Assembly: GCA_977017645.1 (NCBI GenBank)
Contig: OZ360236.1
Span: forward strand, 26,846,001 to 26,910,000
DNA: 64,000 nucleotides
Direction of reading: 5' to 3'
DNA from: Torpedo marmorata
Lineage: Eukaryota
Shown here: positions 1 through 64,000 of the stretch, one piece after another
Layout: each line of letters begins with the position of its first letter
How positions within the stretch are numbered: position 1 is the stretch's first letter
Notes under the pieces: model-generated
The model's database searches: none
What the model saw: only the letters and a program-made list of their open reading frames with translations
Told to the model about the DNA's origin: nothing
Program-made: the position numbers and the translations under genes

Positions 1-1496
1 AAGTCTCATGTATGGGCTCCAGATTTTTAAAAATGAATGATATTTATTACGTAAATTATAAGTAATTTTTTCCAAAGGAATACATGAACGAAGTTCTGCA
101 TGCCATCTATCTAAATTTAAATCTAAGTCTGATTTCCAAGTAATAGCAATACATTTTTTTGAAACAGCTAAAGCAATACACAAAAATTCTACCTGATACA
201 TATTCAATCTATTCCTAATACTAAATTTTCTAATATCTCCAAATAGAAATAACATAGGGTCCATTGGAAACATAACATTAAAAACTCTATCTAAAAAATT
301 CTTAACTTTCAACCAAAAATCTTGAATCTTTGGACATAACCATGTTGAATGAACAAAAGAACCTACTTCATTCTTACATCTAAAACACAAATCCGACAAT
401 GTCGGATTAAATTTCTTTAATTTTTTTTGATGTTAAATATAATTGATGAAAAAAATTATATTGTACTAATCTGTACCTAACATTAATAACTTTAGTCATA
501 CTTAACTTACATAAATCTTCCCAATGTTTTTGAGCTATATTAATATTTAAATCTAATTCCCATTTTAATCTTGATTTATGTAATCTTACTTTAGGCATTT
601 TTCTCTGAAATAACTTATACATTTGAGAAATACACTTATTAACATTTGCTTTAGTAATTAATAATTCTAACTCATTATACCTTGGAGCAATCAAATTTTC
701 TCCTAATTTCTCAACCAGAAAAGTTTTAACCTGATAATAAGCTAACCATGTATTATCTAATACATCAAAATTTTCTTTCAATCTTTGAAACGTAACAAAT
801 CTTCCAGCCTCAAAACAATCTTTAAAATTTTTAATACCTTTTTGAAACCATGTTTTCAATAACTGATTATTCATAGTAAATAATAAAAGTGGATTTTGAT
901 ATAATGTCATATTTAAAGAGATTGTTCCTTTCCCGCCTATTTCTTTATCTACCTGTGTCCATATTTCCAATAAATGTTTAATAATCGGTGAATTTTTCTT
1001 TTTAACTAATAATAATTTAGAATTCCACTTATAAATAATATCCTCTTTATAATTTTCTCCTATATTATTTAATTCAATATTAATCCAAGCAGAAGTTTTA
1101 GTTAAATCAAAAAATTCATTAACAAATTTTAATTGAGCTGCTTTATAATAATATTGAAAATTAGGGAGCTGCATTCCTCCCATCTCATAATTCCATGTTA
1201 ACTTCTCCATGCTCACTCTTGCTAACTTCTCTTTCCATAGGAATTTCCTAATTATAAACTTTAAATCTTTAAAAAAAATTTTTGGAATTCCAAAAGGAAT
1301 TGATTGAAAAAGATATTGAATTCTTGGAAAAATATTCATCTTAATACAATTTACTCTCCCCATTAAAGTTATAGGTAAATCTTTCCAATTTTCCAAATCT
1401 TTCTTTATTTTCGTAAATAAGGATACGTAGTTTAATTTATATAAATTTTCTAATTTTGTGTCCACTTTTACTCCCAAATATTTAATTCCTTCTTTT

Positions 1497-3377
1497 ATAA
1501 CCATATAACCATATAACAATTACAGCACGGAAACAGGCCATTAGGCCCTTCCAGTCCGCACCGAACCAAAACATTCCTATCTAGTCCCACCTACCTGCAC
1601 CTTGCCCATAACCCTCCACTTCCCTCTCATCCATATACTTGTCCAACTTTTTCTTAAATACTAAAATTGACTCTGCCGCCACTACTTCTCCCGGAAGCTC
1701 ATTCCACACTGCTACCACTCTCTGAGTAAAGAAGTTCCCCCTCATGTTACCTCTAAACCTCTGCCCCTTAAATCTTAGCTCATGTCCTCTTGTTTCAATC
1801 TCTCCTATTCTTAATGGAAATAGTCTATCCACATCCACTCTGTCTATCCCTTTCATAATTTTAAATACCTCTATCAAATCCCCTCTCAACCTTCTACGCT
1901 CCAAAGAATAAAGACCTAATCTGCTCAATCTCTCCTTGTACTCTAAATTCTTAAACCCAGGTAACATTCTGGTAAACCTTCTCTGCACTCTCTCCACTTT
2001 GTTGATATCCTTCCTATAATTTGGCGACCAGAACTGCACACAGAACTCTAAATTAGGCCGCACCAAAGCCTTATATAATCTCAACATCACTTCCCAACTC
2101 CTATATTCTATGCATTGATTGATGAAGGCCAGCATACTAAAAGCCTTCTTCACCACCCTATTCACATGAGTTTCCACCTTCAGGGAACGATGCACCGTTA
2201 TTCCTAAATCTTTCTGCTCTTCTGTATTCATCAATGCTCTCCCATTTACTACATATGTCCTGTTCTGATTCTTCTTTCCAAAATGAAGCACCTCACACTT
2301 ATCAGCATTAAACTCCATCTGCCATTTTTCAGCCCACTTTTCTAAGCAGCCCAAATCCTTCTGCAATCCTTGAAAACCTTCTTCATTATCCACTATTCCA
2401 CCTATCTTGGTATCATCTGCATATTTACTAATCCAGTTTACCACCCCATCATCTAGATCATTGATATATATAACAAACAACAATGGGCCCAATACAGATC
2501 CCTGAGGCACACCGCTTGTCACGGGCTTCCAACCTGACAAACAATTATCCACTACCACTCTCTGGCCTCTCCCCTCCAGCCAATGTTGAATCCATTTGAC
2601 TATCTCAGAATCTATACCTAAAGACTGCACCTTCCTCACTAACCTTCCATGTGGAACCTTATCAAAGGCCTTACTGAAGTCCATATAGACATCATCCACT
2701 GCACTACCCTCATCCACAGTCCTAGTCACCTCTTCAAAAAATTCAATCAGATTGGTCAAACAGGACCTTCCGCTCACAAATCCGTGTTGAGAGTTCCCGA
2801 TCAGACCCTGCCTATCCAGATATTTATAAGTCCTATCTCTGAGAACTTTCTCCATTAATTTACCTACCACAGACGTCAAACTTACAGGCCGATAATTGCC
2901 AGGCTTCCTCCTTGAACCCTTTTAAAATAACGGAACCACATGTGCAATACGCCAATCCTCCGGCACTATCCCCGTCTCTAATGACATTTGGAAAATCGCC
3001 GTCAGAGCCTCTGCTATTTCTTCACTTACTTCTCTCAAGGTCCTGGGGAAGATCCCGTCGGGTCCCGGAGACTTATCCACCTTTATATGCCTCAAAAGTC
3101 CTAACACTACATCTTTCGTAATCCATATATTCTCCATATTTACCCCATTAGCTTAGTTTATCTGGCATATATCAATATCCTTCTCCTTGGTGAATACTGA
3201 AGAAAAGAAACTGTTCAATATCTCCCCCATTTCTCTTGGCTCCACACACAGTTTTCCGTTCTGATTCTCTAAGGGACCAATTTTGTCCCTTGCTTTCCTC
3301 TTACCATTAACGTATTTGTAAAAACCTTTTGGATTAACCTTCACCCTGCTTGCTATAGTCTCTTCATACCTTCTTTT
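1497..3377 (-). mobile_element. CR1-clade LINE, 5'-truncated, inserted in L1 ORF2
   Basis: RT ORF 1581-2879 ([35 protein letters not shown]). 3' tail of (TTATATGG)n on the minus strand at 1497-1517. ccttctttt occurs at both junctions (1488-1496, 3369-3377). Confidence 0.95.
1581..2879 (-). CDS. CR1 reverse transcriptase, C-terminal open segment
   Basis: 432-aa open frame carrying the non-LTR RT motifs; upstream portion frameshifted. Confidence 0.9.
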   Translation of the reverse strand: MTSVVGKLMEKVLRDRTYKYLDRQGLIGNSQHGFVSGRSCLTNLIEFFEEVTRTVDEGSAVDDVYMDFSKAFDKVPHGRLVRKVQSLGIDSEIVKWIQHWLEGRGQRVVVDNCLSGWKPVTSGVPQGSVLGPLLFVIYINDLDDGVVNWISKYADDTKIGGIVDNEEGFQGLQKDLGCLEKWAEKWQMEFNADKCEVLHFGKKNQNRTYVVNGRALMNTEEQKDLGITVHRSLKVETHVNRVVKKAFSMLAFINQCIEYRSWEVMLRLYKALVRPNLEFCVQFWSPNYRKDINKVERVQRRFTRMLPGFKNLEYKERLSRLGLYSLERRRLRGDLIEVFKIMKGIDRVDVDRLFPLRIGEIETRGHELRFKGQRFRGNMRGNFFTQRVVAVWNELPGEVVAAESILVFKKKLDKYMDEREVEGYGQGAGRWD

Positions 3378-5662
3378 TGCCCACTTAAATTCCGTAACTT
3401 CTCTACATCTAGTGTAATCACCTTGAGATAAAGCCATTATTTCACTTTTATCCGCATTAATTTTATATCCAGATATTTCACCATATTCTGTTAATATAAT
3501 AGCTAATTGTTGAAGTGATAAAACTGATTTCGTCATGTAAATTAATACATCATCTGCAAACAAACTAATCTTATGCTCTTCCATACCGACTTTAATCCCT
3601 ACTATATTAGGATCTGTCCTGATCAATTCAGCTAAAGGTTCTATTGCCAAAACAAATAAAGCTGGTGATAAAGGACAACCCTGTCTTGTAGAACGCGTTA
3701 AAGAAAATTTTGGCGATATTTGTCCATTTGTAATTACTTTAGCTGTAGGTTCCTTATATATAGTTTTAATCCAATTTATAAAAATATTTCCAAAACCAAA
3801 TTTCTCTAACACCTTAAACAAAAAATTCCATTCTAATCTATCAAAAGCCTTTTCTGCATCCAACGTTAGCACCAATGGTAAATCTTGTTTCTTTTTATAA
3901 AGATTAATTAAACTTAATAATCTAGCTATATTATCTTTAGAATATCTATTTTTAATAAAACCGGCTTGATCTGGATGTATCAAATTTGGTAAATATTTAG
4001 CTATTCTATTAGCCAAAATTTTTGCCATAATCTTATAATCTACATTTAATAAAGAAATAGGTCTATATGACTCAGTTTTTAATACATCTCTATCTTTCTT
4101 TGGTATAACTGTAATAATAGCATTCAAAAAGGTTTTTGGTAATAAATGAGTTTCCGTAATCTGATTCAATACTTCCATATATAGAGGTATCAATAAATCT
4201 TTAAATTCTTTATAAAATTCTACTGGAAATCCATCATCACCCGGGGATTTACCACTTTTTAGCGTCGATAATACTTCATTAACTTCTCTCATCGTAAAAG
4301 GTAAATCCAAAGAATTTTTATTCTGAATATTTAATTTAGGTAAAGTAATTCTAGATAAAAATCTATTAATTTTCAAATCATCTTGAATAACCTGAGATCT
4401 ATATAAATTCTGATAATAATCTTTAAAAGATTCATTTATTTCTTGGGGTTTATAAGTTATTTCACCAGTATTTTTTTTCTTTATAGCATTTATAGTTTTA
4501 GAAACTTGTTCCTTTTTTAATTGCCATGCTAAAACCTTATGAGCCTTTTCTCCTAATTCATAATATCTTTGTTTCATTCTTTCTATTAATTTTTCCGTTT
4601 TATACGTTTGTAATAAATTATAATGTAACTTTTTCCTCATTAAACGATTTCTCTTACGAATTGTTTTATTTCTCTGTAAATCTTTTTCCATAATCTCAAT
4701 CTCTTTCTCTAATTTTTCTGCTTCTTTCAAATAATCTTTTTTAATTTTTGCCGAATAACTTATTATCAAACCTCTAAGATATGCCTTTAAAGTTTCCCAA
4801 ATTATAAATTTATCATTAATTGATTGATCATTTATCCTCAAAAATTCCTGAATTTCCCTTCTCATATATTCACAAAAATCTGTCCTTTTCAATAAAGATG
4901 AATCAAATCTCCAATTAAATATAGTTTTCTCCTTTTCTGGAATTACACATGTCATTAACAAAGGTGAATGATCTGAAATTATTCTCGCTTTATATGATAC
5001 CTGTGATATTCTATCTTGAATTTGCGAAGATATTAAAAACAAATCTATCCTAGAGTATGAATCATGTCTAAAAGAATAAAAAGAATAATCTTTCTCTCTA
5101 GGATTCAATTTCCTCCAAATATCTATTAAATTCAAATCTTTCATCAAATTTATAATTCTTTTAACTATTTTAGGCCTAACAGACGATCTAAAAGTCCTAT
5201 CCATTATTGAATCTAAACAACAATTAAAAACCCCCCAATTAAAATATTATCCTTAGCTTCTGATAAATGTAGAAATGCATCCTGAATAAATTGTTCATCC
5301 TCTGGATTTGAAACATATAAATTCATAAGAGTCCAAAATTCTGAATAAATCTGACAATTAACCAGAACATATCTACCTGCCACATCTACTACTACCGATT
5401 GTATTTTAAAAGGTAATTTCTTATTAACTAAAATTGCAACTCCTCTAGCTTTAGAGTTAAATGTTGAGGCTACCACATGTCCAACCCAATCTCTTTTTAA
5501 TTTTTGATGTTCAACCTCTGTTAAATGAGTTTCCTGTAAAAAAGCTATATCTACTTTCAACTTTTTCATGTATGCCAAAGTTCTTTTCCTCTTTATTGGA
5601 TTATTAAGCCCATTTATATTAATACTCACTAAATTTATACTTCTAGAATCCATCACGATCAC
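3378..5662 (-). pseudogene. L1 ORF2 (endonuclease and RT), frameshifted near 5230
   Basis: Endonuclease and RT motifs; colinear with 39984-42260. Confidence 0.92.
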
Positions 5663-5926
5663 ATTGTAATCTTTCTCTGTCTATCATGTCCATTAGCGTT
5701 CCCCTCCTAAATTGCATCTTAATTATTCTCTCCTCAAATGAAATAAAAGAAAAAAATAGAAATAAAAATAAGAAAAACCCCTTTAGAAAAAACACAGATA
5801 ACTCAGTGTTACCCCCCTCCATTGTTCGAGCAGCAGCTTTCGCCGCTAAGGTGGTGATTGGTTCGGAAGAAGTACCAATATGTCCACCCCCCCCATTAGA
5901 TCAATATAAATCCATACAATATAGAT

Positions 5927-6712
5927 TCAATTAACTCCTCCCAAATCCAGTTCTCCTTGTTCTCCTTTGACTTGAACTAAAATATTTTCTTCTCTTGACG
6001 CAGCCATCGGTAGCACCACTTGAGCTTGTTGATTTTCTTGATTTTGGTCTTGCTGCTGTGTAATCAAATTATAACTTCCAGGCAAACGAGGAAGATTTCG
6101 CGCATGAAAGAGTGCTTGCTGGGGATCCATAAATTGAATAAATTTATCTCCATCATTTTGAATTCTCAAAGCCGCAGGATATTTAAACGAAAACTTATAC
6201 CCTTTCTGCCATAATATTTGCTTCGCAGGATTAAACTCCTTCCGCTTATTAACCAAAGCTGGGCTTAGGTCTGGATAAAAAAACACTCTGTTGCCATCAA
6301 TCATCAACGGAGTCCCGCTTTCTCTTGACTTCTGAATCGCCATTCTTAATATTTTTTCTCTATCTTGATATCTGAGACATTTCATCAAAACTGGACGAGG
6401 TCTCCGATTTATCTGATCTCGTCTTCCAATTCTATGAGCTCTCTCCAACTCCACTGGTTATTCAAAAGCAAATATTTGCATAAGCCAATTCTGAAAAAAT
6501 TGAGTTGGATCTTGTGATTCCAAACCTTCAGGTAATCCCAATATCTTAACATTATTTCTTCGGCTTTGATTTTCCATCTGATCCATCTTTTGTAATATCT
6601 GATCTCTTTGTTTCTCCCAGCCAGTAAATGAATCATCCAATCTATCCACTCTTTCTCTATAGTCCACAAGTTCATCATAATTATTTTTAACATCATCTTC
6701 CATCTTCTGCAT
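5927..6712 (-). pseudogene. L1 ORF1 remnant (coiled coil plus RRM/CTD), split by an in-frame stop
   Basis: SRRNNVKILGLPEG and ERAHRIG...PRP motifs; homologous to 39042-39707. Confidence 0.9.
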
Positions 6713-7565
6713 CTTTTCAGGAGCTCTTAATCCTTCGTTGTGGAGATTAGTACAGCCCTTATCACCTTGAGTGCATCCAGGAACTCATTGGGAACCAGTA
6801 CAATAATAATCCTGTGATGTGAAATTAACTTTAGGCTTTTACACACCAAAAAACACTTTGAAAATATTAATATTTTTTACATGCAATTTTGAGTTTTAAT
6901 TGTATAACAAGGCATGGTTACTGCTCAACAAACAATCTGGCAATAAAACAAAACCATTCAACTATCTGTCAACAATCTTTTCCATGGGTTTGTTATCATT
7001 TAAAAGAGTCATCCACAGTGAAGCCTCATTGGCCAATATTAACTGGTCTATTGATTGATCCTTAAGCTTCCCTAATAGCAGGCAAAGATACTGAGCTGTT
7101 GTTTCAGTGAGGGAAGGGCCAAAGAGAGTGTCAGGTACTTAATCCATGAATGAGACAGTTTTTCCAACAGATTTGAAAATGTTCTTAACTGTAGTTCAAA
7201 AATGACAATAATTGTTTTTGAACTCATATTATGATGTTGAGTTTGGTATGACAAGGTGGTATGATGTAACTCGGTTTGAAATGACACAACAAAAATAAAA
7301 CAGATTCTTTATAGTGATTCTTTATTTATAGTGTATGAGTTTTGAATCTCTATTCGCGACATTGCAGGATTCTATTGTCAAATATTTTGACACAATTAAT
7401 AAGATGTTACAAGACTCACACCAGGGATTTAAATGATAAGTTCAGTGCAAGATGTGATGAATAGGGTACAACCATTATAGATAGATTAACAGGTACTAAA
7501 TGGTGAGGATTTGGGCCAACATAAAATGTTAAAATATGAAGGTTTTTATTCTCGTTCTGTTGCAG

Positions 7566-7691
7566 CTCATTTCCCTCCAGGATGCAATTTTAATTGGGCC
7601 CATTTTGCAATTATCTGAGGCTCCCATTGAAAACTGGCTGCAGTCTCTTGAAGAGATGCTAGTTGGAGAATTGCATGAACAGAAGAGATAG
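7566..7691 (+). other. Candidate terminal coding exon of an unidentified host gene (LISLQDAILIGPILQLSEAPIENWLQSLEEMLVGELHEQKR*)
   Basis: Strong acceptor ttttattctcgttctgttgcag, then 41 open codons and TAG, in non-repeat sequence. No homolog recognised. Confidence 0.3.
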
Positions 7692-8233
7692 GAAGTCTGC
7701 CCTAAAACCCAATGTGCTAAGTCAAAGCAAGCGAGACTGGTTCCAGGATCAACAGGAGGAAAGATTTTCAAATGTCGTATCTTCTAGCATTCAGACCATT
7801 GGAATAATTTGGCACTTTCCTTACAGCATTTTGTGTGCGTCTTTTGGCTTTTATTTATGCATGTTGTTGGTGGTGTTTTTGAACTGGATGAAGGAAAGAG
7901 AAACAATAGTGTGAGTTTAAACTTGAACAAGGAGAGGTGAAATTCAATTGTACATCCAGAGAACTTATTTACTGCATCCGGTGCTCCCTTTGTGGCATTC
8001 TCTACATCGGAGAGACTGGTCGTAGAGCTTCGCTGAGCACCTCCTCTCCGTCCTCAACAACAGCGACCTCTCAGTAGCCAACCATTTCAATTCCGAGTCA
8101 CACTCCCACACTCACATGTCTGTCCATGGCCTTATGTACTATCCCACCCAGACTACCCGCAAATTGGAGGAACAACATCTTATTTTCCGTCTGGGCAACT
8201 CTCCAGCCAGATGGCATTAACATTGACTTTTCT

Positions 8234-10532
8234 AGATTTACCATTAGTTTTAACATTAGACGCTGAAAAGGCTTTTGATAGATTAGAATGGAATTTTTTA
8301 TTTAAGGTACTGGAGAAATTTGGCTTTGGAAATACATTTATTAACTGGATTAAAACTATATATAAAGAACAATCGGCTAAAGTAGTCACAAATGGACACA
8401 TTTCTCCAAAATTTCCTTTGACTCGATCTACTAGACAAGGATGTCCTTTGTCACCAGCATTATTTATTTTGGCGATAGAACCTTTGGCTGAATTAGTTAG
8501 AAAAGATCCTAAAATAGTTGGTATTAAAGTTGGAATGGAAGAACATAAAATTAGTTTGTTTGCAGATGATGTATTGATATATATGACAAAATCTATTACA
8601 TCTTTAGTACAATTGTCTATTTTATTGAGAGAATATGGTGAAATATCTGGATATAAAATTAATTCTGATAAAAGTGAAATTATGGCATTATCACAAGGGG
8701 ATTATAGTAGATGTAAAGAAATTACACAATTTAAATGGGCAAAGGAAGGAATTAAATATTTGGGAGTAAGGGTTGATACAAAATTGGCTAATTTATATAA
8801 ATTAAATTACCTACCATTATTTGTGAAAATAAAGAAAGATTTCGAAAATTGGAAAGATTTACCTATAACTTTAATGGGAAGAGTAAATTGTATTAAAATG
8901 AATATTTTTCCAAGAATTCAATATCTTTTTCAATCAATTCCTTATGGAATTCCTCAAAAATTTTTTAAAGATTTAAATTCAATTATTAGGAAATTTTTAT
9001 GGAAAGGAAAGTTAGCAAGAGTAGGTATGGAAAAATTAACTTGGAATTATGAAATGGGTGGCTTAAAACTTCCTAATTTTCAAAATTATTATAAAGCAGC
9101 TCAATTAAAATTTGTTAATGAATTTTTTGATTCAACTAAATCTCCTGCTTGGATTAAAATAGAATTAAATAATATAGGTGATGACTCCAAAGAAGAAATT
9201 ATTTATAAATGGGATTCTAAATTAACATCAACAAGAAAGAAAAATTCGCCTATTTTTAAACATTTGTTAGAAATATGGAACAAGACAGATAAGGAAATAG
9301 GTGGAAAAGGATTGATTTCTTCAAGGATGCCTTTATATCAAAATGAACTTATTCCATTTACTGTTAATAATCAATTATTTAAAATTTGGTTTCAAAAAGG
9401 TATTAAAAAGATTAAAGATTGTTTTGAAGCTGGGAAATTTATTACTTTTCAAAGAATGAAAGATAAATTTAATATATCAGATAATACACTTTTTGCTTAT
9501 TATCAAATTAGAGCTTTTTTGATTGAGAAATTAGGTTATGCTTTGATTTTACCAAGACAAAATGAATTAGAATTATTAGTTACTAATGGAGATGTTAATA
9601 AATTTATTTCTCAAATGTATAAATTGTTTCAGAGGAAATTGCCTAAAATAGGATTACATAAATCAAGATTAAAATGGGAATTAGATTTGAATGTAAGAAT
9701 AGACGAAAATCATTGGAAAGAATTATGTAAATTCAGTATGACGAAGATTATTAATGTTAGATACAGATTAGTACAGTATAATTTTTTCATCAATTATATT
9801 TAACACCTAAAAAATTAAAGACATTTAATCCGACACTATCAGGTTTATGTTTTAGATATAATAAAGAAGAAGGTTCTTTTGTACATTCTACATGGTTTTG
9901 TTCAAAAGTTTATGATTTTTGGTTGAAAGTTAAAATTTCTTTAGATAAAGTATTTAAAATTACATTCCCAATGGATCCTATGATATTTTTGTTTGGAGAT
10001 ATTAGAAAATTTAGTATTAAGATGAAATTAAATATGTATCAAATAGAATTTTTGCGAATTGCTTTAGCTGTTTCAAGAAAATGCTTTGCTATTACTTGGA
10101 AATCTGATTTAGATTTAGGATTAGAAAGATGGCATGCAGAACTTCGTTCGTGTATACCACTTGAAAAAATTACTTATAATTTACGTAATAAATATCATTT
10201 TTTCTTAAAAATTTGGAGCCCATATATGAAAGCTGTTGGTTTAAGGATTTGAAGATCTCTGGATATCGGATCTACTGGCACACTTGACCTCCATAATAGA
10301 ATTAGTTTATAGATGGCATTCCCCTTACTCTATCTTTTTCTTTCTTTCTTTTTTCTATTTTTACTTTTTATTTTATTTTTACTAGATTAGTGGGGGTGGG
10401 GGGGTTGGGGAGGGGAGGGAGGGAGGGGGGGAGAAAATGTATCACAAATAATTTGATAATTTTATATTCTATTTTATGTATTTTGTGATTAAAAATTTTA
10501 AATAAAATATTTAAAAAAACAAACAAACAAAA
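8234..10532 (+). mobile_element. 5'-truncated L1 copy (RT to polyA)
   Basis: RT motifs in ORF 8211-9803; G-rich 3' UTR; AATAAA and A-rich tail; exact 15-bp TSD aacattgacttttct at 8219-8233 and 10533-10547. Confidence 0.96.
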
Positions 10533-10792
10533 AACATTGACTTTTCTGCTTTCCACTAAACCTGCTGGTCTTTTCCTTCCCCTCCCCCCTTCCCTGTCCT
10601 AGTTTTTCCACCCACCCAGCCATCCCTCCGCACCCTCTTTGCTGCTGTCCCCTCCCTCCTTTCTTCACCCAGCCATCCCTCGTCCCCCTCTTTGCTGCTG
10701 TCCCCTCCCTCCTTTCTCCACCTATCATCTCCTGCCTTTGCCACCCCCCTTCCCCCCTCACTCTTTTGTTCGGATGCCTGCCGGAATTTTCT

Positions 10793-10833
10793 CATACTTT
10801 GATGAAGGGCTCAAGCCCGAAACGTCAGTTATG
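10793..10833 (+). ncRNA. Minimal hammerhead ribozyme motif in PLE pseudo-LTR
   Basis: catact-TTGATGA-a-GGGC tcaa GCCC-GAAACGTC-agttatg: core variant, 4-bp stem II, palindromic ACGT stem III. This is the minimal hammerhead architecture known from Penelope-like elements. Confidence 0.75.
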
Positions 10834-11040
10834 TATTTCTACCTTTGCTACTTAAAAAACACTGTTTGACCTGCTAAGGTTCTCCAGCATTTGTGTTTTT
10901 TGCATCAACCACAGTGTCTACAGATTTTCGTGATTTATCCACGAGGTGAAATGGAGTTCTGGAAGGATGATAATAGGAATTGTGGAGCAGGATTCTGTTG
11001 GCCAGTAGGATCTGTATCAGAATGTGAGTCTTAAAGTAGT

Positions 11041-11562
11041 TATAGTGACTTCAATCCAACAAATAATCACTTGGAGGCTCGGTGAGATATCTGTTCTTGA
11101 CGCATTTAAATTAATTTACTACCAAGTCCAATAGGTTCAAAAAACTCTATTTACACACGCTGACTTGAAGCAATCTTCAATGACTTAAATATCTTCTTTA
11201 ACGAAATATAAACAATTCTTGATAACGATGTTTAATAATGATTCCTTAAAACGTCTTTAAACTTCCTTTAAAATGATTCTTTATAAATTACTTTAAATGT
11301 TCAATGAAAGCTATGGCGATCTCACTCACCCTCCTCTAGGTCGCCATATTCTTATATACTTCTTCTCTGATTAACGCGCATGCTCCACCACGCATACTCC
11401 AGCCACTTCCCCACTGCGCATGCGGCAGTTGGCACTCCTGCGTATGCGCAGAGTACTCAATAGGCCTAGCACGGCCTACTAATCTCCGTAACTTCTCCGA
11501 AACCCGCTGGATACATCGGAATGCCGCGATGAACGTAAGTAACCAAGCCTATGGCTCTTACA
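11041..11562 (-). repeat. BEL copy A 3' LTR
   Basis: Direct repeat of 15982-16524; preceded on the minus strand by the PPT-like tgggccgg. Confidence 0.92.
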
Positions 11563-12127
11563 CCGGCCCATAATTATTATAACGAGACGCAATGTCTTAA
11601 ATAATAATTACACAATCAATTACAAATAACAATAACCATATAACATTCAAACAATATACAAATCTTCTTTCTTCACAAGACCAGTTTAAAAGTCTGTAAC
11701 CTGTGCAGTATACAACAACAAAATAAAGTCACTTTGTATTTATCTAAGTTCTTTTATCTCCAGAATCTTTGAGTTAAAACGCCGACCAGTAAACCTCAAA
11801 TCTTCCTCAGTCAAATAGGTAGTTTTTTCTTTTGAATTTAACTCAAGGCACCTCTTCAGTATTTCGTTTCACTTTATTCCTTTCTTCAGCATTCCACTTC
11901 TCATCTGAAGAATTTAAACTCTTAGAACTAGAATTTCAATATTTATCTGATCCTCTCGATTTTAATAAAGGAGTCTCTTTCACCACTCTGGTTTCTATTG
12001 CCTTTTCCTGCAATTCCAAATCCAATTTTGCAACTTTCAATTCAATCTCAGTTCCTTCCGAGAAATTAATAACTTGATCTGAAGTGAAAATATCATGTGA
12101 TACATTGGTGCTTCTATTGTCAACTCT

Positions 12128-12430
12128 GCTGTGGTAAACTTAAAATTTTTGAATTTCTTCATCTTGCTTGTTACATTGCTGCAATGCAATATCACTTTCT
12201 TTCTGCATTGTTAATAGCTGAACCTTCAATTTACATTCTTGATTGTTTTATATAATCAACTGTTTTGTGTTATTAACCAATAACTTGATCTCTTTCAATA
12301 ATTAATCTCTTCCTCCATCCTTTTACATTTTGATAATGCTGAATCTCTTTCCTCGATAACTATTTATTTCTTCAGCAGTTATTCTTTTCTTCTGCTTTCT
12401 GACTGCGAATTTTATTTACAATTAAAATCT
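12128..12430 (-). pseudogene. MIPOL1: Degenerate MIPOL1-like coiled-coil coding segment inside BEL copy A
   Basis: Manual translation across frameshifts: KRITAEEIN / VIEERDSALSKCKRMEEEI / LKEIKLLVNNTKQLII*NNQECKLKVQLLTMQKESDIALQQCNKQDEEIQKF*VYHS. Parallels my recollection of MIPOL1 (RITAEEMSALIEERDAALSKCKRLEQEL...ENNQERALKAKLLSMQQARETAVQQYKKLEEEIQTLRVYYS). Not database-verified. Confidence 0.75.
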
Positions 12431-12848
12431 TTCTGTTTAATGTTTTCATGATTATCCAATATTTCCAATTCCTCTTTCAACATTTTGTTCTCTGAATTCA
12501 ATTGCATTAAATTATCATTCACATTCTTTTTTATTCAATCAGCACAATTTTCTGTGTTCTCCAGTTTTACATTACATTGCAGCATTTCTTTATTGACTTT
12601 GTCTGCTGTAAACTCCGAACTAAAAAAATCTACTTTCAAATTTGTTCTCAGTCACTTGTTTTATTCCTGTATCTGATTCAATTATACAGGAATAATCACT
12701 AGTATTATTTGCAACATCTTCTATTACTTCATTTTTATCCATTTCTACTGAAAATAATTCCTTCAATGTTGTTTTAAATACCTTTGATTTATTCTCACAT
12801 TGATTTGTTTTCTTTTCTTCAAAAGTGATTTTCTTATTCACAGTCTTT

Positions 12849-15525
12849 TGCTCTTCCCTTAACTCATCAACTTTCACAACCGAAATCCTGTTAATATTTA
12901 TCGCTAACTGTTCTTGTGCAATATCATTATTTCTTTGCAATGGTCCATTGATTGTCCAACCAAGCTTGGTTCTAACAACGTAAGGTCCATTTCCTCAACT
13001 CCGTATTATTTCTAGTGGTTCCAAAACCTTTGGCACATCTGAACCAATCAGCATTTCTATCTCAGAGTTAACTTCAGGTAAATAAACCTTCCACAGATAA
13101 GACAAATGATGGAAATAATTTTGATGTGGAATCTTTCCTTCGTGCACAGGCATAGTCTTCTGAGTATATAAACTTGGAAGATCACAAAATTTTTTGTCAT
13201 CCAATCCTGCAACCCTTAAGCCTGAAACAATGCTGGTTTCAGCGACCTTTTCTTGTCCCATGGTTTTCAACATAATTCTTGACCTTCTTCCTTGAATATT
13301 AAGTTTGTTTATTAGTCCTTCTGTGCAAAAAGATGCAGTGCTGCCTGGGTCGAGAAATGCATATGTATGTACTGTTACATCCCCTTTCTTGGTCTTGACT
13401 TGTACAGGCACTATTGAAAGTTTGCAGTTATCCACACCAGCCCCGGTAAGATCTCTTGCTGAACCGAGGTTATAACATTGTTTTCTGATGTTTCTGTTTG
13501 CTCCTTTTCCAATTCCTTCTTTCTTTGATGGATATGCAACATTCTAGGATGTTTCAAATTGCATATGTTACAGTTATGTCACTTCTTGCAGTTTTTACTG
13601 ATGTGCCCTTTACACAGACAGCTAAAACATACTCCATTTTCCTTTAAGAAAGCGATCTTCTCATTATTTTCCTTCTTTTCCAACCGTAAACACATTTCCA
13701 AAGCATGTCCACCTTTACAGAACAAACAACTCTTCTCATTAGTCAAACTTTCCTTTTCCTTATTTACTTTATCTTTTTCTTTATTTATAACTGAAACATT
13801 AGTAGCAAAAGTACTCCTTTTCAATTTCGGACTAGGCTGTGAGTTAGACCTCCTTACTTCTTTGTTCCCCATTGAATTGTCTCTGGTATTTCCATATATT
13901 GGATCTGTTTCAATGTACACCTGTTGTTCAAGAAAATTTATCAAGTCATTTAAGGTAGCTCTTTGACCGTAATTTTCTTCTAAGTCACAAGCCAAATTTC
14001 TCCATCTATCCCATAAGTTGTAAGGTAATTTATCTAAGATGATTCACATATTACCAGGCACGTCAAGCTCACGAATATTATCGATATCTTCCATGGCATT
14101 ACAACATCCTCTTAAAAAGAGAGTATATGCTTGTAGAGCCTTTACATTATTCTGTTTTATTGATGTCCATTTAAGAGATTTATCCATATAAGCTAAAGCA
14201 ATTCGATGCTTGTTGCCAAAATGTTGTTCTTGTAAAGACTTAGCTCTGTCTAATCCTCTGAGGACATATGTTGACAACTCTTTACAAGTTCTCTTGGCTG
14301 TCCCTTTGTGAACATTTCCAAATAATAAAGACATTCATCAGAGTCTTGGCATTTATTTTCAATATTGCGTCTAAAAGACTCCATGAACACTTGGTACTGA
14401 AGTGGATCACCATCAAAAGTTTGAATCTCTTTCTTGGGTAAAGAAGAGAGAGACTGTAACTGAATCAATGATGCAGCAATTTCATTTTGTCTTCCTATGG
14501 ATGACAATACATTGCTCTGTTCACCGCCTCTTGTTACAGGTAATGTATCTGGAAACCTCACTGGTGTAGTTTCTTCCATATTTCTGATGTTTGACTCAAA
14601 TAACAAGGAAGCTGCATCGTTTGACAGCACCAAAGCCGCAGCTTTGTCTTCGGATGTTACCACTGGTACATGTGACTCGATAACACCATGCTCTTGAAGG
14701 ATTTGTCCTTGTATTTGCAAGTCTTGTATCCTTGGTACTAAAATATTTACCTTTTTGGTTGGTTTCTTTTCCTGTGGCTCCTTTTTAAAATATAACTTCT
14801 TATCATCGCACACTTTAGATAATTTACTCTGAGCACCAGATACCATTGAGCCTTTTGGTACCTTTTTTTTTGCCCTGGCAATAGTAATGTTTGCTTCCAG
14901 CTCCTGCTGCTCCTTTCTCTTGCCTTAGCTGCCGCTTTAGCTGCTCCTCCTTTTGCCTTAGCTGCTCCTCCTGTCCTTCTAAAATATGTTTATCTTTAAG
15001 CGTTTTTTGTTGCGCAAGAAGAGTGGTCAAGTCAACTTCACCCTTTGTACGTGACGATGCAGAACCTGAAGTACGAGAAACTCTGGAGCTCGAACCAGAA
15101 CTTTGTTTGCTTCTCCTGCTTTCAACATTTGAGACAATGTCACATGCTTATATTTCATCCTTCAGGTCAGATGTTGTCTTCTTACTTGCCTCCTTCACCA
15201 ATTCGAATTGTACATCCTTTACATCTTCATCCTCTTTGTTTTCTTCATCATTTGGTGATACATTTTCGGTCGTTTCCATGATACTGTCTTCATGTTCAGT
15301 CATTGTCTTTTGCAATGAGTTTGCAATGTCTTCATTCCCATCAATTGAAGCCGCCTGTTCTTCCTTTGCCAACTTCAGTCTTGCAAAGAGAACATTTTTA
15401 TTTCCACTTGTATCTAGTTTCAGTCACTTCAATTCTTCTTTGAGCTCCACAACCTTCACGTCTTCAATACATTGTTCCTCAATAGCAACATCAGCGGCTG
15501 CTGCGCCAGCTGCTGCTGCGGCCAT
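12849..15525 (-). pseudogene. BEL copy A gag-protease, frameshifted
   Basis: ORF fragments 15148-15372, 14250-14846, 14044-14334, 13579-13995 (CLFCKGGHALEMC, CFSCLCKGHISKNC), 12995-13435 (LDPGS). Confidence 0.9.
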
Positions 15526-15981
15526 TTTACTCGTCTTGTTCCACCGTCCTTTGAGCATACACAACACTAGCCAAATCAACAGTCCCCAATGGACCAGCGG
15601 CAGCAAATCCAATCTGTGTTCAAACTTGCCAAAGACACACAGAAGGAGTCCACAGACTTATGCCCACCACTTCAGATGACTGTAATGTGCTGCTATTCAC
15701 AAACGAGCTTCCATCACAGCATCCGTCAATAATATCGCTGATTTTCAAGAAATGGTTTTTCCAACATATTTATAGGACACTTTACTATAAGATTTGAAGC
15801 TCTATATCCCTCTCTGGCTGTTACTCATGGCAGATGGATGTGGATTACAAACTGCCCCTAACTCGAGGCATCTCCAAGATGGCCACCATTTTAAAAATTA
15901 TCTGTCCAAAGCACAGAGAGATTATTCTATCTTCTTTCCTTCAATTTTATGTTCCAAACAATAAACTTTCATTGACTAAAA

Positions 15982-16524
15982 TATAGTGACTTGGAGGCTA
16001 GGTGAGATACCCGTTCATGACGCATTTCAATTAATTTACTACCAAGTCCAATAGGTTCAAAAAACGTTATTTACACACGATGACTTGAAGCAATCTTCAA
16101 TGACTTAAATACCTTCTTTAATGAAATATAAACAATTCTTGATAACGATGTTTAATAACGATTCTTTAAGACGTCTTTAAACTTCCTTTAAAACGATTCT
16201 TTATAAATCACTTTAAATGTTCAATGAAAGCTATGGCGATCTCACTCACCCTCCTCTAGGTCACCATATTCTTATATACTTCTTCTCTGATTAATGCGCA
16301 TGCTCCACCGCGCATAATCCATCGCACATGCTCCACCGCGCATACTCCACCGCGCATACTCCACCCACTTCCACACTGCGCATGCGCCACTCGGCACTCC
16401 TGCGCATGCACAGAGTACTCAATAGGCTTAGCATGGCCTACTAATCTCCGTAACTCCTCCGAAACCCGCTGGATACATCGGAACGCCGCGATGAAGGTAA
16501 GTAACCAAGTCGCTGGCTCTTACA
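15982..16524 (-). repeat. BEL copy A 5' LTR
   Basis: Begins TGTAAGAGC on the minus strand and ends GTCACTATA. Has a ~21-bp deletion near its end and extra ccaccgcgcatact units relative to the 3' LTR. Confidence 0.92.
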
Positions 16525-18173
16525 TTAGTGATAAAAGTAGAGAAGCAAATAACATTCTATTGTATTTGTTGATAATTCAGCAATGCTAAAGCTGATTGTG
16601 AAGAACAACAGAAACTCCATATTTGGCAAAGACAGAAAGAGACTATTTACGAAAGTAAATCACGAATATCTGTAGACACCGTGCTTGAAGTAAAAAAACA
16701 CAAATGCTGGAGAAGCTTAGCAGGTCAAACAGTGTCTTTTATGTAGCAAAGGTAGAAATACATAACCGACATTTCGGGCCTGAGCCCTTCATCAAAGCAT
16801 GAGAAAATGCCGGCAGGCATCCGAACAAACGAGTGAGGGGGGGAAGGCGGGGGGTGGCAAAGGCAGGAGATGATAGGTGGAGAAAGGAGGGAGGGGACAG
16901 CAGCAAAGAGCGGGAGGAGGGATGGCTGGGAGGGTGGAAAAAACTGGAAGGACAGGTAAGGGGGGAGGGGAAGGAAAAGGCAAGCAGGTTTAGTAGAAAG
17001 CAGAAAAGTCAATGTTAATGCCATCTGGCTGGAGAGTGCCCAGATGGAAAATAAGATGTTGTTCCTCCAATTTGCTGGTGGTCTGGGTGTAATAGTACAT
17101 AAGGCCATGGGCAGACAGATGAGTGTGGGAGTGTGACTCGGAATTGAAACAGTTGGCTACTGGGAGGCCGCTGTTGTTGCGGACGGAGAGGAGGTGCTCA
17201 GCGAAGCGATCTCCCAATCTACGACCGGTCTCTCCGATGCAGAGAATGCCACAAAGGGAGCACCGGATGCAGTAAATAAGTTCTCTGAATGTACAAGTGA
17301 AGTGTTGCTTCACTTGAAAGGCCTGTTTGGGGCCCCGGACCGTGGTGAAGGAGGAGGTGTGGGTGCAAGTGTTGCACCTCCTGCGGACACAGAGGAAGGT
17401 GCCAGGGGTCCGATGGGTGGGGAGGGATGAGTGCACGAGGGAATCACGGAGGGAGCGGTCCCTGCGGAAGGCCGAGAGGGGAGGAGAATGAAAAATGTGT
17501 CTGGTGGAGTGATCCTGTAGTAAGTGCCGGAAATTCCGGCGGATAATGTGTTGGATGCGGAGGCTGGTGGGGTGGTAGGTGAGGATGAGGGGGGGTTCTA
17601 TGTTTGTTGCATCTGGGGGCAGAGGGGGCCAGGACAGATTAGCGGGAAATGGACAAGATGCGGGTGAGGGCTGAGTTGATGGTGGTGGAGGGGAAGCCAC
17701 GTTTGTGGAAGAAGGCAGACATTTCAGAAGATCTGGACTGGAAGATCTCATCTTGAAAACAGATGCGGTGGAGACGGAGAAATTGAGAGAAGGGGATGGA
17801 ATCCTTGCAGGGGACAGGGTATGAGCAGGTGTAGTCCAGATAGTTGTGGGAGTTGGAGGGTTTGTAGTATTGATGAGCCCATCAATAACTTCAAAAGACT
17901 AGAAGTTACACAAGAACTAAAAGGCTGGGGGAGGAACGGTGGCACAATGGCCTTTATTCAGGGGGTCTGTGGGAGGAGCCACCGGGACAGTCAGCTGAGG
18001 GCATGTCCAGACATATCACCCAGCCACAACCTATACATGGTGGTTTACCACATTCACCCCTCCTTTTTAAAAGCATCCAGCGGGGTGAAGGGTATAACAA
18101 TATTTACAAAGAATTAAAATTACAAATCGAGTAGATCAGGCGGTCGAGTCCGACGCTGTGATCGGCACAGTAC

Positions 18174-21100
18174 TTATGGTGATGGGGCACGTAGCGGTGC
18201 TGCCTCCTGCCTGATTTGGAGAACCAGCATGTCTGGCATTCGCGAAACCTCGGGTGAACATGCCGGTACGTTTGGTGTCATGTCTGAATTGGGTGGTGCC
18301 TCTTGTGTGTCCTTAATGGTAGGTACGGGGGTAACAGTAACTACGGAGTGTTCGAGGGCGGCGGCGGGTCCCAGTGCTCCTGCGGGCGCCAGGTCCCGGA
18401 TGGAGACCGTGTCTTCCCGCCCATCAGGAAAAACCACGTAGGAGTACTGGGGGTTCGCGTGTAATAATTGAACCCTCTCGACCATCGGGGCGTATTTATT
18501 GCTCCTGACATGTTTCCGGAGCAGCACTGGCCCTGAGGACGTCAGCCATGCTGGTAGGGTAGTCCCGGTGGTCTACTTTCTGGGGAAGGAAAAGAGTCTC
18601 TCATGAGGTGTAGCATTGGTGGATGTGCATAGCAGGGATCGGATGGAGTGGAGTGCCTCGGGAAGGACTTCTTGCCAGCGGGAGACTGGTAATCCCTTAG
18701 ACCTGAGGTCTAAGAGTGTGGTGTTCCAGACCGTGGCGTTCTCCCTCTCCACTTGTCCATTGCCCAGTGGTCCTGCTAGTCGCGATACCCCTGGCCAGCA
18801 GATATTGGCACTCGTCACTCATAAACGAGGACCGTCGGTCACTATGGATATAGCAGGGGTATCCAAACAATGTGAAGAGTTTGTGGAGGGATTTTATGAC
18901 TGAGGTGGCAGTGGTATCGGGGCAGGGAATGGCGAAAGGGAACCGCGAGTACTCATCAATGACGTTGAGGAAGTACACATTGCGGTCGGTGGAGGGAAGG
19001 GGGCCCTCAAAGTCGACGTTTAGTTGCTCAAATGGGCGGGTTGCTTTTATCAACTGTGCCTTGTCAGGATGGTAGAAGTGCGGTTTGCACTCTGCACAGA
19101 CTTGGCAGCTGCCGGTCATCGTCCTGACCTCTTCCAGGGAGTACGGCAGGTTACGGGCTTCACAAAGTGAAAAAGCCTGGTGACTCCGGGGTGGCAGAGG
19201 TCACAGTGGAGGGCATATAACCGGTCGATCTGTGCGCTAGCGCACGTCCCCCGGGATAGAGCTTCGGAGGGCTCATTGAGCTTCCCGGGCTGGTACATTA
19301 TATCATAGTTGTAGGTGGAGAGTTTGATTCTCCACCTCAGGATTTTATCATTTTTGATTTTACCCCGCTGCTGGTTGCTGAACATGAATGCGACTGAGCT
19401 TTGGTCAGTCAGCAGGGTAAACCTTTTGCTGGCGAGATAGTGCCTCCAGTGCCTGATAGCTTCCACTATGGCTTTGGCCTCTTTCTCCACCGCTGAGTGC
19501 CGAATTTCTGGACCTTGAAGGGTACGGGAGAAGAACGCCACAGGTCTTCCTGCCTGGTTGAGGGTAGCAGCCAGTGCGAAGTCGGACGCGTCACTCTCTA
19601 CTTGAAAGGGAGTGGACTCGTCCACTGCGTGCATTGCTGCTCTGGCAATGTCCCCTTTTATGAGGCTGAAAGCCTCAAGTGCCTCCTCTGCAAATGGAAA
19701 AGTGGTGGACTTGAATAGGGAGCGGGCCTTGTCCGCATAATTAGGGACCCATTGAGCATGGTAAGAAAAGAAGCTCAAGCACCTTTTGAGGGCTCTGAAG
19801 GTGTGGGGAAGCGGTAGTTCCAACAGGGGGCGCATGCGGTCGGGGTCGGGACCGATGACAACACACCCCAGCATTACGAGTCGGGTGGTTCCGAACACGC
19901 ACTTATCCTTGTTATAGGTGAGGTTAAGTGCTTTGGCCGCCTGGATGAACTTCCGAAGATTGTTATCGTGGTCCTGCCGGTCGTGACCGCAGATAGTGAT
20001 GTTATCTTGGTATGGAAAAGTGGCCTTTAATTTGCATTGGTCCACCATCCTGTCCATCTCCCTCTGGAAGACAGATACCCCATTTGTGACCCCAAAGGGG
20101 ACATGCAGGAAATGATAGAGTCTGCCGTCCGCCTTGAAGGCTGTATAGGGGCGGTCCTCCCGGTGAATGGGGAACTGGTGGTAGGCAGATTTGAGGTCTA
20201 TGGTGGAGAATAGCTTATATTGGGCTATCTGGTTCACCATATCTGTGATGCGTGGTAGAGGGTATGCGTCAAGCTGTGTAAACCTATTGACGGTCTGGCT
20301 ATAATCTACCACCATCCTGCTTTTCTCCCCGTTCTTGACTACCACCACCTGGGCCCTCCAGGGACTCGTGCTCACCTCGATGATCCCTTCCCCAAATAAT
20401 CACTGCACCTCTGACTTAATGAATGCCCTGTCCCCTGTGCTGTATCTCCTGCTTTTGGTTGCCACGGGTTTACAATCAGGGGTCAGATTGGCGAACAGTG
20501 TTGGGGGCGGGATCTTGAGTGTGGATAGACCGCAAGTAGTGTGGTGTGACAAAATATTTCTGCCGTTTTTAAGAAATTGGTGATTACCGACAGTAATTGG
20601 TGGGAGGGGCCCATCATACTCCATAGTCACACTTTGGAGGTGACTCTGGAAGTCAAGGCCCAGTAGTACAGGTGCACACAGTCGGGGCATGACCAATAGC
20701 GTGAAGTCCCGATATTCAGTGTCATGCACCACTAGCGTCGCTACACAACCACCCCGGATGTCTGTTGTTTGCGACTCGGAAGCCATGGCAACCCTCTGGC
20801 TTACTGGCTCTGTCTTGAGGCCACATAGCTGTACCGTGTCAGGGTGGATGAAGCTCTCTGTGCTGACTGTGTCAAACAGGCAGTTTGTTCTGTGTCCATC
20901 GACCAGGATGTCCATCATCGACCTCGCGAGTTTGTGGGGTGCACTCTGATCGAGTGTAACTGACGCCAATGTTGAGTCGCTGTCTTGATCCGATGCGATG
21001 GAGTGCCTGCTGTCCCGGGATGGCGGCACCCTGCGTCGGCGCGATGGCGTGGAACAAAATGACCGCTCCCATGACTCGCACGTGTTGGCCGCGGGTAAGT

Positions 21101-21991
21101 AAGATGGCGGGGACGGAAGTGACGACACGCAAGATGGCCACCCCCATAACTCGCACGTGTTGGCCGCGGGTAAGTAAGATGATGGCGACGGAAGTGATGA
21201 CACACAAGATGGCCGCCCCCAAGCCTAGCACGTGGCGGTGCTCGATCCCGCTCGCGGTTTAGATCTACAGACCTTAGCGAAACTGCCTTTCTTCCCGCAG
21301 CTGGAGCAGGTCGCTTCTCGGGCCGGGCAACATTTCCGGGTTGCTTTTCAAGTCCGCAGAAGTAGCATTTCTCGGACTCGCGGCTGACGGCTGCTGTAGT
21401 CGATTCACCGGCATGGTGTGGGGTCTACGGTATCCATGGAGCCCGCGGGAGATCACGCGCCTGTATAGCATCAGAGTTCTGTAGCGCGGCCTCAAGTGTA
21501 TCGGCCAGCTCGATCGCGGAACGGAAGGTGAGGTCAGCTTGTTCCAGCAGCAGCTGGTGCACATACACTGACCTGGTCCCCGTAACAAAAGCGTCTCTTA
21601 CTAAGAGGTCTGCGTGTTGTTCGGCCGTCAGTCCCTGGCAGTTGCAGGCCCGCACGAGTGTTTGTAGGGCCCGTACAAACTCTGCGCTCGACTCCCCGGG
21701 CCACTGCTGCCGCGTCGCTAGCCTGTGTCTCACATATACAGTATTAACAGGCCGTATATACTGCCTTTTAAGGGCATTCATAACGTGTTCATAAGTCTGC
21801 AGATCTCGGATTATGGAGTAGACTCGAGGGCTTACCCTAGAGAGGAGGACCTTGCATTTTGCAGCTTCTTCTTGTACTTTGATCTCCTCCAGGAACGACT
21901 CAAAACAGGTTAGCCAGAGTTCGAAAGCATTGCCAGCCTTTGGTGTTTGTGGATCGAGGTCCAGTTTGTCTGGTCTCAAGACATTCTCCAT
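18174..21991 (-). pseudogene. Gypsy gag-pol, multiply frameshifted
   Basis: ORF fragments 21425-21991 (gag), 20400-21203 (PR), 19116-20375 (RT/RH), 18697-19119, 18573-18818 and 18174-18527 (IN). Confidence 0.92.
21065..21220. repeat. 75-bp tandem duplication in the Gypsy gag-protease linker
   Basis: ctcgcacgtgttggccgcgggtaagtaagatg at about 21075 and 21150; translates as a 25-aa repeat. Confidence 0.9.
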
Positions 21992-23069
21992 GCTTACAAT
22001 TTTGCCAATAAAATTGATGAGCCCATCAATAACTTCAAAAGACTAGAAGTTACACAAGAACTGAAAGGCTTTTATTGGCAAAAGAATGGAGCTACATTCG
22101 TGCTGGTGATCTGTCCCGGACTGGGGGAGGAGCAGCGGCACAATGGCCTTTATTCAGGGGGTCTGTGGGAGGAGCCACCAGGACAGTCAGCAGAGGGCAT
22201 GTCCAGACATATCACCCAGCCCACAACCTATACATAGTGGTTTACCACAAGTATATGTCGAAAGCTTGTCTCCTGAGATGGAGACAGAGAGATCCAGAAA
22301 GGGGAGACTGTTATCGGAGATGGACCAGGTGAGTTTGAGATCGAGGTGGAAGTTGGACGCGAAGTGGATGAGGTTGACGAGCTCATCGCGGGTGGATGAG
22401 GCAGCCCCGATGTCGTCGTCGATATTTTTCCAGATAGTTGTGGTAAGGGACATGACCTGGTCTAACGAATCCCAAGAAACATCCGAAGAAACATGTACTT
22501 ATATGGAAAAGTCTGTTTGAATGTTCTGGAAAGCTGGAAGTTTGTCTGTAAAACTATGCAACTAGTGAGCATGATGGTGAGACTAGTTGCATGTGGCTGT
22601 GCCTCTTGCTGTAACAGAGTTCTCATGCTTCACAAAGCAATAATAAATTACGGTGAAATTTGTAACCGTATTTTGTTCGTTTGTCAAGTAATCTCAGGTC
22701 CACTTTCACATGTAGACCAAGTAAATATCTGAGGATTGGAGGCTATGAGCCTTGGCTTTTGGAAGGGTTGAGTAAAACCTGGAACAGGTAAAACAAGATG
22801 CAGGGGTTGACTTTAAAGTCAAATTTCCTGTCATCCAGTATAACTTCAATGTAATGGTAAATTGGGGAAGAGCTTTGAGAACAAGTAATTTTGGAACCAC
22901 TTTTTCTACCACAACCATAATTGACAATTGCTCTTTGTGGGTTTTTTATTTAACAGAAGCCAACAACAAAACTTTGGTCACTGGACTTTGAAGACAGTGG
23001 ACATAAAGCTAGTTGAGAAGAACACTAGACTTTGAAATTATTGTAAAATGGGGAGACAAGACCATATGG

Positions 23070-23645
23070 TGTTGTGTTCAGAATAGGTTCGACGGATTCA
23101 AAGAGAATCAAGGCTGGACATGTGTTATTAACAAATAGTTGTCTTTATTTACACACAGGGTAATTCACAAAAATAACTACATTTCGGGTGCAAATAAATC
23201 ACTGCTAAACATTCTCAACTACTGATTTAGAACACAGTACCCACCAACCCTCTCTATCTCTAGCAATCACAGCACACTAATAAACAGTAAATTAATTACA
23301 ACGAACAAGTATATCAAATGAACCTGGTCTCCAGCATCACCCACAGCTCCAGATCCTGGATGGGCCCATCGTGACCTGTAGTTCAGTGATGGTTTTGAGG
23401 CAGCAGCAAAAAGAGATCCAGCAGGCTGCAGAGCCCACCCACATGACCTGCGAGGACCAATCGCGTGTCAGCATCAAATGTGGGCAGATCTAACCATTGA
23501 TTGGCACCTGGAGGACCAATCACACATCAGCTGCAAGACCAATTACGCATTAGCCTCACGTGGGCAGATCTAACCCTTGATTGACAGGTGAGGTCACTTC
23601 CAATCTCTTGCCTGCTGGAGTGGTTCACGTGACCCTCCCATTACA
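23070..23645 (-). mobile_element. Probable solo LTR
   Basis: TG...CA ends; flanks tatgg/tttgg (4/5 TSD match); minus-strand AATAAA near 23145; internal direct repeats with CCAAT boxes (ggaccaatc, gtgggcagatctaacc twice). Confidence 0.6.
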
Positions 23646-24201
23646 TTTGGTAAGGACAAATGGTCTCTAAATCCATTGTTCAATGTCATCCTGGGTGGTC
23701 TATCTCCACCTTGTGGTCATGGGTCAGAGACTCTCAGGAACCAATGTGGTTGTTGCATTTTCTTCAAGGAGGCTTTGAGCACATTCTTGAATCTTTTTAT
23801 CCATCCACCTGATAATCTTTTCCTACAACAGAGATGAGAATAGAATGTTTGTGTCTGGTGTTAGTCTGTTAGGCCATTCAAATCATGGCTGATATATTCT
23901 TCCTCTCAAAGCCATTGTCCGTCCTTCTCCCCAGAGTGTGAGTGACGTGGCTGTTCAACATGGGTGAATGAGTGTAACTGGGGATTCAGTACTGCTGACG
24001 TTAACCTGGGAAAGGTCATTGGTGTTGTTTGCTTTTCCTTCCAAGAATGGGGAGGATTTTGCATCTTTCTAGTGCCTTGAAGTGCCTGGTGGAGAGAGTC
24101 CAGATCTTAGAAATATATATTCATTGTTATTACACGGGCAGCCACCCATACCATTGGAAGCAACTTGGTGAACTTAACATTGGCTTAAAATTGGAAACAC
24201 A

Positions 24202-24500
24202 AGAACATAGAAAAGTACAGCATAGGGACAGGCCCTTCAGCCTACCACGCCTGTCCTGACCATGAAGTCTTAGTAAACTAATCCCATCTACCTGAGCGTG
24301 GTTTGTATCCCTCTATTCCCTGCCTATTCGCGTGTCTATCAAAATATTTCTTGTGTGTTGCAATCGTATCTGTTTCTATCTCCTCTCCTGGCAATGTGTT
24401 TCCATGTCGTTTGTGAAGAAAACTTGCTTCTCATATATCCTTTAAACTTCCCGTCTTTCAACTTAAACATGTGGCCTCCATTATTTGACATTTCCACTGC
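24202..24500 (-). mobile_element. Old CR1 3'-end remnant
   Basis: agaacatagaaaagtacagc...acaggcccttc tail resembling 56131-56180. Confidence 0.6.
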
Positions 24501-25778
24501 TTCTTCAATTTCTTATGTTCTAATATTATGTAACTTAGGACATTTTTGTCCCTTCACAGAACAACTACGATACATTATGCTATTTTATTTTGTTTGTATC
24601 TGCTTGAGGCAACGTTCCACACCGATAATCAGGTCACTTGATCAGATAGCTTTAGAATGCAGGACAAGCTATTCAGAAACCTTCCAAAGTCAACAGAGTT
24701 TATGCTTAAAGTAACATTTAGCTGCTGAGACATTCACCCAATGGGCACTTCAATGGAGATATTGCTGATTCTACTCCATTATGGATGAGGCATGGCAGGG
24801 TCTGTTAGGTCTTCACCAGATGGGCAAGCTTGAATGGCATCTTTTTGTTCAACTGCTATTTCCTAGACACATTTTGCTGTTCCTCAGATATTCAAGCTGT
24901 TCCTGTGTCAGTGACCCAATCCCTGGCAGAATCATGAGGAGACTATATTAATGTAACAATATTTCAGGTCATGCAAACCAGTTAGGTTGATGTCACAGGA
25001 TCATCACCAATTCCCAACAAGCAGCATCTATGGCCTTGCGAGTAGTTACTGTATAGCTTCCTAATTTTAGTCAACCTCTTGTGGGAACTTTTCATTCTCC
25101 TTGACATCTCCTGCCTTTACAAAGGTAGACCTGACAGACCACTCAGCATCTCGCTGGATAACCACACATCAATGCATCGAGATCATGGCCGCATCTGAGT
25201 CCTGTGGACTGAATGGATGCATGTATCCCCTATCCAGGAATCCTTCTCACCAGAACTTCTGCATCACATGCTAGACTGCAGCTCATGAGTTACCAGTGTA
25301 CTTTCCTTTTACCAGGTATCACTCAAACCTAATCCTTTCTTCCCTCAAGGTGACATTGCGGATAGTTAGCATACTGACACAGTTTGGTCATCATTGTCCC
25401 ACCCTTCACCATTGAGGCTGTTCCTGTTCTTTCGAAGAATAATTTAATTAAGCATATTCCATTACTATTTTTTTTTAAATCACAACCTTTTTTTGAAGCA
25501 TTTATATTCCCTTTTCAAGGCAACTAATAAATATGTATCCACCAAGATCAGATACAACCTTCCAAAGCCTCACCACTTGTTCTGAAAAATGTATTTTCCT
25601 CGCGTTGTTCCTGCTGGATTTTGCTAATTCTCATGTTAATTTTACAGCCATTCGAAAGATTTTTTCTCAACTTGCATGATATACTTCACCATCTTATGAT
25701 ACATCCATCGCATTTCCTCCTCACCTTCTCTGTTTTGAGAAGAACTTCAGCTGCTCCAGCTTCTTCATGCAGCTATAA

Positions 25779-26391
25779 CACTGGGCAACGAAGATTTTGC
25801 TTCCTGTACACGTTTGGGTGTATTTTATGTATTTTCGACTCCTGGTCACGAAAATCATCTTAAAATATTCCTATCACGTAGCTTTTTTAGATATAACCTA
25901 TTTTTGTGATTTCTTCTCATATTTTAAGTCTACTTCAAGCATATAAAACCATGAAGTGCAACATGTCAATGAAAATTCATTTTCTGCATTTGCACTTAGA
26001 CTTCTTCCCTGCTGATCTTGGCGCAGTCAGTGACGAACATGGCGAAAGGTTTTACCAGGACATTGCGACCATGGAAAAGCGGTATCAGGGCAACTGGAAT
26101 CCATCAGTGTTGGCTGACTATTGTTGGCCACTGACACGAGAGGCATCAGATGCTGAGTACAAACGAAAATCAGCGGCAAAATGTTTTTAGGTCAGTTGAA
26201 CTAACGCAATGTGTCAGCATTATTATGCGATTAAACATGCTAAATTCAATAAAAGTTAATTTAATGTTCTCCAACTTCCTACGTGATACAGCCAATCTGA
26301 AATTATCTTTGTGTTCAGCTTGAAGTTGTCTATCATAATCCCCAATTTTATTTCAGGAAGCAAACCTTTTGAAAACATTTGTTATCCAGTG
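25779..26391 (+). mobile_element. Internally deleted Chapaev3-like DNA transposon
   Basis: Termini CACTGGGCAAC / GTTATCCAGTG; subterminal tttgcttcctg / caggaagcaaa; 3-bp TSD taa; transposase C-terminus at about 25930-26190 (MSMKIHFLHLHLDFFPADLGAVSDEHGERFYQDI...ADYCW). Confidence 0.85.
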
Positions 26392-26514
26392 TAATCAATC
26401 ATCTCTGGAACCATTCAAGCAAATCTCTTCTGTGCCCACTGCAAACACTGTACAGTCTTCAGAAAAGGTGTAACTCAAAATTGGCAAAATTGTTTTATGT
26501 AGCTGATATAATTA

Positions 26515-26631
26515 CCGTATATACTCATGTAATAGTCGTATACATGGGTCATATGGAAAACACGCGATTTTTGGGCCAAAAAAGGGAGTTTGACTATGAC
26601 ACGGGATCAACTATTACACGAGTATATACGG
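26515..26631. mobile_element. 117-bp MITE, Tc1/mariner-pogo (Tc2-like) type
   Basis: 21-bp TIR ccgtatatactc(a/g)tgtaatag with one mismatch; TA on both flanks. Confidence 0.85.
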
Positions 26632-27438
26632 TACTTCGTTTTCGTGCTCTGTTCCTCCAGAAAATCCAAGTTCAAATTGCAATCAACATTCATGATGAGA
26701 ACAATGTGATAGTAAGTAGAAGTCATTTTTATTAAAAAAATATTGATTTAGAAAGGATTCAGACTGGAACAAATAATTTTGAAAAATTATTCAATATGTG
26801 GCAACAGACTTGTTAAGAAAGAACAATCTGTGAATGTTGGACCTAGAAATGGTTTCACATGGCCGACTGAAGCAATTTAGGCACAGGAGACAACTAAAGG
26901 AAAAAGTAAATGTATGACAGCAAAAAAACAGACCCCAGATGTCACCTACAGTATCTGAAGCTAATGACCTGCAGACACCAGCAGAGCAGCTGCAGACAGC
27001 TCACTGGGAAATAGAATTTAAACTCTGGGCCACTCTCATCAACATTGAGCTTTGAGTAGATCGAGGGTGAGGGTGACGGACGAGTAATCTAGAAAGCTGA
27101 CCGGTGGAGAAGGAGGAGACGGCAGGGAGGGACAAATGGTCAGGAAGTGACTGGAAGATGGGGAAAAACATGAAGGCCAGACCTAATGCTTGTTAATTTT
27201 TGTTCGTGTAATATTTGGAAACATCTGTCTAAAGCTTTTCCATAAAAATCAAAATTAAGATGCAAGATCTGCAGCCATGTGTTTTATAAACCAGAAACAA
27301 TGAATAGTTTTGTTGTAAGAAGTAAAACACGAAAGTCTGCAGACACCGTGGTTGAAGTAAAAACACAATGCTGGAGAAACTCATCAGGTCAAACAGTGTA
27401 CTTGATGAAGGGCTCAAGCCCGAAACGTTAGTTTTGTA

Positions 27439-28046
27439 TATAGTGACTTCGATCCAACAATAGTCACTTGGAGGCTAGGTGAGATACTTGTTTTTGACGC
27501 GTTTCAATTAATTTACTAACAAAGCCCGATATGTTCAAAAAACTTTATTTGCACACGTGACTTGCAGCAATCTTCAATGACTTAAATATAAACAGTTCTT
27601 GATAACGATGTTTAATGAGTTCCTTTAAACGATTCCTTTGACTGTATTTAGATGTTCAATTAAATGACTTTAAACCATAATGAAACGAGTTTGAATGTTC
27701 AATGAAACGTGGCTAAATGTTCCATGAAACGGTCAATAAAAGATATGGCGATCTCACTCACCCTCCTCTAAGCCGCCATCTTTTTCCAATACTTTTTCCT
27801 GATTCGCGCATGCTCAATGCGCCTATTCCACCGCGCATACTCCACCGCGCATACTCCACCACGCACACTCCACTGCGCACACTGCCGCCAATTCCCAACT
27901 GCGCATGCGCCCGTCGGCACTCTAGCGCATGCGCAGAGTACTAAATAGTCCTAGCATGGCCTACAAACACCGCAACTCCTCCGTAACCTGCCGAGAACAT
28001 CGCAGCGCCGCGACCAAGGTAAGTAATCAAGCCTACGGCTCTTACA
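27439..28046 (-). repeat. BEL copy B 3' LTR
   Basis: Direct repeat of 36838-37431 with one extra 14-bp unit; adjacent PPT-like taggggccag. Confidence 0.93.
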
Positions 28047-28251
28047 CTGGCCCCTAATTATTATAATTAGACGCAATGTCTTAAATAATAATTACACAAT
28101 AAATTATAAATAACAATAACCATAACATTCAAACAATATACAAATCTTCTTTCTTCTTTCTTCATAAGACCAGAGTTTACCATAACTCTGAATCAACAAA
28201 AGTCTTTAACCTGTGAAGTATACAACAACAAATAAAGTCAGTTTGTATTTA

Positions 28252-31200
28252 TCAAAGTTCCTCCGTCTTCAACAGAAAGCAGACCTTGTTAATAGGTCTA
28301 TTTAGAAAGCCAGTCTTAGTTTTAATTGGCACTTGACGCACAAGTCCCCTTTTGTGCTGAATAGTCTCAATAATTTTTCCAAGTAACCAGGAGTTTCGAG
28401 GAGCTGAATCATCCATTATAATCACGATGTCTCCTGATGTAAAATTGCGTCTGAGGTTAAAACATTTTTTCCGTTCTTGCAGCTGAAGAAGATATACTTT
28501 TACCCATCTTTTCCAAAATAAATCTGACATATACTGTACTTGTCTCCACCTCCGACGAGCATATATGTCTTCCTTCTTAAATTGCCCTGGTGGCATTGAG
28601 AGATTAGTCTTAAAAAGCAAAAGATGGTTCGGGGTAAGTGCCTCAAGATCATTTGGATCTGTAGAAGCCTTAGTGATTGGACGACTGTTGAGAATAGCTT
28701 CAACTTCACATAAAACTGTGGAAAGACCCTCCTCGTCCAGACTTTGCACCTTTAAGGTGGAATTAAGTGCCCTTTGTACCGATCTAATTAATCTTTCCCA
28801 TACACCGCCATGGTGTGAACCAGTTGGTGGGTGGAATTTCCAATTGATTCCTTTCTGAAGTAATGTATTATGTATTTGATCTTGATTCCAACCTTCGATT
28901 GCCTCTTTCAACTCGAGCTGAGCTCCTACAAAATTAGTACCATTGTCAGATCGTATTTCTTTCACTTGACTATGTCTGGATATAAAACGCCGAAGAGCAT
29001 TGATAAAAGAGTCTGTGTCAAGAGACAAAGCCACTTCAATATGAATTGCTCTTATAGCTAAACAGGTGAAAATAACACCATAGCGCTTCACAATACTCCT
29101 TCCACGCTTCACTTCAAAAGGCCCAAAATAATCGACTCCAACATATGTGAAGGGAGGTTCATCGGGAGAGACTCTGTCCAGAGGCAAATCTGCCATCTGC
29201 TGTTGTCCAGGAGTAGGATTTAATCGCCGACAAACAACACATTTTGATACAATTTTTCTAATTAACACAGTGGCACCAAGAATCCAATAATTTTGTCGTA
29301 GTCTGGATAACGTATGATTGCGACCACCATGACCCACCTTTTCATGAATATGCCGAAGAATTAAATCAGAGATATAAAAATCCTTGGCCAGTATAACGGG
29401 ACGTTTCATCTCTTCTGGCATTGCTGCTCTGCTAAGTCGCCCACCAACCCTTAATACACCATTCTCCAAAATGGGATTAAGTATGCGAAGAACACTTGTC
29501 CTTTAAACATTCATTCCCCCTTTAAAACTCGAAATTTCGTCTGCAAATCTTTTCTTCCGGCAAAAGCGGATTATCTCCATCTCAGCATTAATTAATTCTT
29601 CAACTGTAAGACGTCTTCTTTTCTGCGTTTCAGTAACATTGTTTGTTCGTTTGTTACGATTCAAACACCATCTTTTAAATCTGAGCAACCATGCTATTGC
29701 CCTTTTCAAACTATTCCAGGATGAAAATCTATGTATTAAATAAGTAATACAATCCCTTTGTTCAGATATTATCTGCACTGCATTTGCAGTTTTAATCCCA
29801 TTTCTAGATTGATCGTAGGGTTCTTCTCCTTTGATTTCATGATCATCTAATAAAATTTCCATTAATTTATCAGGATTTTGGGGCCACTCATTTTGAGACC
29901 GTAAAAGAAACTGAGGCCCTGATACCCACATTTCATTCTTCTGAAAAGATTTGACTTTCAAACCTCGGGAAGCCAAATCAGCAGGATTATCAACTGCTTT
30001 AACATATCTCCACTGTTTTGGACATGAGACTTTATCGATTTCAACAATTCTGTTAGCCACAAAAGTTCAAAATCTTGTTGTCTTATTGTTGAGGTATTTA
30101 AGCACAGATGTGCTATCTGTCCAAAAGATAGAGTCTGCTAGATTCATCTGCAGCTCTTTTCTCAGTACTGTGTCCATTCTACTCGCCATGGCAGCAGCCG
30201 TCAACTCCATTCGAGGTATAGTAACTGGTTTTAATGGAGCCACTCTAGCCTTTCCCATTACAAATCCACAATGTATCTGAACATTATTACTATACAGTAA
30301 CAGATAACTAACAGTTCCATAACCTTCCTCACATGCATCAGCAAAATGATGAAGTTGAGCAAATGTCACCTTTCCAAAGTTGATGGGTTTGAAACATCTG
30401 TCAACCTTGAAGTTTTCTAACATATGAAGATCCTTATTCCAACATATCCATTTCTCTACAATGGAGTCTGGTATCTTATCATCCCAACCTATCTTTTTTC
30501 TACACAAATCTTGCAGGATCTTCTTGGCAGTTAGGACTACTGGTATCAATATTCCTAAGGGATCATAAATTGAACTGACCGTTGAAAGAATCCCTCTTCT
30601 TGTGAGAGGTCTGTCCTTCAAAATGATTTTGAATTTAAAAACGTCAGATTGAATACACCATTGTCTACCCAACATCCTCTCTACAGGAAGATTGTCATGG
30701 TCCAAATCCAGATTCTTCATTTCCTTTGCTCTATCTGCTTCAGGTATGACAGCCAACACACGACGACTGTTACTTATCCATTTGGTAAGTAGAAAGCCAC
30801 CCTTTAAACAAATTTTTCGTAACTCATAATAAAGAGATATTGCATTTTCTTCAGAAGTTGTAGAAGTAAGACAGTCATCTACATAAAAATTGTTCAAAAT
30901 GGTGCTTACAGCTTGAGAGCTAAACTCTTTCACATTATCCTCAGCACACTTCCTAAGGGCAAAGTTCGCACAAAGTTCGCTCCAAATAAATGCACAGTCA
31001 TTCTATATTCCACCATATTCTGTTTGTAGTCTCCATCAGGCCACCATAGGAACCGTAATAAGTCACGGTCTTCATTTGGAACTTTCACCTGATGAAACAT
31101 TGCTTCAATGTCAGCAGTATTTACAAAAGGTTCTTTACGGAATCTAACCAAGACTCCTATCAATGTACTAGTCAAGTCTGGCCCTTGTAACAACTGAGAA

Positions 31201-34200
31201 TTTAGTGACACTCCTCTAAAAGTCGCTCCACAGTCAAACACAACACAAAGTTTTTTTCTTTTGTGGATGTAAAACCCCATGATGTGGTAGATACCATTTT
31301 TTACCATCATTATGTCCCAATACATTATCTGGTATTTTCTCTGCATAACCTTTTGATATCATGTCAGACATAAAATTGTTATAGTCTGAATGAAAAGAAG
31401 AATCTCTATTAAATCTTCTTCTTAAATTCAGTGTACGATGTTCAGCAACACTTCTATTGTCAGACATGTATACTTCTCTTATCTTTACAGGTATTCCAAT
31501 ACAATAATGTCCATCAACTAACTCGGCAGATTTTGAGACAAAATTCAAAAACTGCCTAACTTCTTTTGAATGTTCTTGTTCATCACTGAGGCACTCAGGA
31601 AAGTCACTTTTGAACTGCTGCTCCCATAGCTCATCAAGTTTCATAACTGAAATTCTGTTAACATTTATCGCTAACTGTTCCTGAGTTTTATCACCTTTTC
31701 CTCCTAATGGTCCATTGATTGTCCAACCAAGCATGGTTTTAACAGCGTAAGGTCGATCTCCCACACTCCGTATTACATCTAGGGTTTCCAAAACCTTTGG
31801 CACATCTGAACCAATCAACATTTCTATTTCAAAATTAACTTCAGGTAGACAAACATTTTTCAGATAAGACCACCGTTTAATATCATTTTGATGAGGAATA
31901 TTTCCTTCATGCACAGGCATAGTCTTCTGAGTATATAAACTTGGAAGATCACAAAATTTTTTGTCCAATCCAGCAACCTTTAAGCCTGAAACAATGCTGG
32001 TTTCAACGACCTTTTCTTGTCCCATGGTTTTTAACATAATTCTTGATCTTCTTCCTTGAATATTAAGTTTATTCATTAGTCCTTCCGTGCAAAAAGATGC
32101 AATGCTGCCTGGGTCTAGAAATGCATATGTTTGTACTGTTGCATCCCCTTTCTTGGTCACGATCGAAAGTTTGCAGTTATCCACACCAGCCCCGGTAAGA
32201 CCACTTGTCTGAACCAAGGTTATAACATTGTTTTCTGTTGTTTCCTTTGTTTCTGTTTGCTCCTTTTCCAATTCCTTGTTTCTGTGATGGATATGCAAAA
32301 TTCTAGGAATTTCAAATTGCATATGTTACAATTAATTTGCTTCTTGCAGTTTTTACTGATGTGCCCTTTACACAGACAGCTAAAACATATTCCATTTTCC
32401 TTTAAGAAAGCGATCTTCTCATTATGTTCCTTCTTTTCCAATCGTAAACACATTTCCAAAGCATGTCCACCTTTACAGAACAAACAACTCTTTTCATCAG
32501 GCAAACTTTCCTTTTCCTTATTTACTTTGTCATTTTTCTTTATTTATAACTGACACATTAGTAGCAAAAGTACTCCTTTTCAATTTCGGACTAGGCTGTG
32601 AGTTAGACCTCCTTACATCTTTGCCTATTGAATTGTCTCTGGTATTTCCATATATTGGATCTGTTTCAATGTACACCTGTCGTTCAAGAAAATTTACCAA
32701 ATCCTTTAAGGTAGCTCTTCGACCGTAATTTCCTTGTAAATCACAAGCCAAATTTCTCCATCTATCCCATAACTTGTAAGGTATTTTTTCTAAGATGATT
32801 CGCATATTACCAGGCACTTCAAGCTCACGAATATTATCAATATCTTCCATGGCATTACAACATCCTCTTAAAAATAGAGTATATTCTTGTAGAGCCTTTA
32901 CATCATTTTGTTTTATTGATGTCCATTTAAGAGCTTTATCCATATAAGCTAAAGCAATTCGATGCTTGTTGCCAAAATGTTGTTCCAGTAAAGCCTTAGC
33001 TCTATCTAATCCTCTTTCTGAGGACATATGTTGACAACTCTTTACCAGTTCTTTTGGATGTCCCTTTGTGAACATTTCCAAATAATAAAGACATTCATCA
33101 CAATCATGGCATTTATTTTCAATATTGCGTTTGAAAGATCTGATAAATGATTGATACTGAAGTGGATCTCCATCAAAAATTTGTATCTCTTTCTTGGGTA
33201 AAGAAGAGAGAGACTGTAACTGAATCAATGATGCAGCGATTTCATTTTGTCTTTCCTTGGATGACAATACATTGTTCTGTTCACCGTCTCTTGTTGCAGG
33301 TAATGTATCTGGAAACCTCACTGGTGTAGTTTCTTCCATATTTCTGATGCTTGACTCAAATAACAAGGAAGCTGCATCGTTCGACCGAACCCAAGCTGCA
33401 GCTTTGTCTTCAGATGTTACCACTGGTACATGTGACTCGATACCAATATGCTCTTGAAATATTTGTCCTTGTATATGCAAGTCTTGTATCCTTGGTCTAA
33501 AATATCTACCCTTTTGGTTGGTTTCTTTTCCTGTGGCTCTTTTTTAAAATATGTTTTATTATCAGACACTTTAGATAATTTACTTCTAGCACCAGATACC
33601 ATTGAGCCTTCTATTGCTTTCTTTTTTGCCTTGGCAATAGTAATGTTTGCTTCCAGCTCCTGCTGTTCTTTTCTCTGCCTTAGCTGCTCGTGCATTTGTC
33701 ATAGCTGCTCCTCCTGTCGTTCTAAAATATGTTTATCCTAAAGCGTTTTTTGTTGTGCAATAAGAGCGGCCAAGTCACCTTCAATCTTTGTACGTGACGA
33801 TGCAGAACTTGAAGTACGAGAAACTCTGGAGCTCGAACCAGAACTTTGTTTGCTTGTCCTGCTTTCAGCATTTGAGACACTGTCAATTGCTTGTATTTCG
33901 TCCTGCACGTCATATGTTGTCTTCATACTTACCTCTTTCTCGAATTCGAATTGTATATCCTTTGCATCTTCATCCTCTTCATTTGGTGACACAATTTCAG
34001 CCATTTCCATGTAATCTTCTTGTTCATCTAACGAAGCTGCCCCTTCTTCCTTTGCCAGCTTCAATCTTGCGATGAGAACCTTTTTATTTCCATATATCTT
34101 TTTTCAGTCGCTTCAATTCTTCTTTAATATCCGCAACCTTCATGTCTTCAATATGTTGGTCTTTAACAGCAACATCAGCGGTTGCTGCGTCAGCTGCTGA

Positions 34201-34239
34201 TACATCAGTGGCTGCTGCATCAGAGGCTGCTGCGGCCAT
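28252..34239 (-). pseudogene. BEL copy B gag-pol polyprotein, frameshifted
   Basis: Serial ORF fragments from 34084-34326 down to 28252-29469 (integrase, 405 aa open). Confidence 0.93.
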
Positions 34240-34499
34240 TTTACTCGTCTTGTTCCACTGTCCTTCAAGCATACACAACACTAGCCAAATCAACAGTCCC
34301 CAATGGACCAGCGGCAGCAATTCCAATCTGTGTCCTTACTTGCCAAAGATACACAGAAGGAGTCCACAGACTTATATGACTACCACTTCAGATGACTGTA
34401 ATGTGCTGCTATTCACAAACGAGTTTCAACCACAACATCCGTCAATAATATCGCTGATTTTCCAAAAATGGTTTCTCCAACGTATTTATAGTACACTTT

Positions 34500-36624
34500 T
34501 TTTTTATTTAAAAAAAAATATTTTATTTAAAATTTTAAATCACAAAATACATTAAGTAAAATATGAAATTATGAAAATACTTGTGATACATTTTCACCCC
34601 CCCACCCTCCCTCCCCTCCCTAACCCTCCCATCCCTACTAATCTACTAAAGTAAAAATAAAAAAGAAACAAAAAGATAGAATAAGGAGAATGTCAATCTA
34701 AAAAACACATCTATAAACTAATTTTATTGTGGAGGTTCGCCAGTCAGATCCGATGTCCAGAGATCATCAAATCCTTAAACCAACAGCCTTCATATATGGG
34801 CTCCATATTTTCAAAAAGAAATGATATTTATTACGTAAATTATAGGTAATTTTTTCAAGTGGTATACATGAACGAAGTTCTGCATGCCATCTCTCTAACC
34901 CGAAATCTACATCAGATTTCCATGTAATAGCAATACATTTCTTAGAAACAGCTAAAGCAATTCGCAGAAATTCTATTTGATACATATTTAATTTCATCTT
35001 AATACTAACTCTTTATAAATATCTCCAAACAAAAATATCATAGGGTCCATTGGGAATGTAATTTTTAATACTTTATGTAAAAAATTTTAACTTTCAACCA
35101 AAAATCATAAACCTATGGACAAAACCATGTAGAATGTACAAAATAACCTTCCTCTCTATTACATCTAAAACATAAGCCTGATAATGTCGCGTTAAATTTC
35201 TTTAATTTTTTAGGCGTTAAATATAATTGATGAAAAAAATTATATTGAACTAATCTGTATCTAACATTAATAATCTTCGTCATACTTAGTTTACATAATT
35301 CTTTCCAATATTATTCATCTATTGTTACATTCAAATCTGATTCCCATTTTAATCTTGATTAATGAATTCCTCCTTTTGGGATTTTTCTCTGAAACAATCT
35401 ATACATTTGAGAAATAAATTTATTTACATCTCCATTAGTAACTAATAATTCTAATTCACTCTGTCTTGGTAAAGTCAATCTATAGCCTAACTTCCCAACT
35501 AAAAATGCTCTAATTTAATAATAAGCAAAAAGTGTATTATTCAATACATTAAACTTATCTTTCATTCTTTGAAAAGTAATAAATTTCCCAGCTTCAAAAC
35601 AATCATTTATTTTCTTAATTCCCTTTTGGAACCAAATTTTAAATCATTGATTGTCAACAGAAAATGGAATAAGTTTATTTTGATATAAAGGTATTTTTGG
35701 AGAAATCAACCCTTTCCCTCCTATCTCCCTATCCACTCTATTCCATATTTCTAACAAATGTTTAAAAATAGGAGAGTTCTACCCTCTTGTTAATAATAAT
35801 TTAGAATTCCATTTATAAATAACTTCTTCTTTCAAATCTTCTCCTATATTATTTAGTTCTATTCTAATCCAAGCAGAAGACTTAGTTAAATCAAACAATT
35901 CATTAACAAATTTTAATTGAGCTGCTTTATAATAATTTTGAAAATTAGGAAGTTGCAAACCACCCATTTCATATTTCCAAGTTAACTTCTCAATACCTAC
36001 TCTAGTCAACTTTCCTTTCCACAAAAACTTCCTAATAATTAAATTTAAATCTTTGAAAATTTTTTGAGGAATTTCATAAGGAATTGATTGAAAAATATAT
36101 TGAATTCTTGGAAAAACATTCAGTTTAATACAACTTACCCTTCCTATTAAAGTTATAGGTGAATCCTTCCAGCTTTCTAAATCTTTTTTAATTTTCATAA
36201 ATAATGGTAAATAATTTAATTTATATAGATTAGTTAATTTTGTATCAATCTTTATTCCCAAATATTTAATTCCTTCCTTTGACCATTTAAATTGTGTAAT
36301 TTCTTTGCATTTACTATAATCCCCTTGTGTTAATGCCATAATTTCACTTTTATCAGAATTAATCTTATAACCAGATATTTCCCCATATTCTCTCAATAAA
36401 ACAGTCAATTGTATTAAAGAAGTAATAGGTTTTGTCATATAAATCAATACATCATCTGCAAATAAACTAATTTTATGCTCTTCTCTTCCAACTTTAACAC
36501 CTGCAATCTTATTATCTTGTCTAATTAATTCTGCCAAAGGTTCTATTGCTAAAATAAACATTGCTGGCGACAAAGGACATCCTTGTCTAGTTGACCTAGT
36601 CAAAGAAAATTTTGAAGAAATTTG
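34500..36624 (-). mobile_element. 5'-truncated L1 inserted in the BEL B leader
   Basis: RT fragment 35779-36603; polyA (polyT on +) at 34500; 13-bp TSD tatagtac(a/t)cttt at 34487-34499 and 36625-36637; the empty site is visible in copy A at about 15771-15783. Confidence 0.95.
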
Positions 36625-36837
36625 TATAGTACTCTTTACTATAAGATTTGAAGCTTTAAATCCCTCTCTGGCTGTTACTCATGGCAGATGGATGTGGATT
36701 ACAAACTGCCCTCAACTCGAGGCATCTCCAAGATGGCCACCATTTTATTTTAAATATCAGTCCAAAGCACAGAGAGACTATTCTATCTTCTTTCCTTCAA
36801 TTTTCTGTTCCAAACAATCACTTTTATTGATTAATAA

Positions 36838-37431
36838 TATAGTGACTTCGATCCAACAATAGTCACTTGGAGGCTAGATGAGATACTTGTTTTTGACGCG
36901 TTTCAATTAATTTACTAACAAAGTCCGATATGTTCAAAAAACTTTATTTACACACGTGACTTGCAGCAATCTTCAATGACTTAAATATAAACAGTTCTTG
37001 ATAACGATGTTTAATGAGTTCCTTTAAACGATTCCTTTGACTGTATTTAGATGTTCAATTAAATGACTTTAAACCATAATGAAACGAGTTTGAATGTTCA
37101 ATGAAACGTGGCTAAATGTTCCATGAAACGGTCAATAAAAGATATGGCGATCTCACTCACCCTCCTCTAAGCCGCCATCTTTTTCCAATACTTTTTCCCG
37201 ATTCGCGCATGCTCAATGCGCCTATTCCACCGCGCATACTCCACTGCGCACACTCCACCGCGCACACTGCCGTCAATTCCCAACTGCGCATGCGCCCGTC
37301 GGCACTCTAGCACATGCGCAGAGTACTAAATAGGCCTAGCACGGCCTACAAACACCGCGACTCCTCCGTAACCCGCCGAGAACATCGCAGCACCGCGACT
37401 AAGGTAATTAATCAAGCCTACAGCTCTTACA
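36838..37431 (-). repeat. BEL copy B 5' LTR
   Basis: TGTAAGAGC...GTCACTATA on the minus strand. Confidence 0.93.
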
Positions 37432-38336
37432 ATGTATCTTTATCTTTGCTATATAAAGTACACCTGCTGAGTTTCTCCATCATTGTGTTTTACTAAATTG
37501 TTTTGTGGTAATATGACCTTCTTGTTATCAAGCTAAGATTTTAATTAAACTGTATTCTATAAAATACAATTTGACTTTTTATTTTGTTGCTGAATCATGA
37601 ATGTAGCTTTTATAGTTCTCTGAAAGTTTTCTTTTAACAATTCCATTGATAATATATCCATAAATTCAATTAATTTGGAGATATTAAATGAGATGTAAAT
37701 GCAATGGCGTAATTCAATTACAAATAGCAATAATAATTATATTATGGAAAGGAATAAATGCTTCTTTGAAGAAAGCACTGAATTAATACATATGCTATTT
37801 TATTTTAATTTTCCTTTGAGGCCTACTGTGCCCAGCTATTCACAATTGCTGACAATGGTGTTTATTTGTCCAGGTGACCAAAAGTGAAATGCTGGAGAGA
37901 GCAGGTTGGGCATATCTTCTATTGTACCTTTTGAGGTCATGCCATGGCTCTATTTTTTTCAATCATTCGAAATATGAATAGTAAGTTATTGGATGAAAAA
38001 AAAGAAAATCAAAAGCACTATGTTTACCTAGCTGCATCTAAAGCTGTCTCTTTCTTGTATGATCTTCACATGCTTTGCAGAGCTGAAGTGCCACCAGCCA
38101 CTGTTTTGCCCCCATTTGTGGGATAACCTGTGACATTTACTATATTTTAATATGAATTGAACTGTTTATCGTTACATGCACTGAGATACACTGGAAAAAA
38201 ACTTACACGTCATACAACAGTGCAAGAATAAAAACAACGGGGGCGTGGCGTGATGGCGTGATGGCGTAGGTGGAGGACATGGAATTACACCTCTTTAAAG
38301 TTTTTAAGTAATCTGAAAATTATTAAATTCTCTATA

Positions 38337-39707
38337 ATGACATCAAGGAAAACGAAAGAACAAAGAGGGAAGAAAACAATGATTCAAACGATTCTGACAC
38401 AAGAAGAAAAGAGGCCTACCCGTCTGATGGAGCCTGGAGCTGCCGTAATGCCCTCACCGAAATCGCAGCGTGGAAGAACATCTGGAGACTCCGTAGCGCC
38501 GGCACTGTCTCTTCAGGGAGCTGGAGAAGATGGCGCCGGCGCCCGGAGGAAAACTACAAGGACAGTGTCGGAGGTACCGCGCATGCGCGAAATGACGCGT
38601 CTGCAGGAATCACAACGGGCAGCAGCAAGGGAATCTAATAGAAGAGGAGACGCTCCCCAGACATCACTATATGCTGGGGAGCAGGATACATCGTTTGATT
38701 CTGACATTAAAGACAAAGACATCCAGCAGACTTCAGAGATTGAAAGTGAGGAATATGACACCTATTCTGAAGAACCAAATATAGAACAATGGCCTAGGAA
38801 AGAAGATAAACAAGATCAAATACTGCAAGTGGTTACAAGACTTGAAATTAACATGCAACAAGAATTTAAAAAGATGAGGCAAGAGATTAGAAGATTAGAA
38901 AATAGTGTGAGTAAAATGGAAAATAGAGTTCAAAAAGTGGAAGAGGAGGTTAAGAATAATTATGATGAACTTACAGATTATAAAGGAAGAGTTGACAATA
39001 TGGAAGATTAATTTACTGGATGGGAGTTACAGAGAACACAATTGATGCAAAAAATGGATCAACTGGAAAACCAAAGCCGCAGAAATAATGTTAAAATATT
39101 GGGATTACCTGAAGGAACTGAAACATTGGACGTAACTCAATTTTTTCAGGATTGGTTGAAGATAACATTTGCTTTTGATAATACAGTGGAGCTGGAAAGA
39201 GCACATAGAATTGGGAAACGTATTCAGCTAGATCGGAGACCACATCCAGTATTGGTGAGATGTTTGAGATACCAAGATAGAGAAAAAATATTAAGAGCAG
39301 CAATACAGAAAGTGAGAGATAATGGAGCTCCAATGATGATAAGCGGAAATAAAGTTCTTTTTTATCCAGATTTAAGTCCAGCGGTGGTTAAAAGCCGTAA
39401 AGAATTTAATCCAGCAAAAGCATTGCTTTGGCAGAAAGGATACAAGTTTTTGTTTAAGTATCCTGCGGCATTGAGAATTCAAAATAATGGAAATGACTTC
39501 CTTTTGTTTATGGATCCTCAGCAAGATTTTAGACATGCGCAATGTCTTCCAAATTTGCGTCGATATCAAGGAGCAGGAATTCGTCAGCAAGATCAAGGAG
39601 ATCTACAAATGCAAGCTCCTGTACCAGGATCTCTGCCAGGAGAGGAGAGAATTCGGAATCAGAATGAAGATGAACAAGAAGATTTGGACATTGGATCGGT
39701 TAATTGA
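38337..39707 (+). pseudogene. L1 ORF1 with one premature TAA (39009-39011)
   Basis: ORFs 38337-39011 and 39042-39707 share a frame; the homologous codon is TCA in the copy near 6630. Confidence 0.92.
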
Positions 39708-39982
39708 AAATATAATGTATAAGTTTACATTAATCTGTTGGGGGGAGGTGGATTTTTTTGCTTCCTCTCTCAAGCCGTACGCCACTTTAGTGGCGAGAGC
39801 CACTTCTCGAACGATGGAGGGGGGTAATGCTGGGATAACGCCAGTGTTTTATATTCGGGGATTTATATTTTCTTTTTTTCTTTTTCCATTCTTTTCTTTA
39901 TCTGAGGGGATATTAATTAGTTTACAATTCAAGGGGGGGAAGCCAGTGGATTTGATTGAAAGAGATTTGTTACAATTTGATT

Positions 39983-42900
39983 ATGATGGATAGTAAAAAT
40001 ATAAACTTAGTAAGTATAAATATAAATGGGCTTAATAATCCAATTAAGCGAAAAAGAACTTTAGCATATATTAAAAAGTTGAAGGTAGATATAGCTTTCT
40101 TACAAGAGACTCATCTGATAGACTTGGAACATCAAAAATTAAAAAGAGAGTGGGTTGGCCATGTGGTGTCTTCTTCATTTAATTCTAAAGCAAGAGGTGT
40201 AGCTATATTAGTTAATAAAAAATTACCTTTTAAGATACAATCGGTAATAACAGATGTAGCAGGAAGATATGTTTTGATACATTGTCAAATTTATTCAGAA
40301 TCTTGGACGCTTATGAATTTATATGTGTCAAATCCAGATGATGAGCAGTTTATTCAGGATGCCTTTTTACATTTATCAGATGCTAATGAGAATATTTTAA
40401 TTGGGGGAGACTTCAATTGTTGTTTAGATTCAATAATGGATAGAACTTCAAGATCATCTGTTAGACCTAAAATTGTGAAAAAAGTTCTTAGTTTGATGAA
40501 AGATTTAAATTTAATAGATATTTGGAGGAGATTGAATCTGAGGGAAAAAGATTATTAATTTTACTCGTTTAGACATGATTCATATTCTAGAATAGATTTA
40601 TTTCTATTATTATCACAAGTTCAAGATAGAATATCGCAAGTATCTTATAAAGCAAGGGTAATTTCTGATCATTCACCTTTGTTATTGTCTTGTATAATCC
40701 CAGAAAGAGAAAAAACTATATATAATTGGAGGTTTGACTCATCGTTATTAAAAAGGAAAGATTTTTGTGAATATATAAGAAGAGAAATTCAAGAATTTTT
40801 ACGAATAAATGCTAACTCTACTAATGATAAATTTATAGTATGGGAAGCTTTAAAAGCTTATTTAAGGGGTTTAATAATAAGTTACTCAGTTAAAATTAAG
40901 AAAGATTATCTTAGAGAATTAGAAAAATTAGAGAAGGAGATTGAACTTATGGAAAAAGATTTACGGAGAAATAGATCAATTCAAAAAAGAAATTGTTTAA
41001 CAAGGAAGAAACTACATTATAATTTCTTGCAAACATATAAAATGGAAAAATTAATTGAGAAAACTAAACAAAGATATTACGAATTAGGAGAAAGAGCACA
41101 TAAAGTTTTGGCATGGCAATTGAAAAAAGAACAAGTTTCTAAAACTATAAACGCTATAAGGAAGAAAAATACTGGAGAAATAACTTATAAACCTCAAGAA
41201 ATAAATAAATCTTTTAAAGATTATTATCAGAATTTATATAGATCACAGATTGATCAAGATGATTCTAAAATTAATAGATTTTTATCTAAAATTACATTAC
41301 CTAAATTGAATGACCGGAGTAGAGATTCTTTAGACTTACCTTTTACAATGAGAGAAGTTACTGAAGTTTTTTCATCGTTGAAGAATGGTAAATCTCTGGG
41401 TGATGATGGGTTTTCATCAGAATTTTATAAAGAATTTAAAGATTTATTAATACCTCCATATATGGAAGTATTAGATCAAATTACGGAAACTCATTTATTA
41501 CTGAAAACATTTCTAAATGCTATAATTACAGTTATACCAAAGAAAGATAGAGATGTATTAAAAACTGAATCATATAGACCTATTTCATTATTAAATGTAG
41601 ATTATAAAATAATGGCAAAAATTTTAGCAAATAGAATGGCTAAATATCTACCAGATTTGATACATTTAGATCAAGCTGGTTTTATTAAAAATAGATACTC
41701 AAAGGATAATATAGCTAGATTAATTAGTTTAATTGGTTTGCATAAAAAGAAGGAAGATCTACCATTAGTTATAACATTAGATGCTGAAAAGGCTTTTGAT
41801 AGATTAGAATGGAATTTTTTATTTAAGGTATTAGAAAAATTTGGTTTTGGTAATATATTTATAAATTGGATTAAAACTATATATAAAGAACCATCAGCTA
41901 AAGTGATTACAAATGGACAAATATCGTCAAAATTTTCTTTGACACAATCTACGAGACAGGGATGTCCCCTATCACCAGCATTATTTGTTTTGGCAATAGA
42001 ACCTTTAGCTGAATTAGTTAGAAAAGATCCTAAAATAGTAGGTATTAAAGTTGGTAGGGAAGAACATAAGATTAGTTTGTTTGCAGATGATGTATTGATA
42101 TATATGACAAAATCTATTATGTCACTTCAACAATTATCTATTATACTAAGAGAATATGGTGAAGTATCTGGATAGAAAATTAATTCAGATAAGAGTGAAA
42201 TAATGGCTTTATCTCAAGGTGATTATACTAGATGTAAAGAAGTAACACAATTTAAATGGGCTAAAGAGGGAATTAAATATTTAGGGGTTAAGGTTGATAC
42301 AAAATTGGAAAATTTATATAAATTAAATTATTTATCATTATTTGTGAAAATAAAGAAAGATTTAGAGAATTGGAAAGATTTACCTATAACTTTAATGGGA
42401 AGGGTAAATTGTATTAAAATGAATATTTTTCCAAGAGTTCAATATCTTTTTCAATCAATTCCTTTTGGAATTCCTCAAAATTTTTTTAAAGATTTAAATT
42501 TTATTGTTAGGAAATTTTTGTGGAAAGGAAAGTTAGCAAGAGTAAGTATGGAAAAGTTAACTTGAAATTATGAGTTAGGGGGATTGCAACTTCCTAATTT
42601 TCAAAATTATTATAAAGCAGCTCAATTAAAATTTGTTAATGAATTTTTCGATCCAAATAAAACTTCGGCTTGGATTAAAATAGAATTAAATAATATAGGA
42701 GAAAATTTTAAAGAAGAGATTATCTATAAATGGGATTCTAAATTAATATCAGTAAAAAAGAAAAATTCACCGATTATTAAACATTTGTTAGAAATATGGG
42801 GTAAGTTGGATAAAGAGATAGGTGGAAGAGGATTAATTTCTTCAAATATGCCTTTATATCAAAATGGACTTATTCCATTTACTATTAATAATCAGTTATT

Positions 42901-43773
42901 TAGAATTTGGTTTCAAAAAGGTATTAAGAAGATTAATGATTGTTTTGAAGCTGGAAGACTTATCACGTTTCAAAGAATGAAAGATAAATTCAATATATTA
43001 GATAATACATTTTTAGCTTATTATCAAGTTAAAGCTTTTTTAATCGAGAAATTAGGTCATGCTTTGATTTTACCAAGACAGAATGAATTAGAATTATTAG
43101 TTACTAAAGGAGATGTCAATAAATTTATTTCTCAAATGTATAAATTGTTTCAGAGGAAAATTCCTAAAGTAGGAATTCATAAATCAAGATTAAAATGGGA
43201 ATTAGATTTGAATGTAATAATAGATGAAAATCATTGGAAAGAATTATGTAAATTAAGTATGACGAAGATTATTAATGTTAGATATAGATTAGTACAATAT
43301 AATTTTTTCATCAATTATATTTAACACCTAAAAAGTTAAAGAAATTTAATCCGACATTATCAGGTTTATGTTTTAGATGTAATGATGAGGAAGGTTCTTT
43401 TGTCCATTCTACATGGTTTTGTCCAAAGATTCAAGATTTTTGGTTGAAAGTAAAAAATGTTTTAGATAAAGTATTTAATATTACATTTCCAATGGATCCT
43501 ATGTTATTCTTATTTGGAGATATTAGAACATTTAGTATTAAAAAGAAATTAAATATGTTTCAAGTAGAATTTTTACGAATTGCTTTAGCAGTTTCAAAAA
43601 AATGCATTGCTATTACTTGGAAATCTGATTTAGATTTAGGATTAGAAAGATGGCATGCAGAACTCCGTTCGTGTATACCACTGGAAAAAATTACTTATAA
43701 TCTATGTAATAAATATCATTTCTTTTTGAAAATTTGGAGCCCATATATGAGAGCTGTGGGTTTAAGGATTTGA
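39983..43773 (+). pseudogene. L1 ORF2 (EN, RT, CCHC) with three nonsense changes and one frameshift
   Basis: Stops at 40556-40558, 42173-42175 and 42563-42565; 1-nt loss in the T-run near 43305; CFRC...HSTWFC knuckle at about 43368-43422. Confidence 0.93.
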
Positions 43774-44588
43774 AGATCTCTAGATATCGGATCTGCTGGC
43801 AAACTTGACCTCCGTAATAGAATTAGTTTATAGATGATATTCCCCTTATTCTATCTTTTCCTTTCTTTCTTTTTTCTATTTTTATTTTTACTGTTACTTT
43901 ATTATTAGATTAGTGGGGATGGGGGGGTTAGGGAGGGGAGGGAGGTGGGGGGGGGGTGAAAATATATCTCATGTATTTTGATAATTTTATATTTTATTCT
44001 ATGTATTTTGTGATTTAAAAGTTTAAATAAAATAAAATTAAAAAAAAGAATAAAAACAACAGTGCAGGGTACAGTATCACAAAAGACAAAAGTGCAGGCT
44101 CTAGTGTGAAAGAAAAAAGTACAGTTAAACAGTGCAAGACATCATCTTTTGCTCGTGAGAGATTCATTCAAGTGTCTGATAACAGAAGGAAAGAAACTGT
44201 CAGTAATTAAGGAGGGGCATATTTTTAAACTCGTGTATCTCCTGCAGGGAGAAGAGAGTGTGACCAGTATGGGATATGACTTTTAACACATTTTCTGTTT
44301 TCCCGTGGCAGTGGGAGGTATAGATAAAATTACTGGAGGAGGGGTTGGTTTGTGTGATGGCTTGAGCTGTGGTCACAACACTCTGCAGCTTCTAGTGGTC
44401 TCGAGCAGAGCAGTTCCTGTACCAATCTGTGATGCATCCAGACAGGATACTTGCAATGGTGCATCTATAAAAATCAGTGAGGGACACTGGGGACATGCCA
44501 AACTTCCTTGGTTTTCTGAGGAATTAAAGGCATTGTTGTGCTTTCTTGGCCATTGCGTCAACCTAGTTGGATCAGCACAGGTTGTTGG

Positions 44589-45460
44589 TGTTACAAATTC
44601 AAACCAGCAACAACAGAAGACGCAATGCAAAAGGGGTAAAATTGAAATTTATATTTATTAAAGACAATTAAACATATAATTTCACAACAATTAACCCCAC
44701 TATAAACGTCTATAAACACTATTCTTATCTAAAAGGTGTGTGTGTGTGTGTGTGTGTGTAAAGCCCAGACCATTACAGTCTGTGCCCAACCCTTATGTAA
44801 AAATGGAAAAACTTTCCCCAAAAACCCCAGGTCAGTCATAAAAACAAGTCAGTCAAAAAAATATAATACAGTCCACAAAATTCACTCTCTAAGTTCAGGT
44901 TTCAAATTCAGCTCGGTGTGCTGGTAGAAGTACTTCTGAATGAACGTTGGAGAGAGACAATGACTGTTTATGCTTACAAATACTTGTTTTTCTTCTCTGA
45001 TGACATTCCCTTCTTGTGTTTTCATAAGGATTGCGAGTTCAGATCAGTATACCACTGATTGAGGCGTGTGCTTGGATCTCACAGCTGGTCTCGCTGATCT
45101 CACGCCTGTTCTCCACAGAAGTTGCTTTTAACTCAGGATTTCTCTGAGACAGGAGGCCATGTGCTATTCTTCCAGCCTTTTCTCTGGGATGCACAAGCCT
45201 CGATTTGGCTGTGTTCTCTAGCCTTTGCAACTCCCAACTGTCTGCTTTTTGCAGAGGTCTGCACCTGCTTTTGCAAAAGTGCAACAAAGTATCTTTTCCA
45301 CAGCTTGTCTCTCTCTGCTCTCTCTCTCTCTCTCTCTCTGGGTACACCAAGTCCTGGGCAAGTTAACTCTTTCAGTACCTGGCCCCAGTGTGTTCTCCAA
45401 AAGACTTCATCCTTCCTGCTGACCGTCCACAGTCCAAATGGTCAGTCATGGTCCATAACA
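44589..45460 (-). mobile_element. Solo LTR (872 bp) inside an old Rex1/L2-like LINE
   Basis: TGTTA...TAACA termini; exact 4-bp TSD ttgg (44585-44588, 45461-45464); internal (GT)n and (CT)n tracts. Confidence 0.75.
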
Positions 45461-45561
45461 TTGGTTATACTTGTGCCTAAAAACATGCAGCTTTTCACTA
45501 TCTCCACTTCAGCACTGTTGATACAGACAGGGGCATGTGCTCCACTCCACTTCCTGAAGTC

Positions 45562-45827
45562 AGATTTCAGACATTAGATTTCAGATTTCAGATTTATTGT
45601 CAGAGTACATACATGACATCACATTTAACCCTGAGATTCTTTTTCCTGCGGGTGCAGCAGAATTACCACTACTTGGTAGTGCAAAAATAAACTGTACACA
45701 ACGTACCCATGTAAAAAATTAAAGAAATGTAAACAAACTGTGCAATGCAGAGAGAAAAAAAATCAATAAAGTGCAAAAGTAAGTCCTTAAATGAGTCAAT
45801 GACCAGTTCCTTTGTTTTGCTGACATT

Positions 45828-45865
<38 letters not shown>

Positions 45866-47620
45866 TTGTTGTTCTGACATCATGCCACCAGATTATCTTT
45901 CTCCATCCTGTACTCAGTTGTATCATTGTTTGAGATCCAGCCTACAACAGTGGTGTCATCTGCAAACCTATAAATGGAGTGAAGTAATATTTGGCCTCAG
46001 TCATGAGTTCTGAGTACGCAGCCTTGTGGGGAACTGGTGTTGAAGATAATTGTGGAGCAGGTGTTGTCGCCAAACCTCAGTGATTGTGGTCAGCAGGTCA
46101 GAATCCTGTATATCCAGTAGCAGAGGGGTGATGAGGCCTATGTCCAGGAGTTTGGAGGTGAGTTAGTTTGGGACTATTGTGTTGAAGGCAGATCTATCGT
46201 CAATAAAAAGGACTTTAACTGATTATTATTTTGTTATCAGATGTTCCAATGCTGAGTGTAGGGCTAGGGAAATGGCATCTCCTGTGGATCGGTTGTGGCA
46301 ATTGGAGAGTTGTAGTGGATAGAGGTTGTCTGGGAGGCCGAAGTGGATGTGAGTGATGACCAACTTCTCGAAGCACCACATGATGATGGATGTCAGAGCC
46401 ACCCAGCAGTAGTCAGTAAGCATGTGATCTTGCTTTACTTTGGCACCAGGATGTTAGTGGTCTTTTTGACACGGGTGGGAACTTCACGTTGCAATAGGGA
46501 GATGTTGAAGATGTCCGCGAACACTCCAGCCACCTGGTCTGTGCGGGTTCCCAGGACACAGCCAGGGACTCCATCTGGTCCAGTAGATTTGTCAAGGATC
46601 ACTCTCAGGAAGGCCAATCTGCAACGGTAACCATGGGTACAGGCATGCATGAGGCTATCATGGCAATGATTGTCAGAGACAATCTGGTCTGGTATTGCCT
46701 CTTGGCATCCCTGATGGCCTTGCAATGGTTGTATAGTAAAACAGGGTAACTGTACCTGGTTTTCTTGGGTTGATCAGGGCTATCCGATTTAAGCACCTCA
46801 GATCTACAATGGTTTCCAGTTGGGCAACACCTGTTGCAGTTGTACAAGATGTTGGTGAGGCCCACTTGGAGTATCTTGTTCATTTTTGGTCACCATGCTG
46901 CAGGAAAGATATTGTCAATTTGGAGAGGTAAAGAGAAGATTTACAAAGATATTGCTAGGACTTGGGGGCCTAAGCAAGAGGGAGAGGTTGACCAGGCAAG
47001 GGCTTTATTCCTTGTTGCGCAGGAGGATGAGGGATGATCTCATAGAGGTATACAAAATCATGAGAGGAATAGATCAGGTGAATGTAGAGAGTCTTTTACC
47101 CAGAGTAGAGAAATCAGTAACCAGAGGACATGGGTTTAAGGCGAAGGAGTAGAGATTTAACGGGAATCTAAGGGGTAACTTTTTTTAGAGAGGGTGGGGA
47201 ATGTGTGGGCCAGGCTGCTGGAGGAGGTGGTTGAGGCAGGTACTGTTGCAGAAAAAAATTGGATGGATACTTGGATAGGATAGGTTTAGAGGGATGTGGG
47301 ACATTTGCAGGCAGGTGGGTGGGACATTTTGGTCGTTGTGGGCAAGTTGGGCCAAGGAGCCTGTTTCCATGCTGTATGACTCTATGACTATGAACTGGAT
47401 TAATTTCTTTGGCACACAGTCCTTGACACAGTGGAATGCTCATTTAGGTTGGCCACTGGGTTCTTGAATGTGGACCAGTCTATGGATTCAAAGCAGTTGC
47501 GTCGGATGTCATCTGTTTCCTCAGACCACCATGGTTTAGGTTTCTTTCCCGGATCCTCATGCTTCAGCTTCTGCTTGTGGAGGAGCACAGCCTGATGATC
47601 TGATTTACCAAGATATGAAC
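45562..47620 (-). mobile_element. Degenerate Rex1-like LINE fragments
   Basis: (agatttc)n tail at 45562-45592; translated motifs TGPDGVPG..L..R.DQVAGVFADIFNISL and VALTSIIM.CFEKLV. Confidence 0.75.
46830..47393 (+). mobile_element. CR1 3' fragment nested in the Rex1-like LINE
   Basis: LYKMLVRP and RRRMRDDLIEVYKIM motifs; tail tatgactctatgactatga. Confidence 0.85.
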
Positions 47621-48296
47621 AAAGCAATCTAATTTATCCATGCCTGTCAGATGTGGAGAACACTTTCCCAAAAGTGTTAGCTAAAAATTGCATCAGCAGA
47701 AAAATATAAATATATCATTTGTACAATAAATTCTATTATTGTACATGCATGCCATTAGTCAAAGTGTCCATTAGAATGAAACCAAATTTATTCAAGTTCT
47801 GCAAAAATGTGATTAAGATAGCCGTTCCCGACAGTACAGAGAACTACCTGGACTAATTTTCCTGGAAGGATACCACTCCCTCCCCCAACACCCACTCCTA
47901 CCACAAATTTTTCATGAGTCACAAGTGCAAGCAAAGCACAGTCAGAGAGCTTGATTGAGTTAGAAAATAATATCAAGGCATATTTCTGCTCCTACAGTGT
48001 TTAACTAGACGTTGAAGTAAAATGGTGGAGGAAAAGAAAGCTGGAGAACGGGAATAATTGATCAGAATGGCAGTTGTGAACATCTGATCAATAATTTTCA
48101 CTTTTTTAGCTCAAGAATGACAGCGCCTGCTGCAGCAAGATTCCATAAGACCATAGACCATAAGACATAGGCCATTCAGCCCATCGAGTCTGCTCCACCG
48201 TTCAATCATGAGCTGGTCCATTTCCCACTCAGCCCCACTGCCCGGCCATCTCCCCATAACCTTTGATTCCCTGGCTAATCAAGAACATATCAATCT

Positions 48297-48400
48297 GGGG
48301 GGGAGGGGGGGTGAAAATGTATCACAAATACTTTGATAATTTTATATTTTATTTTATGTATTTTGTGATTTAAAAATTTTAAATAAAATATTTTAAAAAA
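48297..48400 (+). mobile_element. 104-bp L1 3' terminus
   Basis: Matches the L1 3' UTR end at 43945-44045; exact 16-bp TSD aagaacatatcaatct (48281-48296, 48401-48416). Confidence 0.93.
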
Positions 48401-49041
48401 AAGAACATATCAATCTCTGCCTTAAATACACGCAATGACTTGGCCTCTACAGCCACCTGTGGCAACAAATTCCACAGATTGACTACCCTCTGGAAAAAAG
48501 AAATTTTGCCGCATCTCTGTTCTGAGTGGACACCCTTCAATCCTCAAGTTATGCCCTCTTGTCCTAGACTCTCCCACATGTGAAACACCTCTCTACATCT
48601 ACTCTGTCCATGCCTTTCAACATTCAAAATGTTTCAATGAGATCCCCCCTCATTCTCCTAAATTCCAATGAGTACAGGCCAGGAGCTGTCAAACGTTCCT
48701 CACAAGATAACGTTGCCACATACAGCTGTGGAGTCCCGATCTTTGGGGGATTTTAAGGAAGAGATTGATAGGTAATTGATTGTTCAGGGTATAAAGGGAT
48801 ATGGGGAAATGGCCGGAAATTGGAATTAGATGTGAGAACAGTTTAGCTCAGGGTGGAGTTGCGGAACAGACTCGATGGGCCGAATGGCTTACTTCTGTTC
48901 CTTTATCTTGTGATCTTGTGATAAACCTTTCATTCCTGGAATCATCCTAGTCCCAGTGAATCTCCTCTGAACTCTTTGTAACTTCAACACATCTTTTCTT
49001 AAATGTGGGGCCCAAAACTGCTGACAATACTCCAATTGAGG

Positions 49042-50184
49042 AGTAAATCATGAAAATCTGTAGACACCGTGGTTCAAGTAAAAAACACAAATGCTGGAGA
49101 AACTCAGCAGGTCAAACAGCGTCTTTTATGTAGCAAAGGTAGAAATACATAACCGATGTTTCGGGCTTGAGCCCTTCATCAAAGTATGAGAAAATGCCGG
49201 CAGGCATCCGAACAAAAGAGTGAGGGGGGGAAGGGGGGCGTCAAAAAAACATCTGCCCTGGCCCCCTCTGCCCCCAGACTCAACAAACATAGAATCCCCC
49301 TCATCTTCGACTATCACCCCACCAGCATCCGCATCCAACACATTATCCGCCGGAATTTCCGGCACTTACTACAGGATCCCACCACCAGACACATTTTTCC
49401 TTCTCCTCCCCTCTCGGCCTTCCGCAGGGACTGCTCCCTCTGTGATTCCCTCGTGCACTCATCCCTCCCCACCCATCGCACTCCCGGCACCTTCCCCTGC
49501 GCCCGCAGGAGGTGCAACACTTATGCCCACACCTCCTCCCTCACCACGGTCAAGGGCCCCAAACAGGCCTTTCCAGTGAAGCAACACTTCACTTGTACAT
49601 CCAGAGAACTTATTTACTGCATCCGGTGCTCCCTTTGTGGCATTCTCTACATCGGAGAGACCGGTCGTAGATTGGGAGATCGCTTCGCTGAGCACCTCCT
49701 CTCCATCCGCAACAACAGCGACCTCCCAGTAGCCAGCCATTTCAATTCCGAGTCACACTCCCACACTCACATGTCTGTCCATGGCCTTATGTACTATCCC
49801 ACCTAGACCACCCGCAAATTGGAGGAACAACACCTTATTTTCCATCTGGGCACTCTCCAGCCAGATGGCATTAACATTGACTTTTCTGCTTTCCACTAAA
49901 CCTGCTTGCCTTTTCCTTCCCCTCCCCCCTTCCCTGTCCTTCCAGTTTTTCCCCCCACCCAGCCATCCCTCCTCCCCCTCTTTGCTGCTGTCCCCTCCCT
50001 CCTTTCTCCACCTATCATCTCTTGCCTTTGCCACCCCCCCCCCGCCCTTCCCCCCTCACTCTTTTGTTCGGACGCCTGCCGGCATTTTCTCATACTTTGA
50101 TGAAGGGCTCAAGCCCTAAACGTCGGTTATGTATCTTTACCTTTGCTACATAAAAGACACTGTTTGACCTGCATTTGTGTTTTT
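49042..50184 (+). mobile_element. Penelope-like insertion with an inverted 5' pLTR
   Basis: Minus-strand pLTR 49042-49240 joined to plus-strand GIY-YIG ORF and pLTR; exact 14-bp TSD tactccaattgagg (49028-49041, 50185-50198); hammerhead motifs at 49148-49188 (-) and 50091-50131 (+). Confidence 0.93.
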
Positions 50185-50870
50185 TACTCCAATTGAGGTC
50201 TCACTAGTGCCTTATAAAGCCTCAACATCACATACCTGCTTTTATATTCTATTCCTCCCGAAATGAATGCCAGCATTGCATTTGCCTTCTTCACCACCGA
50301 CTCAACTTGCAAGTTTACCTTCAGGGCATCCTGCACGAGGACTTCCAAGTACCTTTGCATCTGGGAATTTTCAATTTTTTTCCCCATTTAGAAAATAGTC
50401 TGCCCATTTATTTCTTCTACCAAAGTGCAGGACTATACACGTTCCAATGCTGAGATGAGAGTTTATTGTTGGATACAATGTACAGATGCAGCAAAGTTCT
50501 TGCACTACAGGCACACCAGCCACAATGGTATAAGTTGAATACCATGAATAGATGAAGAGAAAATATCTATCAAAGGATAGATAAATAAATATTCGCAGTT
50601 GTAGTTAGTGCAAGAAAAAAGTGATGTTTCAGTCTTGCAGATAGATCTTTTGATAGTCATGGAATAGTCGTTTATGGTTGGGGTGTAATGGGGAGGTTCA
50701 ATAGCCTGACAGCTATTGAGAAAAAAAAACTTGAACCGAGAGTTGCTGGATTTCAGGTTTCTGTACCTTCTACCTGCAGGGAGCAGCGAGAAGGGATTGT
50801 GATCAACGAGGGACTGAAGTTCCATCCATTTGAAGCAGAGTTACAACTGTTATAGATGATAAGCACCCGC

Positions 50871-51770
50871 TCAGAATCAGAATCAGAACTTATTGTCGTG
50901 AACATGTCATGAAATTCGCTGTTTTGCGGCAGCATCACAGTGCAAAAATTTATATAAACCACATTTCAAAATAAATAAAATAATGCAAGAAACAGAAAAA
51001 AACAAAATGAGGTAGTGTCTACGGTTCATTGTTCATTTAGGAATCCGTTGGCAGAGGGGAAGAAGCCGTCCTTGTGCCGCTGAGTGCTCATCTTCAGGCT
51101 GCTGTACCTTTTTCCCGATGGTAGCAGAGTGAAAAGGGCATAGCCTGGGTGGTGGGGGTCCTTGAGGATAGAGGCTGCTTTATTAAGACACCACTTCTGT
51201 AGATGTCCTTGATGGAGTGAAGACTGGTGCCTGTGATGTCGCAGGCCGAGTTAACAACCCTCGGGAGTTTTTTCCTATCCTGAGCATTGGGACCTCCATT
51301 CTAGTCAGTAATGCAACCAGTCAGAATGCTCTCCACGGTACACCTGTAGAAGTTTTTGAGAGTCTTTGGTGACATACCAAATCTCCTCAAACTCCCCACA
51401 AAGAACCTTCTTCGTGATTGCATTGACATGGAGGATCCAGGACAGATCCTCAGAGATGTTGACATTCAGGAATTTGAAGTTCTTGACCCTCTCCACTGCT
51501 GACAACTCGATGAGGACTGGTTTGTGTCTTCCAGATTTCCTCCTGAAGTCCACAATAATCTCCTTGGTTTTGCTAACATTGAGTGCAAGGTTGTTGTTGT
51601 GACACCACTCAACTAGCTGATCTATCTCCCGCCTGTACGCTTCCTCATTGCCATCTGTGATTCTGCCGACAACCGTGGTGTCATCGTCAAATTTGCAGAT
51701 AGCATTGGAATTATGCCTGGCCACACAGTCTTGGGTGCAGAGTGAGTAGAGCAGCGGGCTAAGCACTTGC
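50871..51770 (-). mobile_element. Rex1-like LINE 3' fragment
   Basis: (tcagaa)n tail at 50871-50888; ORF 51305-51796 (LSPLLYSL.T.DC...KFDDDTTVVGRI...LNVSKTKE). Confidence 0.88.
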
Positions 51771-52399
51771 AAATTGGGTACAAATACAGTGGACATTTGC
51801 TGTTATCCTCTGTCATTTCATAGGAAATCTGGTTCTCACTGTTAATGGAAACATGTTTTGTTTCAAGCAATGTACAAGATCTTGTGTGTAATTTGAGAAC
51901 ATCTGCACAGTTTTTGGAAAGTACCACTTCAAAAAATGGCTATAACTCACACATTTTATTGCAGTAGAGATAAATGTCTTGTATTTCTAGCAGGTAGAAG
52001 TGGCATTTATGGAAATGTTAATAGATGCACAAGCTTCAATCCCAAGATGTTTCTTTTCCTTGCACATATTTCTCAGTAGAGTAGCAATCATGGATGAATG
52101 GATTTGCAATGGCTTTCAATCATTTTTTTTTATTCCTGATAGTTCTATGGCTAGTTACTTCCTGAATTCTTTGTGTTAACATAAAAATCTATGATGTAAC
52201 TGGACTTCCAAAAGGCACTAGATAAACTATTGACATTCCCAAGGATGGGCTCAGGCCCAAAATGTCTACTGCTTTATACTTCCTGTGGATGTTGTGTGAC
52301 CTGCTGAGATTCTCCAGCACTTTTGTGTATTGGATTAAATAAATTAGTTCACTGAAGGCTATTCATATATTTCAAAACAGTTAAGTTTCAATTAAATAG

Positions 52400-52662
52400 A
52401 AATTTTAAATGTAAATTTGGACATACAGCACAGTAACAAGTCCTTTCGGCCCACGACGCTGTGCCACCCAATTACACCCAATTGACTTGCAACCTCCATA
52501 GGTTTTGGACGGTAGGAGGAAACCGGAGTACCCGGGGGAATCCCACGCAGACACGGGGAGAATGTACATACTCCTTACAGACAGCACCAGATTCGAACCC
52601 CGGTCTCGATCGCTGGCGCTGTAACAACGATGCGCTAACTGCTACACTAACCGTGCTGCCCC
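52400..52662 (-). mobile_element. tRNA-derived SINE with V-domain-like core and CR1-like tail (HE1-like)
   Basis: Minus strand: A-box-like cacggttagtgtagcagttag, B-box ggttcgaatc, core ttctccccgtgtctgcgtggg, tail gggccgaaagg...gtgctgtatgtc. Confidence 0.85.
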
Positions 52663-53439
52663 TTTCAGATTTCAGAGGAAATCTTGGGATGATAGACATT
52701 GGTTCAAGATAGAAGACATTGAGAACTTGAGCTCTCATTTATGGTGATTAGTGATACTGATTGTTATGCCTCTGTGATCAATATTGAGACCACTATTATT
52801 GGGATTCAATGTAGCTGATATTATTTGCACGTACTGGTGGAAATAAAAGGGAATGTTGATTGCCATGTTTCCTGTTGTTCTCTAGCTGCCATAGAATTGC
52901 TGTGGGAGCAAGCAGGGGTCCAGGAGGAAGTATTCCATTGCTTTGGTGTCAAACAAGTCAATGTGCTTGGTGAGAGAATGCACAGCATGACCACATGTGA
53001 AGAATATCACTCAGAACCTAGAGCAGAGGATGAAATTTAACAATCCCAACTGTAAAACTGAGGGCATGAGAATTCAATCGCAGTTTCAGTTTCTCAGGAA
53101 GATAACTATGAGTGTGGCGTGAACTTGGTTCACTTGTGTACTGGACACTACTGTTCCATCTGAGAATGGTTGCACTCAGTAAAGGGTGTTCTGCTATTAA
53201 CTCTGTTTTGTCTGAGTAATGGTACTTGCATGAATACTAAAGAAATCCAAAACAACCAACTAACTGGCTTGGTGAGACCTTCGATATTTTTTTTACATTT
53301 ATTTATTCACAGGAGAAATGTTCCTTCCCCAAGTACCTGCTGTGACCAGGGAGTTTTCAATTTACAGGGCTACATGCAGTAACCGTTCGAAATCTGTTAC
53401 CCAGGGCAGTATATCTCAACTTTATCACCCGAGAGTTAT

Positions 53440-53900
53440 GTTTCGTGATGTAAAAACACAGAAATACTGGAGGAACTCAGCAGGTCTTGCATTATCCGTA
53501 GGAGGTAAAGATATAAATTTAGACATACAGCACGGTAACAGGCTATTTCGGCCCACGGGTCCGTGCCGCCCAATTTACACCCCATTAACCTACACCCCCG
53601 GTATGTTTTGAACAGTGGGAGGAAACCAGAACTCTCAGAGAAAACCCACGCAGACACGGGGAGAACGTACAAACTCCTTACAGACGCGGTATTCAAACCC
53701 CATCCCGGTCCCAATCGCTAGCGCTGTAAAGGCGTTGCGCTAACCGGTATGCCAACCGTGCCGCCCAATAATATATAACCTATATAAGATATGAAGATAT
53801 ATCTTTACCTCCTACGGACGCTGCGAAACCTGCTGAGTTCCTTCAGAATTTCTGTGTTTTTACTGCAATTACAGTGTCTGCAGAATTTCCTGTTTCACAT
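53440..53900. mobile_element. Palindromic PLE-pLTR-derived element with a SINE at its centre
   Basis: 53450-53515 is an inverted repeat of about 53797-53863. Confidence 0.75.
53514..53767 (-). mobile_element. Second copy of the tRNA-derived SINE
   Basis: Colinear with 52400-52662. Confidence 0.85.
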
Positions 53901-54639
53901 ATTTTGTGATGTGTCTGTTTGGTGCCCTGCCCATTGCAATATGTTCAGGCAAAGAACTCGGTTTCAATAACCGTTCAATTTAAATGCAGCAGGCATATAC
54001 CTGTTTTGCCTAATTTTAGCTGCAGAAATTGCAGGTCAAATTTCCTTCAACTAATCCACTGCCGGAGAGGTTCGAGCTCTGTGCAACGTTGGACAATCTA
54101 CTCTTTAATGGAATTTGTCTCGAGGCTTTTTTTGAAACTCAACATTGGTATTCCAGCCTTGGCCTTGCAACATTTTATATTTTTGAGCTGTGGGATTTGA
54201 ATGTAATATTTATGCAAATTTGTCACATAACCAAATAAAGAGATTGCCTTGGGATGAACAATAAGGAAAAGCCTACATGTCATAACAGTAGCTTTGTAAG
54301 CTCCAAATCCATAAGCATGAGGATGTATGAAAAGTATGGAAAGTTAGTGTGATTATTGAAACAAAAGATTAGATTATTGTACTTCCGTGTGACAGCTCTG
54401 GATCTTTCATTGTCAGGGGAAATGGCGAAGTGCGTGTTAAATGATTGATTGCAGAGGAAGATGTCAAAGGTAGTTAGGGAAAAGGATGGCCTGCCATTTT
54501 TCGGTTGCTCCAAGAGCAGGTTTTGCATGTGCTGCGACACGCTTTGTCCTTTCTCTTATTGATGACCAAAGCTCATTTTCCTGATTTATATCGGGTCAAA
54601 ACCAACTCCAGCGACACAGTCATTGTCACCTGCTGCTCT

Positions 54640-54721
54640 TCATCTCAGTTCACAGAAAAGGTGGTCGGCAAAGTGAACTTGATATTTAAGAAAAAGTCTT
54701 GGTCGGCATTTTTCGCATTTC
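54640..54721 (-). other. Candidate last coding exon of an unidentified host gene (KCEKCRPRLFLKYQVHFADHLFCELR*)
   Basis: Modest acceptor ccttctgtgttgtaag; phase-compatible with candidate exon 59369-59405. Confidence 0.3.
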
Positions 54722-54867
54722 CTTACAACACAGAAGGTGACATTGAGCCCATCGGGTCAGTGCTGGTTCCTAGGGGTCCATTCCCCCACATTTCTCTATA
54801 ATTTACACTCACATTCTGATTTAAACTTTTTCCATCCACTGCTCCCCAATATTTCTCCGACCATCCA

Positions 54868-55370
54868 TTTCAAGATTCAAGATTTAAGATTCAAGATTCA
54901 AGATTCCTTTATTGTCATGTAATAAAAACAGTGCAATATTATACGGAATTTGCTTTCGTCTGCCGTAAGGCTGACACATTCGCCATCGGCAGAAACTGCC
55001 TGAAGCGCCTCTTACAGTCAGAGAAAGAGAAGCAAGAGAGTCCCCTCAGAGTCCCTGAGTGTCCGTGGATTTGTCGCTGCAGCCACACAAAGTCCAGTCC
55101 AAACCATCAGCGCCCGACCTCCGGTCCGAACCTCCGACACGATCAGGAAACCTTCAGCCCTCGGCACCCTCTCGCATCCCAGTTCTAATACCTGGAACCC
55201 CTTCAGCCAGTCTTGAGCCAGTCTCCAGCAGTCCACCACCTGGTGTGAATCCCTTGACAGCAGTCGCCAGCAGCCCGCAGTCTGTGTGTTCTTCAGCGCA
55301 GAACCCCTCACTGGTACGCCGCCGTGGTCACCGTCCCATGAGTTTGTCTCCTCTGCTTCTCCTTCTCAAA
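54868..55370 (-). mobile_element. Non-coding retroelement with Rex1-type (caagatt)n tail
   Basis: Tandem caagatt followed by tttattgtcatg, as at other Rex1 ends; body not recognisably coding. Confidence 0.5.
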
Positions 55371-56129
55371 CGGGGGGATGTACTCCCCATTTTCTGGTAC
55401 CCTGCGCCAGTTCCACTATGGGCAAGTGAAAATGAACAAATGGCGGTGCCAACGTGAGGCCAGGAGAAGGAGTGGTGCCGAGGCCTTCCCGTGCCTATCC
55501 GTAGGGTCCTACTGCCCGGCTGTCCCGCCTGGTAGTCCCCAGTACAGGTTCAATCGCCATCAGGAATTGGGCCAATGGTGGTTTTTGCTTCCATCAATGA
55601 CCTTGGAGGTCCACATCCAAGATGGCAGTGCCCAGGTTTGTCAAATTGATGGGTAAGAGTTGTCCCAGCTGGTCCTGCTCACTGTAGTTTTCTCAATCTA
55701 CAAATGAATATTAGAGACTTTCTGTGCATCTGCAGCTTTGCTGCAGATTTTCACATCTCAGTGCTATGCATATTGGTGCAAAGTAAAAGCCCTAAAAATT
55801 CTTCAGGGTTGAACAATGAGTATTGAACTGATGCCGCAGAGGGTACAATTTTTTAGTCAAGTTCATGAGTAAGTGATGTTCTAATTTGCATAATGTTATA
55901 AAAGTAGAAACCCAAAAAGTAGGCCATTCATGCTAATAAGCAATCGTGCTAGTTTTTAAATATCTCTGAATATCAAAAACATAAAATATATTCCCAGCTC
56001 TGACCAATATCCTTCCATCTCTTAGCCTTGCCTCTTGTTCAAGACTGTTCATGTGTTCCAGGGGTGGGGCCTTGGTAGCATACCACCTGAACTCTGGTCA
56101 TCATTGAGGTATTGTTATGCCTGGTGGAC

Positions 56130-58392
56130 AGAACATAGAACATAGAATACTACAGCACAGTACAGGCCCTTCGGCCCTCGATGTTGTGCCGACCCATATA
56201 TTCCTTAAAAATAGTACTAAACCCTCCCTACCCCGTAACCCTCGATTTTTATTACATCCATATGCCTGTCTAGGAGTCTCTTAAATAACCCTAATGTTTC
56301 AGCCTCCACCACCATCCCTGGCAAGGAATTCCAGTCTCCTCTCATCCTTCTACGCTCCAAAGAAAAAAGTCCCAGCTCTGCTAACCTTGCCTCATAAGAT
56401 TTATTTTCCAATCCAGGTAACATCCTGTTAAATCTCCTCTGCACCCTCTCCATAGCTTCCACATCCTTCCTGTAATGAGGTGACCAGAACTGAACACAAT
56501 ACTCTAAGTGTGGTCTCACCAGAGATTTGTAGAGTTGCAACGTGACCTCTCTACTCTTGAACTCAATCCCCCTATTAATGAAGCCCAGCATCCCATAGGC
56601 CTTCTTAACTATCCTATCAACCTGTGCGGCGACCTTGAGGGATGTATGGATTTGGACCTCAAAGTCCATCTGTTCATCCACACTCTTAAGTAACTGACCA
56701 TTAACCCTGTACTCAGCCTTCTGGTTTATCCTTCCAAAATGCATCACCTCACACTTATCTGTATTGAACTCCATCTGCCACTTTTCCGCCCAACTGCATT
56801 CTGTCTATATCCTTCTGTAACCTTCGACAACCTTCAGTTCCATCCACAACTCCTCCAACCTTCGTATCATCCGCAAACTTACTGACCCATCCTTCCTCCT
56901 CTTCATCCAGGTCATTTATAAAAATCACAAAGAGCAGGGGTCCCAGAACAGATCCTTGTGGTACTCCACTAGTCACTGATCTCCAGGAAGAATACTTTCC
57001 TTCTACTACTACACTCTGCTTTCTACCTGCAAGCCAATTTTTTATCCACACAGCCAAGGTTCCATGGATCCTATGCTTCAAGACTTTCTGAACGAGTCTC
57101 TCATGGGGGACCTTGTCAAATGCCTTACTAAAATCCATGTAGACCACATCTACCGCCATACCCTCATCAATTTCTTTTGTTACCTTCTCAAAAACTCAAT
57201 TAGGCTCGTGAGGCTCGACCTTCCCTTTACAAAGCCATGCTGAGTATCCTTGAGTAGACTGTACTTCTCCAAATGCTCATAGATCCTATCCTTAAGAATC
57301 CTCTCCAATAGTTTGCACACCACTGACGTAAGACTCACTGGTCTATAATTCCCAGGATTCTCCCTATAACCTTTTTTAAACAAGGGGACTACATTTGCCA
57401 TTCGCCAATCCTTCGGCACCTCCCCTGCGGCCAAAGAGGACTCAAAGATCATAGCTACTGCCCCAGCTATCTCTTCCCTCACTTCCCACAGCAACCTGGG
57501 GTATATCGCCTCCGGCCCAGGGACTTATCAATCTTAATGTTTTTAAGAAGATCCAACATTTCCTCTTCCTTAATCTCAACAATGTCCAGCACACAAGCCT
57601 GTTCTATTCCAACCTCACCCTGATCAAGGTCCTTTTCTCTTGTGAATACTGAAGCAAAGTATTCATTTAGGACCTCCCCAACCTCTTCCGCCTCCAGGCA
57701 CGTTGCCTCCTTTATCCTTTAGCGGCCCCACCTTCATTCTCATCATCCTTCTGTTCTTCACATACGCATTGAATGCCTTGGGATTCTCCTTAATCCTACA
57801 TGCCAAGGCCTTCTCATGCCCCCTTCGAGCTCTCCTAAGTCCTTTCTTAAGCTCCTTCCTGGCTACCATATACTTCTCATGAGCCCTTCTTGTTTCCTGC
57901 TTCCTATATCTAATATATGCTTCCTTCTTCCTCTTGACTAGCTGCCTCACCTGTTTCGTCAACCATGGTTCCCTTTTCCTACCATCTTTTCCTTGTCCCA
58001 GTGGGACAAACCTATCCTGAAACCAGCACAAGTGGTCCCTAAACTTCCTCCACATTAGTTCTGTGCTTTCTCCCTTGAACATGTGTTTCCAATTTACTCT
58101 CGCTAGTTCCTGCCTCATCCCATCATAATTAGCCCTTCCCCAATTAAGCACTTTCCCATTTTGTCAGCTTTTATCCTTTTCCAAAGCTATGCTAAAGCTC
58201 AGGGAGTTGTGGTCACTCTCACCAAAATGCTCCCCCACCGAGTGGTCCGCCACCTGACCAGGTTCATTACCCAAAATTAGATTCAGTATGGCCTCTCCTC
58301 TCGTCGGCTGGTCCACATACTGTGTCAGGAATCCTTCTTGGACACACCTGACAAATTCAGCCCCATCTATCCCTCTTGCAGTAAGGAGGTGC
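56130..58392 (-). mobile_element. CR1 LINE, 5'-truncated in the endonuclease region, frameshifted
   Basis: ORFs 57663-58151, 57180-57494 (NYRPVSLTS), 56755-57159 ([19 protein letters not shown]), 56217-56774; (agaacat)n tail. Confidence 0.93.
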
Positions 58393-59368
58393 CTCCTTTG
58401 TTCTGTCTTTGATACTTGTCAGAGGATCTGCTCTCTGCACCTGCCCCAAGTAAGTTCAGGTGGATGGAGACTTCAGGCAGTGAGATGAGGCACTGGACTG
58501 AATCAAGCTTGTTTCAGCACCATACTTGTCACCTTTCACTATTCGAGGTGACTTTTGTTTAACATTTTGACAAATAAAGTTGGAGTAATGAATTAGGTTA
58601 AAAAAATGGTTGTGAAGTAGAAATTGACTGTAAAATGATGTGATGCTTTGAAGCTTCTTTCTCAGCTGCCTTTGAATTTGATTTTATTGCATTAAGTACA
58701 TGACTTCAAGCCCTCATACCTTGCAGAAAAGTGGAAATGTTGTTTCTTCTACCTGAAATGGAATAACAGCCTTTCTAAGAGTAATAAAATGTAAATCATC
58801 AGTCTCTGAAAGAAAATTCATTATTCTTTTGGCTCAAATGCCTATTGATATGCAAGATTTATTCCACTGCTTAACATGTATTAAATAAAAACAAAGACTA
58901 CATCAGATTTCCAGTGCACATGGGTAATCATCTAATTATAACAGAAGTATTATTTAATTTAGTCAAGTGACAGAAGAATTAGGGAAAGATTGGAATGGAG
59001 TATTTTATAACACCCAGCTGTGGCACAGCCGGTAATATTCTGATCTGTGAGCCCGAAGGCTTCTGATTCAAGTTGCACTTTAGGATCTTGAGTTAAAACT
59101 CCAGACTGATGCTACAGTTCTGAAGGACTGTGACACTGTTCAAGATCCTGTTAAGGGAAGATGTTAAAGGCAAGGTCATGTCTGCACTCCCAGCTGGATG
59201 TGAAAATTGTGGTGATAAATATTGAAAAAACGCAGTGGTTTTTGGTGTCCTGGGAAATATTTGTCCTTCCGATCATCTTTACTAAAACAGGTTATCAGGT
59301 CATCGTCACATTATTGTTTGTGTATGCAGATCAGCTGCTACTCTGCTCATGTTAAGATCGTTTCTTAC

Positions 59369-59405
59369 CTGTGAAGTGTGTTTTGACAATCTGTTTTCAA
59401 ATATA
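59369..59405 (-). other. Candidate 37-nt internal exon (xYLKTDCQNTLHR)
   Basis: Acceptor ttccttgcag and consensus donor CAG|GTAAGA. Confidence 0.3.
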
Positions 59406-60307
59406 CTGCAAGGAATTTCAGATTTCCAACATTTGTAATATTTTGCTTTTCTGCACTGCAAGTAAACGTTATGTGAATTTTATTCTTTGTCCATTGCATA
59501 ATGTATTCAATGCCTATTTTAGATGAAGGACTGCTGCAGTATTGACTCCATAAGATCTGCTCTTCACTATTCATGTGTTGTACTTTCATCGTGCACCCGC
59601 GTATGCATTTTCAAAAAAATACGAACCTGTCGATTGTCCAGCCAGAAATGATGTGCATACATTTTAACAACCATATTCATCAAGCAGAGGAATACTGAAC
59701 CGAAGAACCAGCAAAGTACTCTCCGGAACATTAGTCAGAACGTGCAAACAAAGAGCCAAAGAGGAATAAAGAACCAGAATGTACAATTTCAGTTCATCTA
59801 TCTAATTCCGTTGTTAAAAAGCAATGTACAGTACACTGCCCAAATTCCTTAATTGATTTGCTTGCCAAAGGTCTGCTCATCTCCTTCTAAAATTATTGCT
59901 GCTATCAGCCTTGACATCTTTCTCAGGCAATCCATTTCAAGCTTTCAATCCCTTCAGTATGAAATAGTTCCATTGAATATGTTCATTCATCTTTCTTTGT
60001 TCAGAGTTTCATTTTGCAAACTTTTGTTGTCATATCTGGCCCATGTTAAACAGTTTCAGGGAGTTTTATTTCCCATATGCTTTTGCTTTTTCATACCTCT
60101 TCATAAAATTCTTCTTGGATCTTTGTTCCCAAATATAAACCAACGTAGCTTTTGTGGTTTATGCTGCAGAGAGGAATGTTTTCTGAATGACATGTTAGAA
60201 GGTGGCACCTTGGAGGTGGGCGCCATGGAAGTGGGAAACTGTGGTTGACACACAGGATGTGTTGACAGAAAATCTGTGAGGGCTTAGACAGGCCAAAAGG
60301 CATAGAA

Positions 60308-60445
60308 GTAAAACATAAAATCTGCAGACACCATGGTTGAAGTAAAACCACAATGCTGGAGAAACTCAGCAGGTCAAACAGCGTACTTTATATAGCAAAG
60401 ATAAAGATACATAACTGATGTTTCGGGCTAAAGCCCTTCATCAAT
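60308..60445 (-). mobile_element. Solo PLE pLTR fragment beginning at the hammerhead core
   Basis: Minus strand ttgatgaagggctttagcccgaaacatc...acctgctgagtttctccagca. Confidence 0.85.
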
Positions 60446-61744
60446 GTAGGGTTAGGATCAGTTTTATTTCAACAGGGGTTTAATAACAACAAGTATAATG
60501 TTCAAAAATTAACTCAGTTAGGATAATGGTTGTTTTCTATTTATACATTTTACTTTCTTTATTGTGGAGCAGGAGAACCCTTAGTCCATGTTAAATCTGT
60601 AGTCTACCATCTCTCCCAATTGCTTCCTTAGATCATACCTCATTGTCTGGCCTAGTATTTAAACAATCTTTGTATTTTTTTCCAATTTTGGGGAACTACT
60701 TGAGGTGTTGTGACTGGCAACCATAATTCACCTGCAAATAACAAGTGAGGCCTATTTTGTATTGACTCACCAGTGGTTGTCTTGGGTGAAAATGAATACT
60801 TTGTGCTGGTCTGGGATTGTGGTTCTGCTTGGCCTAGTTTTAGATTCTGAGCTATCATTTCTGTTCTATACCTCCATAATAACATTCCATCATGAATATT
60901 ATGAACAGACGGATCCAATTTAATTGAAAGGTTATGGCATCATCAAGTAACAGAAAGAAAAGCTAAGGTGAATCATACGAGTTAGCAGAACATTGTGTGT
61001 CTTGTTTTATTAAAATATTTGGGGTACTTTGTTTAACTGCAGTTTTAGCATGCTGTCACGTCATATTCACCAAGATTTGTCACTGCTTAGTCATAAAGAT
61101 ATAAAAGGATTAATGATTGTAACACTATTAAAGTCACAAAAAAGTTGCAATGGAAAACTTTCCTTCCCAAATTTTGATTTCAAAATAGTGAAACAAACTC
61201 CTTGAGTGAAAAATGTTTGGGCTCCTTAATTTCCATGACAGTTACATTTCCCACATTTAAGGTCCAATCAAATTATTTAGTATTCACTAAGTAATTTAAA
61301 TTTTGACCTTGTAGATCATTAATGTACAATTAGATATCAATTGGTTTCCTGTACAATGCTATCAGAATTCTGATCAATGACTTAGAATACAAGGTTGGAA
61401 TGGCAGCTGTTCATCCCTCAGCATCCAGAATAATCAAGCTCAATTTGTGAAACTTGCTGGCAGAATTGAGGCATACTTTCACTAGCAAAGTCAATAACAA
61501 TTATGGAATCAGCTAAATTACTTTTGTGTAGTCTTGCAGATTCTGTAAATGATGCCTGCACTGACTCAGGTACAGATAGAATAGAATATAAAGGCAGGAA
61601 TAAGTGATGAAATAACTGGTAGGAGAAAAATAACATGAGATTCAAGATTCAAGATTCAATTTATTGTCATAGTAATAAGACAGTGTCTTATATCTATCTA
61701 TATCTATCCATATCTAAGGGAGATGAGATTACTGAAAGAGGCTG

Positions 61745-62358
61745 ACAATGGCATCATGAAGAAAGCAGGTCAGCACCTCTACTTCCTCAGGAGTTTACAG
61801 AGGTTTGGTATGACATCAGAAACCCTGGCAAATTTCTACAGATGTGTGGTGGAAAGTTTGCTGACCGGCTGCATCACGGTCTGGTATGGGAACACCAATA
61901 CCCCTGAGCGGAAAGCCCTGCAAAAGTAGTGGATTCAGTCCAGGACATCACAGGCAAACCCTCCTTACCTTAGAGAACATCTACAAGGAACACTGCCGTC
62001 GGAGAACAGCAGCAATCATCAAGGATCCAGCACAAGCTCTCTTCTCGCTGCTACCATCAGGAAAGAGGTATAGGTGCCACAAGACTCTCACCATCAGGTT
62101 CAGGAACAGCTTCTACCCCTCCACCACCAGACACCTCGACAACAAACTCAATCAGGGACTTATTTAAGGACTCTTACTTTTCCACTTTATTGATTTTATT
62201 TTCTCTCTGTATTGCACAGTTTGTTTACATTTCTTTATTTGTTTACATGTGTATTTTTTTTTAACTACCAATAATTGGTAATTTTGCCTCGCCCACAGGA
62301 ATAAGAATTTCAGGGTTGTATATGATTTCATGTATGTACTCTGACAATAAATCTGAAA
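61745..62358 (+). mobile_element. Rex1-like LINE 3' fragment
   Basis: KKAGQHLYFLRSL, FYRCVVESLLTGCITVWYGN and LFSLLPSGKRYR motifs; 3' end ctgacaataaatctgaaat. Confidence 0.88.
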
Positions 62359-62964
62359 TAGGAAATCTGAATCCCTTGGTGCCCAAAATAACTGGAGGAA
62401 AGGGGAAGTCTGGTTTAGCAGCTGATGCTCAGAGACAGTAAAATTCGAGGAACTGCACATACTTCCCTGCAGCACAGAAGAGGTCCATTCAGCCCACTGA
62501 TTATGAAGCTCTCAGATCAGCATCTAACCCATTTCCTCCATGTATCTCCATGTAACCCATCCTTTTGCCAATACCCACTCACTCACCCCCCACCCACACC
62601 CCCGCCGATTCTCCTGCCTTCTATCCACAGTAGTGACCAACAGCCAATTAATCTATCAGCACATCATTGTAATGTGGAATGCAACTGGGGAAATCCACTA
62701 AGTAACAGGGAAAATGCACAAAATCCACACAGCCGGCAGACAAGGTCAGGATAAATCCCAATTTTTTGAAGTTGTGAATCAGCAGGAATCTATTGCACCA
62801 ATCCACAGCAACGTGTGAGGCAAAATATAGCACCCAGGCCAAAATAGAAGCAGAAACCTTGGAGCTAAAGGCTTTCCAATACAAACTAGAAGCCAGAATG
62901 GTGGGACAACAGTCTGGTGCATGCTTACTGGAGAGTGCTTCTGGCAGTGACTGCCACCCAACAT

Positions 62965-63338
62965 CACAGTCACCAGACTTCACTCCATCGAGGACATCTT
63001 CATGAGGCGGTGTCTTCAAAAAGCAGCCTCTGTCCTCAAAGACCCCCACCACCCAGGCCATGCCCTCTTCACTCTGCTACCATCGGGAAAAAGGTACAGG
63101 AGCCTAAAGACGAGCACTCAATGGCACAAGGACAGCTTCTTCCCCGCTGCCATCAGATTCCTGAATAATCAATGAACCAAAGACACTGCCTTACTTTTCG
63201 TGCACTATTATTTATATATATTTTTTAATAGTAATGTCGTAAGATGGTTATAATATGAATGTTTGCACTATGATGCTGCCGCAAAACACCGAATTTCATG
63301 ACTTGTTCATGACAATAAATTCTGATTCTGATTCTGAA
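62965..63338 (+). mobile_element. Rex1-like LINE short 3' fragment
   Basis: ctcttcactctgctaccatcgggaaaaaggtacagg; (ttctga)n tail. Confidence 0.85.
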
Positions 63339-63856
63339 GATGAGCCACAATCCTACTGAGCGCTAAGTAGACTTGGGGAGCTCTGTAGCTGCTTCCTGCT
63401 CCTGGTGTGTATTAACTTCCCAGTTGTGTATTACGGTGAATGATTTCAACCTATGCTGTGCCTGTATTTCTTGGCTTGGATTTGTGCATTTGAACTCTCA
63501 GAGCTTTTTGATTTTCTTTACAGTTTTGCCAGAATCATGGCTAAGTTATCAGTTGTCTTTATATAATTCTTTTGTTGAAATTGTCAAACTCTGCACAGTC
63601 ATGTTTTAAAATCATTGATTATCTGTCCATATGGCATGATCCCTTCATTATCTTCTGTGATCTTTCTGACCTTGTAAAAAGTGCAATGCAAAGTAATGAA
63701 AGATTCATGCAGGGAATGTATTAAAGTGGTTCTTAGCCAGTAATAAAGAACTTTCATGAACAAAACCTTGCTTTAAAACAACGAATGGCATAAAATTTAT
63801 GGTCATGCAAGTTCATAAATGCAGTACAAAGGAAGCAAGACAATATATTAGCAGTT

Positions 63857-64000
63857 AATACACAAAAGTGCTGGAGAAACTCAGCAGGTCCCGCAGCATC
63901 GATTGGAGGCAAAGTTACATAACCAGCGCTTCGGGGCTGAACCCTTCGCCAAGATATGAGCAAAAAGCAGGCAGGCACCTGAATAAAAAGGTGGATGGAG
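63857..64000 (-). mobile_element. PLE pLTR fragment of a diverged subfamily, running off the window
   Basis: gctggagaaactcagcagg and a degenerate hammerhead motif at about 63918-63958. Confidence 0.7.

Follow-up and report, generated by a model that had tools for sequence, protein, structure and literature searches.

In a BEL/Pao element of the ray Torpedo marmorata, most of pol is missing and gag-protease (gag-PR) continues in frame into intron-free fragments captured from BRCA1, MIPOL1 and Elongin A (ELOA). This Gag-PR-cassette unit has reached thousands of sites by integrase-type insertion. The capture of three host genes by an LTR element is virtually certain. We consider it likely, at a probability of roughly 0.72, that the family arose by serial template switching in LTR particles followed by selection for an unbroken gag-PR frame, in which the host pieces ride as passengers.

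Organization of copy A and its sister element

The window, the whole stretch of 64,000 nucleotides that was analysed, contains a dead copy of this non-autonomous family (copy A, 16524-11041, minus strand) and a pol-bearing relative (copy B). Their features are as follows.

16525..16529 (-): target-site duplication (TSD), 5' copy, ACTAA, 5 bp
15982..16524 (-): 5' LTR of copy A, starting TGTA and ending CTATA; K2P distance to the 3' LTR 0.069
13544..15525 (-): gag of copy A with stops and frameshifts, approximate bounds; 86% to copy B, whose counterpart matches DUF1759
12853..13543 (-): end of gag and aspartic protease (DPGS motif), as far as the junction; Asp_protease_2 E 9e-4, under the curated cut-off
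12417..12852 (-): BRCA1-derived piece, two host exons with the intron absent and an in-frame 24-bp deletion; 81-86% to host exons on contig C61
12129..12447 (-): MIPOL1 sequence, the 3' part of exon Ef followed by spliced Eg and Eh; 83-88% match to the contig C40 host exons; overlaps with the BRCA1 piece in alignment, at a microhomology
12128..12129 (-): back-splice junction, at which the final base of host exon Eh is followed by the initial base of Eb, an upstream exon
11978..12128 (-): parts of MIPOL1 exons Eb (nt 1-74) and Ec (nt 18-97) that an in-frame 81-nt deletion has brought together
11765..11984 (-): ELOA-derived pieces from two host exons, which they match at 81% and 93% on contig C41
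11563..11764 (-): end of the fused frame (TAG 11746-11744), element 3' UTR and polypurine-tract region
11041..11562 (-): 3' LTR of copy A
11036..11040 (-): TSD, 3' copy, ACTAC, one mismatch
27439..37431 (-): copy B, pol-bearing BEL/Pao element, broken; Peptidase_A17, DUF5641, Integrase_H2C2, DUF1759

The paired LTRs and the near-perfect TSD identify copy A as an integration event, as a preliminary description of this DNA had held. Copies A and B match at 86% from 15783 to 12849 (B 34499-31616), homology resumes at 11751 (B 28260), and the RT-RH-IN region, 3,356 bp of copy B, corresponds to a 1,097-bp cassette in copy A. The 5' junction of the cassette is crossed by a frame of 124 aa from stop to stop (12994-12620). 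Both the replacement of pol and the in-frame 5' junction proposed in that description are borne out, and the in-frame Gag-PR fusion is supported; the rest of the insert, whose origin that description missed, is host-derived too, from BRCA1 and Elongin A.

Pao-type domains (DUF1759, PF05380 and DUF5641, with integrase last) are present in copy B, which is a member of the likely helper lineage; no Pfam RT match was obtained in the broken copy B fragment scanned. Its two LTRs show 16 differences over 594 sites, and a LINE is inserted at ~34500-36625; the window as a whole is LINE-rich. In the copies inspected, no TGG-type tRNA primer-binding site was seen after the 5' LTR, the internal region beginning with a TTAGTCAA-like motif, and no tRNA genes were found within the window. 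LTRs start with TGT and end with CA or TA. In the 10 elements checked, the 5-bp TSDs, all different, are perfect in four cases and carry one mismatch in four, the other two elements having no assigned TSD.

Identity of the captured pieces

Inside this discontinuous LTR element, host exons of MIPOL1, BRCA1 and ELOA are joined without introns. The host MIPOL1 exons were mapped with canonical AG/GT ends, and host BRCA1 and ELOA were mapped exon by exon, the BRCA1 gene being located via a short downstream part of its protein. Pfam returned no family for two window-type fusion proteins, and coiled-coil bias was therefore tested by sequence search. The MIPOL1 search with a natural open-frame copy returned 86 matches (best E 3.3e-35), the named ones all being MIPOL1 or hypothetical proteins with the same Pfam tags; similarity to MIPOL1 thus extends beyond coiled-coil bias, as first claimed, and the MIPOL1-like peptides originally quoted lie in two different frames interrupted by stops and frameshifts. 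Matches of Pristis MIPOL1 in copies that reached as far as residues 244-340 were rejected as coiled-coil extensions into BRCA1 sequence at the loci checked.

The BRCA1 and ELOA pieces are colinear with the host genes, which indicates that linear mRNAs were captured too. The earlier suggestion that a spliced host RNA had been captured therefore stands with respect to the intron-free exons, but three genes rather than one are involved, and the MIPOL1 piece is back-spliced in arrangement rather than a stretch of linear mRNA. Microhomology is visible by eye at the RT-BRCA1, BRCA1-MIPOL1, MIPOL1-IN, LTR-ELOA and ELOA-IN joins.

Abundance and subfamilies

The 17-nt junction pattern has 5,181 matches in the genome, against 0 for the control, and first-look candidates place the cassette family (3,217) and the pol-bearing family (2,791) at about equal abundance. 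The cassette family lacks RT, RH and IN and is multi-copy through independent insertions; the junction matches and differing TSDs uphold the non-autonomous, multi-copy family first postulated. The window subfamily is the commonest type among the junction matches listed. Its Elongin_A domain part is gone, every piece is shortened, and its BRCA1 and MIPOL1 parts have drifted ~16-20% from the host; host-like copies retain the start of the Elongin_A domain (PF06881, E 6.7e-16). Measured against copy B, Gag-PR dS is 0.16 for the window type and 0.54 for host-like copies. LTR distances are 0.055-0.072 for the window type (six pairs) and 0.077, 0.079 and 0.131 for host-like or intermediate copies, the last from a mis-bounded pair; labelling the types 'old' and 'young' was rejected because these distances are close.

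The precursor-type copy, a single 5'-truncated locus (L132), runs through MIPOL1 from nt 48 of Ef round to nt 28 of Ee and then into integrase, in frame. It comprises ~93% of the putative 780-nt MIPOL1 circle and lacks Elongin A.

Constraint on the fused frame

The cassette evolves neutrally as protein, yet its frame has stayed open, and gag-3'/protease is constrained. Net dN/dS is 0.73 for the cassette (95% interval 0.48-1.16) versus 0.75-0.76 within families, 0.33 (0.24-0.45) for gag-3'/PR, whose within-family baseline is also low at 0.49-0.57, and 0.64 (0.45-0.92) versus 0.66-0.72 for 5' gag, where no clear constraint is seen. For single captured genes the intervals are wide, and ELOA, the lowest of the three at 0.49 (0.21-1.3), has an interval that includes the neutral baseline. 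The copies compared were picked by similarity, the host-like ones by a protein search biased toward open frames. A functional MIPOL1-like moiety finds no support in these values, which lie at the neutral baseline for the cassette.

Across 34 window-type copies, any given stop is present in at most 5, against an expectation of 3.9-4.8 fixed stops (P 0.008-0.02). The frame is kept by seven non-splice joins, but by only two of 21 private indels. Termination at the natural pol stop proved not to be general: the fused frame ends there in the precursor and in one further copy (L094), and in others it stops earlier or enters the 3' UTR. On balance we favor host pieces that are passengers, with selection for the open frame. 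A putative rationale is that an early stop followed by a long untranslated tail would destabilise the RNA, through nonsense-mediated decay, or hamper packaging.

It is unlikely, but conceivable, that the captured pieces work for the element. The coiled coil of MIPOL1 or the BC-box region of Elongin A might, by analogy with the HIV accessory protein Vif, bring in a ubiquitin ligase; alternatively, host sequence might shield the RNA from piRNA silencing, since targeting the cassette would hit BRCA1, ELOA and MIPOL1 too. Survival of the open frame through many rearrangements would fit such a role, as would an abundance close to that of the pol-bearing family, retention of the Elongin_A domain start in host-like copies and the low ELOA ratio. 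The ELOA interval, however, covers the neutral baseline, and the loss, shortening and drift in the window subfamily would have eroded protein function and sequence camouflage alike.

Source of the permuted MIPOL1 exons

The join of the last base of Eh to the first base of Eb is base-exact in 49 of 49 copies examined. Because the end of a late exon joined to the start of an early one is the mark of a back-spliced RNA, the MIPOL1 piece probably derives from a circular RNA of exons Eb-Eh, with a putative length of 780 nt. The host exons of this junction lie 206 kb apart, and the element copies mimic that junction. Exon Ei, the next after the circle, is single-copy (one match, with 10 of 10 candidates scored), and exon Ea was found at the host locus only, in a limited search with 77 scored; by these searches, and by the Ef-to-Ee span of L132, the elements carry circle-resident MIPOL1 exons only.

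A linear source, which we regard as quite improbable, would leave the rest of the model the same: the permuted order might come from a linear RNA with repeated exons, whether by trans-splicing or from an ancestral tandem duplication of Eb-Eh, or from an RT jump within linear mRNA. The 3-nt microhomology at the back-splice site (AG|C) is usable by a template jump, the captured stretch is less than one turn and so is no demonstration of rolling-circle copying, and other routes can also give non-colinear junctions (PMC4897178). The introns flanking the circle, moreover, show no inverted-repeat excess, with 5 inverted matches (3,350 bp) where other intron pairs have up to 26 (16,304 bp), and the colinear BRCA1 and ELOA pieces speak for the capture of linear mRNAs as well. 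Yet, element copies aside, the 318-kb gene interval contains a single instance of each host MIPOL1 exon, and only circle-internal exons are found in the elements. The other capture junctions fall inside exons, whereas the Eh-Eb join meets two exon ends, which by a rough estimate would happen by chance less than once in 1000. An exonic circ-Mipol1 is on record in mouse (PMC9888537).

A model for assembly of the cassette

Template switching that involves a circular RNA template would proceed in three steps. RT in a particle would first jump, at short microhomologies, from the integrase region to a co-packaged circular MIPOL1 RNA (Eb-Eh, 780 nt), copy just under one turn over the back-splice site, pass to BRCA1 mRNA and return to the RT region. 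Next, insertion of a sister element near the start of exon Ed may have left behind 17 nt of LTR end (a linker agrees with the LTR start at 16 of 17 nt), after which another template switch would have added ELOA mRNA. Finally, the cassette would have shrunk through in-frame microhomology deletions and recombined onto gag-PR and the 3' end of the copy B lineage, giving rise to the window subfamily. RT and integrase would be supplied in trans by pol-bearing relatives, and selection would act on Gag/PR made in cis and on the unbroken frame.

A bolder version seems doubtful to us. It holds that a host circRNA was copied in a BEL/Pao particle, entered a translated Gag-PR fusion alongside pieces of BRCA1 and Elongin A, and became a mobile cassette that passed from one helper lineage to another and reached > 5,000 copies. 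The cassette would be advantageous through RNA stability or piRNA escape, and captured host frames, circular ones among them, would under selection fuel the expansion of LTR elements in this vertebrate with its very large genome.

LINEs are plentiful in the window, but a LINE-inserted processed pseudogene or chimeric retrocopy in a resident element, or an assembly artefact, is exceedingly improbable: no poly(A) tail or separate TSD was found at the cassette ends, pol is deleted rather than interrupted, and the junction is common to thousands of copies with differing flanking TSDs and is crossed by contigs from independent runs, which refutes, for copy A, the single-copy processed pseudogene that the preliminary description had named as the competing case.

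Implications and relation to known systems

The mechanism of circRNA retrotransposition was left open by Dong et al. (PMC4897178). Through its junctions and its intermediate, the cassette family would supply evidence that circRNA can be retrotransposed by LTR template switching, and it may constitute a fossil record of a putative germline circular RNA in a cartilaginous fish. Its thousands of copies permit a test of why defective LTR elements retain extended open frames. Small RNAs against essential genes could also arise from the thousands of fragments of BRCA1, ELOA and MIPOL1, and cassette copies will confound gene annotation and circRNA calling in such genomes.

In acutely transforming retroviruses, host exons stand in place of pol in replication-defective, helper-dependent gag-onc fusions, and the captured protein is selected for activity. 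The ray cassette resembles them in defectiveness, pol replacement and helper need, and differs in its neutral-baseline evolution.

A literature search, to which most subscription papers and Repbase were outside scope, returned no description of the ray cassette family. The belief that BEL/Pao elements offered no precedent must nevertheless be given up. LTR-mediated retrocopies described by Tan et al. (2016, PMC5131818) include one in mosquito BEL18_AG and a two-gene chimera in the Drosophila Pao element BATUMI. Like the ray family, they place partial spliced host RNAs within a discontinuous LTR element, in sense orientation and in frame, show microsimilarity where templates were switched, form chimeras of several genes and have undergone secondary retroposition. 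The main text of that paper mentions circular RNA 0 times, and the ray family is set apart from the retrocopies it describes by a copy number above 5,000, by its division into several subfamilies, by the survival of an intermediate and by cassette transfer between helper lineages. Maize Bs1, as presented there, is likewise an LTR element with exon pieces of three host genes and switch points common to all copies, but it has 1-5 copies and one piece out of frame; in the ray, a vertebrate host, the gag-PR frame runs on through each of the three pieces, one of which is back-spliced.

Mouse circRFWD2 pseudogenes (Dong et al., 2016) share the non-colinear exon junction, the restriction to circle-resident exons, the multi-copy state and an LTR association (MMERVK10C-int). 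Those 33-42 copies are associated with an ERV, by a mechanism that the main text leaves 'mysterious', whereas the ray family belongs to BEL/Pao, has its pol junctions resolved, carries the putative circle fused in frame to Gag-PR and two further genes, and is > 100-fold more numerous. LTR retrocopies, Bs1 and circRFWD2 are thus precedents, and the ray family stands out by its scale and by the intermediate that has survived.

A cassette of host coding sequence in place of most of pol

By BLASTN within the window, copy A (16524-11041, minus strand), a dead copy of a non-autonomous BEL/Pao family, aligns at 86% with its pol-bearing relative, copy B (27439-37431, minus strand), over 15783-12849 (B 34499-31616), and homology resumes at 11751 (B 28260), so that 1,097 bp in A stand in place of 3,356 bp of B. 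Copy B is assigned to BEL/Pao because it contains DUF1759, Peptidase_A17 (E 1.7e-47), DUF5641 and integrase domains. With only 16 differences over 594 sites between its LTRs, it is younger than copy A, which stops and frameshifts interrupt.

LTRs of copy A (K2P 0.069; flanks ACTAA/ACTAC)
16524-15982, minus strand, LTR
11562-11041, minus strand, LTR

Downstream of the 5' LTR, neither window 15981-15960 nor other copies show a TGG-type primer-binding site. In many copies of the window-type subfamily the LTR ends in TA, not CA. A LINE-like insertion at 34500-36625 splits the 5' region of copy B, and a GC-rich gypsy-like LTR element lies at 18118-22042 (minus strand) with gag, protease, RT (RVT_1 E 6e-24), RNase H and integrase-like frames.

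The peptides quoted in the preliminary description are present in copy A, and the MIPOL1 likeness proposed there was borne out: the relevant cassette part of L019, a natural copy, gave 86 matches, among which MIPOL1 was the sole gene name (best E 3.3e-35). The feature is genuine and holds more than was first seen. The 5' part of the cassette is BRCA1 (6/6 matches, E 2e-70; in the window type, 63% over 140 residues) and the 3' part Elongin A, or ELOA (PF06881, E 6.7e-16; PDB 8oev_M, E 6e-40). In L019 a single stop-free frame of 727 codons runs through the gag end, protease and whole cassette; two further copies (L027, L030) are likewise open across the cassette. The host genes map to three contigs (MIPOL1, C40; BRCA1, C61; ELOA, C41), and copies of the second, host-like subfamily agree with their exons to about 85-99% and lack the introns, spanning four exons of BRCA1, five of ELOA and five to seven of MIPOL1. 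The element retains 9 bp of BRCA1 that are missing from the present host allele and present in the Narcine protein, so the capture probably predates that host deletion. One public Narcine BRCA1 isoform (P0089) begins with gypsy gag-like sequence (residues 1-185), probably an annotation error. Host-like copies (L087:6637-6660 and others) carry nine ELOA bases and then a 29-bp deletion that, in what looks like a compensating frameshift, restores ELOA's own frame.

Four window-type copies (L066, L067, L075, L082) lie within introns of the parent MIPOL1 gene (G000:C40:64340113-64495804), three of them in gene orientation; the genome average predicts about 0.3-0.4 in 318 kb (Poisson P about 6e-4, computed from a scaled rate because the actual density is uncertain).

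Permuted MIPOL1 exons point to a back-spliced source

The host exons, in gene order Ea to Ei, have canonical AG/GT ends for Ea to Eh and an AG start for Ei. The element order is Ef (3' part)-Eg-Eh-Eb, followed by Ec where kept, in the window and 48/48 other copies. In all of these the end of Eh meets the start of Eb exactly, last base to first (window 12129/12128), the 48 having been chosen by similarity, so that copies lacking the junction would fall outside the sample. The junction is in frame because both joined ends are phase 2. Exons Eb to Eh total 780 nt; Ei, downstream of the permuted set, is single-copy in the genome, and Ed matches only the MIPOL1 gene and one further locus, L132.

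In a distance tree with the host as root, this 5'-truncated precursor-type locus is the first to branch off. Its first junction, at about B 30719, is in the RT region at an imperfect stretch of about 10 nt in common with BRCA1. Undeleted BRCA1 is followed by Ef nt 48-Eg-Eh-Eb-Ec-Ed as far as Ee nt 28 (some 725 of the 780 nt), and then by an in-frame return to the integrase tail, without ELOA. Such a span would result if a circle were copied over slightly less than one turn.

We consider it likely, with a probability of roughly 0.8, that the MIPOL1 part was back-spliced and derived from a circular RNA; from mouse, a circ-Mipol1 made of exons has been reported (PMC9888537). A non-circular origin of the permuted order would draw on the 3-nt microhomology at the Eh-Eb junction, and the introns flanking the circle exons show no excess of inverted repeats, a point against the circular source.

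Proposed assembly and change of helper

We infer the following order of assembly. The BRCA1-to-MIPOL1 switch lies inside exons of both genes, with 2-4 bases in common. In host-like copies only about the first 19 nt of Ed are present; the next 17 nt agree at 16 positions with the start of the element's own LTR, and after them come ELOA and a return to the integrase tail at a 6-nt word in common. The LTR-start remnant followed by ELOA suggests that an element inserted within Ed and that ELOA was later captured as a third host RNA. Later subfamilies have differing microhomology deletions. In gag-PR, dS from copy B is 0.16 for the window type vs 0.54 for host-like copies, and the window-type 3' tail is B-like (about 94%), yet the back-splice and genes are the same; the cassette thus switched helper lineage at least once.

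In one locus (L095:5851-6960) part of the MIPOL1 cassette forms a tandem repeat that is very recent and 100% identical (405-bp period), and a further, near-identical cassette lies about 5.4 kb upstream of it. Another (L093:6500-6603) has a shortened subfamily form that stops within Eb and passes straight into the 3' UTR without ELOA.

Probable selection on the reading frame

Nei-Gojobori counts cover 34 window-type and 27 host-like natural copies, excluding the intermediate L033. Net between-subfamily dN/dS of the cassette is 0.73 (0.48-1.16), which equals the value within families (0.75-0.76); for the single genes it is 0.86 for BRCA1, 0.73 for MIPOL1 and 0.49 for ELOA, all with wide intervals. 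The gag 3' part plus protease gives 0.33 (0.24-0.45) vs 0.49-0.57 within families (9 and 8 copies); in the same comparison the gag 5' part shows no clear constraint.

Window-type copies average 1.2 stops, none common to more than 5/34, where about 109 stem-fixed substitutions would be expected to yield 3.9-4.8 (P 0.008-0.02). Frame is kept at 7/7 non-splice joins (chance 4.6e-4 if independent) vs 2/21 private indels. Four frameshifting indels, each common to 4-6/28 copies, may be recurrent A-run slips or mark minor sub-branches. The cassette frame is protected despite a protein evolving at the within-family dN/dS. The simplest mechanism would be cis selection on Gag/PR and an uninterrupted frame, for which host coding sequence would serve as ready-made open filler. 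Nonsense-mediated decay or packaging offers a candidate rationale for such open-frame selection.

Family size and spread

The 6.2-Gb genome holds 5,864 first-look candidates for the insert, and of the best 40, which were scored, one was the window itself and the other 39 were copies at 91-94%. Exact matches to a 17-nt pattern spanning the MIPOL1 junction number 5,181 (reversed control, 0). The pattern occurs exactly in only 35/49 known copies, so 5,181 is a floor unless the assembly contains duplicated haplotypes. First-look candidates number 2,791 for a 401-bp pol probe vs 3,217 for a 361-bp cassette probe. Target duplications of ten elements comprise four perfect 5-mers, four with one mismatch and two unresolved, each different from the others.

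Junction-crossing contigs (at least 31 letters each side) occur in 3/4 sequencing runs, labelled as three organisms, one of which may be the window's own species; the family is therefore probably older than some speciation. The best protein matches of the cassette pieces are from rays, so the host is itself probably a ray.

Comparison with known systems

The literature searched contained no published description of the cassette family. LTR-mediated retrocopies have microsimilarity, multi-gene chimeras and BEL/Pao carriers, and Bs1 comprises three genes in 1-5 copies (both PMC5131818). CircRNA-derived pseudogenes near LTR sequence number 33-42 copies, their mechanism left open (PMC4897178). The cassette family works like both the retrocopies and the pseudogenes, and resembles each in sequence-level tests. 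It is unusual in that a single Gag-PR frame unites a back-spliced RNA with two further host genes, and also in its more than 5,000 copies, its surviving intermediate and its transfer between helper lineages.

Follow-up and report, generated by a model that had tools for sequence, protein, structure and literature searches.

A primer-binding site that covaries with its own LTR points to tRNA-independent self-priming in a non-chromoviral Gypsy lineage of Torpedo marmorata

The window analysed here, a stretch of 64,000 nucleotides of Torpedo marmorata contig OZ360236.1, carries on its minus strand a 4.4 kb Ty3/Gypsy element whose primer-binding site (PBS) forms the complement of a segment, or arm, of its own 5' LTR. 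The PBS starts 1 nt past the LTR, and PBS and arm vary together across families. The pairing is lineage-wide, and the reading that suits it best is self-priming, independent of tRNA, by a Gypsy lineage that is not chromoviral. This reading, which the initial annotation had put forward from a single copy, is strongly supported at the level of sequence by covariation, by conservation in distant families and by the lack of any match longer than 5 nt to a tRNA 3' end in a limited sample. Taking all forms of self-priming jointly, we give it a probability of nearly 0.9; the form in which an internal primer is cut from the 5' R region, and the PBS covaries with its own LTR arm, appears probable. Self-primed reverse transcription has been proven in the fission-yeast element Tf1, and in animals the available parts of the literature tie it to Tf1/sushi chromoviruses. 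To this the window adds dense natural covariation, a conserved AAA/RCC junction and a promoter geometry that suggests an internal primer. The features of the element are as follows.

22250 to 22254, minus strand: target-site duplication ATACT, 5' side (a 5-bp duplication flanking both ends)
22015 to 22249, minus strand: 5' LTR, 235 bp, TG...CA, its terminal CA (22015) placed with the help of the 3' LTR and the ATACT duplication
22147 to 22155, minus strand: TATA-like box GAATAAAGG, predicted promoter element
22118 to 22124, minus strand: initiator-like CCAGTCC, with the predicted transcription start, from spacing, at the A at 22122
22084 to 22122, minus strand: predicted leader of 39 nt preceding the primer arm; in sister families it measures 37-61 nt
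22070 to 22083, minus strand: LTR arm, complement of the PBS and predicted self-primer, 3' end at 22070
22076 to 22071, minus strand: poly(A) hexamer AATAAA inside the LTR arm, read from the sequence
22066 to 22069, minus strand: GCCT adjoining the predicted cut site, pairing with GGGC at 22024-22021 and prolonging the primer helix
22030 to 22052, minus strand: inner U5 hairpin TAACTTC / GAAGTTA, from folding
22000 to 22013, minus strand: PBS, 14 nt, beginning 1 nt past the LTR
18120 to 21991, minus strand: gag-pol (Gag with tandem zinc knuckles, protease, RT, RNase H, integrase), without chromodomain
18053 to 18068, minus strand: polypurine tract, read from the sequence
17871 to 18052, minus strand: 3' LTR, 182 bp, sharing about 96% identity with the 5' LTR over the aligned part; 52 bp, leader and arm among them, are missing
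17866 to 17870, minus strand: target-site duplication ATACT, 3' side, matching the 5' side

The TG...CA ends of the LTRs, the target duplication, the polypurine tract and the domain order identify the element as a Ty3/Gypsy LTR retrotransposon. Its Pfam domains are Gag (a weak match), protease, RT, RNase H and integrase, in the Ty3/Gypsy order, and its best RT relative among solved structures is Ty3. The gag-pol of the window copy is disrupted by stops and frame changes. A 5-bp target duplication was found in 32 of 48 sister copies with two LTRs. Between the zinc knuckles and the protease (21085-21215) lie two to three tandem copies of a unit of about 60 bp, which also occurs, in variable copy number, in ray relatives such as P0001. 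The element is inserted in another retroelement (22255-22500 and 16990-17865), whose frame continues across the target duplication; a Pfam search of this flanking retroelement gave no match, but the motifs in the C-terminus of its RT and in its GIY-YIG-like part look like those of Penelope elements. The 52-bp gap of the 3' LTR lies between two AG microhomologies, and other copies are deleted differently in the same region. The lost segment spans almost exactly the predicted long primer, and it was considered as a footprint of the mechanism and rejected for want of recurrence: among 30 of 100 pattern matches examined, six were LTRs of the lineage, all with different ends and none identical, and the exact-junction matches examined (L298, L312) belong to another repeat.

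The complementarity described in the initial annotation is real, as confirmed in the window copy. Read on the minus strand, the PBS (22013-22000) is TTTTATTGGCAAAA and the arm (22083-22070) is TTTTGCCAATAAAA, an exact 14-nt complement. The spacer between LTR and PBS is a single A (22014), and the gag ATG (21991) follows the PBS after 8 nt, as had been noted. Shuffling the letters of the 235-nt LTR 100,000 times gave a complement of 13 nt to a stretch starting 0-5 nt past the LTR just once, and one of 14 nt never. The pairing, 14 bp at 1 nt, also lies within the definition used to predict self-priming in silico for the plant elements Tcn1 and TAR (at least 10 bp, 0-5 nt past the LTR), as given in the available portion of that survey (PMC6317226).

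Copies of the element were then compared within the same genome (6.2 Gb). The 30 copies most like the query, picked by that likeness, had both arms identical and were uninformative on covariation, and a sister family found with a divergent Gag query had arm and PBS altered together. The copy search used only the LTR end, TTTTATT and the gag start, avoiding selection on the LTR arm. This pattern of LTR end, PBS core and gag start had 30,270 matches in the genome, against 188 for a reversed control pattern, and 90 of the 100 matches listed were examined: the first 30, and 60 picked mostly for a varied PBS. The best-pairing stretch, by which the arm register was chosen, lay at a still constant 53-57 nt from the LTR end in 87 of these 90 PBS-selected copies; three had no such stretch. 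Positions 1-7 of PBS and arm are near-invariant. At the variable positions 8-14, Watson-Crick pairs occupy 567 of 609 cells, as compared with 300 +/- 12 (maximum 350) in 2000 shuffles among copies, and positions 15-21 are paired at chance (171 versus 168). Indeed, pairing stops sharply, position 14 being paired in 72/87 copies and position 15 in 10/87. With one copy per distinct PBS (46), 288 of 322 cells are paired, against 155 in shuffles. Perfectly paired 7-mers are of 24 different types; among the 15 types found in two or more copies, 12 pair perfectly and G-U pairs are absent from all.

Moreover, RNAalifold (47 rows) recovers the primer helix unaided, with two-sided changes at all seven variable pairs (7/7), the compensatory change between the two 14-mers that had been named as a check. 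The covariation score is 0.371, as against 0.138 in shuffles and at most 0.098 for slid registers. In the variable part of the primer helix, G-U pairs fill 4 of 329 cells; the adjoining U5 stem has them in 30 of 180. Because the copies are related, the significance obtained from shuffles is overstated. Kinship, however, cannot produce complementarity at 24 different words with the neighbouring seven positions at chance. One copy, L079 (G000:C1:764542), has the LTR arm of one subfamily and the PBS and gag start of another, with 11/14 positions paired, and looks like a recombinant between co-packaged families.

These data bear directly on whether a host tRNA, or a fragment of one, primes the element instead. 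The window element does contain one TGG, 7 nt past the LTR and within the PBS, where such a primer could anneal, and in another Gypsy group of this genome TGGCGA lies up to about 6 nt past the LTR. The 90 PBS regions were compared with 40 host tRNA genes (9 anticodons, from 61 listed), a small sample that leaves the tRNA explanation some room; over all copies the best complement was 5 nt at a tRNA 3' end and 8 nt anywhere in a tRNA. No more than 17 of 87 copies have G at PBS position 8, and the variable 7-mer has 46 forms that track the LTR arm, a stronger argument against tRNA priming than the small tRNA sample. We regard priming by a tRNA as scarcely credible. An argument that tRNAs cannot contain UUUU was dropped, TTTT being present in 10 of the 40 sampled genes. 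Sites of tRNA type do occur in other Gypsy elements of this genome: L289, L294 and L295 have a TGGCGA-like PBS and belong to elements that are presumably Mag-like, and L286 and L288, of another group with integrase before RT that we assume to be Gmr1-like, have a TGGGGGCTCGTC-like PBS.

Complementarity also extends to distant relatives. A metagenome scan kept 80 loci, 53 of them with a Gag start and 48 of those with the ATG and at least 90 nt upstream; a perfect complement of at least 9 nt was found in 43 of these 48. From the scan a distant set of 32 families was assembled, one locus each, chosen by eye, two of them re-added from five skipped loci. The initial annotation had made conservation in relatives one of its tests, and 28 of the 32 distant families have a duplex of 9-21 bp starting 1 nt past the CA, never reached by 200 shuffles each; it is absent from four, and in two of these the DNA upstream is shorter than 120 nt. 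In 26 of the 28 families AA closes the arm, and in 25 of the 28 RCC comes next; each of these 25 has a possible GGY partner downstream, which is a short motif. Named protein relatives of the lineage include sea anemone and nematode, the closest being from rays and sharks. No relative was found among the viral contigs searched, and an ESM Atlas search with Gag returned generic Gag clusters only. In several distant families (L167, L170, L202, L210) the duplex reaches the gag AUG itself, and may there control translation as well.

The position of the arm over the polyadenylation signal raises the question of whether the duplex serves masking only, that is, whether it hides the poly(A) signal of the 5' LTR (or controls gag translation 8 nt downstream) and something else primes. 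AATAAA lies within the arm in at least 83 of 87 ray copies, AATAAA or ATTAAA does so in 16 of the 28 distant families, and the partner of the arm is present solely after the 5' LTR, all of which would suit such a role. The remaining 12 distant families, however, pair without a canonical hexamer in the arm, and four of them have it elsewhere in U5, outside the duplex. Nor would masking need a duplex that starts exactly 1 nt past the CA, or an avoidance of G-U pairs, and it leaves no other primer site between LTR and ATG, which follows 7-13 nt after the PBS. Masking as the sole function thus seems quite improbable. With self-priming, the pairing would hide the 5' poly(A) signal as a possible side effect.

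If the arm is the primer, it remains to place it within the RNA. A transcription start near 22083, at the arm itself, as the initial annotation proposed, was not borne out. No TATA-like box was found 20-38 nt upstream of the arm in any of 87 copies, and a TATA-like box lies 30-32 nt before the initiator-like CAGTCC in all 83 scorable ray copies (83/83), one motif being missing in the other four of 87. This fixed spacing, together with the empty interval before the arm, leads us to predict a start at 22122 rather than 22083; the start is probably near 22122, 39 nt upstream of the arm, and the primer probably internal. The initiator-arm spacing itself varies among ray families (37-39, 49 or 60-61 nt). 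TATA-like words are seldom found upstream in distant families, and for that reason the promoter argument is drawn from the ray families. Directly past the predicted start lies an interrupted palindrome, GTCC-G-GGAC (22113-22121), with GTCC-A-GGAC or similar in many sister families, possibly a dimerisation or promoter element. Leader structure was dropped as evidence for the upstream start: the leader (22084-22122) shows no folding excess over shuffles (mean z 0.02), and such structure would not discriminate anyway.

A strict Tf1-type arrangement would have transcription start at the arm (about 22083), with the first 13-14 nt of the RNA as primer. The sharp end of pairing between positions 14 and 15 is what one would expect if the primer ended there, and a second initiator-like word, CCATTC, lies just upstream of the arm (A at 22087) in several families. 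Alternative start sites are moreover used by Tf2, according to the available part of that report (PMC5341516). The promoter geometry described above argues against this arrangement, as does the range of duplex lengths, 9-21 bp, in distant families. RNA polymerase II starts are usually purines, whereas arm position 14, its first letter, is a pyrimidine in 87/87 copies and position 13 is T in 34/87. On balance we consider a start at the arm unlikely.

Folding predicts the pairing of arm and PBS. The predicted fold of 22083-21989 has a z of -4.8, and in 46 local folds of sister families, leader included, the predicted primer helix has a median pair probability of 0.92. In the RNAalifold result this helix continues as a stem of 4 bp in which GCCU pairs with the end of U5, with 99.4% of cells paired and many G-U pairs, and the U5 of sister families folds better than shuffles (mean z -1.89; below -1 in 40/46).

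From these elements a mechanism may be proposed. RNA polymerase II would start at the initiator near 22122, giving a transcript with the 39-nt leader followed by the arm. The arm is predicted, from folding and alignment, to pair with the PBS in a helix that runs on into the 4-bp GCCU/U5 stem, the LTR end being bulged out. By analogy with Tf1, the RNase H of the element would cut at the helix junction AAA/GCC (22070/22069), and the 3' end so made, annealed 1 nt from the LTR, would be extended by RT over the spacer A and U5. The strong-stop DNA would then, as in Tf1, jump to the 3' R through the short stretch between cut site and poly(A) site; with the arm sitting on the poly(A) hexamer, 10-30 nt of R would remain past the cut for this first strand transfer. 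Finally, plus-strand synthesis would in each cycle write that part of the primer which is paired back into the PBS, as happens with tRNA primers. Such recopying would explain both the strict Watson-Crick covariation and the sharp limit at 13-14 nt. The rarity of G-U in the primer helix and its frequency in the U5 stem fit a recopied PBS beside an RNA stem under ordinary selection; the rare G-U would also agree with enzymatic selection that strictly favours Watson-Crick pairs. A splice-made primer was rejected as not needed, the arm being contiguous in the DNA; in several distant families, moreover, the next letters are ACC and not GCC.

The PBS might instead pair with the arm that is repeated in the 3' R and be primed by a cut there, the 5' leader then serving as homology for the first strand transfer. 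This would give the 37-61 nt leader a function, and the length of the residual primer would again equal that of the duplex; sequence cannot separate the two arms, that of the 3' LTR being identical to the 5' one in 37 of 48 two-LTR copies. The partner of GCCU, however, lies near the LTR end, about 45 nt past the arm; the poly(A) site probably precedes it, in which case the 3' R would lack it, and the 5' arm, 55 nt from the PBS, would fold first, as the high pair probability of the local folds indicates. Priming from the 3' end is in our view very improbable, and a primer cut from the 5' R is preferred.

The lineage shares its Ty3/Gypsy domain order, and a PBS complementary to its own 5' LTR rather than to a tRNA, with Tf1/Tf2 of Schizosaccharomyces pombe, Tj1 of S. 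japonicus and Tf1/sushi elements. As in Tf1, a U5 stem lies beside the primer helix; Tf1 is reportedly dependent on this U5-IR. The two differ in the primer itself. In Tf1, as described in the part of the source available, the PBS is paired by the first 11 bases, and the RNase H cut falls between bases 11 and 12 (PMC7175516), whereas the duplex measures 13-14 bp in the window lineage (9-21 in relatives) and the arm is probably not at the 5' end of the RNA but 37-61 nt further in. Unlike Tf1/sushi, the lineage has an arm that overlaps the poly(A) signal, tandem zinc knuckles, a mostly YxDN RT and no chromodomain. The absence of the latter, stated in the initial annotation, was upheld: no Chromo match (E 0.05) and no Tf2-type SH3 match were obtained in six of six long relatives, and no chromodomain was seen in the precomputed domains of the 120 best RT matches or in the C-terminal frame of the window. 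A search of the same genome with PF24626 gave no match. The element would work like Tf1 but lacks the chromodomain expected of a Tf1/sushi member.

Among 123 relatives (proteins P0169-P0283; window motif at about 20010), the RT catalytic motif is YxDN, with asparagine for the second catalytic aspartate, in 90 and YxDD in 25, with eight not parsed, and both forms are present among ray families and among distant families. To our knowledge, it is unusual for an active site to toggle between Asp and Asn in this way within a successful lineage. Gag relatives, many of them fragments, have both zinc knuckles in 65 of 168 cases and at least one in 93. Tandem CCHC knuckles in Gag are a trait of Mag elements. 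In a quick RT-RNase H tree of 72 rows (8 of 80 candidates were left out for want of one long RT match), a branch with full support separates the window element, the proteins of rays and sharks and every metagenome row from six other Gypsy copies of the genome, which lie about 3 changes per site away and of which three have the TGGCGA-like site; the TGGCGA-PBS elements, at that same distance, are about 28-33% identical to the window lineage in RT-RNase H. With its single outgroup and unnamed anchors, the tree shows the coherence of the lineage, not its clade identity. The Mag lineage (A-, B- and C-clades), Cigr-1 and MolGy also measure about 4.5 kb, with short LTRs and marine animal hosts, in the available portion of their description (PMC6238403). 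A motif search in five supplementary files of that paper, one picture PDF lying outside the search, found nothing.

Self-priming has been predicted in silico in plants for Tcn1, a Ty3/Gypsy chromovirus, and for TAR, of Ty1/copia, which shows that it arose outside Tf1/sushi before; non-chromoviral plant Gypsy groups are tRNA-primed in the part of the survey available (PMC6317226), whereas the window lineage is non-chromoviral, with named protein relatives from animals. More generally, the accessible text of the literature ties self-priming to Tf1/sushi, Tcn1 and the copia element TAR, another form being proposed for Skipper (PMC7175516, PMC6317226, PMC4600332, PMC5341516, PMC5006619, PMC3601003, PMC6238403, PMC12440569, PMC8220671). 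Our search, whose scope left out Repbase Reports, GyDB and most subscription journals, found no description of self-priming in this lineage, nor of a YxDN Gypsy RT. Repbase entries are said to mention self-primers in some animal Gypsy families.

We tentatively suggest, as something rather less than probable, that a non-chromoviral animal Gypsy lineage evolved its own self-priming, in which a mid-R primer cut at AAA/RCC masks the poly(A) signal and rewrites the PBS, with a mostly YxDN RT. If self-priming holds, tRNA independence would be commoner, or would have arisen more often, than described. Such elements would also escape control by tRNA-derived fragments, and would be overlooked by annotation based on a tRNA-type PBS. 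Furthermore, the dozens of natural arm and PBS variants, together with the fixed AAA/RCC junction, offer ready material for studying the recognition and cutting of an RNA-RNA duplex by RNase H, and bear on whether the primer must be the 5' end of the RNA.
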